Source of the DNA: a virus
Lineage: Duplodnaviria > Heunggongvirae > Uroviricota > Caudoviricetes
Strand: one strand, 5' to 3'
IMG/VR virus record: IMGVR_UViG_2521172589_000005
Length of the DNA stretch: 5,340 nucleotides
Shown: in pieces, positions 1 to 5,340 of the stretch
How the letters are laid out: the number at the start of each line of letters is the position of its first letter
How positions within the stretch are numbered: the first letter of the stretch is position 1
Translations under genes and position numbers: made by a program
Notes under the pieces: model-generated
Seen by the model: the letters and a program-made list of their open reading frames with translations, nothing else
Told to the model about the DNA's origin: nothing
The model's database searches: none

Positions 1-148
1 AGGCTATCTATGAACCAGCTACCTCGCCGTGCGCTTTCGCGTTATGGTCTGACTTTTCAGGGAAATATCCTTTCAGTAAACTGTCAGTGCCGGATGCTCA
101 CCCGTGTCCGGCACACGCACTCCACCTCACCCGTGGAGAACTCCTTTA

Positions 149-364
149 TTACCAACCTGTAATCATTCTGGCAATGCTTAATGCTGCTGCTTTTTCCAGA
201 TTGGTGATATCCTGCTCCAGAGCGGACAGATTTTCAGCCTGCTTAGCCCTGGCTTCATTGGCCCATTTCAGATCCTGCGCTGCATTAATTTTCTGGTGCA
301 TCCACTCATAAAGTTCATCATCGGTATAGTCTGGCGCGATGATGACGGGTTCTCGTTTCTGCAT
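149..364 (-). CDS. ydfC: Small protein of unknown function, 71 aa, third gene of the dicB-type operon (YdfC-like)
   Basis: Intact 71-codon ORF in the six-frame track; translation is charged and helical-looking. GAGGA Shine-Dalgarno about 7 nt upstream of the ATG at 364. Position (third small gene after dicA on the same strand) and size match ydfC of the K-12 Qin prophage as I recall it (72 aa). Sequence identity not verified. Confidence 0.65.
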   Translation of the reverse strand: MQKREPVIIAPDYTDDELYEWMHQKINAAQDLKWANEARAKQAENLSALEQDITNLEKAAALSIARMITGW

Positions 365-393
365 ACTGATTCCTCGCGGTGCTGTTTCGCTTA

Positions 394-522
394 TCAGCCG
401 TTAGATTTTGCCGAACTGGAAAGCGCCTGTTTAAATTCGTTGAAGCTGAGAGCTTCTTCGCCTTCGGCAAGACCTTCGAAGTATTCTTCGTAAGCCTTTT
501 CCATGATTGTGTCGAAATCCAT
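394..522 (-). CDS. ydfB: Small acidic protein, 42 aa (YdfB-like); below the 60-aa cutoff of the supplied ORF track
   Basis: Hand translation of the minus strand from ATG at 522 gives MDFDTIMEKAYEEYFEGLAEGEEALSFNEFKQALSSSAKSNG, stop TGA at 396-394. AGGTGA Shine-Dalgarno 5 nt upstream. Start lies 1 nt after the ydfA stop, suggesting coupling. Length equals the 42 aa annotated for ydfB in K-12 (from memory). Confidence 0.65.
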   Translation of the reverse strand: MDFDTIMEKAYEEYFEGLAEGEEALSFNEFKQALSSSAKSNG

Positions 523-523
523 A

Positions 524-679
524 TCACTCACCTGAGTTTCTTTCCAGCCAGCGACGGGCACCATTTTCGGTTTTAAACGTTTTGCTTTTGGTATACGTCA
601 TCGCGGTGAACGTGCCGTCCTGGTTGGGGAACACGCCACATACCAGAGATTCGCTGTTGCCAAGATCGATAGTATCCAT
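524..679 (-). CDS. ydfA: Small protein, 51 aa (YdfA-like), first gene of the dicB-type operon
   Basis: Within the listed minus ORF 524..733 the internal ATG at 679 has a GAGGT Shine-Dalgarno 5-6 nt upstream. Product MDTIDLGNSESLVCGVFPNQDGTFTAMTYTKSKTFKTENGARRWLERNSGE is 51 aa, the size of K-12 YdfA. The upstream in-frame extension to 733 has no ribosome-binding site. Confidence 0.7.
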   Translation of the reverse strand: MDTIDLGNSESLVCGVFPNQDGTFTAMTYTKSKTFKTENGARRWLERNSGE

Positions 680-792
680 GCTGACCTCATTTCCCCTTAA
701 CGCCGGGGTAGCGGAACTGTTTGCTGAGAACACCGTGCGGTGTCTTGATGGAAAGTAATTTAGAATAACCTAACATGAGAGGCAAGTGTTTT

Positions 793-828
793 TTGTTAGA
801 TTAGTCTAACAAAAAGAGTGGGCGCAAC
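793..828 (-). promoter_or_regulatory. Putative repressor-controlled promoter of the ydfABC (dicB-type) operon with an overlapping operator palindrome
   Basis: On the minus strand: -35 TTGCGC (828-823), 17-nt spacer, -10 ACTAAT (805-800). The perfect palindrome TTGTTAGA-ttag-TCTAACAA (793-812) overlaps the -10 and predicted start site. The same 7-4-7 core TGTTAGA-N4-TCTAACA recurs at 1305-1322 in the dicA/dicC intergenic region. Confidence 0.5.
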
Positions 829-847
829 TAATCACTTGAAAAGAATG

Positions 848-1255
848 TTATTTTATTGATTTATTTTTACGCGCTTTAAGCATTTCTTCGAAGAGTTTGT
901 TGAAGTTTTCTACTCTTGCGCGCATTTCAGACAGCAAGGCTTCCTGCTCGGAAGATGGAAGAGCATCGAATAATTCGATCAATTCTTTGTGGTTGGGAGT
1001 TAGCTCTGTTTCCACATGAAGTTCTTGTGCAGGCACTGGTGCCTTGTCTTCGTCACCAAACATTAGCCATGTAGGTGAGCACTTCAGAGCATCCGCTAAA
1101 GCAAACAATCGTTTTCCGACTGGCTGGGTTTCGTCTCTTTCCCATTGTGAAATTGTGACGTGAGCAACTCCAGCGAGGCGCGCAGCTTCTCGTTGTGTTA
1201 AGCGTAATTCTTTTCGTCGCGCCAGAACTCGCTGGCCTAGGGTTCTTGTATCCAT
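848..1255 (-). CDS. dicA: Prophage immunity repressor, XRE/cI-type helix-turn-helix, 135 aa (DicA-like)
   Basis: 135-aa ORF with a classic HTH (LTQREAARLAGVAHVTISQWERDETQP). Divergent from a 75/76-aa Cro-like gene and followed on the same strand by the ydfA/B/C-sized genes. Size equals K-12 DicA (135 aa). No recognisable Shine-Dalgarno before the ATG at 1255 and a TAGAAT -10 box lies only about 9 nt upstream, so the mRNA may be leaderless (inference). Confidence 0.8.
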   Translation of the reverse strand: MDTRTLGQRVLARRKELRLTQREAARLAGVAHVTISQWERDETQPVGKRLFALADALKCSPTWLMFGDEDKAPVPAQELHVETELTPNHKELIELFDALPSSEQEALLSEMRARVENFNKLFEEMLKARKNKSIK

Positions 1256-1277
1256 AGTTAGGTAATTCTAATTTTTC

Positions 1278-1322
1278 TTGACTTAGATATCCCGCGCACA
1301 ATAATGTTAGAAAAGTCTAACA
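1278..1322 (+). promoter_or_regulatory. Putative rightward promoter for the Cro-like gene with an overlapping operator palindrome
   Basis: -35 TTGACT (1278-1283), 16-nt spacer, -10 AATAAT (1300-1305). Palindrome TGTTAGA-aaag-TCTAACA (1305-1322) overlaps the -10 and start site. A degenerate relative, GTTAG-gtaattc-CTAAT, sits at about 1257-1273 near the predicted dicA -10. Confidence 0.5.
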
Positions 1323-1335
1323 AGAGGGGGCTTTG

Positions 1336-1563
1336 ATGCTTAAAGTTGACGCAATTACTTTTTTTGGCAGCAAAACAAAGCTTGCCAATGCCGCAGGAGT
1401 GAGACTGGCAAGTGTTGCTGCTTGGGGGATACTGGTTCCTGAAGGTCGCGCGATGCGTCTACAGGAGGCATCTGGCGGGGAGCTTCTGTATGATCCCAAG
1501 GTTTATGACGAATATCGTAAGACGAAGCGGGCGGGGCGGTTGAACAATGAAAATCACTCCTGA
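1336..1563 (+). CDS. dicC: Cro-like small regulator, 75 aa from ATG 1336 (76 aa if the TTG at 1333 is used); DicC-like
   Basis: AGAGGGGG Shine-Dalgarno at 1323-1330 with 5-nt spacing to ATG 1336. Transcribed divergently from the repressor. Size matches the 76-aa DicC of the Qin prophage. Confidence 0.75.
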   Translation: MLKVDAITFFGSKTKLANAAGVRLASVAAWGILVPEGRAMRLQEASGGELLYDPKVYDEYRKTKRAGRLNNENHS

Positions 1564-2068
1564 ACAGGCTCGTGAGGCTCTGGATGCCTGGATATGTCGA
1601 CCAGGAATGACACAGGAGCAGGCGACGATATTAATCACTGAAGCATTCTGGGCTTTGAAAGAGCGCCCGAACATCGATGTTCAGCGTGTCACAGATGAAG
1701 GTGGCGCGGTTGATCAGCGAGCGCTTGGCGTTAATCGAGTGAAGATATTCGAACGCTGGAAGGCTATCGACACCAGGGATAAGCGTGAAAAGTTCACGGC
1801 GCTAGTGCCTGCAATTATGGAGGCTATCCGGATTAATGATTTCAGGTTGTATCGTGAAATTAGTGACGGAAATAGCATCACGTACATGATCGCCGGGTTA
1901 AACAAAGAATATGGCGATGTGGTGGAGTCCGGACTGCTTTTTGCTGATCCTGCCGTAGTGGATCGTGAAACTGACGAACTTATAGAAAAAGCAATTGCTT
2001 TCAAACTTGCGTATCGACAGCAATACCAACAAAAAGCTGGATGGAATTATGAGCCTTCTTTTTGCTGA
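1547..2068 (+). CDS. YdaT-like protein (DUF1019-type, cII-like regulator or putative toxin), 173 aa
   Basis: ATG at 1547 overlaps the dicC stop (1561-1563) by 17 nt. The stretch IFERWKAIDTRDKREKFTALVPAIMEAI resembles the conserved core I recall for Rac prophage YdaT. Gene order repressor / Cro-like / YdaT-like is the known racR-ydaS-ydaT arrangement. Confidence 0.6.
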   Translation: MKITPEQAREALDAWICRPGMTQEQATILITEAFWALKERPNIDVQRVTDEGGAVDQRALGVNRVKIFERWKAIDTRDKREKFTALVPAIMEAIRINDFRLYREISDGNSITYMIAGLNKEYGDVVESGLLFADPAVVDRETDELIEKAIAFKLAYRQQYQQKAGWNYEPSFC

Positions 2069-3014
2069 ACGCCCACTGGTTATAAACACACAGCTTGCGA
2101 TGAAGATTGGCTTAAATGAAGCTATTGTGTTGCAGCAGTTGCATTACTGGTTGAGAGATACCAATTCCGGCATGGAATGTGATGGTGTTCGCTGGATTTA
2201 CAACACAACGGAACAATGGCTGGAACAGTTCCCATTCTGGTCAGAGTCAACGTTAAAGCGCGCGTTTGCAAGTCTGAAAACGCTGGGGCTTTTGCGTTGT
2301 GAAAAGCTCAATAAATCAAAGCGCGATATGACCAATTTCTACACGATTAACTATGGGAGCGAGCTTTTAGATGATGGCAAATTGAGCGAATCCATCGGTT
2401 CAAAATGCGCCGCTCCATCAGGTCAAAATGACACGATGGAAGAGGTCAAAATGAAACGCTCCATTGGTTCAAAACGACCCAATGTCATCGGGTCAAAATG
2501 GCCCGATGATCCTACAGAGAATACAACAGAGATTACTACAGAGAATAAAAACACTTTTCGTCCGGAAGCTTCGCAACCGGACCCGCAGACGGCTGAACAG
2601 GATTTTTTAATCCGGCACCCTGGCGCAGTTGTGTTTAGTGCGAAAAAACGCCAGTGGGGTAGCCAGGAGGATCTGGCGTGTGCGCAGTGGATATGGGGGC
2701 GGATCGTGGGTCTCTACGAACAGGCCGCCAGTGATGATGGCGAGATCATGCGACCAAAAGAGCCTAACTGGACTGTCTGGGCCAATGATGTGCGCACAAT
2801 GCGGATGCTGGATGGCAGAAGCCACAGACAAATTTGTGAAATGTTTGGTCGGGTACAGCGGGATCCATTCTGGGTAAAAAACATCATGAGCCCGTCAAAG
2901 CTCCGCGAAAAATGGGACGAACTGGTCATCCGCCTGGGGCGTTCACCTGTACAGCGTTGTGTTAATCATATTTCTGAACCGGATACAGAAATTCCGCCTG
3001 GTTTCAGAGGATAA
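2049..3014 (+). CDS. Phage replication initiator: lambda-O-like N-terminal domain, repeat-encoded linker, DnaT-like C-terminal domain
   Basis: 339-codon frame opens with TTG at 1995; the first ATG (2049) gives a 321-aa product and overlaps the upstream stop by 20 nt. The N-terminus (SESTLKRAFASLKTLGLLRCEK) has the winged-helix pattern of lambda O-type organisers. The C-terminus ends ...VNHISEPDTEIPPGFRG, closely matching the C-terminal tail of E. coli DnaT as I recall it (...NTVSEPDSQIPPGFRG). The middle encodes IGSK peptide repeats that are iterons at the DNA level. Confidence 0.8.
   Translation: MSLLFAERPLVINTQLAMKIGLNEAIVLQQLHYWLRDTNSGMECDGVRWIYNTTEQWLEQFPFWSESTLKRAFASLKTLGLLRCEKLNKSKRDMTNFYTINYGSELLDDGKLSESIGSKCAAPSGQNDTMEEVKMKRSIGSKRPNVIGSKWPDDPTENTTEITTENKNTFRPEASQPDPQTAEQDFLIRHPGAVVFSAKKRQWGSQEDLACAQWIWGRIVGLYEQAASDDGEIMRPKEPNWTVWANDVRTMRMLDGRSHRQICEMFGRVQRDPFWVKNIMSPSKLREKWDELVIRLGRSPVQRCVNHISEPDTEIPPGFRG
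2391..2500. repeat. Iteron array: five direct repeats, consensus about TCCATCGGGTCAAAATG, at 22-25 bp spacing, inside the initiator gene (putative prophage ori)
   Basis: Core GGT(T)CAAAA(T/C)G at 2397-2407, 2421-2430, 2444-2453, 2466-2476 and 2491-2500. Four copies carry the extended CCAT(C/T) left arm. Arrangement parallels the lambda ori iterons located within gene O. Confidence 0.7.
2511..2560. repeat. A/T- and purine-rich tract with three ACAGAGA repeats at 12-bp spacing, just right of the iterons (candidate DNA-unwinding element)
   Basis: ACAGAGA at 2514-2520, 2526-2532 and 2538-2544, followed by AATAAAAACACTTTT. Position relative to the iterons mirrors the lambda ori AT-rich region. 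Confidence 0.5.
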
Positions 3015-3054
3015 GTTTTGATTTCAGGTCATGAGGTAATTTTAAGGGGGACTT

Positions 3055-3477
3055 GTGGCAAAAGTTTTTACACAAGAAGAGCGGGAAAAAATTAAAGGGC
3101 AGGTGGTGGAACTCGTGCGCCAGAGCGGTCGTGAGACGTTACGGCAACTGGAAGCTAAAACAGGTGCGACTAGATATCTGATGAGCGTTCTTGCCAGAGA
3201 GCTGGTAGCCAGTGGCGATGTATACAACTCCGGCTACGGGTTATTCCCGTCTGAACAGGCGCGTAAGGACTGGCAAAACGCCCGCAAAAAACTCTCGAGG
3301 GCAAAGGTGAAGAAAACAGCTGTGGTTGATCCGGACCTTATCTGGTCGTTACCTGATGGAGAAATACGTCGCTACGACAGTCGCCTAAACATAATCTGTC
3401 GCGAGTGCCGGAAGAGCGAAGCTATGCAGCGTGTACTGGCTTTCTACCAGGGTAATTTTCAGGAGGCGGTACTGTGA
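3055..3477 (+). CDS. Hypothetical protein, 140 aa, in the slot where a helicase loader (P or DnaC-like) is normally found
   Basis: GTG start at 3055 preceded by a strong AAGGGGGA Shine-Dalgarno 5-6 nt upstream. No Walker A motif visible, so it is not a DnaC-like loader. Single CxxC (CRECRK) near the C-terminus. Function unknown. Confidence 0.75.
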   Translation: MAKVFTQEEREKIKGQVVELVRQSGRETLRQLEAKTGATRYLMSVLARELVASGDVYNSGYGLFPSEQARKDWQNARKKLSRAKVKKTAVVDPDLIWSLPDGEIRRYDSRLNIICRECRKSEAMQRVLAFYQGNFQEAVL

Positions 3478-3714
3478 GTGAAATTAGCTATCAGGCTTCA
3501 ATTGCCGCTGGCATTCGCATCAAAGGAGAGGAGCATGGAAATAAAACCAGAGGATTAGTTAAGCAATATCGTTTTATTTCCGATAAAAGAGGATGACCCT
3601 CGTAATCAGGTTAATTTTCTTTATGAGCCATCGGAAAGACCATATTGCCATCACGCTTCTGTCCGGGTTGACGAAAAAGAGCGTCAGGTCCGCTGTAAAA
3701 TCTGAGGTGCAGTT

Positions 3715-3891
3715 GTGGAGCCATTTGACTGGATGCTCTCTGTGGCGAAAAGAGAAACCAGACTGGCAGATGATGTAAGGCTCTTGCGCCAGGAGGAACG
3801 GGAAAGGCGAAAAAATATAGAAAAGCTAATTCAGATTGAGCGTAACGGGAAAGCGCGGATACGCAGGGTGACAAAATCCAGAACTGAATAA
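3715..3891 (+). CDS. Small basic, coiled-coil-like protein, 58 aa (hypothetical); below the ORF-track cutoff
   Basis: GTG at 3715 with GAGGTG Shine-Dalgarno 5 nt upstream. Product VEPFDWMLSVAKRETRLADDVRLLRQEERERRKNIEKLIQIERNGKARIRRVTKSRTE, stop TAA 3889-3891. Competes with the listed minus ORF 3611..3943, whose translation looks non-protein-like. Confidence 0.4.
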   Translation: MEPFDWMLSVAKRETRLADDVRLLRQEERERRKNIEKLIQIERNGKARIRRVTKSRTE

Positions 3892-3984
3892 TTAAATTTA
3901 GCACTGTTAAAAATTTAATCCTTAACCGGAGGGATTTCTGCACCCTCAGAACATCAGGAGGCCGCCCGAAAGGGCGGTAGTTAA

Positions 3985-4122
3985 ATGCGAAAGTTTAAAA
4001 TAATTATTGAAACGGGAATAGCCGGTGGAGATTTCGAGGATGAATTCGAAGTGGATAATGATGCGACGCCTGATGAAATACATGACGAAGCAAAAGATAT
4101 TTTCTTTAACTACTGCAATTAA
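3985..4122 (+). CDS. Very acidic small protein, 45 aa (hypothetical)
   Basis: ATG at 3985, stop TAA 4120-4122. Product MRKFKIIIETGIAGGDFEDEFEVDNDATPDEIHDEAKDIFFNYCN has 13 Asp/Glu in 45 residues. AGGAGG at 3955-3960 is separated from the ATG by a GC hairpin (3961-3978). Confidence 0.45.
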   Translation: MRKFKIIIETGIAGGDFEDEFEVDNDATPDEIHDEAKDIFFNYCN

Positions 4123-4159
4123 TCATATCACGAAATAAAAGACGAGGAGGAAGAACAAA

Positions 4160-4336
4160 ATGGCTGATTTTGGTTCAACTAAATACAACGTCGGTTTTGA
4201 AGAATGGCATGAACTGTTAATGGACTATGCAGAGTTACGTGGTGGCAGTGCTGCTGATGCTGAAGCATGGCGTGATGATTATGAAGCAGGAAAAACTCCG
4301 GTCGAAGCATATTGTGATGAGTGGGGCGATGAATGA
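4160..4336 (+). CDS. Very acidic small protein, 58 aa (hypothetical)
   Basis: GAGGAGG Shine-Dalgarno at 4144-4150 and ATG at 4160. Product MADFGSTKYNVGFEEWHELLMDYAELRGGSAADAEAWRDDYEAGKTPVEAYCDEWGDE has 16 Asp/Glu in 58 residues. Stop TGA 4334-4336 overlaps the next ATG (ATGA). Confidence 0.55.
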   Translation: MADFGSTKYNVGFEEWHELLMDYAELRGGSAADAEAWRDDYEAGKTPVEAYCDEWGDE

Positions 4337-4648
4337 GCGAGGTTAATTATCAGGAAGGGCATGAAACGGCGGGGCAAGCAAAAACAGTGGCATGGCGATA
4401 TCGCTACGTGAAAAAAAGGCGTTACGGACTTTCAGGGGAAGTAGTGGTCTGGTGACTGGAAATATGTACCGAAAAAAGAGGATTGTAACGATAGGCAGAA
4501 CTATGAAATTCAGGCCTTATTCACTGCCCCGCCAGTCCCGGTTACATCAGAAGAACTGGTTAAAGCTGTGCACTTTTATGAACAACTAAAACGCGAAAAT
4601 CCACCAGCATCCGGAAACCTGATTACAGATTCCCAGATAAGGCAATGA
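4333..4648 (+). pseudogene. Frame-split gene: 40-codon ORF (4333..4455) abutting a 67-codon protein-like frame (+1, 4445..4648) that has no start codon; frameshifted pseudogene or recoding candidate
   Basis: ATG 4333 is coupled to the upstream stop; this frame ends at TGA 4453-4455 in a TGA-C context. The +1 frame opens at 4445 and encodes ...DWKYVPKKEDCNDRQNYEIQALFTAPPVPVTSEELVKAVHFYEQLKRENPPASGNLITDSQIRQ with no ATG/GTG/TTG before codon 42. The track ORF 4392..4589 in the third frame looks non-coding. Confidence 0.35.
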
Positions 4649-4818
4649 GCTACCTGGCGCAGAACGGGCTGATAAGTATGGGGAATGTTTTACGATGAAT
4701 ATTTAGACTAAAGAGTTTGTAACGCTATGTAAGTGATTTTTTCTGGTTTAGATATTTATATGTCCGGCTAAATTGAGGTGTGTTTAAATGTTATTGCACA
4801 TTGATTGTAGGGGGAATA

Positions 4819-4998
4819 ATGAAAAACGCATTGCAGTTTTTGTTTGTTGCGTTCTGGTTGTTCGCATCATGTATGCCCATCATCTTCACAGCAAGGTATA
4901 TGGAAAAAGTTGATGTTTTGATATTAATATTTGGATATATAAATGCCCTTTTTTTAGGGGTGTTCATGGCGGTCATGTGCATTGAATACTGGCGGTAA
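4819..4998 (+). CDS. Small hydrophobic protein, 59 aa, two predicted transmembrane helices (hypothetical)
   Basis: Internal ATG at 4819 of track ORF 4780..4998, with AGGGGGA Shine-Dalgarno 4 nt upstream. Product MKNALQFLFVAFWLFASCMPIIFTARYMEKVDVLILIFGYINALFLGVFMAVMCIEYWR has two hydrophobic segments of about 20 residues. Sits in a visibly AT-rich islet (about 4680-5000). Confidence 0.55.
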   Translation: MKNALQFLFVAFWLFASCMPIIFTARYMEKVDVLILIFGYINALFLGVFMAVMCIEYWR

Positions 4999-5052
4999 AT
5001 ACAGCGAACTCCATTGGTTTAGTTGGATATTTACTGTGCTGGACAAAACGGT

Positions 5053-5080
5053 TTGCGGGGAAATCTTAGTTAAGTAGAAT
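5053..5080 (+). promoter_or_regulatory. Putative sigma70 promoter of the hok mRNA
   Basis: -35 TTGCGG (5053-5058), 16-nt spacer, -10 TAGAAT (5075-5080). Predicted start near 5087, immediately upstream of the tac-like element. Confidence 0.5.
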
Positions 5081-5087
5081 GACTGCG

Positions 5088-5255
5088 GGTGCTTGAGGCT
5101 ATCTGCCTCGGGCACGAACACCAACGGCAGGTAGAGAAAAGCCCCAGTTAACATTACGCGTCCTGCAAGACGCTTAACATTAATCTGAGGCCAATTTCAT
5201 GCTAGACACATGTAGGTTAGCCTCTTACGTGCCGAAAGGCAAGGAGAAGCAGGCT
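5088..5255 (+). promoter_or_regulatory. hok mRNA leader with tac-like 5' element and Sok-target region
   Basis: CTTGAGGCTATCTGCCTC (5092-5109) closely resembles the 5' tac element of plasmid R1 hok mRNA (CTTGAGGCTTTCTGCCTC, from memory). TAGCCTCTTAC...GCAAGGAGAAG..GGC.ATGAA upstream of the start likewise parallels the R1 mok/hok initiation region. AAGGAG Shine-Dalgarno at 5241-5246. Confidence 0.55.
5140..5207 (-). ncRNA. Putative Sok-like antisense RNA (boundaries approximate)
   Basis: On the minus strand: -35 TTGCCT (complement of 5237-5242), 17-nt spacer, -10 TAACCT (complement of 5214-5219), the same layout as the R1 sok promoter (TTGCGC-17-TATCCT). Transcript would be antisense to the hok leader. 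The 3' end is not defined; there is a GCGTC/GACGC hairpin near 5157-5172 but no clean U-tract. Confidence 0.4.
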
Positions 5256-5340
5256 ATGAAGCAGCAAAAGGCGATGTTAATCGCCCTGATCGTCATCTGT
5301 TTAACCGTCATAGTGACGGCACTGGTAACGAGGAAAGACC
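5256..5340 (+). CDS. hokD: Hok-family type I toxin, N-terminal 28 codons only (gene runs off the window end)
   Basis: ATG at 5256 with AAGGAG 9 nt upstream. Translation MKQQKAMLIALIVICLTVIVTALVTRKD matches the HokD (RelF)/Gef N-terminus and transmembrane segment as I recall them. Location on the dicC side of a Qin-like prophage fits hokD. Confidence 0.8.
   Translation, partial: MKQQKAMLIALIVICLTVIVTALVTRKD

Follow-up and report, generated by a model that had tools for sequence, protein, structure and literature searches.

The 5,340-nucleotide stretch analysed here (the window) carries a prophage repressor gene with a copy of the same palindrome on either side, raising the question of whether one repressor gates two outward operons, a dicB-type operon to the left and a Cro/YdaT/replication operon to the right. 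A first-pass annotation, made from the letters of the window, had proposed exactly this. Single-repressor control matches what is known of the Qin prophage and is supported by homology and comparative conservation, and the locus, as modelled below, is very probably the immunity switch of a Qin-like (DicA/DicC-type) lambdoid E. coli prophage beside ompW. The DicA/DicC/dicBp immunity region of Qin was reportedly treated by Bejar et al. in 1986 and 1988. The switch logic is already known: our model amounts to the published DicA/DicC/dicB model applied to a close relative, is unsurprising to specialists, has small practical value and opens no new question. Sequence, positions, conservation and co-variation were obtained here; binding, repression, autoactivation and the leaderless mRNA come from Qin only. 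Qin operator assignments follow Yun 2012 (PMC3441716) and Ragunathan 2023 (PMC10448788).

The prophage locus and its two perfect palindromes

Megablast with the whole window recovers 99.9% identical DNA in E. coli chromosomes. In strain 1EC213, the equivalent region belongs to a lambdoid prophage adjoining ompW, an insertion site that differs from that of Qin. RefSeq orders its left part as int, xis, exo, ydfD, dicB, ydfC, ydfB, DUF1391 (ydfA) and the HTH repressor; divergent from the repressor are a Cro/CI-family gene, a YdaT-family gene, an O-like gene and DUF977, with hokD, rem, rusA and an antiterminator beyond. The ydfABC-dicF-dicB-ydfD operon lies on the same strand as the repressor gene and directly downstream of it (RefSeq, 99.9% identical locus); ydfA, ydfB and ydfC form its start, and dicF, dicB and ydfD fall beyond the window. 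DicF RNA itself is found between ydfC and dicB (locus L001, 5784-5835, 76.7 bits). Pfam matches in the window comprise HTH_3 (repressor), P22_Cro (Cro-like protein), YdaT_toxin and DUF1391, and related phage records name the two regulators dicA and dicC. The YdaT-family and O-like genes are assigned to the Cro-like operon because each overlaps the preceding gene. The rem gene is annotated ~290 bp past the right end of the window (RefSeq annotation only).

Common to this locus and Qin are the gene order dicC <- -> dicA -> ydfABC-dicF-dicB-ydfD, a 135-aa repressor and a rem gene in the prophage. The Cro-side operon is intact here, with YdaT and an O-like gene carrying iteron-like repeats, whereas Qin retains only the ydfX/ydfW remnants.

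Table 1. Genes, promoters and predicted or candidate operator sites of the switch region, in window coordinates
Feature	Position	Strand	Basis or detail
ydfC	149-364	-	RefSeq annotation, Pfam
ydfB	394-522	-	RefSeq annotation, Pfam
ydfA	524-679	-	RefSeq annotation, Pfam
Predicted dicBp-like (PL-like) promoter	757-785	-	-35 TTGCCT (785-780), 17 nt, -10 TAAATT (762-757)
Proximal dicB-side operator, degenerate	758-775	.	ATTTAGAATAACCTAACA on the plus strand; TGTTAGGTTATTCTAAAT in the dicB direction
Distal dicB-side operator, perfect palindrome	794-811	.	Half-sites; fixed position relative to -35
Candidate weak third dicB-side site	816-833	.	7/12; half-site CTAATC at 828-833
DicA-type repressor, 135 aa	848-1255	-	HTH_3 N-terminal domain, helical C-terminal part
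Oa-type degenerate operator	1256-1273	.	Abuts repressor ATG, includes TAGAAT
Repressor promoter -10 box, TAGAAT	1265-1270	-	9 nt before ATG
Predicted P_dicC-like (PR-like) promoter	1278-1305	+	TTGACT (1278-1283), 16 nt, AATAAT (1300-1305); 10/12 match
Candidate weak middle site, Om-like	1281-1298	.	ACTTAGATATCCCGCGCA, 7/12; over Cro-like -35
Oc-type operator, perfect TGTTAG-N6-CTAACA	1305-1322	.	Qin Oc half-sites and position
DicC/Cro-like gene, P22_Cro family	1336-1563	+	84% identity to Qin DicC
YdaT-family gene	1547-2068	+	ORF, Pfam, RefSeq
O-like replication gene	2049-3014	+	ORF, Pfam, RefSeq

Two copies of TGTTAGA-N4-TCTAACA had been placed on either side of the repressor gene, and both placements are correct: TGTTAGATTAGTCTAACA occupies 794-811 and TGTTAGAAAAGTCTAACA occupies 1305-1322. 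When up to 3 mismatches are allowed, the window yields 3 matches where 0.23 are expected, a number reached in 0 of 200 shuffles, and the third match is 758-775. Across 17 kb of the same prophage there are no other perfect copies and no further good ones, the single 2-mismatch match, within a tRNA gene, being taken as chance.

Conservation was followed in a population set of 80 viral-contig loci with repressors at least 99% identical, using site-anchored counts because an A run on the dicB side differs by 1 bp in length among loci. At both perfect sites, 79/80 loci keep the TGTTAG and CTAACA arms intact, and the central six bases take 11 variants at 794-811 and 6 variants at 1305-1322. Since the half-sites stay constant and the central six bases do not, and since arm position 7 is not conserved, the palindromic operator stands with a conserved unit of 6-6-6 in place of the 7-4-7 originally described, and the half-site core common to both sites is TGTTAG-N6-CTAACA. 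Of the degenerate sites, 1256-1273 is unchanged in 80/80 and 758-775 in 78/80. The centre thus behaves like a stretch that is not read base by base. The P22 operator, ATTTAAG-N4-CTTAAAT, likewise needs no fixed sequence at its centre. Both 794-811 and 1305-1322 are predicted to be repressor-binding sites.

The protein predicted to bind them shares 57% identity with Qin DicA along all 135 residues. Its residues 1-71 match the homologous N-terminal domain of P22 C2 (E 1e-18) with the same numbering; V33, S36, Q37, W38, E39 and R40 are common to both, and at position 32 this repressor has H where P22 has N. As in P22, the operators are 18 bp with a free centre and the accompanying Cro-like protein belongs to the P22_Cro family; unlike P22 C2, the repressor lacks a C-terminal S24 self-cleavage domain and faces a different half-site sequence. 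Pfam returns HTH_3 only, with no match to Peptidase_S24 in the repressor, and direct RecA-driven induction is therefore not expected.

Comparison across genera ties the two regulatory regions together. Repressors of the Enterobacter, Pantoea and Erwinia loci keep the same recognition helix with a different, P22-like helix 2, and their sites at both promoters switch together to a CCTTAGG...CCTAAG type; both regions are therefore tied to the same protein. In Escherichia, Citrobacter and Buttiauxella, a four-site layout is held at fixed distances, with Oc centred at -58.5 and Oa at -9.5 from the repressor ATG and the two downstream sites flanking a conserved -35. Loci L011-L013 were omitted from the spacing comparison owing to their disrupted repressor genes; the Campylobacter matches L014-L025, which cover only repressor residues 82-115, were excluded. 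In the former (one E. coli, two Shigella flexneri), the repressor is broken by frameshifts or stops and the Oc-type site is kept or lightly altered.

Predicted promoter and operators of the dicB-type operon

The leftward promoter is most likely the 785-780/762-757 pair, with a predicted start near 750, because the K-12 dicBp fusion arm aligns to it and because its layout is kept across genera. Toward ydfA the window reads TTTTTGTTAGACTAATCTAACAAAAAACAC-TTGCCT-ctcaTGTTAGGTTATTC-TAAATT, and the pair is orthologous to TTGACC-17-TAATCT of K-12 dicBp. The homology arm of the in-locus K-12 fusion, CACTTGACCGATATGTTAGTCATGGCTAATCTTGTTTGCA, ends a few bases past the -10 (Ragunathan 2023, PMC10448788). 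Among the 80 close relatives, 79 retain TAAATT as the -10. In this layout, 8 nt separate a first operator from a TTGnnn -35; a second operator lies in the 17-nt spacer that follows, and its outer arm is overlapped by a TAAATT or TAATCT -10. The arrangement recurs without change of spacing in Qin, E. ruysiae, E. albertii, two Citrobacter, Buttiauxella, Enterobacter, Pantoea and Erwinia. Conservation of this dicBp-type promoter is ungapped across Escherichia, Citrobacter, Buttiauxella, Enterobacter, Pantoea and Erwinia, and the position of the distal operator relative to the -35 is constant in the six genera.

The first-pass annotation had instead placed the left palindrome over the leftward -10, which calls for a promoter of TTGCGC (827-822), 18 nt and TAATCT (804-799) shut off by single-site occlusion. 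The TAATCT in the palindrome centre is indeed the same hexamer as the K-12 dicBp -10, but it sits in the variable operator centre, where it is found in 10/80 close relatives and CAATCT in 63/80, as against 79-80 of 80 for the 785-780/762-757 pair. The proposed -35 reads ATTCCC in 13 of these loci and is missing from other genera, the promoter scan does not report the combination, and the K-12 dicBp homology arm aligns to the downstream promoter. We consider this placement highly improbable and rejected it on the population and cross-genus data.

With the promoter at 785-780/762-757, the perfect palindrome ends 8 bp upstream of the -35, at ~-44 to -61 from the predicted start, and the degenerate 758-775 site, a fourth site absent from the earlier annotation, lies within the spacer at ~-8 to -25, where its outer half-site also serves as the -10. 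The latter is 89% complementary to the 1256-1273 site. The two left sites are 36 bp apart, a non-integral number of helical turns, and a strongest site upstream of the -35 is unusually placed for simple occlusion. Their regulatory role is suggested by sequence and by a Qin reporter: a portable dicBp fragment, running from the dicA stop codon to ~20 nt past the -10, is repressed 22-fold by DicA (Ragunathan 2023, PMC10448788). That fragment carries the two Qin dicB-side sites orthologous to 794-811 and 758-775. Each of these Qin sites departs from TGTTAG-N6-CTAACA at 2 positions, in contrast to the two perfect main operators here and to the relatives of the ompW prophage, which likewise retain a perfect distal site; the mismatched sites (2878-2930 of the K-12 Qin locus, L002, versus window 758-811) may make dicB control weaker in Qin. 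The Reg-Seq authors class the K-12 DicA site for dicB as low-evidence, with its location unknown; intact relatives now pin down the positions of DicA sites at the dicB-operon promoter, showing a perfect site upstream of the -35 and a weaker one over the -10.

A different function for the palindromes, as RNA hairpins acting in termination or stabilisation of the repressor mRNA, is hardly credible. With its T5/A6 flanks the left copy could fold into an 11-bp hairpin directly after the repressor stop codon (z -2.5); the stem is A/U-rich and lacks a U tail, however, and the terminator scan found nothing there. The right-hand copy sits at a transcription start, and conservation in the 80 loci follows the half-sites with no compensatory stem changes. 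The terminator or hairpin reading of the left palindrome was rejected for want of a U tail and a terminator match and because half-sites, not pairing, are conserved. At the DNA level, the T5 and A5-6 runs (790-815) extend the left operator to an 11-4-11 palindrome, and the A run just before the -35 looks like a UP-element proximal subsite. Repressor bound at the left palindrome may also block alpha-subunit contact, which is speculative.

Predicted divergent promoters of the Cro-like and repressor genes

On the right, TTGACT-16-AATAAT is the sole consensus promoter returned by the promoter scan and is orthologous to the Qin dicC promoter. As annotated, the palindrome lies over its -10 and start, covering the last -10 base and the predicted +1 at ~1312. 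The Cro-like transcript should accordingly begin near 1312, within the operator, giving a 24-nt leader; the Shine-Dalgarno of the gene, GAGGGGG, is at 1324-1330. The window aligns without gaps to the Qin dicA-dicC spacer, which in K-12 reads CAT-AGTTAGCTAATGCTAAAT-...TTGACT-17-TATCTT-GTTAGTTATGACTAACAA, the last element being Oc, and the perfect palindrome stands in the place of Oc. The Qin-type Oc, TTGTTAG-N6-CTAACAA over the -10/+1 of the dicC promoter, thus has its equivalent at 1305-1322. The half-sites TGTTAG/CTAACA lie at the same distances from the genes as in Qin, with Oa at the ATG, and the dicBp -35/-10 layout and a leaderless-type repressor start region are likewise the same.

Oc has been characterised in Qin. 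DicA binds the cloned site, TTGTTAGTCATAACTAACAA, in vivo, and a single A>C substitution in the CTAACA half abolishes binding; crude-extract gel shifts with the dicA promoter region give a DicA-specific band (Yun 2012, PMC3441716). In the same study Oc overlaps the dicC -10, the dicC start is mapped by 5'RACE, and DicA represses dicC.

The repressor gene reads in the opposite direction from a weaker start. The sequence before its ATG (1255, minus strand), AAAAATTAGAATTACCTAACT, contains no Shine-Dalgarno, and the TAGAAT box (1270-1265) ends 9 nt upstream with a poor -35, in agreement with the first-pass annotation. All relatives compared have a TAGAAT-type box at 8-9 nt from the ATG, and the box here is better than that of Qin (TAGCAT). 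A leader of 0-4 nt, leaderless or nearly so, is predicted. Homology lends weight to the leaderless transcript proposed earlier, the Qin dicA mRNA being leaderless by dRNA-seq and one of only five E. coli mRNAs with leaders <10 nt; the racR and ymfK prophage repressors are also among the five (Romero 2014, PMC4681348).

Next to the ATG, the degenerate site suspected at ~1257-1273 is present as AGTTAGGTAATTCTAATT at 1256-1273. It corresponds to Qin Oa, and Qin Oa and Om, tested singly, show no DicA binding in vivo (Yun 2012, PMC3441716). Its position over the repressor -10 and start points most readily to a role in turning off repressor synthesis, which the Cro-like protein, or repressor at high level, would exert from there. 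In ChIP-seq, the strongest DicC peaks flank dicA and share a palindromic motif, TTNG...CNAA, and DicC induction lowers dicA 48-84-fold; the main text of the ChIP compendium paper mentions neither DicA nor DicC.

How the repressor would support its own synthesis depends on the geometry of the right-hand side. The one strong site there has its centre 58.5 bp from the repressor ATG (~55-58 bp upstream of the predicted repressor start), unlike lambda, where the activating operator adjoins the repressor -35 with its centre at ~-42. In Qin the dicA promoter is inactive without DicA (Yun 2012, PMC3441716). One account is that the repressor raises its own promoter indirectly, by blocking the strong Cro-like promoter and removing a competing polymerase, without contacting RNA polymerase in the way that lambda CI does from OR2. 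We regard such relief of promoter competition as a serious alternative to direct activation, though as a tentative one, a little short of evenly balanced. It is suggested by the site at ~-57, away from the -42 of lambda CI, by the 7 bp that separate the Cro-like -35 (1278-1283) from the repressor -10 (1270-1265), so that polymerase footprints must overlap, and by the DicA-dependence of dicA transcription in Qin. A centre near -57 is nevertheless still compatible with alpha-subunit contact, and Yun et al. (PMC3441716) favour direct activation.

A model of the switch and its relation to known systems

In the model that we propose, a short non-cleavable HTH repressor, a DicA homologue and presumably a dimer, would bind 18-bp sites with the core TGTTAG-N6-CTAACA. 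On 1305-1322 it would occlude RNA polymerase and keep the Cro-like/YdaT/O-like operon off, and 794-811 (upstream of the -35) with the weaker 758-775 (spacer and -10) would jointly shut off ydfABC-dicF-dicB-ydfD. The repressor gene itself would be transcribed from its own weak promoter, with TAGAAT and a poor -35, into an mRNA that has little or no leader, and, the two promoters being back to back, repressor on the right-hand site would favour its own synthesis, whether directly or by relief of competition. The Cro-like protein probably occupies the same sites and, at 1256-1273 over the repressor promoter, would turn the repressor off, making the switch bistable. The roles of the weak sites and the mechanism of autoactivation are those that we infer.

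Such an arrangement resembles lambda in that one repressor holds two outward promoters flanking its own gene, with a divergent Cro gene. A leaderless repressor mRNA, a repressor supporting its own synthesis, a Cro protein sharing the operators, and bistability are further likenesses that, for this locus, are drawn from sequence or from Qin. It differs in its unrelated operator sequence, in having one strong site per side against three graded ones, in an activating site at ~-57 from the repressor start against -42, and in a repressor that, lacking S24, is non-cleavable and whose known release route is the antirepressor Rem. In Qin, dicBp is released by Rem, urea and heat, mitomycin C gives no induction, and neither spontaneous nor urea induction needs RecA (Ragunathan 2023, PMC10448788).

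Lambda carries three operators per side ~23-24 bp apart. The candidate middle site on the right (1281-1298) lies 25 and 24 bp from its neighbours, and a clearer site occupies the equivalent position in the Pantoea/Enterobacter group; the far-left candidate (816-833) is 22 bp from the distal operator and keeps a TTAG core in two divergent haplotype families. Each is a 7/12 match, no more than chance could give.

RacR/YdaS/YdaT of Rac and YmfK of e14 also involve short prophage repressors with leaderless mRNAs, and they share a divergent Cro-like gene followed by a YdaT-family gene. They differ in belonging to another repressor family, in using other operators and in having no dicB operon downstream of the repressor.

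A further extension would have repressor oligomers bridge the two palindromes, 511 bp apart, in a loop like that between lambda OL and OR, loading 758-775 and 1256-1273, with co-resident DicA-type prophages cross-repressing each other's dicB and cro operons. We consider this combination unlikely; if true, the loop would tighten dicB repression and cap repressor synthesis. Its second part, cross-repression, is possible on sequence grounds because Qin DicA and the present repressor share half-sites and recognition-helix residues. The residues common to the two proteins (window 848-1255; L002 2435-2842) are H32, V33, S36, Q37, W38, E39 and R40.

Outside the switch region, the O-like gene contains five 23-bp repeats arranged head-to-tail at 2393-2508 with the core GGTCAAAATG, of which 4 occurrences with at most one mismatch are found against 0.47 expected; the array looks like an iteron-type origin, similar to lambda ori inside gene O. 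RefSeq lists two pseudogenes, at 3568-3891 and 4333-4698, one with an internal stop and the other frameshifted with an internal stop, and on their account the prophage is probably decaying, though the switch itself has stayed intact. A type I toxin-antitoxin pair lies at the window's right end (5087-5261, plus strand, and 5256-5340), with a sok antisense RNA (Rfam RF01794, 107.8 bits) overlapping the beginning of the hokD toxin gene.

Follow-up and report, generated by a model that had tools for sequence, protein, structure and literature searches.

The window, a stretch of 5,340 nucleotides, is the immunity region of a lambdoid Escherichia coli prophage of the Qin/PPompW type. It matches a RefSeq genome at 99.9% (at 100% over the YdaT-like gene), and the annotation of that genome places int, xis, replication, lysis, terminase and portal genes in the prophage around the window, with two neighbouring genes listed as pseudogenes. 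On the minus strand lies a DicA-like repressor gene, the analog of CI (848 to 1255; NCBIfam DicA, E = 2.7e-67), for which we found no Shine-Dalgarno sequence upstream of the ATG. The rightward early operon begins with dicC, the cro analog (1336 to 1563, plus strand; NCBIfam DicC, E = 1e-48; Pfam P22_Cro, 43.5 bits), whose frame could open at TTG 1333 or ATG 1336, the latter being the RefSeq start. The second gene is the YdaT-like gene of the Qin/CP-933O type (1547 to 2068, plus strand; ATG start, TGA stop at 2066 to 2068; 173 residues; WP_001441841.1), which is followed by an O-like replication initiator (2049 to 3014, plus strand; PHROG 391, E = 3.1e-92; RefSeq CDS 14049-15014) with five 23-bp iterons (2393 to 2508) inside its coordinates. 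A reading made earlier from the sequence alone (the sequence-only reading) had placed the YdaT start 17 nt inside the Cro-like gene and a replication initiator downstream of it; both statements hold, the first from the open reading frames and from the RefSeq coordinates (Cro/CI at 13336-13563 and 'toxin YdaT family protein' at 13547-14068, corresponding to 1336-1563 and 1547-2068 here). That reading had missed a second overlap, in which the O-like gene, starting at ATG 2049, shares 20 nt (2049 to 2068) with the 3' end of the YdaT-like gene.

A promoter scan found a PR-like sigma-70 promoter (TTGACT-16-AATAAT, 1278 to 1305, plus strand; 10 of 12 consensus positions), from which dicC and, after it, the YdaT-like and replication genes would be transcribed. 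Adjoining its -10 element is a perfect palindrome, TGTTAGA-N4-TCTAACA (1305 to 1322), which we take to be the DicA operator; at up to two mismatches the window contains three matches to it (two of them exact, the second at 794 to 811), compared with 0.13 expected. The palindrome at 1305 to 1322 is probably an operator of the DicA type, holding the operon silent in lysogens. A generic inverted-repeat search of 1250 to 2100 returned this palindrome and many 6-mers, with no stronger operator candidate at the junction, and a strict promoter and terminator scan of 700 to 2300 reported the PR-like promoter only, with no leftward promoter. The latter result is expected if leftward transcription is activator-dependent, yet it is no evidence for such a promoter.

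The overlap of dicC and the YdaT-like gene (1547 to 1563) is out of frame and is shared with K-12 Qin (dicC/ydfX), with phage PhiR42_1 and with phages in which a CP-933P-type YdaT stands behind a DicC-annotated or DicC-like gene. Other relatives have a 4-nt ATGA overlap at the Cro-like/YdaT-like junction, the two overlap lengths arising because the upstream length differs by 1 nt. The Shine-Dalgarno sequence of dicC is strong (-11.1 kcal/mol) and that of the YdaT-like gene is moderate (-7.2 kcal/mol), and the 17-nt overlap probably supports translational coupling of the two genes. The YdaT-like gene is found in 2708 of 5426 complete E. coli genomes (about half), at full length in 2121, and in the phage genome records mEp460_ev081, HannyBb and PhiR42_1; homologs in Citrobacter, Salmonella and Enterobacter have 36-46% identity and the same gene order. 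In all loci examined the order is repressor (minus strand), Cro-like gene, YdaT-like gene and replication genes (plus strand), with replication modules that differ (O-like, DnaT-type, or DUF1376 plus DnaC-type). A role as a replication accessory factor, which the overlap with the O-like gene might suggest, was rejected on this ground: the Cro-like neighbour is kept while the replication module changes. That overlap is made by the last approximately 12 residues, which vary between phages and have a pLDDT below 50.

The sequence-only reading had assigned the product to the YdaT family and proposed an HMM search and a structure prediction as checks. The HMM search gave a match to Pfam PF06254 (YdaT_toxin) at 26.8 bits, above the gathering threshold of 21 (E = 7.3e-6), and 32 of 32 subfamily members tested also match this model; NCBIfam has no model for the protein. 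It further matches PHROG 163 (E = 3.6e-40), to which Rac YdaT also belongs, and hhalign against Rac YdaT gives a probability of 97.4% (E = 1e-11) over residues 1-106 only. A search of the PDB with the single sequence produced marginal matches only (E = 0.045-0.076), whereas the subfamily profile matched 8bt1 at 1.7e-5 and 3c4r at 6.2e-5. The AF2 model (mean pLDDT 86.4) returned these same two solved YdaT structures as its top matches and its only meaningful PDB matches in Foldseek (probability 1.0; TM 0.56-0.66, target-normalised); against predicted viral structures (BFVD) nothing was found at E <= 0.001. The open reading frame is therefore more than a chance reading frame, given the Pfam and PHROG matches, the cross-genus homologs and the confident AF2 model, and its sequence, predicted fold and gene neighbourhood all show its product to be a genuine YdaT-family protein.

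A POU-like helix-turn-helix (HTH) DNA-binding domain is predicted in residues 1 to about 106, with AF2 helices at 5-16, 23-36, 57-73 and 77-97 and a 20-residue alpha2-alpha3 loop (37-56; the family range is 9-23). The invariant residues of the homologs are concentrated in the HTH and include, within the subfamily, Arg70 and Trp71, which align with R57 and W58 of Rac YdaT; the neighbouring Glu69 aligns with Rac His56 at a position that is variable across the subfamily. In Rac YdaT the H56A/R57A mutant does not bind DNA (PMC11879457). In the AF2 model, residues from about 107 to 164 make up a C-terminal helical part that departs from the one-helix arrangement of characterised YdaTs (helices 99-106, 111-130 and 135-164, rather than one long alpha6), and the disordered residues 166-173 differ from phage to phage; the PF06254 model reaches residue 131. 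A helical oligomerisation module of some kind is likely in the C-terminal half, and because this part consists of two predicted helices that do not align with characterised YdaTs, the oligomeric state could differ.

The closest fold match, CP-933P YdaT (8bt1, with its relative 3c4r), shares with the window protein the Pfam family, the POU-like HTH and the long alpha2-alpha3 loop, at approximately 26-30% identity over the aligned part, and its gene also stands after a Cro analog with a YdaT box at the cro-like/ydaT junction (a predicted box in the window). It differs in having 141 residues and one 29-residue tetramerisation helix, to which the predicted helices 111-130 and 135-164 do not align. 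The CP-933P protein is a tetrameric HTH protein whose binding site, TTGATT-N6-AATCAA, lies where ydaS and ydaT meet, and it is an activator of the PRE-like promoter PRE933P (PMC8630535, PMC9986795). Rac YdaT (b1358), homologous to the window protein over residues 1-106 and different at the C-terminus, is likewise a transcription factor, which is reported to be toxic because it activates the host gene rcsA and thereby the RcsA/B regulon (PMC11879457). It binds ATGATTCATGAAAATCAA over its own ATG, with racR expression rising 29-fold (PMC11879457).

In the window a similar, imperfect inverted repeat, TTGAAC-AATGAA-AATCAC (1540 to 1557), lies over the start of the YdaT-like gene, with the ATG in its spacer, and is a predicted operator. 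Its position relative to the ATG is that of the footprinted Rac box (ATGATT-CATGAA-AATCAA; PMC11879457); in Rac, ydaS and ydaT are separated by a gap of 22 nt rather than overlapping by 17 nt. The repeat has poor palindromy (3 of 6 positions symmetric) and is three mismatches away from the CP-933P consensus, reading TTGAAC-N6-AATCAC where that reads TTGATT-N6-AATCAA. At up to three mismatches the consensus is uninformative alone (six matches in the window compared with 4.4 expected), and a position-specific comparison across loci was therefore used instead. A relaxed pattern, TGAWY-N6-RWTCA, matches the window once (0.21 expected) and, in 23 of 24 loci, stands over the beginning of ydaT (L014 being partial, a 32% match), an enrichment that is partly circular because the pattern was relaxed after the loci had been inspected; of two further loci, L027 has the box at the ydaT start and L026 does not. 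The box persists although the family and the reading frame of the upstream gene differ between loci, and also where the ATG is displaced by 3 nt. Its right half-site overlaps the conserved codons Met-x-Ile.

On the strand opposite to dicC, at the spacing of a class-II activator from this box, lies a -10-like hexamer, TACGAT (1514 to 1519, minus strand), which is the candidate core of a leftward PRE-like promoter without a -35 element. From its position the transcript would start near 1507, with the box centred at about -41.5, and would run antisense to dicC, reading the dicA-like repressor gene in the sense direction. A TAnnnT hexamer stands at the same distance from the box in all 12 loci compared (mean -10 score 3.71, compared with 1.49 +/- 0.5 for other offsets), several of which share coding homology and are not independent; L026 and L027 have it as well (14 of 14 loci, 20-21 bp past the left edge of the 18-bp box). 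The full box-plus-hexamer geometry is found in 13 of 14 related junctions, and in the 14th the box is degenerate.

The same geometry recurs directly upstream of xis-int in four diverged prophages, Rac included. In three diverged prophages (20-29 kb each) box and -10 element occur together exactly twice, over the ydaT start and upstream of xis-int, compared with 0.007-0.017 such sites per locus in shuffled sequence (shuffles that preserve mononucleotide composition only). In K-12 Rac, over the 10.5 kb examined, the only exact box matches are the one at the ydaT start, with a -10-like hexamer at the same offset as in the window, and TTGATTATTAATAATCAG upstream of xisR-intR; the window's own prophage also has a second box, at the same spacing, directly upstream of xis-int and outside the window. 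A PaQ-like third site with this geometry was sought in the Q regions of L001, L028 and L029, and none was found there. The conserved sites support an activator that works, as CII does, on PRE-like and xis-int promoters. Transcription from a promoter upstream of xis would yield Xis besides Int, unlike that from lambda PI, which lies inside xis.

Taken with the analogy to characterised homologs, these features suggest that the YdaT-like gene most likely encodes the cII-like DNA-binding regulator of the prophage and not a toxin, and we assign a probability of about 0.75 to the view that, in this prophage, the Qin/CP-933O-type YdaT does the work of lambda CII without being its homolog. The sequence-only reading, which had left the choice between regulator and toxin open, lagged in this respect behind the literature on homologs (PMC8630535, PMC9986795, PMC11879457); the fold, the Arg-Trp pair and the sites all point to a regulator. 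We propose that, when the DicA-like repressor is absent (upon infection or derepression), the YdaT-like protein would be made together with DicC, its translation start probably aided by ribosomes ending dicC. It would oligomerise via its helical C-terminal half and bind the predicted box at 1540 to 1557 through the HTH recognition helix carrying Arg70-Trp71; bound at about -41.5, it would activate the leftward promoter that lacks a -35 element and has TACGAT (1519 to 1514) as its -10. The resulting transcript would run antisense through dicC into the repressor gene, following the logic of lambda PRE, with the DicA-like repressor (848 to 1255) as the presumed beneficiary, and the box upstream of xis-int would probably serve a PI-like promoter that turns on the recombination genes. 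If overexpression arrested growth, this would follow secondarily from the protein's action as a transcription factor, as for Rac YdaT, with no dedicated toxin function.

The protein could also be a YdaT-type DNA-binding regulator that is mainly a repressor, autoregulator or roadblock and shuts down rightward early transcription and the replication genes by occupying the site at its own start codon, perhaps together with the dicA-dicC intergenic region. The box does lie inside the rightward operon and over the gene's own ATG, Rac YdaT also protects approximately 100 bp covering the PydaST promoter (PMC11879457), and the structural paper terms CII and YdaT 'repressors'. We nevertheless consider this account unlikely: in Rac, binding to the box leaves ydaT expression little changed and raises racR steeply (PMC11879457), and both the conserved opposite-strand hexamer at class-II distance and the xis-int site are expected of an activator, whereas a roadblock leaves both unexplained.

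The gene might instead be a decaying remnant in a defective prophage, without a current role, as its counterpart in K-12 would suggest. YdfX of K-12 Qin (b1568) keeps only the first 93 codons, near-identical to the window protein (3 positions differ), and ends at 96 residues, after the DNA-binding domain and without the C-terminal helical half, whereas the form in the window is intact at 173; at the DNA level ydfX corresponds to the first 280 nt of the window gene at 98.9%, and it is followed by the ydfW/intK remnant where the window gene is followed by replication genes. Many database entries of the YdaT-like gene are shortened or fused, which, like the two neighbouring RefSeq pseudogenes, would fit decay. 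Such a history is quite improbable for the gene at hand, in view of the 2121 complete E. coli genomes with the full-length gene, the 36-46% identity maintained across genera with invariant residues mostly in the HTH, the three phage genome records and the int, xis, replication, lysis, terminase and portal genes that surround it.

The names under which the gene is filed, 'YdaT_toxin' in Pfam and 'toxin YdaT family protein' in RefSeq, imply the toxin half of a toxin-antitoxin (TA) pair of the YdaS/YdaT type, with DicC as antitoxin or partner and host killing or arrest as its role, and derepression of Rac ydaS-ydaT is indeed reported to cause growth arrest and filamentation (PMC5700377; PMC11879457). 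It was a prediction algorithm, however, that supplied the TA label, and evidence for a TA system was not found in a later study (PMC5917428); CP-933P YdaT showed no toxicity, and the authors of that work argue against YdaS/YdaT as a TA pair (PMC8630535, PMC9986795). The Rac protein has a documented host target, and its toxicity is attributed there to rcsA activation and the RcsA/B regulon (PMC11879457). Lambda CII, too, is toxic when overproduced (PMC5917428). The predicted HTH fold like that of 8bt1, with no enzymatic or membrane-toxin features, and the presence of the gene in phage genome records also argue against a TA toxin, which we regard as highly improbable. In a PADLOC search, none of the YdaT-like, DicC and DUF977 proteins matched a defence system.

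True membership of the lambda CII family is scarcely credible, despite the position between cro and O as in lambda, the PHROG label 'CII-like transcriptional activator' given to both families and the Arg-Trp pair that both have in the recognition helix according to the Rac paper (PMC11879457): hhalign against lambda CII gives a probability of 0.06% (E = 0.78) with no detectable homology, lambda CII belongs to PHROG 191 and the YdaT-like protein to PHROG 163, no lambda CII structure is among the Foldseek matches to the AF2 model, and the window has no match to the TTGC-N6-TTGC repeat. Homology to lambda CII is thus already refuted at the level tested. Of the description of the gene as cII-like in the sequence-only reading, the position and the probable function stand and the homology does not; the structure prediction proposed there as a check for a cII-like fold gave the HTH fold of 8bt1 and 3c4r. 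Lambda CII itself has 97 residues and binds a direct repeat, compared with the 173 residues of the window protein, and the logic proposed here for the functional counterpart is the same as that of CII in that an HTH activator encoded between cro and O acts on leftward promoters without a good -35 (PRE, PI).

A broader version of this model is tentative, at slightly less than even odds: both the Qin-type and the Rac YdaT would be class-II activators of two leftward promoters without a -35 element in each prophage, a PRE analog beside the box and a PI analog upstream of xis-int, and the C-terminal two-helix module of the Qin type would be a second solution to oligomerisation. If this is true, YdaT would be the direct driver of the approximately 100-fold rise of xisR and intR after loss of RacR and of prophage excision. 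The Rac PRE analog would then lie adjacent to the box, nearer than the YdaT-dependent promoter proposed by the Rac authors at approximately 190 bp from it (PMC11879457), a placement that counts against a promoter beside the box.

This analysis refines a known system and describes no new kind of system; the RefSeq annotation and the homology of YdfX, already named a 'Qin prophage YdaT homolog' (PMC11879457, 2025), are on record; new here are the YdaT-box-like repeat over the gene's own ATG, the opposite-strand TACGAT and the recurrence of their geometry at the junctions and at xis-int. About half of the complete E. coli genomes carry the gene under the misleading name 'toxin'. Placing its intact form among the YdaT-family CII analogs would correct that reading and would give an origin for K-12 ydfX, a truncated 5' half of the gene that is still listed as of unknown function. 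The candidate sites (1540 to 1557, 1514 to 1519 and the xis-int box) would explain the establishment of lysogeny and the switching of recombination genes in Qin/PPompW-type and Rac-type phages. Prophages of the PPompW type occur beside Stx2a phages in STEC strains.

The protein encoded at 1547-2068 (plus strand, 173 aa, ATG start) belongs to the YdaT family, and by analogy with its relatives and from the sequence of its putative operator we consider it likely (probability about 0.75) to be a CII-analog transcription factor acting through an 18-bp box at 1540-1557. The sequence-only reading, a YdaT-like gene in the cII position of a lambdoid early-right operon, was essentially right, and the finding is real. 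Pfam PF06254 (YdaT_toxin) bears out the family assignment at 26.8 bits against a gathering threshold of 21, and all 32 subfamily members that we collected also match it; the protein further matches PHROG 163 ('CII-like transcriptional activator'; E 3.6e-40), which includes the YdaT of Rac. A single-sequence search of the PDB gave marginal matches, and a subfamily profile found both solved YdaTs (8bt1, E 1.7e-5; 3c4r, E 6.2e-5). Profile comparison with Rac YdaT gave 97.4% probability over residues 1-106. The AlphaFold2 model (32 homologs; mean pLDDT 86.4) has its only meaningful PDB matches in 8bt1 and 3c4r chains (probability 1.0; TM 0.56-0.66, normalised to the target), the remainder being noise. 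Arg70 and Trp71 are invariant and align to R57 and W58 of Rac YdaT, in which the H56A/R57A mutant loses DNA binding (PMC11879457). Homology to lambda CII itself was rejected (hhalign probability 0.06%, different PHROGs and no CII-type TTGC repeat).

Two relatives have been characterised. The YdaT of CP-933P, which is tetrameric and has a POU-like HTH, protects TTGATT-N6-AATCAA at the ydaS/ydaT junction in footprints and switches on an otherwise silent promoter resembling lambda PRE, the CII-dependent promoter for repressor establishment; no toxicity was detected (PMC8630535, PMC9986795). Rac YdaT targets ATGATTCATGAAAATCAA, with its own ATG within the spacer, and increases leftward expression of racR by as much as 29-fold (PMC11879457). 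It is toxic, reportedly because it directly activates rcsA of the host and the RcsA/B regulon (PMC11879457). The name 'toxin', which derives from a prediction algorithm, has been in dispute since 2010 and 2018 (PMC5917428).

The window spans the immunity and early-right region of a lambdoid prophage of the Qin/PPompW type; its 5340 bp match, at 99.9%, a chromosomal prophage adjoining ompW in E. coli strain 1EC213, and portions of it are present in most complete E. coli genomes. In the matching genome it is flanked on one side by int, xis, exonuclease, dicB and ydfD, and on the other by antiterminator, lysis, terminase and portal genes. On the minus strand lie ydfC, ydfB and a DUF1391 (ydfA-like) gene (149-679) and a DicA-like repressor gene (848-1255; NCBIfam DicA, E 2.7e-67); dicC follows on the plus strand (1336-1563; NCBIfam DicC, E 1e-48; Pfam P22_Cro). 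A PR-like promoter (1278-1305, plus strand) abuts a perfect palindrome, TGTTAGA-N4-TCTAACA (1305-1322), that adjoins its -10 element and has two further copies in the interval separating the repressor gene from the ydfA-like one (794-811, exact; 758-775, degenerate). At up to 2 mismatches, TGTTAG-N6-CTAACA occurs three times in the window against 0.13 expected, and we take the three palindromes to be, probably, DicA operators. The dicA-like gene (ATG at 1255) shows no Shine-Dalgarno complementarity over 1256-1275 (+0.2 kcal/mol), a situation reminiscent of lambda cI and CP-933P paaR2, whose translation is leaderless.

The 17-nt overlap with the Cro-like gene proposed earlier holds: 1547-1563 is common to dicC and the YdaT-like gene, with the same coordinates in RefSeq. 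It recurs in K-12 Qin (dicC/ydfX), in phage PhiR42_1 and in phages that carry a DicC-annotated or DicC-like gene before a CP-933P-type YdaT; in relatives whose Cro-like gene is of another kind, the overlap is 4 nt long (ATGA), or 7 nt in one, L013. Relative to a Salmonella locus (L015), the window differs by 1 nt in length 5' of a common TGAACAATGA, and as a result DicC reads 14 nt further. Shine-Dalgarno pairing is moderate for the YdaT-like gene (-7.2 kcal/mol; dicC, -11.1), which makes translational coupling to dicC plausible. The gene downstream is, as had been read, a replication initiator (O-like, 2049-3014; PHROG 391, E 3e-92), and its ATG at 2049 creates a second overlap, of 20 nt, that the sequence-only reading lacked. 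The conserved YdaT-like core ends in AYRQQYQ; the tail beyond it (codons ~161-173, window ~2027-2068), of which the last ~12 residues are predicted to be disordered (AlphaFold2 pLDDT <50), varies between phages with the downstream replication module, so that this overlap looks like a mosaic or recombination joint between immunity and replication modules.

The box, TTGAAC-AATGAA-AATCAC, lies in the register of the Rac box. With three mismatches to the CP-933P consensus, a level at which the window holds 6 matches against 4.4 expected, it is weak alone, and we therefore fetched junctions from diverged homologs (Citrobacter, Salmonella, S. bongori, Enterobacter, soil and other metagenome assemblies) and from a relative of more canonical type. 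Every junction in this first set has nTGA(A/T)(C/T)-N6-(A/G)(A/T)TCAn across the start of ydaT, where the right half-site overlaps conserved Met-x-Ile codons. The left half-site falls in the 3' ends of unrelated genes (DicC/P22_Cro, YdaS or a third type) or between genes, and in the window its reading frame differs; in two loci the ATG is shifted by 3 nt with both half-sites unmoved. This relaxed pattern, picked after the loci had been seen, matches once in the window (0.21 expected) and at the ydaT start in 23 of 24 loci (L014 giving only a partial, 32% match). Of two loci added later, L027 has the box, whereas in L026 degeneration of the left half means that it is missing. In the window, two copies of TGAACA are spaced exactly 20 bp apart, one at the left half-site (1541-1546) and one at the stop codon of dicC (1561-1566), and AAATCA falls halfway between them; the second copy may be a third, in-phase half-site, possibly a counterpart of the weak sites OL and OR that flank the CP-933P site.

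In 12 of 12 loci the opposite strand carries a -10-like TAnnnT that starts 20-21 bp past the box's left edge (mean -10 score 3.71, against 1.49 +/- 0.5 at other offsets), the YdaS-type loci having coding homology in common at this position. The hexamer is also present in both phage loci added later. In the window the hexamer is TACGAT (1519-1514, minus strand) with CAACCG at the -35 position, and the predicted start near 1507 would place the box centre at about -41.5. This layout is that of a class-II activator-dependent promoter, which would run leftward, antisense to dicC, towards the repressor gene. The authors of the Rac study located the promoter that responds to YdaT ~190 bp away from the box (PMC11879457); their construct would also include the adjacent promoter proposed here.

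Three prophage loci, one of 29 kb that includes the window (L001) and two of 20 kb from Salmonella (L028) and Citrobacter (L029), each contain exactly two instances of the box with a correctly spaced hexamer, one over the ydaT start and the other just upstream of xis-int, both leftward; shuffled sequences, which keep mononucleotide composition only, give 0.007-0.017 such sites per locus. The second site in our prophage lies outside the window (L001 8661-8678, match at 8662, TGAACATTAAAAATCA, with TATAGT); its counterparts are at L028 1698-1713 (TATAGT) and L029 4301-4316 (TATATT). In K-12 Rac (L030; 10.5 kb examined) the box pattern matches exactly at two places only, the known box over the ydaT ATG and TTGATTATTAATAATCAG at 2505-2520, with TAACAT, upstream of xisR. 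Across these four diverged prophages the second box lies 17-30 nt 5' of the xis start codon, which suggests direct activation of xis-int by YdaT. The YdaT papers that we searched make no mention of this box; they do report that RacR depletion raises xisR and intR ~100-fold. Unlike lambda PI, the CII-dependent int promoter, the predicted promoter upstream of xis would make both Xis and Int.

In the scheme that we propose, the early operon would be silent in the lysogen, its PR-like promoter abutting the palindrome. Infection or derepression would co-produce DicC and the YdaT-like protein, which would bind 1540-1557 to turn on the leftward promoter that serves to establish the repressor, and would also activate the xis-int promoter; toxicity upon overexpression, if any, would be collateral. 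We hold this specific two-promoter class-II model, built from site positions, at slightly less than even odds.

The protein is a new, uncharacterised member of the family, set apart by its C-terminal module and by a variant form of the predicted operator. It is <30% identical to the solved YdaTs, and homology ends near residue 106; the characterised YdaTs form their tetramer through one long C-terminal helix (CP-933P work; PMC8630535, PMC9986795), whereas helices are predicted here at 99-106, 111-130 and 135-164. An exhaustive search of 1.84 billion representatives yielded only 81 clusters at 50% identity, indicating a small family, the named members of which are enterobacterial; the ~150-aa relatives that it found share with the protein the motif around 'S-I-x-Y...L-K-E...L-L'. 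The gene is abundant: of 5426 complete E. coli genomes, 2708 contain its DNA and 2121 have at least 80% of its length. It is already annotated, as 'toxin YdaT family protein' in RefSeq and as cII or CII-like in phage records mEp460_ev081, HannyBb and PhiR42_1. The literature that we searched contained no paper testing the Qin-type protein. The role of the family has been worked out in two relatives. The interest is modest and lies chiefly in testable predictions of the PRE-like and xis-int sites and in an origin for K-12 ydfX (96 aa), which consists of the first 93 codons of the YdaT-like gene plus a short foreign tail. One paper still gives ydfX as a protein of unknown function, whereas PMC11879457 already names YdfX as the YdaT homolog of the Qin prophage.

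Within the O-like gene, five tandem 23-bp repeats (2393-2508, core GGTCAAAATG) are followed by three 12-bp-spaced repeats (2512-2550, CTACAGAGAATA); both look like candidate ori iterons, which in lambda likewise lie inside the initiator gene. Beyond a DUF977/Ren-like gene (3055-3477) are small ORFs and two RefSeq pseudogenes of a near-identical genome (3568-3891 and 4333-4698; one internal stop, one frameshift), so the early-right region is partly decaying, with immunity and replication genes still intact. An ORF of at most 72 aa (4780-4998; ATG at 4819), within a stretch unannotated in RefSeq (L001 16699-17255), would encode a small, very hydrophobic product (MKNALQFLFVAFWLF...). At the right end lies a type I toxin-antitoxin locus, sok/hokD, in which a match to the sok antisense RNA family (5087-5261; Rfam RF01794, 107.8 bits) and the start of hokD (5256-5340, cut by the window end) overlap.

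Follow-up and report, generated by a model that had tools for sequence, protein, structure and literature searches.

A truncated DUF7167 gene and an intact gene for a small acidic protein in the delayed-early region of an Escherichia coli prophage

Introduction

Two short open reading frames in tandem, both coding for strongly acidic products, raise the question of whether a lambdoid prophage of E. coli carries anti-defence proteins. The frames, ORF1 and ORF2, lie in a stretch of 5,340 nucleotides of Caudoviricetes DNA (IMG/VR record IMGVR_UViG_2521172589_000005), referred to here as the window. The initial annotation proposed from charge and position that their products are DNA mimics or other anti-defence factors. 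On those grounds the proposal is plausible. Small size and strong acidity are properties tied to DNA mimicry (PMC9836394). The small size, the acidity and the early-region position ascribed to ORF1 and ORF2 have all been borne out. If the proposal were true, the factor would be very widespread because the segment is found in nearly half of the complete E. coli genomes. It would also close a gap, as to our knowledge no Gam-like RecBCD inhibitor is known from the Rac/Qin-type lambdoid phages.

Both proteins are already present in RefSeq, Pfam or PHROGs as uncharacterised families in thousands of genomes, and the window adds no new kind of element beyond these resources. What is gained is a more precise description of the pair. 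ORF1 represents a 60-aa gene, normally coupled to ORF2, in the form of a rare nonsense allele, both families are under strong selection, the acidity of ORF2 is conserved, and the searches made found no link between either family and known anti-defence proteins. The anatomical part of our explanation (genes, families, truncation and context) can be given with high confidence; the functional part is graded below.

Prophage setting and distribution

The whole window is 99.9% identical to a near-complete lambdoid prophage located beside ompW in E. coli strain 1EC213. The first part of this prophage runs through int, xis, a recE-like exonuclease gene, ydfD, dicB, ydfC, ydfB, DUF1391 and the repressor gene. 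Divergent from the repressor are cro, a YdaT-like gene, an O-like gene, DUF977 (a Ren-like PHROG) and the small genes ORF1 and ORF2, which are followed by hok/sok, rem, DUF968, rusA and Q, and then by the lysis and morphogenesis genes. The region of ORF1 and ORF2 is a nin-like delayed-early stretch of a Qin/Rac-type lambdoid prophage and the counterpart of the lambda nin region. It had initially been described as a cargo region; it is instead the stretch from the replication genes to the Q antiterminator gene, and it holds no cargo or moron island.

A scan of the plus strand from 3400 to 5340 for sigma-70-like promoters and intrinsic terminators detected none, ahead of ORF1 and ORF2 or elsewhere. 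Since no promoter-like site precedes them, the two genes are probably read with the early rightward operon, which would mean transcription upon induction or infection and silence in the lysogen. The positions of the features discussed here are collected in Table 1.

Table 1. Coordinates of genes, gene remnants and signals in the window
Feature	Position	Strand	Description
Upstream pseudogene	3478-3891	+	137-aa zinc-ribbon-like protein (phrog_1621) when intact
Shine-Dalgarno-like hexamer AGGAGG	3956-3961	+	23 nt 5' of the ORF1 ATG; read from the sequence
Stable GC hairpin GCCGCCC-GAAA-GGGCGGT	3961-3978	+	between the Shine-Dalgarno hexamer and the ORF1 start codon
ORF1	3985-4122	+	truncated 45-aa allele of the DUF7167 / phrog_1997 gene
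Premature stop TAA	4120-4122	+	TAC = Tyr46 in the canonical allele (alignment with vB_EcoS-640R1)
Former DUF7167 codons 47-60 and stop (SYHEIKDEEEEQNG*)	4123-4167	+	untranslated in the window
ORF2 Shine-Dalgarno AGGAGG	4145-4150	+	inside the former DUF7167 tail
ORF2	4160-4336	+	intact, 58 aa, acidic, three-helix (model); phrog_519 C-terminal module; RefSeq WP_000753057.1; without Pfam family
Downstream pseudogene	4333-4698	+	intact alleles 119-171 aa, start MSEINYQEGHE...
sok antitoxin RNA	5087-5261	+	Rfam RF01794 match, 107.8 bits

The segment is common. Of 5426 complete E. coli genomes, 2543 contain a 561-bp stretch around ORF1 and ORF2, which also occurs in a few sequenced temperate coliphages. 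Two records place E. coli-type sequence elsewhere. Phage PP818812.1, whose recorded host is Actinobacillus pleuropneumoniae, has the E. coli prophage segment at 94% identity, and the E. coli-type gene pair lies on a 3-kb contig (JAIHTM010000290.1, L084) of a 'Collinsella sp.' MAG. The host label of the former and the binning of the latter look doubtful.

Both open reading frames are genes under purifying selection

The composition of both products was correctly described at the outset. ORF1 encodes 45 aa with 28.9% Asp plus Glu, a net charge of -9 and 6 aromatic residues, and ORF2 encodes 58 aa with 27.6% Asp plus Glu, a net charge of -12 and 9 aromatic residues. The calculated pI is about 4.05 for both, and the two head the acidity ranking of the prophage's 45 annotated proteins. 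Together with full-length DUF7167 (net charge -15), they fall within the description of DNA mimics as small and strongly acidic (pI about 3-4.5).

Frames this short, overlapped by minus-strand ORFs of 43-45 aa, could in principle be chance ORFs in a non-coding or antisense-coding stretch. The selection analysis rules this out, as pN/pS is about 0.10 in the annotated frames against 1.0-3.4 in the others. The ORF1 value is 0.098 in frame and 3.4 in both others (30 full-length alleles); that of ORF2 is 0.106 in frame and 2.0 and 1.0 in the others (27 alleles). A comparison of ORF2 with an Enterobacter allele gives 28.3 synonymous and 15.7 non-synonymous differences (pN/pS 0.135). It is the overlapping minus-strand ORFs that are spurious, because the constraint sits in the frames of ORF1 and ORF2. 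Matches to curated Pfam and PHROG families, confident AF2 models and homologues at 35-60% identity in other genera further argue against chance ORFs, the probability of which is practically nil. Both families are genuine coding genes under strong purifying selection.

ORF1 is a nonsense allele of a DUF7167 gene

ORF1 passes the gathering threshold of Pfam PF23768 (DUF7167) with 41 bits against a cut-off of 24.4, but it covers positions 1-52 of the 60 in the model and not the full-length domain. The 60-aa form of the protein scores 55.1 bits over positions 1-60. ORF1 likewise matches phrog_1997 at E 2e-23 over positions 1-45 of 57, and RefSeq lists a protein identical to it, WP_001441843.1, under the name 'DUF7167 family protein'. 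The coordinates and composition first assigned to ORF1 stand, but 45 aa is not the length of the gene itself. Protein searches show that the family form has 60 aa and a C-terminal end ...NYCNYSYHEIKDEEEEQNG. The version of the gene in the inducible phage vB_EcoS-640R1 likewise codes for 60 aa, and DNA alignment places a TAC codon there at the site of the TAA in the window.

The stop codon is rare. An exact 53-mer spanning the site has TAA in 39 complete E. coli genome records and TAC in 777. A tally by locus, made on the first 83 loci retrieved (L001-L083), has the 45-aa allele in 5 and the 60-aa allele in about 70.

In the AlphaFold model of the 60-aa protein (pLDDT 79), residues 2-9, 16-23 and 46-51 form strands and residues 29-40 and 53-59 form helices, which amounts to a predicted beta-beta-alpha-beta fold with an acidic C-terminal helix. 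According to this model, the stop in the window deletes the third strand and the C-terminal helix. The lost tail of 15 codons has a pN/pS of 0.16 in full-length alleles. ORF1 in the window is most likely inactive, and the anti-defence proposal is unlikely to apply to it, because the nonsense mutation costs the protein a conserved quarter of its length.

The ORF1 leader and the ORF1-ORF2 junction

The ORF1 leader combines a Shine-Dalgarno-like hexamer with a hairpin placed between it and the start codon. The GGAG of the hexamer is invariant in 19 distinct upstream variants. The RNA of 3940-4000 folds at -18.6 kcal/mol (z -2.5), and the hairpin is kept in diverged loci, where 92.5% of cells are paired. 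Covariation in these loci does not exceed that in shuffles, and it was dropped as support since the shuffles score as high. Folding of the hairpin would move the Shine-Dalgarno near the ORF1 AUG. Hairpins that draw the Shine-Dalgarno and the AUG together occur in T4 genes 38 and 25.

In the full-length form, the DUF7167 stop overlaps the ORF2 start by 8 nt (ATGGCTGA), an arrangement found in 77 of the 80 loci chosen via DUF7167. ORF1 and ORF2 of the window lie 37 nt apart, and the overlap site is at 4160-4167. Judged from the sequence, the TAA at codon 46 would uncouple ORF1 from ORF2. The purine-rich codons of the acidic DUF7167 tail (GAC GAA GAG GAA GAA) double as the Shine-Dalgarno of ORF2. 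The sole base in 3478-4336 that is private to the window lineage, G4146, falls here: it turns GAAGAGG into GAGGAGG and gives a stronger ORF2 Shine-Dalgarno in an allele without coupling to ORF1. Strain CP53 has the TAA stop and lacks G4146.

Decay of the segment

The genes on either side of the pair are also broken. Relative to phage vB_EcoS-640R1, the upstream gene has two stops, at 3556-3558 (GAA to TAA) and at 3703-3705 (TGC to TGA), and RefSeq flags the gene in strain 1EC213 with 'internal stop'. The downstream gene carries a +1 frameshift in an A-run at 4411-4417, which is A6 in intact alleles, A7 in the window and A8 in vB_EcoS-640R1; RefSeq flags it as 'frameshifted; internal stop' and treats both flanking genes as pseudogenes. 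The interval 3478-4698 contains four disabling mutations (two nonsense mutations in the upstream gene, one in ORF1 and the downstream frameshift), and ORF2 is the sole intact gene of four adjacent ones. Between 3478 and 4336, comparison with a consensus built from 35 other alleles shows 14 coding differences in the window. Three of the 14 create stops where 5.2% would be expected (P = 0.034), a mild excess that fits either relaxed selection on a resident prophage or selection for the inactivation of its genes.

These changes could mean that the module in the window is a decaying remnant with no current function, in which ORF1 is inactive and ORF2 survives through its shortness only, the stops reflecting relaxed selection or selection for the inactivation of harmful phage genes. 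The four disabling mutations, the excess of stops, the rarity of the TAA allele and the presence of the decayed segment in an IS-ridden prophage remnant of strain CP53 all point this way. However, ORF2 is intact, its sole departure from the commonest allele being S12G at a variable position, it retains its own strong Shine-Dalgarno, strengthened by the lineage-private G4146, and the rest of the prophage is near-complete in strain 1EC213. We doubt that the module is such a remnant. This account concerns the state of the genes in the window and not the function of the families, and it is compatible with every other reading considered below. As a rare nonsense allele in a run of pseudogenes, the locus is in any case a poor experimental starting point.

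The same decayed segment, with the TAA allele and the frameshift, was seen in two prophages that differ in integrase and insertion site, namely the IS-ridden remnant of strain CP53 at rspB/ydfJ (L001) and the near-complete prophage of 1EC213 at ompW (L003). Its occurrence in two distinct prophages implies that even defective alleles are exchanged between resident prophages.

The ORF2 family

ORF2 matches positions 76-137 of the 143-position profile of phrog_519 at E 5.5e-22; neither Pfam nor NCBIfam has a family for it. When 1.84 billion representatives were searched exhaustively with HMMER, 74 relatives came up at E <=0.001, nearly all of them free-standing proteins of 48-70 aa. The ORF2 family also includes a few longer members of 127-151 aa with unrelated N-terminal parts. 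A search of the longer members for informative domain fusions gave a weak, sub-threshold match to DUF3331, and one apparent fusion, P0168, is a read-through from an upstream DUF1187 gene. A scan of genome contigs with a narrower alignment found relatives in only 3 species-representative genomes, which indicates that the family resides mainly in phages and prophages.

The members share the motif F-E-E-W (helix 1) ... GGSAAD-x-x-AW-x-x-DY-x-x-G-x-TP-x-x-AW-x-x-EWG. ORF2 agrees with both the profile and the motif, and its W16, W37, Y41, G44, P47 and W55 are conserved across distant members. Nearly every relative is acidic, the median net charge being about -10. The AF2 model of ORF2 is a three-helix bundle (pLDDT 80.6; helices 13-26, 35-42 and 47-55). 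The family consists of small, strongly acidic three-helix proteins (50-65 aa) encoded in the early regions (recombination, replication, ea and nin) of temperate phages of Proteobacteria.

Loci of the E. coli type nearly always have DUF7167 and ORF2 side by side, no matter which of the two genes served to pick them out. ORF2 is damaged in about 10 of the 80 DUF7167-selected loci. Elsewhere the neighbours differ. The Enterobacter cloacae complex has an ORF2 of 79% identity behind an Ead/Ea22-like gene, located either beside xis/int or, past O and P, in the nin region, and in a Serratia prophage ORF2 stands between an unrelated 107-aa gene and a NinX gene. More distant relatives directly follow RecT and YqaJ exonuclease genes (L087, L088), and another lies near genes for a Sak4-like ATPase and SSB (L090). 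Diverged DUF7167 also exists without ORF2. An obligate two-gene module is ruled out by these arrangements, and DUF7167 and ORF2 are independent small modules of a mosaic early region.

Genes of this mosaic have boundary motifs in common (L011, L167-L169), with N-termini of the form MS[EGK]INYQ... and C-termini ending ...KGE immediately before the next ATG. A chimera, P0028, has an Ead-like N-terminus fused to DUF7167. Conserved linkers are suggested to drive the shuffling of modules in the early mosaic region.

Comparison with known anti-defence proteins

Neither ORF1 nor ORF2 had a match in the PADLOC and NCBIfam libraries, and the lack of a PADLOC match led us to reject a role as a component of a defence system. 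No meaningful sequence match was found among solved structures, and Ocr, ArdA, Gam, gp5.9, Ugi and p56 were absent from the matches of both proteins. Fold searches returned generic matches (Z <=5.0), and a search of BFVD returned uncharacterised members of ORF2's own family only. Structure prediction followed by comparison with DNA mimics had been suggested as a check on the initial proposal; it showed no likeness to Ocr, ArdA or other mimics. Across sequence and fold searches, no likeness was found to a known mimic, whether Ocr, ArdA, Gam, gp5.9, Ugi, p56, AcrIIA4 or others. DUF7167, PF23768 and the PHROG identifiers do not appear in the EVADES anti-defence supplementary tables, nor are DUF7167, the RefSeq accessions or the PHROG identifiers mentioned in the literature searched. 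Such negatives carry little weight, because the folds of DNA mimics are highly varied, with none in common (PMC9836394). T7 gp5.9, for example, has a pI of 4.0 and no homology to Gam (PMC9836394).

The periodicity of helices and strands in sequences and models suggests acidic faces on both proteins. Dense Asp/Glu is shared with Ocr and ArdA, as is early expression, which for ORF1 and ORF2 is predicted. There is, however, no sequence similarity to either, and both are absent from the fold-search matches. Ocr and ArdA are much larger, elongated dimers.

The acidic, DNA-mimicking RecBCD inhibitors T7 gp5.9 and lambda Gam resemble ORF1 and ORF2 in small size, a pI of about 4 and early expression (again predicted for ORF1 and ORF2). 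gp5.9 has about 52 aa. Gam, Abc and gp5.9 sit beside phage recombination genes, as do the distant ORF2 relatives, a parallel that serves as a lead and not as a test. There is no sequence or fold match, however. Of the two inhibitors, gp5.9 forms a dimeric parallel coiled coil and Gam a helical dimer, while the models show ORF2 as a monomeric three-helix bundle and ORF1 as beta-beta-alpha-beta.

Small phage inhibitors with a beta-beta-alpha-beta fold include T7 Gp2 (an RNA polymerase inhibitor), T4 Dmd, AcrIIC3, AcrIC9 and AcrIE2. Profile comparison of DUF7167 with T7 Gp2 by hhalign gave a probability of 0.6% and an E of 0.089. Membership in the Gp2 family is ruled out at the sequence level, and the similarity in fold is generic.

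Possible functions

The mechanism that we put forward is possible rather than probable. Each of the two families may be a small stoichiometric binder or inhibitor that is active in early lytic growth. Its acidic face would occupy the basic, nucleic-acid-binding surface of a host protein, and the outcome would be anti-defence or host-takeover inhibition of the gp5.9/Gam/Ocr kind. The likeliest target class would be RecBCD or a restriction-type nuclease, which we favour because distant ORF2 relatives adjoin phage recombination genes. Only ORF2 could still act in this manner in the window, ORF1 being most likely inactive. The extreme and conserved acidity, the recombination genes close to distant ORF2 relatives and the Enterobacter homologues beside Ead/Ea22-like genes speak for such an inhibitor. 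Against it stand the lack of sequence or specific structural similarity to characterised anti-defence proteins and DNA mimics, and the small number of distant loci, a handful, on which the association with recombination genes rests. Acidity is also not specific, as the prophage encodes other small acidic proteins such as YdfB. Finally, resident prophages often carry these genes in inactive form (here, three genes in the run of four are defective), a frequency that fits dispensable accessory genes of any function.

A stronger form of the inhibitor proposal would make the ORF2 family, full-length DUF7167 or both a new anti-defence family, whose members serve as acidic decoys against a host DNA-processing immunity hub such as RecBCD, restriction or another nuclease-based system. 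We consider this unlikely. Given the 2543 genomes with the segment, such a family would be present in a large share of E. coli lambdoid prophages. The translationally coupled pair might then act on two targets or as a complex.

The mosaic of small, dispensable early genes to which ORF1 and ORF2 belong resembles the lambda exo-xis, P22 ead-type and nin genes, and it offers a different function. The two proteins could modulate phage development or host physiology in the manner of the lambda exo-xis/ea genes (Ea22, Orf60a, Orf61, Orf63 and Ea8.5) or nin genes, tuning the lysis-lysogeny decision, the efficiency of induction, or host replication or division, with no part in anti-defence. Ead/Ea22-like genes (PF13935) directly precede ORF2 homologues, in xis/int-proximal or nin positions, the Serratia homologue adjoins a NinX gene, and the gene-boundary motifs and chimeras such as P0028 add to the likeness. 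ORF1 and ORF2 are dispensable and often broken in resident prophages. Exo-xis genes are reported to influence lysogenisation and induction (PMC7093339, PMC3824215). Profile searches, however, found no homology of ORF1 or ORF2 to any studied exo-xis protein, including the characterised Ea22 and Orf63, extreme conserved negative charge is not reported for these proteins, and the class is itself mechanistically undefined. We regard a modulatory role as somewhat unlikely.

The proximity to recombination genes that favours a nuclease as target of the inhibitor can also be read the other way. ORF1 and ORF2 could assist the recombination or replication machinery of the phage itself, for example as acidic partners that regulate an SSAP, an exonuclease, SSB or an O/P-type protein, as has been suggested for P22 Arf. 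Small and acidic, Arf is required for full P22 recombination (PMC9836394). The RecT, YqaJ, Sak4-like ATPase and SSB genes adjoining distant ORF2 relatives are consistent with such a role, and so is the position of the window genes just after the O-like replication gene and DUF977. The pair nevertheless persists in prophages with different replication modules, and the neighbours of ORF2 vary so widely between phages as to argue against one fixed phage partner. We regard an accessory role as distinctly unlikely.

Other features of the window

Downstream of the decayed genes, an ORF at 4780-4998 on the plus strand would encode a very hydrophobic product of 72 aa. RefSeq has no annotation there, and the opposite strand is annotated 'hornerin' in a phage record. 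Its in-frame pN/pS is 1.6 (11 alleles), and neither strand offers a convincing frame. With no sign of constraint, it is probably not a further small gene. Beyond it lies the prophage's hok/sok type I toxin-antitoxin locus, whose hokD starts at about 5256 and extends past the end of the window.

What the first reader, a model, noticed from the sequence alone, without database searches (positions are those of the whole stretch)
4333..4648. Protein-like reading frame split across two frames with no start codon for the downstream part
A coupled 40-codon ORF (4333-4455) ends at UGA followed by C, a weak termination context. The +1 frame overlapping its last 11 nt encodes 67 protein-like codons with no initiator before codon 42. 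Either a single roughly 105-aa gene has suffered a frameshift, or the downstream part is reached by recoding. The A7 run at 4411-4417 is upstream of the junction and does not rescue the frame by a 1-nt change.
Basis: seen in the sequence. Interest (0 to 1): 0.45.

Follow-up and report, generated by a model that had tools for sequence, protein, structure and literature searches.

The report
Decayed prophage gene, already annotated pseudogene
The split reading frame is the wreck of an ordinary prophage gene of unknown function, broken by an extra A in a run of A's, an in-frame stop codon and two deletions; it is not a recoding signal, and RefSeq already labels it a pseudogene.

Summary
A 40-codon ORF (4333-4455, UGA-C) is followed by a 67-codon start-less open stretch in the +1 frame (4445-4645, stop 4646-4648).

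Intact single-frame homologs explain it. The ancestral gene encodes 171 aa (E. coli APEC O1 WP_001289997.1); a shorter 104-aa allele also exists (WP_001529162.1). Against these, the window copy carries four lesions:
- A6->A7 in the homopolymer at 4411-4417.
- A TAG nonsense codon at 4442-4444 in the ancestral frame.
- A 90-nt in-frame deletion between short direct repeats, near 4598.
- A 61-nt frameshifting deletion, near 4617. It strands the ancestral C-terminal tail in frame 1 (4615-4698).

The window is 100% identical to a Qin-like prophage of E. coli 1EC213. There NCBI's PGAP already annotates 4333-4698 as a pseudogene, "frameshifted; internal stop". The TAG occurs with A6, A7 and A8 runs in at least 424, 61 and 339 complete E. 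coli genomes, so no run length restores the protein.

A +1 recoding event at UGG-UGA-C lacks a slippery codon and a correctly spaced SD element, and the arrangement is not conserved. Neighbouring genes in the window also carry nonsense mutations. Verdict: ordinary gene decay in a cryptic prophage, of low interest.

The parts
4333..4698 (+). Full extent of the pseudogene, a remnant of a 171-aa phrog_660-family prophage gene
   Evidence: PGAP pseudogene IB009_RS12930, 'frameshifted; internal stop', in the 100%-identical E. coli 1EC213 locus (L005 5034-5399 = window 4333-4698). Alignment to the APEC O1 gene.
4333..4410 (+). N-terminal segment in frame 1 (MSEVNYQEGHETAGQAKTVAWRYRYV), still in the ancestral frame. 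The ATG overlaps the stop of the upstream gene (ATGA).
   Evidence: Identical register to the intact homologs MSEINYQEGHETAGQAKPVAWRYRYVKKGVTD....
4411..4417 (+). A7 homopolymer, lesion 1: a +1 insertion relative to the 6-nt run of all intact homologs. This is the true frameshift site.
   Evidence: Alignments; run lengths (intact: A6 x4, AGAAAA x1; TAG lineage: A6, A7, A8).
4418..4614 (+). Middle segment in frame 2 (GVTDFQGK*WSGDWKYVP...KRENPPAS), corresponding to ancestral residues ~29-93
   Evidence: dN/dS is 0.18-0.39 in this frame among intact homologs.
4442..4444 (+). TAG nonsense codon in the ancestral frame, lesion 2. Intact homologs have CCG (Pro), CTG (Leu) or ATG (Met) here.
   Evidence: Found with A6, A7 and A8 in at least 424, 61 and 339 genomes.
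4453..4455 (+). TGA that ends the shifted frame-1 reading, giving the 40-codon ORF. The last 12 codons (RRYGLSGEVVVW) are out-of-frame translation, not ancestral sequence.
   Evidence: One search compared.
4598..4611 (+). Surviving copy of the direct repeat AATCC(A/G)C(C/T)AGC. It marks the junction of a 90-nt in-frame deletion (lesion 3). The junction position is ambiguous within the repeat.
   Evidence: Pairwise alignment to the APEC O1 gene.
4617..4618 (+). Approximate junction of a 61-nt frameshifting deletion (lesion 4). E. coli 042 and PhiR42_1 retain 57 nt of it.
4615..4698 (+). Displaced ancestral C-terminal tail, now in frame 1 (KPDYRFPDKAMSYLAQNGLISMGNVLR*, TGA 4696-4698)
   Evidence: 59% identity to residues 145-171 of the 171-aa protein, E 7e-11.
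4646..4648 (+). TGA ending the frame-2 stretch. This is also the stop used by the 104-aa allele WP_001529162.1.

Best explanation
Window 4333-4698 is a non-functional pseudogene in a Qin-like cryptic lambdoid prophage of E. coli.

Its ancestor was a 171-aa early-region gene of unknown function (PHROG family 660). It was translationally coupled to the upstream gene through an ATGA overlap. The copy in the window carries four lesions:
- a one-base expansion of an A6 homopolymer to A7, which shifts frame 1 to frame 2;
- a TAG nonsense codon 25 nt downstream, in the ancestral frame;
- a 90-nt in-frame deletion between short direct repeats;
- a 61-nt deletion that shifts the C-terminal tail back into frame 1.

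The 40-codon ORF is the native N-terminus (26 residues plus two Lys) followed by 12 out-of-frame codons. The 67-codon start-less frame is the inherited middle of the protein. It still looks protein-like because inactivation is recent relative to its divergence.

Shown: the lesions, the intact homologs, the allele counts and the existing pseudogene annotation.

Inferred: the order of events, with TAG first in an A6 background, followed by neutral slippage of the A-run to A7 or A8 and further deletion. Also inferred: that at most a truncated 36-40-aa peptide is made when the prophage early operon is on.
For: - Intact single-frame homologs read frame 1 then frame 2 across a 6-nt run: pPE4 gp20 at 119 aa, mEp460 at 155 aa, WP4-S17 at 104 aa, APEC O1 and strain 190693 at 171 aa.
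- All four lesions are mapped base by base against the APEC O1 gene.
- The frame-2 67 aa are 75% identical to residues 38-100 of the 171-aa protein (E 3e-34). The frame-1 tail is 59% identical to residues 145-171 (E 7e-11).
- dN/dS is 0.18-0.39 for the frame-2 segment among intact homologs, so this is the selected frame.
- The window is 100% identical to E. coli 1EC213. PGAP annotates exactly 4333-4698 there as a pseudogene, 'frameshifted; internal stop'. The same label is given to the A8 allele and to the A6+TAG allele in E. coli 042.
- TAG is linked to all three run lengths, by exact 79-81-mers: A6 in 424, A7 in 61 and A8 in 339 complete genomes. No run length restores the ORF.
- The prophage carries no amber-suppressor tRNA.
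- Neighbouring genes in the same window are also broken relative to 99%-identical relatives.
Against: - Within the TAG lineage there are too few substitutions (1-3 synonymous, 1-3 non-synonymous per pair) to demonstrate relaxed selection directly.
- The pseudogene persists in roughly a fifth of complete E. coli genomes. Vertical inheritance of a cryptic prophage would explain that, but it does not exclude some residual role for the DNA or for the N-terminal peptide.
- No expression data were available.
Confidence: 0.93

Rival explanations
1. Programmed +1 ribosomal frameshift at UGG UGA C (4450-4456), of the prfB type, joins the 40-codon ORF to the frame-2 stretch to make a ~105-aa protein.
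For: The stop is UGA followed by C, a weak termination context in E. coli (established knowledge; sequence). The two frames overlap by 11 nt. A G-rich SD-like AGGGG lies upstream at 4434-4438.
Against: - tRNA-Trp on UGG cannot re-pair with the +1 codon GGU. The preceding codons do no better (GUC->UCU, GUG->UGG).
- The SD-like element is 11 nt from the shift codon. prfB has 3 nt.
- The fusion would replace the conserved GVTDFQGKPWVG with RRYGLSGEVVVW.
- The arrangement exists only in the A7 allele (61 genomes). It is absent from the A6 and A8 alleles (424 and 339 genomes) and from all intact homologs, which are single-frame.
Confidence: 0.01
2. The A7 run is a sequencing or assembly error in a homopolymer, and the real gene is intact.
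For: Homopolymer length errors are common. Close relatives differ only in run length, A6, A7 or A8.
Against: - The exact A7+TAG 80-mer occurs in 61 complete genomes from many laboratories and hosts.
- Correcting the run to A6 still leaves TAG 4442-4444 and the 61-nt deletion.
- E. coli 042 and ATCC 8739 carry A6 with the TAG, and the 042 copy is annotated as a pseudogene.
Confidence: 0.02
3. The remnant has been kept because a truncated product is useful. Candidates are the 36-40-aa N-terminal peptide, still translationally coupled to the upstream gene, or the 85-aa alternative-frame ORF of the A8 allele. The A-run would act as a phase-variable switch between products.
For: The start codon, the ATGA coupling and the first 26 codons are intact in all alleles. 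Run length is polymorphic among 99%-identical sequences. The locus is very widespread.
Against: - No run length restores the native protein.
- The A8 product past the run is out-of-frame, highly basic sequence with no homolog.
- PGAP treats all three alleles as pseudogenes.
- Adjacent genes show the same pattern of random inactivation. That fits general decay of a repressed cryptic prophage better than a specific switch.
Confidence: 0.04

Closest known systems
RefSeq/PGAP pseudogene IB009_RS12930 (E. coli 1EC213, NZ_CP061101.1), with equivalents JLE48_RS12905 and EC042_RS30930
   Same: Identical sequence and coordinates (window 4333-4698). Annotated 'hypothetical protein; frameshifted; internal stop'.
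   Different: Nothing differs; this is the same object. The annotation does not spell out the lesions, which are mapped here.
Intact homologs: WP_001289997.1 (APEC O1, 171 aa), WP_163510520.1 (171 aa), WP_001529162.1 (104 aa), phage pPE4 gp20 (119 aa), mEp460 VUD37832.1 (155 aa); PHROG family phrog_660, unknown function
   Same: Same gene position, after the DUF7167 gene and a 58-aa gene and upstream of hok/sok. The N-terminus and core are the same, at 75-90% identity. All hit phrog_660.
   Different: They are single-frame and uninterrupted. The window copy has the A7 frameshift, the TAG and two deletions. C-terminal modules differ between family members, which is mosaicism.
prfB (RF2) programmed +1 frameshift, CUU UGA C
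   Same: An in-frame UGA followed by C at the junction of a zero frame and a +1 frame.
   Different: There is no slippery codon, the SD-like element has the wrong spacing, the arrangement is not conserved in homologs, and the junction is not at the ancestral frame switch.
Homopolymer slippage: phase-variable contingency loci and transcriptional slippage on A/T runs
   Same: The A-run length varies (6, 7 or 8) among near-identical sequences, as expected of a slippage-prone tract.
   Different: No run length yields the full protein, because TAG is linked to all three. The run is shorter than the ~9 nt usually needed for efficient RNA polymerase slippage (established knowledge). The variation looks like neutral drift after inactivation.

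Membership tests
Pseudogene of a phrog_660-family prophage gene | Intact, single-frame homologs exist that span both halves | tested here: met
   proteins of 104-171 aa reading ...WRYRYVKKGVTDFQ..W.GDWKYVP... continuously.
Pseudogene of a phrog_660-family prophage gene | Specific disabling lesions can be mapped against the intact gene | tested here: met
   A6->A7, TAG at 4442-4444, a 90-nt deletion and a 61-nt deletion.
Pseudogene of a phrog_660-family prophage gene | Significant similarity of each displaced segment to the family | tested here: met
   phrog_660, E 6e-27 for the repaired protein; E 3e-34; E 7e-11.
Pseudogene of a phrog_660-family prophage gene | The full-length protein is not produced | not testable with these tools
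   Needs proteomics or Ribo-seq. There is no suppressor tRNA in the prophage.
prfB-type programmed +1 frameshift | P-site codon whose tRNA can re-pair in the +1 frame | tested here: not met
   Sequence GUC UGG UGA C at 4447-4456. UGG->GGU and GUC->UCU give no re-pairing.
prfB-type programmed +1 frameshift | In-frame stop codon in a weak context at the shift site | tested here: met
   UGA-C at 4453-4456.
prfB-type programmed +1 frameshift | SD-like element ~3 nt upstream of the shift codon | tested here: not met
   AGGGG at 4434-4438 is 11 nt upstream of UGG 4450.
prfB-type programmed +1 frameshift | The two-frame architecture is conserved among homologs | tested here: not met
   Intact homologs are single-frame. 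A6 and A8 alleles have different frame arrangements.
Phase-variable homopolymer (contingency) gene | Tract length is polymorphic among close relatives | tested here: met
   A6, A7 and A8 in sequences 94-99% identical.
Phase-variable homopolymer (contingency) gene | At least one tract length gives the full ORF (an ON state) | tested here: not met
   TAG 4442-4444 accompanies all three lengths in the window lineage.
Ead/Ea22-like family (NCBIfam naming) | Match to a curated family model | tested here: not met
   No NCBIfam or Pfam hit for the 171-, 155- or 104-aa proteins. Only short C-terminal modules resemble regions annotated ead/Ea22-like in some phages.

The most novel reading that the evidence does not exclude
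The slippage-prone A-run (A6, A7 or A8), together with the preserved start and translational coupling, could make this remnant a switchable source of short alternative peptides (36, 40 or 85 aa) with some role in the cryptic prophage, rather than inert wreckage.
Probability: 0.03. Interest if true: 0.3.

Novelty: already known. Interest (0 to 1): 0.07.

Why it matters
It matters little biologically. It is a textbook case of gene decay in a defective prophage, and the public annotation already flags it.

Its use is methodological. An apparent "split ORF with weak UGA-C stop" was resolved by comparison with intact homologs. The homopolymer that seemed not to rescue the frame was in fact the frameshift site, masked by a second lesion (a nonsense codon) just downstream.

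The allele series forms a tidy natural decay ladder that could serve as a marker for Qin-like prophage lineages:
1. the 171-aa gene;
2. deletion derivatives;
3. the TAG allele;
4. A7 and A8 run expansions.

Tried and rejected
- **+1 recoding at UGG-UGA-C:** rejected on codon re-pairing, SD spacing, non-conservation and the non-native product.
- **Rescue at the A-run:** the codons AAA AAA AGG in frame 1 could plausibly slip +1 on the rare AGG codon, or the run could lose an A in transcription. Either way the ribosome meets TAG 4442-4444 after 8 codons, so this was rejected as a route to the full protein.
- **Amber suppression by a prophage tRNA:** the prophage tRNAs have anticodons CAT and TCT only.
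- **Sequencing error:** the A7 allele is in 61 genomes, and the TAG is independent of the run.
- **Function of the ancestral protein:** there were no Pfam, NCBIfam or PADLOC hits. The PDB sequence search gave only spurious low-complexity or designed-protein matches. Only phrog_660, 'unknown function', matched.
- **Relaxed selection inside the TAG lineage:** dN/dS was tried, but there are too few substitutions to be informative.
- **Open-frame length as evidence:** a 67-codon open stretch is within the shuffle expectation, so the case rests on homology.
- **Searches not used:** the large protein-database and structure-prediction tools were left unused because the answer did not depend on them.

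Full report
**1. Checking the observation**

The coordinates are correct.
- Frame 1 has an ATG at 4333 that overlaps the TGA of the upstream 58-aa gene (ATGA). It runs 40 codons to TGA 4453-4455, followed by C.
- Frame 2 is open from 4445, immediately after TAG 4442-4444, to 4645, with TGA at 4646-4648. That is 67 codons, and the first potential initiator is GTG at codon 42.
- The A7 run is at 4411-4417.

The length of the open stretch is not beyond chance. The window contains 29 stop-free stretches of at least 67 codons, and dinucleotide shuffles give 21 +/- 4. Whether this one is real depends on homology.

**2. What the sequence is**

A blastn search of phage genomes found close relatives whose matching span differed from the query by one base. 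It also found more distant ones with a long single CDS at the same position. The phage-record homologs with an uninterrupted CDS are:
- Phage pPE4 gp20, 119 aa: MSEINYQEGHETAGQAKPVAWRYRYVKKGVTDSQGEPWVGDWKYVPTKEDCNDRPSYEIQALF....
- mEp460 VUD37832, 155 aa, which has the same core behind a different N-terminus.

Both read the window's frame 1 up to the homopolymer and the window's frame 2 after it. Both have a 6-nt run where the window has A7: pPE4 has A6 and mEp460 has AGAAAA. The frameshift is therefore in the A-run itself.

The reason is a second lesion. The ancestral-frame codon at 4442-4444 is TAG in the window, where intact homologs have CCG, CTG or ATG.

In the complete E. coli genomes the locus is common: 1,914 of 5,426 genomes match, and 1,217 of them match over at least 80% of the query. 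Three findings from that survey matter here.
- The window is 100% identical to the chromosome of strain 1EC213. It lies there in a Qin-like prophage (ydfD, dicB, ydfC, ydfB, a DicA-like repressor, cro, ydaT, replication genes, then hokD, rem, rusA and an antiterminator). PGAP annotates exactly window 4333-4698 as pseudogene IB009_RS12930, 'frameshifted; internal stop'. The A8 allele of strain STN0717-20 and the A6+TAG allele of E. coli 042 carry the same label.
- Strain WP4-S17-ESBL-08 has an uninterrupted 104-aa CDS (WP_001529162.1) with A6, CTG in place of TAG, and the same 3' end as the window.
- APEC O1 and strain 190693 carry a longer 171-aa gene.

A pairwise alignment of the window against the APEC O1 gene maps four lesions:

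| Lesion | Position | Effect |
|---|---|---|
| +1 A in the A-run | 4411-4417 | frameshift, frame 1 to frame 2 |
| TAG replacing a sense codon | 4442-4444 | nonsense in the ancestral frame |
| 90-nt deletion between two copies of AATCC(A/G)C(C/T)AGC | surviving copy at 4598-4611 | in-frame |
| 61-nt deletion | about 4617/4618 | frameshift |

The 61-nt deletion puts the ancestral C-terminal tail out of frame. That tail is still readable in frame 1 at 4615-4698 (KPDYRFPDKAMSYLAQNGLISMGNVLR*). It is 59% identical to residues 145-171 of the 171-aa protein (E 7e-11). This explains why PGAP extends the pseudogene to 4698.

The frame-2 stretch is 75% identical to residues 38-100 (E 3e-34). Among intact homologs this segment has dN/dS of 0.18-0.39 in frame 2, which confirms that frame 2 is the selected coding frame.

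E. coli 042 and phage PhiR42_1 retain 57 nt of the 61-nt segment, but those copies have stops and a 4-nt deletion. The alleles therefore form a decay series.

**3. Allele survey**

Exact 79-81-nt queries spanning the run and the TAG were used. For queries this short, the >=99% identity band means no differences.

| Allele | Genomes |
|---|---|
| A7+TAG (the window's allele) | 61 |
| A8+TAG | 339 |
| A6+TAG (042 type) | 424 |
| At least 80% of the full 516-nt gene | 295 |

These counts are lower bounds, because flanking SNPs remove some genomes. Three conclusions follow:
- The A7 allele is not a one-off sequencing error.
- No run length in this lineage restores the protein.

In the A8 allele, frame 1 continues into frame 3. 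This gives an 85-aa ORF whose second half is basic, homolog-free sequence.

My inference, not shown, is this order of events: TAG arose first in an A6 background, and the homopolymer then drifted by replication slippage in an already dead gene.

**4. Mechanistic alternatives**

- **A prfB-like +1 shift at UGG UGA C.** It has the weak stop context and nothing else. tRNA-Trp cannot re-pair on GGU. The SD-like AGGGG (4434-4438) is 11 nt from the shift codon rather than 3. The product would contain RRYGLSGEVVVW in place of the conserved GVTDFQGKPWVG. Homologs do not share the arrangement.
- **A shift at the A-run.** The context AAA AAA AGG is plausibly shift-prone because AGG is a rare codon, and transcriptional loss of an A is also conceivable. 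Either route reaches TAG after eight codons. A full-length product would therefore need two independent recoding events, and it would still lack the native C-terminus.
- **Amber suppression.** The prophage carries no amber suppressor; its tRNAs have anticodons CAT and TCT.

**5. What the ancestral gene did**

This is unknown. The only match is phrog_660, 'unknown function'. There were no Pfam, NCBIfam, PADLOC or meaningful PDB sequence matches. Protein-level hits in phages show a mosaic family. Its core and C-terminal modules recur in Stx phages and in regions annotated ead/Ea22-like.

**6. Context supports general decay**

Two neighbouring genes in the window are also broken relative to 99%-identical relatives.
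- The phrog_1621 gene at 3535-3891 has TAG at 3556-3558 and TGA at 3703-3705. Phage 640R1 has GAG and TGC at those positions. PGAP labels the region 'internal stop'.
- The DUF7167 gene at 3985-4122 is cut from 60 to 45 aa by a TAC->TAA change at 4120-4122.

This is the pattern expected of a repressed, vertically inherited cryptic prophage.

**7. Verdict**

- The 'frameshifted gene' reading is right in outline but wrong on where the break is and on how many lesions there are.
- Recoding is not supported.
- The feature is already annotated as a pseudogene in RefSeq, so it is ordinary and of low interest.

Noticed in passing
window 3535-3891 (+): A second pseudogene. This phrog_1621 gene (118 aa when repaired, with a CxxC...CxxC-like motif) has two nonsense codons, TAG 3556-3558 and TGA 3703-3705. 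The 99%-identical phage vB_EcoS-640R1 has GAG and TGC there. PGAP labels 3568-3891 'internal stop' in strain 1EC213 and calls the upstream fragment 3474-3596 a separate 40-aa CDS.
   Followed up: partly
window 3985-4122 (+): The DUF7167 gene is truncated to 45 aa by TAC->TAA at 4120-4122. Relatives encode 60 aa and overlap the next gene's start by 8 nt.
   Followed up: partly
window 3556, 3705, 4122, 4497: Several window-specific changes relative to close relatives are C:G->A:T transversions: GAG->TAG, TGC->TGA, TAC->TAA and CCG->CAG (P->Q at an invariant Pro). Three of them create stop codons within ~600 nt. I did not test whether this reflects a mutational bias (oxidative damage, or a mutY/mutT-like spectrum) or chance.
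   Followed up: no
window 5087-5261 (+) and 5256-5340 (+): A hok/sok type I toxin-antitoxin locus. The Rfam sok model RF01794 matches at 107.8 bits. The hokD ORF (MKQQKAMLIALIVICLTVIVTALVTRKD...) starts at 5256 and runs off the end of the window.
   Followed up: partly
window 4819-4998 (+): An ORF for a 59-aa protein with two hydrophobic segments (MKNALQFLFVAFWLFASCMPIIF...GVFMAVMCIEYWR) sits behind a GGGGGAA ribosome-binding-like motif in an AT-rich stretch between the pseudogene and hok/sok. PGAP does not annotate it in 1EC213. The 640R1 phage record annotates the opposite strand as 'hornerin', which looks like a misannotation. There were no PHROG or NCBIfam hits.
   Followed up: partly
L008:634-948 (WP_001529162.1): The 'intact' 104-aa allele that PGAP accepts as a normal CDS is itself a deletion derivative of the 171-aa gene. 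It has the 90-nt and 61-nt deletions, and its last 11 residues (GNLITDSQIRQ) are out-of-frame translation of the ancestral tail.
   Followed up: yes
window 4333-4698: The net length change relative to the 171-aa gene is +1 -90 -61 = -150 nt, a multiple of three. The N-terminus and the stranded C-terminal tail are therefore both in frame 1, with only the middle in frame 2. This is probably coincidence.
   Followed up: no
L003 (PP818812.1, 'Actinobacillus phage vB_Apl-pPE4'): A phage deposited as infecting Actinobacillus pleuropneumoniae shares ~90% nucleotide identity with this E. coli prophage region, including the Ead/Ea22-like and Hok genes. The host assignment looks questionable, or it reflects an E. 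coli-derived prophage.
   Followed up: no

Follow-up and report, generated by a model that had tools for sequence, protein, structure and literature searches.

The window, i.e., the whole 5,340-nt stretch of DNA analysed here, is 100% identical to a part of a Qin-type lambdoid prophage located beside rspB in Escherichia coli MLI110. According to the RefSeq annotation, transferred to window coordinates, it carries dicA (848–1255, minus strand), dicC (1333–1563), a YdaT-family gene, a replication gene, a DUF977 gene, several small early-region genes, and two pseudogenes. No RefSeq annotation is present in the gap from 4699 to 5255, after which hokD begins. The region in question, about 390 bp long, follows the stop codon of the last early-region gene (4698) and reaches to the beginning of the hok transcript, which was placed near 5087, in agreement with the first base of the Rfam match to the hok leader. 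Within this region lies an AT-rich cassette containing an open reading frame (ORF) for a 59-residue hydrophobic protein (Table 1).

Table 1. Features in and around the AT-rich cassette, in window coordinates
Feature	Position	Strand	Description
Upstream early-region gene	4333..4698	+	RefSeq: disrupted here by a frameshift and an internal stop (pseudogene); intact in ST131 (171 aa)
AT-rich cassette, 36% G+C	4699..5044		Bounded by the early-region gene stop and the hok promoter -35
Antisense 63-aa ORF, probably spurious	4791..4982	-	Stop-free; two phage records annotate this or a frame-extended form
Shine-Dalgarno AGGGGGA	4809..4815	+	4 nt before the ATG
59-aa ORF MKNALQFLFVAFWLFASCMPIIFTARYMEKVDVLILIFGYINALFLGVFMAVMCIEYWR	4819..4998	+	ATG at 4819, stop at 4996-4998
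Predicted transmembrane helix 1, residues 5-25	4831..4893	+	Hydropathy, AlphaFold2 helix 2-26, invariant columns
Predicted transmembrane helix 2, residues 33-55	4915..4983	+	Hydropathy, AlphaFold2 helix 28-58, invariant columns
Run of seven T inside the ORF	4949..4955	+	Frameshift site in protein-database variants P0019, P0022, P0024, P0025
hok promoter, inferred	5052..5080	+	-35 TTTGCG/TTGCGG at 5052-5058, -10 TAGAAT at 5075-5080; by eye
hok mRNA leader with sok antisense region	5087..5261	+	Rfam RF01794, 107.8 bits, E = 1.3e-24
hokD coding sequence (MKQQKAMLIALIVICLTVIVTALVTRKD...)	5256..5340	+	RefSeq annotation of the identical record; cut off by the window end

The drop in base composition pointed out in the preliminary description was confirmed: the G+C content is 0.355 over 4699–5044 versus 0.47–0.49 in the flanks (0.466 in 4300–4698 and 0.490 in 5045–5340). 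Positions 4701–4900 form the lowest 200-nt window of the whole stretch, with a G+C content of 0.35; other low spots occur at 4001–4200 (0.365) and 701–1000 (0.38). Inside the cassette, the G+C content is 0.31 in 4699–4818 and 0.37 in the 59-aa ORF, where it amounts to 0.34, 0.29, and 0.51 at codon positions 1, 2, and 3, respectively. Since the low G+C content of the ORF is mostly due to codon positions 1 and 2, it reflects the hydrophobic amino acid composition of the product, not a foreign base composition, and the plainly AT-rich DNA is the 120-nt upstream spacer alone. Repeats detected in the spacer are only short matches typical of AT-rich DNA.

The edges of the cassette were defined by comparison with other prophages. 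The left edge is the base following the TGA at 4696–4698, where the upstream gene ends in L002; alleles of the upstream gene differ strongly from one another before 4699, and beyond it the sequence is nearly uniform. At the right edge, the homology of hok loci devoid of the islet begins at 5045 in the type represented by O157:H7 and ABU 83972, and at 5067–5068 in BL21-type and other loci. The islet-less hok prophages (BL21, O157:H7, ABU 83972, GTEN_24) thus have breakpoints at about 4699 and 5045–5068, and other short sequences join the upstream gene to the hok promoter in this slot. For example, in ABU 83972 the same upstream gene, ending in the same "...TTTTACGATGA", is directly followed by a 27-codon ORF and then by "AAAACGGTTTGCGGG", the -35 region of the hok promoter. 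The diverged left side, the uniform right side, and the position of the breakpoints show that the cassette spans 4699–5044 and belongs to the hok side of the junction; the limits of 4680–5000 proposed earlier were slightly off. The stretch is therefore a replaceable cassette at a defined slot. Its earlier description as separately acquired cargo holds as far as exchangeability is concerned, and the low G+C content of the ORF, being an amino acid effect, does not speak for a foreign origin. Among 5426 complete E. coli genomes, the islet is present in 1568 at an identity of at least 97.8%, and matches to the hok region were found in 4711. The small hydrophobic ORFs of 27 and 29 aa occupying the slot in other prophages were considered as a hok-specific theme, but this idea was dropped because 90 phage records also contain the 27-aa peptide, and the features named under it in the sampled rows were of the Ea22/EaA or DUF551 type.

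The 59-aa ORF is nested in a 72-aa ORF with a GTG start (4780..4998). The ATG at 4819 is the correct start, since in the second lineage of this protein described below, an in-frame TAA is located six codons upstream of its own ATG. The good Shine-Dalgarno site reported earlier is indeed present and reads AGGAGGA in about half of the alleles, owing to a G/A polymorphism at 4812 (61 versus 56). The run of seven T is kept in 112 of 113 IMG/VR alleles. The deduced protein has a GRAVY of 1.27 and is strongly hydrophobic at residues 5–25 and 33–55, and AlphaFold2 predicts two helices with a tight turn between them, with a mean pLDDT of 74. The end of helix 1 carries the conserved motif S17-C18-x-P20-I21-I22-x-T24. 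Conserved residues of helix 2 include F38-G39, N42-A43-L44, and G47-V48-F49, with a small residue at each fourth position (G39, A43, G47, A/S51).

On the opposite strand, the two phage records mentioned in Table 1 annotate the 63-aa frame rather than the sense ORF; in one of the two, it is called "hornerin". This antisense ORF had no match in Pfam, PHROGs, NCBIfam, or PADLOC, and differences between the two lineages are fewest at position 2 and most numerous at position 3 of the sense, not the antisense, frame. Ribosome profiling of the uropathogenic strain CFT073 has been accompanied by a catalogue of unannotated small membrane proteins (bioRxiv 10.64898/2026.09.28.754932). One of its candidates, the 192-nt SMP7 restricted to E. 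coli and Shigella, was considered as the 192-nt antisense ORF and rejected, because its coordinates fall in the microcin/sfa island.

The interior of the 59-aa ORF matches 1567 of the 5426 complete E. coli genomes. The frame is intact in 114 of 116 IMG/VR alleles, sampled by a flanking 30-mer and thus blind to the ORF itself, and in 269 of 274 of all loci fetched; the divergence among these alleles is too small for their open frame to be used as evidence of coding. No feature overlaps the ORF interior in any of 60 RefSeq records drawn at even intervals from the ranked 1567 genomes, and the same was found for the four RefSeq records inspected in detail. A word-indexed search of 5.8 billion proteins returned only E. 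coli and Shigella copies with at least 93% identity, along with truncated, frameshifted, or IS-interrupted forms.

A second, distant lineage was revealed by an exhaustive HMMER phmmer search of 1.84 billion protein representatives. Besides near-identical copies, this search returned an E. coli protein of the same length, 59 aa, aligned over residues 1–59 without gaps at 41% identity (E = 1.2e-8). Its locus is present in 1045 of the 5426 genomes, including CFT073, UTI89, ST131, and NRG 857C, and no RefSeq feature was found at the ORF in any of 30 sampled records. Repeating the word-indexed search with the two-lineage alignment gave no third lineage; three loci, all from Escherichia or Shigella, were recovered from species-representative genomes, and a metagenome scan returned the same two lineages and no others. 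As far as these searches reach, the small-protein family appears to be confined to Escherichia coli and Shigella. Strains carrying it include ST131 (JJ1886), CFT073, UTI89, the enterotoxigenic H10407, and IAI39, and CFT073 has intact copies of both lineages. Neither the 59-aa nor the 72-aa form matched Pfam, PHROGs, NCBIfam, or PADLOC, and no Pfam-A or NCBIfam family was found for the protein at E values of up to 10. A Foldseek comparison of the AlphaFold2 model with viral structures produced no match below E = 0.9, such a comparison being uninformative for a 59-residue predicted hairpin. A literature search found no paper on these peptides or on a small membrane protein gene beside hokD.

Since all homologues found belong to E. 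coli and Shigella, the two lineages alone were available for a test of coding. BLAST homology between them covers the ORF and about 22 nt past its stop, with none upstream, and the flanks are unalignable. Twenty-four columns of the protein alignment are invariant, among them S17, C18, P20, I21, I22, T24, Y27, F38, G39, N42, A43, L44, G47, V48, F49, I55, E56, W58, and R59. The nucleotide identity at codon positions 1, 2, and 3 is 0.58, 0.72, and 0.48, corresponding to 25, 17, and 31 differences, respectively (chi-square p = 0.03). The proportion of nonsynonymous differences (pN) is 0.34 versus 0.71 for synonymous ones (pS), and dN/dS is about 0.21, with dS near saturation. Judged by this alignment, the two lineages compare as coding sequences do, and the 59-aa ORF is very probably a real gene. 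The paralogue comparison, with the 114 intact alleles of the flank-chosen sample, bears out the small two-helix membrane protein gene of the preliminary description; homologues were not consistently absent or frameshifted in related prophages, which would have spoken against it.

In every context examined, the second lineage resides in a decayed prophage remnant between ttcA and uspF in B2 strains. The order of elements in this remnant is an integrase fragment, a DUF1627 fragment, the intact 59-codon ORF, a hok fragment, and a broken metal-transporter gene. The hok fragment, which begins 55 bp after the ORF, represents the 3' part of the coding sequence, is about 80% identical over 66 nt, and contains an in-frame stop. 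In lineage 1, the ORF ends 55 nt ahead of the -35 of the hok promoter. The ORF–hok arrangement is common to both lineages, whose silent sites are saturated, and the linkage is therefore old. The comparison also locates the place where, in K-12-type Qin prophages, the promoter and sok region of hokD became separated from its coding sequence: in this rearrangement, the hokD start codon is the exact insertion point of an IS element, ydfW, flxA, ydfV, and relBE.

Overall, the best explanation is that positions 4819–4998 are likely to be a genuine protein-coding gene, one of the two lineages of a small-protein family. The gene travels in a cassette of about 350 bp that Qin-type lambdoid prophages carry in their early rightward region, after the last gene of this region and ahead of the hokD promoter. 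Its 59-residue product would insert in the inner membrane as a helical hairpin. Both termini are probably cytoplasmic, as supported by K2 (R2-K3 in the paralogue) at the N-terminus, by a loop of seven residues that is neutral to acidic, and by a C-terminal tail of only four residues. In membrane helices, small residues spaced in this way, along with an Asn, favour tight helix–helix packing, and the conserved face of helix 2 (G39, A43, G47, A/S51, together with N42) may mediate packing, either between copies of the protein or onto a different membrane protein.

No promoter or terminator was found within 4300–5340 on either strand by a scan that also missed the hok promoter and is thus insensitive; the best promoter candidate by eye in this interval scored 8/12. 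Since no such signals were detected and the gene lies on the same strand as the early operon, it is probably expressed from the early rightward transcript of the prophage. Given the scan from which it comes, the suggestion that the gene has no promoter of its own is a weak one. Expression would occur mainly after induction or by read-through, and the transcript would run on into hok.

As for the role of the protein, our guess, by analogy, is a dispensable accessory function at the membrane level. Exclusion of incoming phage may tentatively be proposed, and membrane permeabilisation or toxicity is conceivable but somewhat unlikely. By analogy with known proteins, these two would be the likeliest roles, and no evidence separates either of them from modulation of a host membrane protein. 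The remaining probability falls to such modulation or to no current function.

One specific form of the toxic role would be a small membrane toxin of the type I or abortive-infection kind, pore-forming or depolarising and silenced by antisense RNA or mRNA structure, which would kill the cell upon phage attack or prophage loss in parallel to Hok. The size and hydrophobicity of the protein are within the range of known membrane toxins, the small-residue face of helix 2 with its conserved Asn is as in oligomerising helices, and the gene adjoins a type I toxin locus in both lineages. However, no RNA family was found in the cassette at the curated Rfam score, the sole sub-threshold row (ceN65, 4684–4749, E = 0.89) being at chance level, and the RNA fold of 4699–5086 is unremarkable (z = -1.68; 6 of 100 shuffles fold at least as well). 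The insensitive scan gave no promoter-like site on either strand, the Shine-Dalgarno site is strong, and no toxin was matched in Pfam, PADLOC, or NCBIfam. Moreover, the paralogue persists intact and alone in a decayed remnant, where the surrounding 1.2 kb or so, which is otherwise unannotated, contains no partner that could be recognised; this would be unexpected for an unguarded toxin. We consider this reading of the gene unlikely.

The proximity to hok could have a functional meaning. It is doubtful, but conceivable, that hok and the gene for the 59-residue protein constitute a two-gene membrane module of ancestral origin, or that the protein is an independent, so far undescribed exclusion determinant riding with hok since before the split. 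In such a module, the protein could buffer or potentiate Hok, or couple it to phage attack, and some hokD loci would then be three-component systems. The narrower proposal of a present-day Hok partner, in which the protein buffers or enhances Hok in the membrane or read-through from its gene tunes hok/sok expression, appears quite unlikely. It agrees with the location of both lineages directly upstream of hok sequence, at 55 nt in each case (from the -35 and, in CFT073, from the 3' fragment). The left edge of lineage 1 is a mosaic junction, its right side is continuous with the hok promoter, and no terminator-like site was found between the ORF and hok. However, the hok region is matched in 4711 genomes and the islet or ORF in only 1567–1568, so that most hokD-type loci lack the ORF. 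Besides, the gene is intact in the ttcA remnant of CFT073, where hok is a stump, and in prophages of the K-12 type, in which the hokD coding sequence now lies behind relBE, at a distance of about 3 kb. Since the ORF is preserved where hok is destroyed or moved, its dependence on hok is unlikely, and shared ancestry of the arrangement would explain the linkage with no need for a functional tie.

It is very unlikely that the ORF arose by chance as a stop-free frame in a T-rich non-coding spacer upstream of the hok promoter, although T-rich frames do yield hydrophobic peptides. Among dinucleotide shuffles of the 388-nt spacer, an ATG-initiated ORF of at least 59 codons appeared on the plus strand in 8% and on either strand in 16%; ORF length by itself is thus weak evidence and not significant (p = 0.08). 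The 63-aa frame open on the opposite strand, the lack of annotation in the sampled RefSeq records, and the absence of a family match in Pfam, PHROGs, and NCBIfam also agree with a chance origin. On the other hand, two transmembrane-like segments were present in just 3% of the chance ORFs obtained from the shuffles (p = 0.03), the observed hydropathy was reached by 3.8%, and the G+C excess at codon position 3 was matched by 0.7% (p = 0.007). The correctly spaced Shine-Dalgarno site is a further argument for a gene. The strongest contrast comes from the second lineage, which keeps the length, start, and stop with no gaps between unalignable flanks, with codon position 2 most and position 3 least conserved. 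In a simulation of neutral drift, in which the 73 observed differences were placed at random, the frame remained open in 3.5% of runs, and in 0.2% it did so with both the ATG and the stop preserved; at least 24 identical residues were retained in 0.6%.

The main point against current selection on the gene is the polymorphism within the lineages, which comprises 11 replacement versus 1 silent change in lineage 1 and 3 versus 0 in lineage 2, i.e., 14 versus 1 altogether, and thus gives no sign of recent purifying selection in either of them. This excess of replacements fits relaxed selection in decaying prophages, as well as the known surplus of replacement changes among very close genomes, and would also be compatible with a non-functional ORF. 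The common variants A16V, V31I, I37M, Y40H, and M53T are all at positions that differ between the lineages. The number of variable sites per site in lineage 1 is 0.028 in the ORF, where none of the changes in this comparison was silent, versus 0.08–0.16 in the flanks; this was not taken as a sign of selection, because recombination with other hok loci is a probable source of the diversity in the flanks, and the divergence within lineage 1 is too small for its polymorphism to serve as a test of coding.

Finally, a holin- or antiholin-like protein timing lysis is most improbable: the two transmembrane helices, the small residues at every fourth position of helix 2, a pattern resembling that of the pinholin of phage 21, and weak fold matches to proteins named holin (E of about 3 or more) are outweighed by the location of the ORF upstream of the Q antiterminator gene and, at a distance of about 6 kb, of the holin, lysozyme, and Rz genes that RefSeq annotates in this prophage, by the lack of a charged C-terminal tail and of a dual-start motif, by the absence of a holin family match in Pfam or PHROGs, and by the non-significance of the fold matches, all of which had E values above 0.9.

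With a two-lineage family of small membrane proteins as the preferred reading, the locus exposes an annotation gap concerning matches to the ORF interior in 1567 and to the paralogue locus in 1045 of the 5426 genomes, including those of much-studied pathogens. The family is new to the protein family libraries, being a member of none. The location in a defined slot beside a classic toxin locus makes a functional link to hok cleanly testable. If the protein excludes phages or acts with Hok, it would be a new small component of prophage-encoded host protection; if it does neither, it would be one more orphan prophage membrane peptide.

Comparison with known systems shows several partial likenesses. 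The kinship with superinfection-exclusion factors, abortive-infection effectors, other defence determinants, or type I toxins suggested in the preliminary description found no backing, since searches of PADLOC, Pfam, PHROGs, and NCBIfam gave no match; for described defence or superinfection-exclusion families, the count was zero in each of PADLOC, Pfam, and PHROGs. T4 Imm and HK97 gp15 are small phage inner-membrane proteins that block superinfection. Like them, the 59-aa protein is a short phage accessory protein with two predicted membrane helices, dispensable for growth and patchily distributed among relatives. However, it has no sequence, profile, or significant fold similarity to them, and its gene lies in the early rightward region beside hok, whereas these known exclusion genes are found at other sites.

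GhoT and OrtT are two-helix membrane toxins of E. coli. The protein shares with them a length of about 57–59 residues, the two hydrophobic helices, and the host, but it has no Pfam-A match at E values of up to 10, and no GhoS-like partner gene is located nearby. With 59 aa and the hydropathy given above, it is also within the generic size range of type I toxins (hydrophobic, up to about 60 residues). Proteins of the Hok/Gef family are likewise small and hydrophobic, are encoded immediately adjacent in the same prophages, and are linked to the 59-aa gene in both lineages. However, Hok has one helix with a periplasmic tail and is controlled by mok, sok, and the leader RNA, while the 59-aa protein has two helices; no Hok/Gef profile matched the latter, and the match to the sok leader model is confined to 5087–5261. 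The two-helix layout agrees with that of class II holins and pinholins, but neither the position in a lysis cassette nor a holin profile was found.

The cassette resembles a moron in that related prophages either have or lack it at a single exact position, in having a G+C content unlike that of its flanks, and in playing no core phage role. A classical moron brings its own promoter and terminator, whereas none was detected in the cassette by the low-sensitivity scan, and the gene is co-oriented with the early operon.

The 59-aa gene also shares features with the set of small membrane proteins described for CFT073 (bioRxiv 10.64898/2026.09.28.754932), namely a T-rich frame of less than 100 codons, a hydrophobic product, the lack of RefSeq annotation, a location in horizontally acquired DNA, and a narrow distribution; SMP7, the one candidate of suggestive length there, maps elsewhere. 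Judging from these sequence comparisons, no described family appears to include the 59-aa protein, which would at most resemble small accessory membrane proteins of phages. It is thus a new, narrowly distributed example of a well-known kind, the small prophage-borne membrane proteins.

The prophage that surrounds the 59-aa ORF is decaying: two early-region genes of the window are annotated in RefSeq as pseudogenes, and the counterpart of the second of them in ST131 is intact, with a length of 171 aa. Two GenBank phage records leave out the sense-strand membrane protein gene and annotate an antisense ORF instead, named 'hornerin' in one of them; this annotation is probably an artefact. Coordinates are collected in the table.

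Coordinates of features in the window and in the fetched comparison loci (L numbers)
Feature	Window	Other coordinates	Remarks
Early-region pseudogene (RefSeq)	3474-3891		internal stop
Early-region pseudogene (RefSeq)	4333-4698		frameshift and internal stop
Antisense ORF, minus strand	4791-4982	L005 6036-6287; L006 6036-6287	annotated in two GenBank phage records
hokD split, K-12-type Qin prophages	5242-5257	L004 3569-6321; L005 6569-9941	
Slot ORFs, islet-less prophages		L211 2418-2501; L212 about 2419-2502; L210 2389-2478; L213 2388-2477	
Paralogue of the 59-aa gene		L216 7152-7331; CFT073 NZ_CP058222.1 complement 2736441..2736620	41% identical; intact

Several database variants of the 59-aa ORF are frame-shifted at a run of seven T (window 4949-4955), for example ...NALFFRGVHGGHVH; since the seven T are kept in 112 of 113 IMG/VR alleles, these variants may have arisen through slippage or assembly errors. 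The ribosome-binding site carries a G/A polymorphism at window position 4812 that splits the alleles near-evenly, 61, including that of the window, having AGGGGGA versus 56 with the stronger AGGAGGA.

Homology between the window and Qin prophages of the K-12 type ends at the hokD start codon (5257), after which these prophages carry a block comprising an ISNCY-type transposase remnant, ydfW, flxA, ydfV, and relBE. The hokD coding sequence picks up again, from window position 5242, about 3 kb downstream, the two parts overlapping by 16 nt, AGGAGAAGCAGGCTAT. The islet in these prophages keeps the hok promoter, the leader, and the sok region, while hokD itself is now located behind relBE. A contiguous hokD coding sequence is missing in 25 of 105 IMG/VR alleles. 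In MG1655 (L007, 1640000-1656000) the whole region that runs from ydfX, the truncated YdaT-like gene, to ydfW has been lost, and this genome consequently has neither the islet nor the hok leader, which explains why the 59-aa gene was never noticed in K-12 work.

Prophages devoid of the islet carry different tiny hydrophobic ORFs in the slot between the upstream early-region gene and the hok promoter: a 27-aa ORF (MTWPEAFTTVGIAMAVALVVYSICRWG), whose ATG overlaps the stop codon of the upstream gene, in O157:H7 and ABU 83972, and a 29-aa ORF with a GTG start in BL21 and GTEN_24. The 27-aa peptide was also found in 90 phage records, chiefly of Stx phages, and the feature that it falls under, where named in the rows sampled, is of the Ea22/EaA- or DUF551-type; therefore, it is not hok-specific.

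The paralogue of the 59-aa gene resides in a decayed prophage remnant that lies between ttcA, the Rac attachment site, and uspF; of 5426 E. coli genomes, 1045 carry its locus. Neither CFT073 nor any of the 30 sampled RefSeq records has an annotated feature over the paralogue. The integrase, DUF1627, hok, and metal-transporter sequences beside it are without exception fragments; the paralogue itself is intact. On one IMG/VR contig (L215, 2146-3563), the ttcA remnant with the paralogue is preceded by putative toxin genes, which, judged from the translated ORFs, look like those for subunits B and C of cytolethal distending toxin.

What the first reader, a model, noticed from the sequence alone, without database searches (positions are those of the whole stretch)
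5050..5340. Hok-family toxin locus with its own promoter, tac-like leader and a probable Sok promoter; upstream ATG lies in frame with hok
Unlike the K-12 hokD (relF) copy, which sits downstream of relBE and, as I recall, lacks the sok regulatory elements, this copy has no relBE upstream and carries a leader resembling the plasmid R1 hok/sok system, with a convergent antisense promoter (TTGCCT-17-TAACCT). The mok-like ATG at 5199 is in the same frame as hok (57 nt upstream) rather than in the overlapping alternative frame typical of mok, which would give an N-terminally extended Hok if used.
Basis: partly seen in the sequence, partly recalled or inferred. Interest (0 to 1): 0.6.

Follow-up and report, generated by a model that had tools for sequence, protein, structure and literature searches.

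The report
Intact prophage hokD/sok toxin-antitoxin locus
The end of the window is the first two-thirds of an ordinary, already annotated hok/sok-type RNA-regulated toxin-antitoxin cassette in an E. coli lambdoid prophage, and the "unusual" in-frame upstream start codon is the usual arrangement for this branch of the family.

Summary
The hok ATG is at 5256. An ATG lies at 5199, 57 nt upstream and in frame, behind a GAGG Shine-Dalgarno. TTGCCT-17-TAACCT sits on the minus strand, and no relBE lies upstream. Rfam's hok/sok model matches 5087-5261 at 107.8 bits (E 1.3e-24). The stretch is 100% identical to RefSeq loci annotated hokD. Its leader is 95% identical to hokW/mokW/sokW of phage 933W/Sp5, a tested type I toxin-antitoxin system. 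Extended through an identical genome, the ORF is an intact 51-codon hok. The first 12 nt of the predicted mRNA pair with a 3' fbi box just before a terminator. The predicted 71-nt Sok has a free 5' tail covering the mok start, followed by a stable hairpin.

K-12 hokD does lack all of this, because relE replaces everything up to 14 nt before hok. The in-frame mok, however, is not a peculiarity. K-12 mokC/hokC and mokA/hokA, and 933W mokW/hokW, are annotated the same way. In a survey of related loci, 27 of 35 with a recognisable mok have the ATG at -57 in frame and 8 have it at -58. Only the canonical R1 leader type is out of frame. Verdict: already known, low interest.

The parts
5045..5340 (+). 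hok/sok cassette. The left boundary is where similarity to the 933W hokW locus begins. The cassette runs off the window end, and about 140 more bases are needed for the rest of hok, the fbi box and the terminator.
   Evidence: hokW-type phages match from query base 56, which is window 5045; for the continuation in identical locus L001.
5053..5080 (+). Putative hok mRNA promoter: -35 TTGCGG 5053-5058, 16-nt spacer, -10 TAGAAT 5075-5080.
   Evidence: Read. Both hexamers are identical in 933W hokW. Not called by the consensus scan. Transcription not tested.
5087..5098 (+). Predicted 5' end of hok mRNA and tac element GGGUGCUUGAGG.
   Evidence: The Rfam model starts at 5087. In the full-length fold, nt 1-12 pair with nt 375-387, CCUCAACGCACCC. 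After removing the 3' 40-50 nt, the 5' end refolds into a local hairpin at 5089-5115.
5087..5261 (+). hok mRNA leader matched by Rfam RF01794 ('sok'). The match is on the sense strand.
   Evidence: 107.8 bits, E 1.3e-24, full model 1-157.
5137..5207 (-). Predicted Sok antisense RNA, 71 nt: a 15-nt single-stranded 5' tail complementary to the mok start region, a long hairpin, then GGGGCUUUU.
   Evidence: Coordinates transferred from the sokW misc_RNA of 933W. Fold -28.7 kcal/mol, z -5.1, 0 of 200 shuffles as stable.
5187..5201 (+). mok translation initiation region: SD GAGG 5187-5190, ATG 5199-5201.
   Evidence: The GAGGC + ATG motif is conserved at -57 or -58 in 35 of 41 related loci.
5199..5340 (+). 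mok reading frame, in frame with hok. It would give a 70-aa Mok-Hok product and runs off the window.
   Evidence: Same arrangement as annotated mokW and mokC.
5214..5242 (-). Putative Sok promoter: -35 TTGCCT 5242->5237, 17-nt spacer, -10 TAACCT 5219->5214, start about 5207.
   Evidence: Read. Window 5206-5255, which contains both hexamers, is identical to 933W hokW. Mutating the sokW promoter abolished antitoxin activity, and sokW RNA was seen on Northern blots (PMC8621323).
5242..5246 (+). hok Shine-Dalgarno AGGAG, overlapping the Sok -35.
   Evidence: This is the only leader element that K-12 hokD retains.
5256..5340 (+). hok (hokD-type) ORF, codons 1-28 of 51.
   Evidence: The identical DNA in L001 continues to an intact 51-aa ORF, WP_000813254.1 HokD. 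Pfam HOK_GEF E 3e-23. PHROG 251 E 7.7e-33.

Best explanation
This is the 5' part of a complete hok/mok/sok type I toxin-antitoxin cassette of the hokD/hokW lineage. It sits in the nin region (between the replication genes and rem/rusA/Q) of a Qin-like, dicB-carrying lambdoid prophage of E. coli.

Inferred mechanism, by homology with R1 hok/sok and with hokW/sokW:
1. A weak promoter (5053-5080) makes a hok mRNA of about 415 nt starting near 5087.
2. Its 5' tac element pairs with the 3' fbi box, so the full-length RNA is neither translated nor bound by Sok.
3. Slow 3' trimming removes fbi. The 5' end then snaps into a local hairpin and the mok start region opens.
4. While the cassette is transcribed, the short-lived 71-nt Sok RNA (complement of 5137-5207, made from the promoter at 5242->5214) pairs through its free 5' tail with the mok start region. 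This blocks mok translation and leads to cleavage of the duplex.
5. When Sok falls (loss of the element, transcription shut-off, or prophage induction as shown for hokW), ribosomes start at mok (5199) and read through the hok ribosome-binding site. Hok is then made and depolarises the inner membrane.

Because mok is in frame here, ribosomes starting at 5199 would make a 70-aa N-terminally extended Hok. This is the usual arrangement in this clade.

Shown here: the sequence anatomy, the homology, the predicted folds and the frame statistics. Inferred: all transcription, processing, translation and killing steps.
For: - Rfam RF01794: 107.8 bits, E 1.3e-24, full-length match at 5087-5261.
- 100% identity of 4990-5340 to RefSeq loci annotated hokD. 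4711 of 5426 complete E. coli genomes have a match, and 2191 cover at least 80% of the query, leader included.
- The leader is 95.3% identical to 933W hokW, 69.5% to K-12 hokC and 58.3% to the R1 type, with the same conserved blocks.
- 933W annotates mokW, hokW and sokW at the corresponding positions.
- Extension in identical locus L001 gives an intact 51-aa Hok, an fbi box and a terminator.
- The MFE fold pairs mRNA nt 1-12 with nt 375-387. The same 5'-3' pairing is predicted in 11 of 17 folded homologues. In Pantoea the pair shows a compensatory change, GGGCGC with GCGCCC.
- Removing the 3' end refolds the 5' end into a hairpin and raises the predicted accessibility of the mok AUG from 0.08 to 0.65.
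- Sok fold: z -5.1, with a free 5' tail over the mok start.
- Pfam HOK_GEF E 3e-23; PHROG 251 'MokW-like host killing' E 7.7e-33.
- hokW/sokW was shown to be a functional type I TA that depends on RNase III and Hfq. sokW falls and HokW rises after mitomycin C (PMC8621323).
- Prophage context comes from E. coli 1EC213, which is 99.9% identical over the whole window.
Against: - Nothing in the sequence contradicts this reading.
- Both promoters are weak consensus matches and were not called by the scan.
- The window stops at hok codon 28, so an intact ORF and fbi are shown only in near-identical genomes, not in the source itself.
- From my own knowledge (Pedersen & Gerdes 1999), and as summarised in bioRxiv 10.1101/2025.08.07.668861, chromosomal hok loci that were tested (hokA, hokB, hokC) did not mediate post-segregational killing. 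Sequence integrity therefore does not prove activity.
- Nearby prophage genes are annotated as frameshifted, so the prophage may be partly decayed.
Confidence: 0.9

Rival explanations
1. The cassette is intact by sequence but functionally silent. It would be an evolutionary passenger in a decaying prophage: hok mRNA is made but never activated, so the locus neither stabilises the prophage nor kills.
For: [quoted passage not shown]
- Neighbouring genes are annotated as frameshifted or carrying internal stops.
- Decayed copies occur elsewhere: L012 has a damaged tac, L054 a scrambled ORF, and L065 has an ISNCY transposase fragment where hok would lie.
Against: - Every regulatory element is present, and most are identical to hokW/sokW, which is active.
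- The cassette is conserved with its leader in at least 2191 of 5426 genomes.
- In 1EC213 the prophage has a full gene set from integrase to terminase.
- The HokD coding sequence is toxic when expressed; it was used as a positive control in bioRxiv 10.1101/2025.08.07.668861.
Confidence: 0.15
2. The in-frame ATG at 5199 makes this copy mechanistically different. The toxin would be made mainly as a 70-aa N-terminally extended Hok rather than through translational coupling, giving a distinct isoform with its own properties.
For: - There is no stop between 5199 and the hok stop. An SD lies 8 nt upstream, and Sok covers this start.
- The arrangement is conserved at -57 in 27 of 35 loci.
Against: - It is not a difference of this copy. 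mokC, mokA and mokW are annotated the same way.
- Close relatives with intact tac and SD have the ATG at -58, out of frame (L017, L018, L030, L032, L035, L036, L038), as does the R1 type. The frame and the 19-residue peptide are therefore not conserved.
- Pfam and PHROG profiles cover only the Hok part.
- The nucleotides of the extension are already constrained by the Sok promoter and the RNA structure.
Confidence: 0.1
3. The promoter hexamers and the upstream ATG are chance matches around a hok ORF that is really expressed by read-through from the prophage early-right operon.
For: - The hexamers match consensus only 8/12 and 7/12 and were not called by the scan.
- hok has the same orientation as the upstream operon.
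Against: - The elements lie inside a 175-nt Rfam match at E 1.3e-24.
- They are conserved in position in loci from Escherichia to Photorhabdus and Pantoea.
- They are identical to the tested sokW promoter region.
- The cassette occurs with the same left boundary in unrelated contexts. In 933W it sits near the genome end, on the complement strand of the record.
Confidence: 0.02

Closest known systems
hokW / mokW / sokW of Stx2 phage 933W and Sakai prophage Sp5
   Same: - The leader is 95.3% identical (162 of 170 aligned positions).
- The promoter hexamers, tac, SDs and Sok promoter are identical, and mok is at -57 in frame.
- The first 44 Hok residues are the same, and the fbi box CCUCAACGCACCC is the same.
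- hokW/sokW has been shown experimentally to be a type I TA (PMC8621323).
   Different: - Two substitutions at 5204-5205, in the Sok 5' tail and its target, plus a few in the hairpins.
- The Hok C-terminus differs (TAYEPEE against VDYESEK).
- The sequence after fbi, including the terminator, differs.
- The position in the phage differs: nin region here, near the genome end in 933W.
E. coli K-12 hokD (relF) in the Qin cryptic prophage
   Same: - The Hok protein is identical (51 aa).
- The 3' region with fbi and terminator is near-identical; one substitution was seen in the stretch read.
- The downstream neighbour rem is the same, followed by a DUF968 gene (ydfU in K-12) and the antiterminator gene (ydfT in K-12).
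   Different: K-12 has relB-relE immediately upstream, and similarity starts only about 14 nt before the hok ATG. It therefore has no hok promoter, tac, mok start, Sok promoter or sok. The window holds the complete form of the locus.
E. coli K-12 hokC / mokC / sokC (gef)
   Same: - Same architecture: mokC is annotated in frame, 57 nt upstream of hokC, and sokC overlaps the mokC start.
- The leader is 69.5% identical, with the same 5' GGGUGCUUGAGGCU.
   Different: - The Sok hairpin region is 18 nt shorter.
- It is a core-chromosome location rather than a prophage.
- The K-12 copy has IS186 just downstream.
hok / mok / sok (parB) of plasmid R1
   Same: - Same order of elements: tac, Sok target, mok SD GAGGC, AGCCUCUUAC block, GCAAGGAGAAG hok SD.
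- The Sok promoter is in the same place (TTGCGC-17-TATCCT in R1).
- 5'-3' end pairing is present.
   Different: - The leader is only 58.3% identical.
- mok starts at -58, in a different frame from hok.
- It is plasmid-borne, with an established role in post-segregational killing.

Membership tests
[quoted passage not shown] | Hok toxin ORF of about 50 aa with an N-terminal transmembrane helix (Pfam HOK_GEF). | tested here: met
   Pfam PF01848 E 3e-23 against a cutoff of 22 bits; PHROG 251 E 7.7e-33. Only codons 1-28 are in the window. The rest comes from the 100% identical locus L001.
[quoted passage not shown] | Conserved structured hok mRNA leader. | tested here: met
   Rfam RF01794 at 107.8 bits (gathering score 59), E 1.3e-24, full model, 5087-5261 on the + strand.
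[quoted passage not shown] | mok reading frame with its own SD, starting upstream of and overlapping hok. | tested here: met
   GAGG at 5187-5190 and ATG at 5199, open through hok. The position is conserved in 35 of 41 related loci.
[quoted passage not shown] | Cis-encoded antisense Sok RNA whose 5' single-stranded tail covers the mok start, transcribed from a promoter inside the mok/hok leader. | tested here: inconclusive
   The sequence features are present and the fold is as expected. The promoter region is identical to that of tested sokW. Transcription of this copy cannot be tested with these tools.
[quoted passage not shown] | Long-range pairing of the 5' tac element with a 3' fbi element in the full-length mRNA. 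| tested here: met
   The MFE fold of the 414-420 nt mRNA taken from L001 pairs nt 1-12 with nt 375-387, and the unpaired probability of nt 1-12 is 0.01. The pairing recurs in homologues, with one compensatory change. The fbi box lies outside the window.
[quoted passage not shown] | 3' processing, RNase III cleavage of the Sok-hok duplex, and killing when Sok decays. | not testable with these tools
   Shown for R1 (own knowledge) and partly for hokW/sokW (PMC8621323). Not tested for this copy.
K-12-type hokD (relB-relE-hokD operon form) | hok ORF directly downstream of relE, without its own leader or sok. | tested here: not met
   No relBE in the window, and a full leader is present. K-12 similarity begins only about 14 nt before the ATG. 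The toxin protein is the same, but the locus form is different.
R1-type mok arrangement | mok in a different reading frame from hok (ATG at -58). | tested here: not met
   The window has -57, frame 0. The R1 type has -58, frame 1. The -57 form is the majority in the HokC/D/W clade.

The most novel reading that the evidence does not exclude
The one-base difference between mok at -57 (in frame, giving a 70-aa Mok-Hok fusion) and mok at -58 (a separate overlapping peptide) might not be neutral. In-frame loci such as this one would then deliver the toxin as an N-terminally extended isoform, with different membrane insertion, potency or timing. The frame would act as an evolutionary switch between two modes of Hok expression.
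Probability: 0.12. Interest if true: 0.35.

Novelty: already known. Interest (0 to 1): 0.1.

Why it matters
It matters little beyond correct annotation. The window carries the complete form of the hokD locus, which the K-12 reference has only as a relBE-fused remnant. PGAP annotates only the hokD CDS in identical genomes, leaving mok and sok unmarked.

The frame survey is a small useful by-product. The in-frame mok at -57 is the common state in the HokC/D/W clade, and the R1 textbook case is the minority. This argues that translation through the hok ribosome-binding site matters, not the Mok peptide.

By analogy with hokW/sokW, the cassette may help lysis and phage release on induction. That has not been tested for this copy.

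Tried and rejected
- The consensus promoter/terminator scan found the hok terminator but neither the hok nor the Sok promoter. The promoter calls therefore rest on homology, not on hexamer strength.
- Fetching plasmid R1 by accession failed. Instead I searched the R1 leader sequence recalled from memory and found it at 100% identity in plasmid records, and used that for the frame test.
- The literature search for 'hokD' plus 'sokD' returned nothing. Thisted et al. 1994 (PMC395038) is not held. The primary papers on mok, tac/fbi and the chromosomal hok loci are cited from my own knowledge only.
- My automatic 3'-end finder failed for 6 of 17 loci, 933W included, so no tac-fbi pairing was scored there. 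A too-strict 5' motif skipped 13 further loci. That table shows recurrence of the pairing and is not a census.
- I considered whether the Rfam 'sok' hit proves the antisense RNA. It does not, because the model matches the sense strand, which is the hok leader.
- I considered whether the 19-residue Mok extension is a conserved peptide. I rejected this: Pfam and PHROG profiles cover only Hok, and the frame flips among close relatives.
- The two weak Rfam hits to C. elegans snoRNA families (E 0.79 and 0.89, far below their gathering scores) are chance matches.

Full report
**Observation.**
- The hok start codon is at 5256, preceded by AGGAG at 5242-5246. The window ends after codon 28 of the ORF.
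- An ATG at 5199 lies 57 nt upstream, in the same frame, with no stop in between. It has GAGG (5187-5190) 8 nt before it.
- On the minus strand, TTGCCT (5242->5237), a 17-nt spacer and TAACCT (5219->5214) are positioned to start a transcript near 5207.
- On the plus strand, TTGCGG (5053-5058), 16 nt and TAGAAT (5075-5080) precede GGGUGCUUGAGG at 5087.
- No relBE is upstream. The window's other ORFs are a lambdoid immunity/replication region: a CI-type repressor, a Cro-type regulator, a CII/YdaT-like protein, an O-like replication initiator and a Ren-like/DUF977 protein.

**Identity.** Rfam's hok/sok family RF01794 matches 5087-5261 over its full length at 107.8 bits (gathering score 59), E 1.3e-24. 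The match is on the plus strand, so it recognises the hok mRNA leader and not the antisense RNA itself.

Window 4990-5340 is 100% identical to many RefSeq E. coli chromosomes in which the ORF is annotated 'type I toxin-antitoxin system toxin HokD'. 4711 of 5426 complete genomes have a match, and 2191 cover at least 80% of the query, which includes the leader.

In the phage collection the best-annotated relative is 933W. There mokW, hokW and the sokW antisense RNA are annotated at the corresponding positions. The leader (5087-5255) is 95.3% identical to hokW, 69.5% to K-12 hokC and 58.3% to the R1 type, with the same conserved blocks. Similarity to hokW starts at window 5045, which marks the left edge of the cassette.

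**Context.** The whole window is 99.9% identical to a prophage of E. coli 1EC213 integrated next to ompW. Its gene order is integrase, excisionase, exonuclease, ydfD, dicB, ydfC, ydfB, repressor, cro, ydaT-like, O-like, DUF977, small ORFs, hokD, rem, DUF968, rusA, antiterminator, tRNAs, lysis genes and terminase. Hok therefore sits in the nin region of a Qin-like lambdoid prophage, in the orientation of the early-right operon.

**Extension past the window.**
- In L001 (identical over 4990-5340) the ORF continues to an intact 51-aa HokD. CCUCAACGCACCC lies about 60 nt after the stop, followed by a hairpin with a T-run that the scan calls as a terminator.
- Folding the predicted 414-420 nt mRNA pairs nt 1-12 with nt 375-387. 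This is the tac-fbi end pairing that defines hok mRNAs, and the unpaired probability of the 5' end is 0.01.
- Removing the last 40-50 nt makes the 5' end refold into a local hairpin (5089-5115). It also raises the predicted accessibility of the mok AUG from 0.08 to 0.20-0.65.
- The same end pairing is predicted in 11 of 17 homologues I could fold. In Pantoea, GGGCGC pairs with GCGCCC, a compensatory change relative to GGGUGC with GCACCC.
- The predicted Sok (complement of 5137-5207, coordinates taken from sokW) folds into a 15-nt free 5' tail complementary to the mok start, plus a long hairpin. The energy is -28.7 kcal/mol, z -5.1.

**The K-12 comparison.** In MG1655, relB and relE lie directly upstream of hokD. 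The sequence matches the window only from about 14 nt before the hok ATG onward. K-12 hokD therefore keeps the SD, the ORF, fbi and the terminator but lacks the promoter, tac, mok start and sok. The window holds the complete form of the same locus. From my own knowledge, Pedersen and Gerdes (1999) described K-12 hokD as rearranged; I could not read that paper here.

**The mok frame.**
- MG1655 mokC (16751..16960) and hokC (16751..16903) share their stop, so mokC is in frame and 57 nt longer. mokA/hokA likewise share their stop.
- 933W mokW and hokW are annotated the same way.
- An IncFII plasmid whose Hok is identical to R1 Hok also has the ATG at -57 in frame.
- The canonical R1 leader, which I recalled and then confirmed at 100% identity in plasmid records (at least 99% in 2660 records), has the ATG at -58, out of frame.
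- I surveyed 41 distinct HokD/HokC-like loci from Escherichia, Shigella, Kluyvera, Citrobacter, Pseudocitrobacter, Photorhabdus, Pantoea and others. Twenty-seven have an SD-preceded ATG at -57 in frame and 8 have it at -58 out of frame. Three have no read-through ATG, and in 3 the leader is replaced.

In-frame is thus the majority state in this clade, and the frame flips among close relatives that keep every RNA element. Together with the Pfam and PHROG profiles covering only the Hok part, this indicates that the 19-residue extension is not a conserved peptide. Its nucleotides are constrained by the Sok promoter and the RNA structure.

**Mechanism (inferred).** By homology with R1 hok/sok (own knowledge: Thisted & Gerdes 1992; Franch & Gerdes 1996; Gultyaev et al. 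1997) and with hokW/sokW:
1. The stable full-length mRNA is locked by tac-fbi pairing.
2. 3' trimming activates it.
3. Labile Sok binds the mok start region and triggers decay.
4. When Sok falls, mok translation opens the hok ribosome-binding site and Hok kills by damaging the inner membrane.

For hokW/sokW, Takada et al. 2021 showed toxicity and neutralisation that depends on the sokW promoter. They also showed partial dependence on RNase III and Hfq, loss of sokW and a rise of HokW after mitomycin C, and halved phage release without the locus (PMC8621323). The window's Sok promoter region is identical to that of hokW, and the hok promoter hexamers are also identical.

None of these steps was tested for this copy. 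The hexamers themselves are weak (8/12 and 7/12), and the consensus scan did not call them.

**Rivals.**
- The cassette may be intact but silent. The chromosomal hok loci that were tested did not mediate post-segregational killing (summarised in bioRxiv 10.1101/2025.08.07.668861), and neighbouring genes are annotated as frameshifted.
- The in-frame start may produce a functionally distinct 70-aa isoform. This cannot be excluded, but it would apply to the whole clade and not to this copy alone.
- Chance is excluded by the Rfam score and by the conservation.

**Verdict.** This is a correctly recognised but ordinary and already described element. Novelty: already known. Interest: low.

Noticed in passing
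window 4819-4998 (+): An unannotated 59-aa ORF (MKNALQFLFVAFWLFASCMPIIF...CIEYWR) lies just upstream of the hok cassette. It has two hydrophobic stretches and a purine-rich GGGGGAATA before the ATG. It has no Pfam or PHROG hit. The region 4740-5044 occurs in 1570 of 5426 E. coli genomes and carries no annotation in any sampled record. The ORF is intact, with 0-1 nucleotide changes, in four other strains. It may be an overlooked small membrane protein gene.
   Followed up: partly
L034 (Kluyvera sp. CHPC 1.2972) 490-600; L013 (E. coli ECDA1023): The K-12-type junction, with the relE 3' end followed by ...ttgcgttgacag directly before the hok SD or ATG, also occurs in a Kluyvera genome. There it is joined to a different Hok lineage (MKQQSWRFITLII...). 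The relBE-hok fusion is therefore not a K-12 accident and may have spread or recombined between hok types.
   Followed up: no
L024, L029, L062: hokD sequences 96-100% identical to E. coli sit on tiny contigs (275-431 bp) or at the edge of a 3-kb contig. These are in assemblies labelled Acinetobacter idrijaensis, Xanthomonas pisi and Candidatus Scatousia. They probably reflect E. coli contamination of those assemblies.
   Followed up: no
L012 (E. coli ECMA0423) about 430-600: This is a second hokD copy in one genome. Its Hok ORF is identical, but the 5' tac element is deleted or mutated (ATGTGGCTATGTGCC in place of GGGTGCTTGAGGCTATCTGCC) and an extra base puts mok at -58. It looks like a decaying copy.
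   Followed up: no
window 5087-5261: The Rfam family named 'sok antitoxin' (RF01794) matches the plus strand and ends at the hok AUG. The model therefore describes the hok mRNA leader in sense orientation, not the Sok RNA. Strand calls based on it would be inverted.
   Followed up: partly
L001 6402-6410 (about 70 nt beyond the window end): The Tyr47 codon of HokD lies in GCUUACGAA, which contains a UACG motif. A 2026 preprint reports TadA A-to-I editing of hokC, hokD and hokE mRNAs that recodes a tyrosine to the second cysteine (bioRxiv 10.1101/2025.08.07.668861). The site is present in the continuation of this locus.
   Followed up: no
L054 (Shigella flexneri SFBU0723) 601-750; L065 (E. coli ETEC4075) about 1015: Two further defective copies. 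One is a hokC-like ORF whose middle is scrambled (MKQHKAMIVAPDRHLYHRRSGGAGGRKDLCEV...), consistent with paired frameshifts. The other is a locus where an ISNCY transposase fragment is annotated where hokD would lie.
   Followed up: no
window 4333-4700: The ORFs here (4333-4455 and 4392-4589) correspond to a CDS that RefSeq flags as 'frameshifted; internal stop' in identical genomes. A second pseudogene is flagged around window 3568-3891. Parts of this prophage's nin region therefore appear to be decayed.
   Followed up: no
L001 6531-6560 (beyond the window): The only consensus promoter-like site the scan found near the locus is TTGAAG-18-TAGAAT. It lies just after the hok terminator and, in 1EC213 and K-12, upstream of rem.
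   Followed up: no
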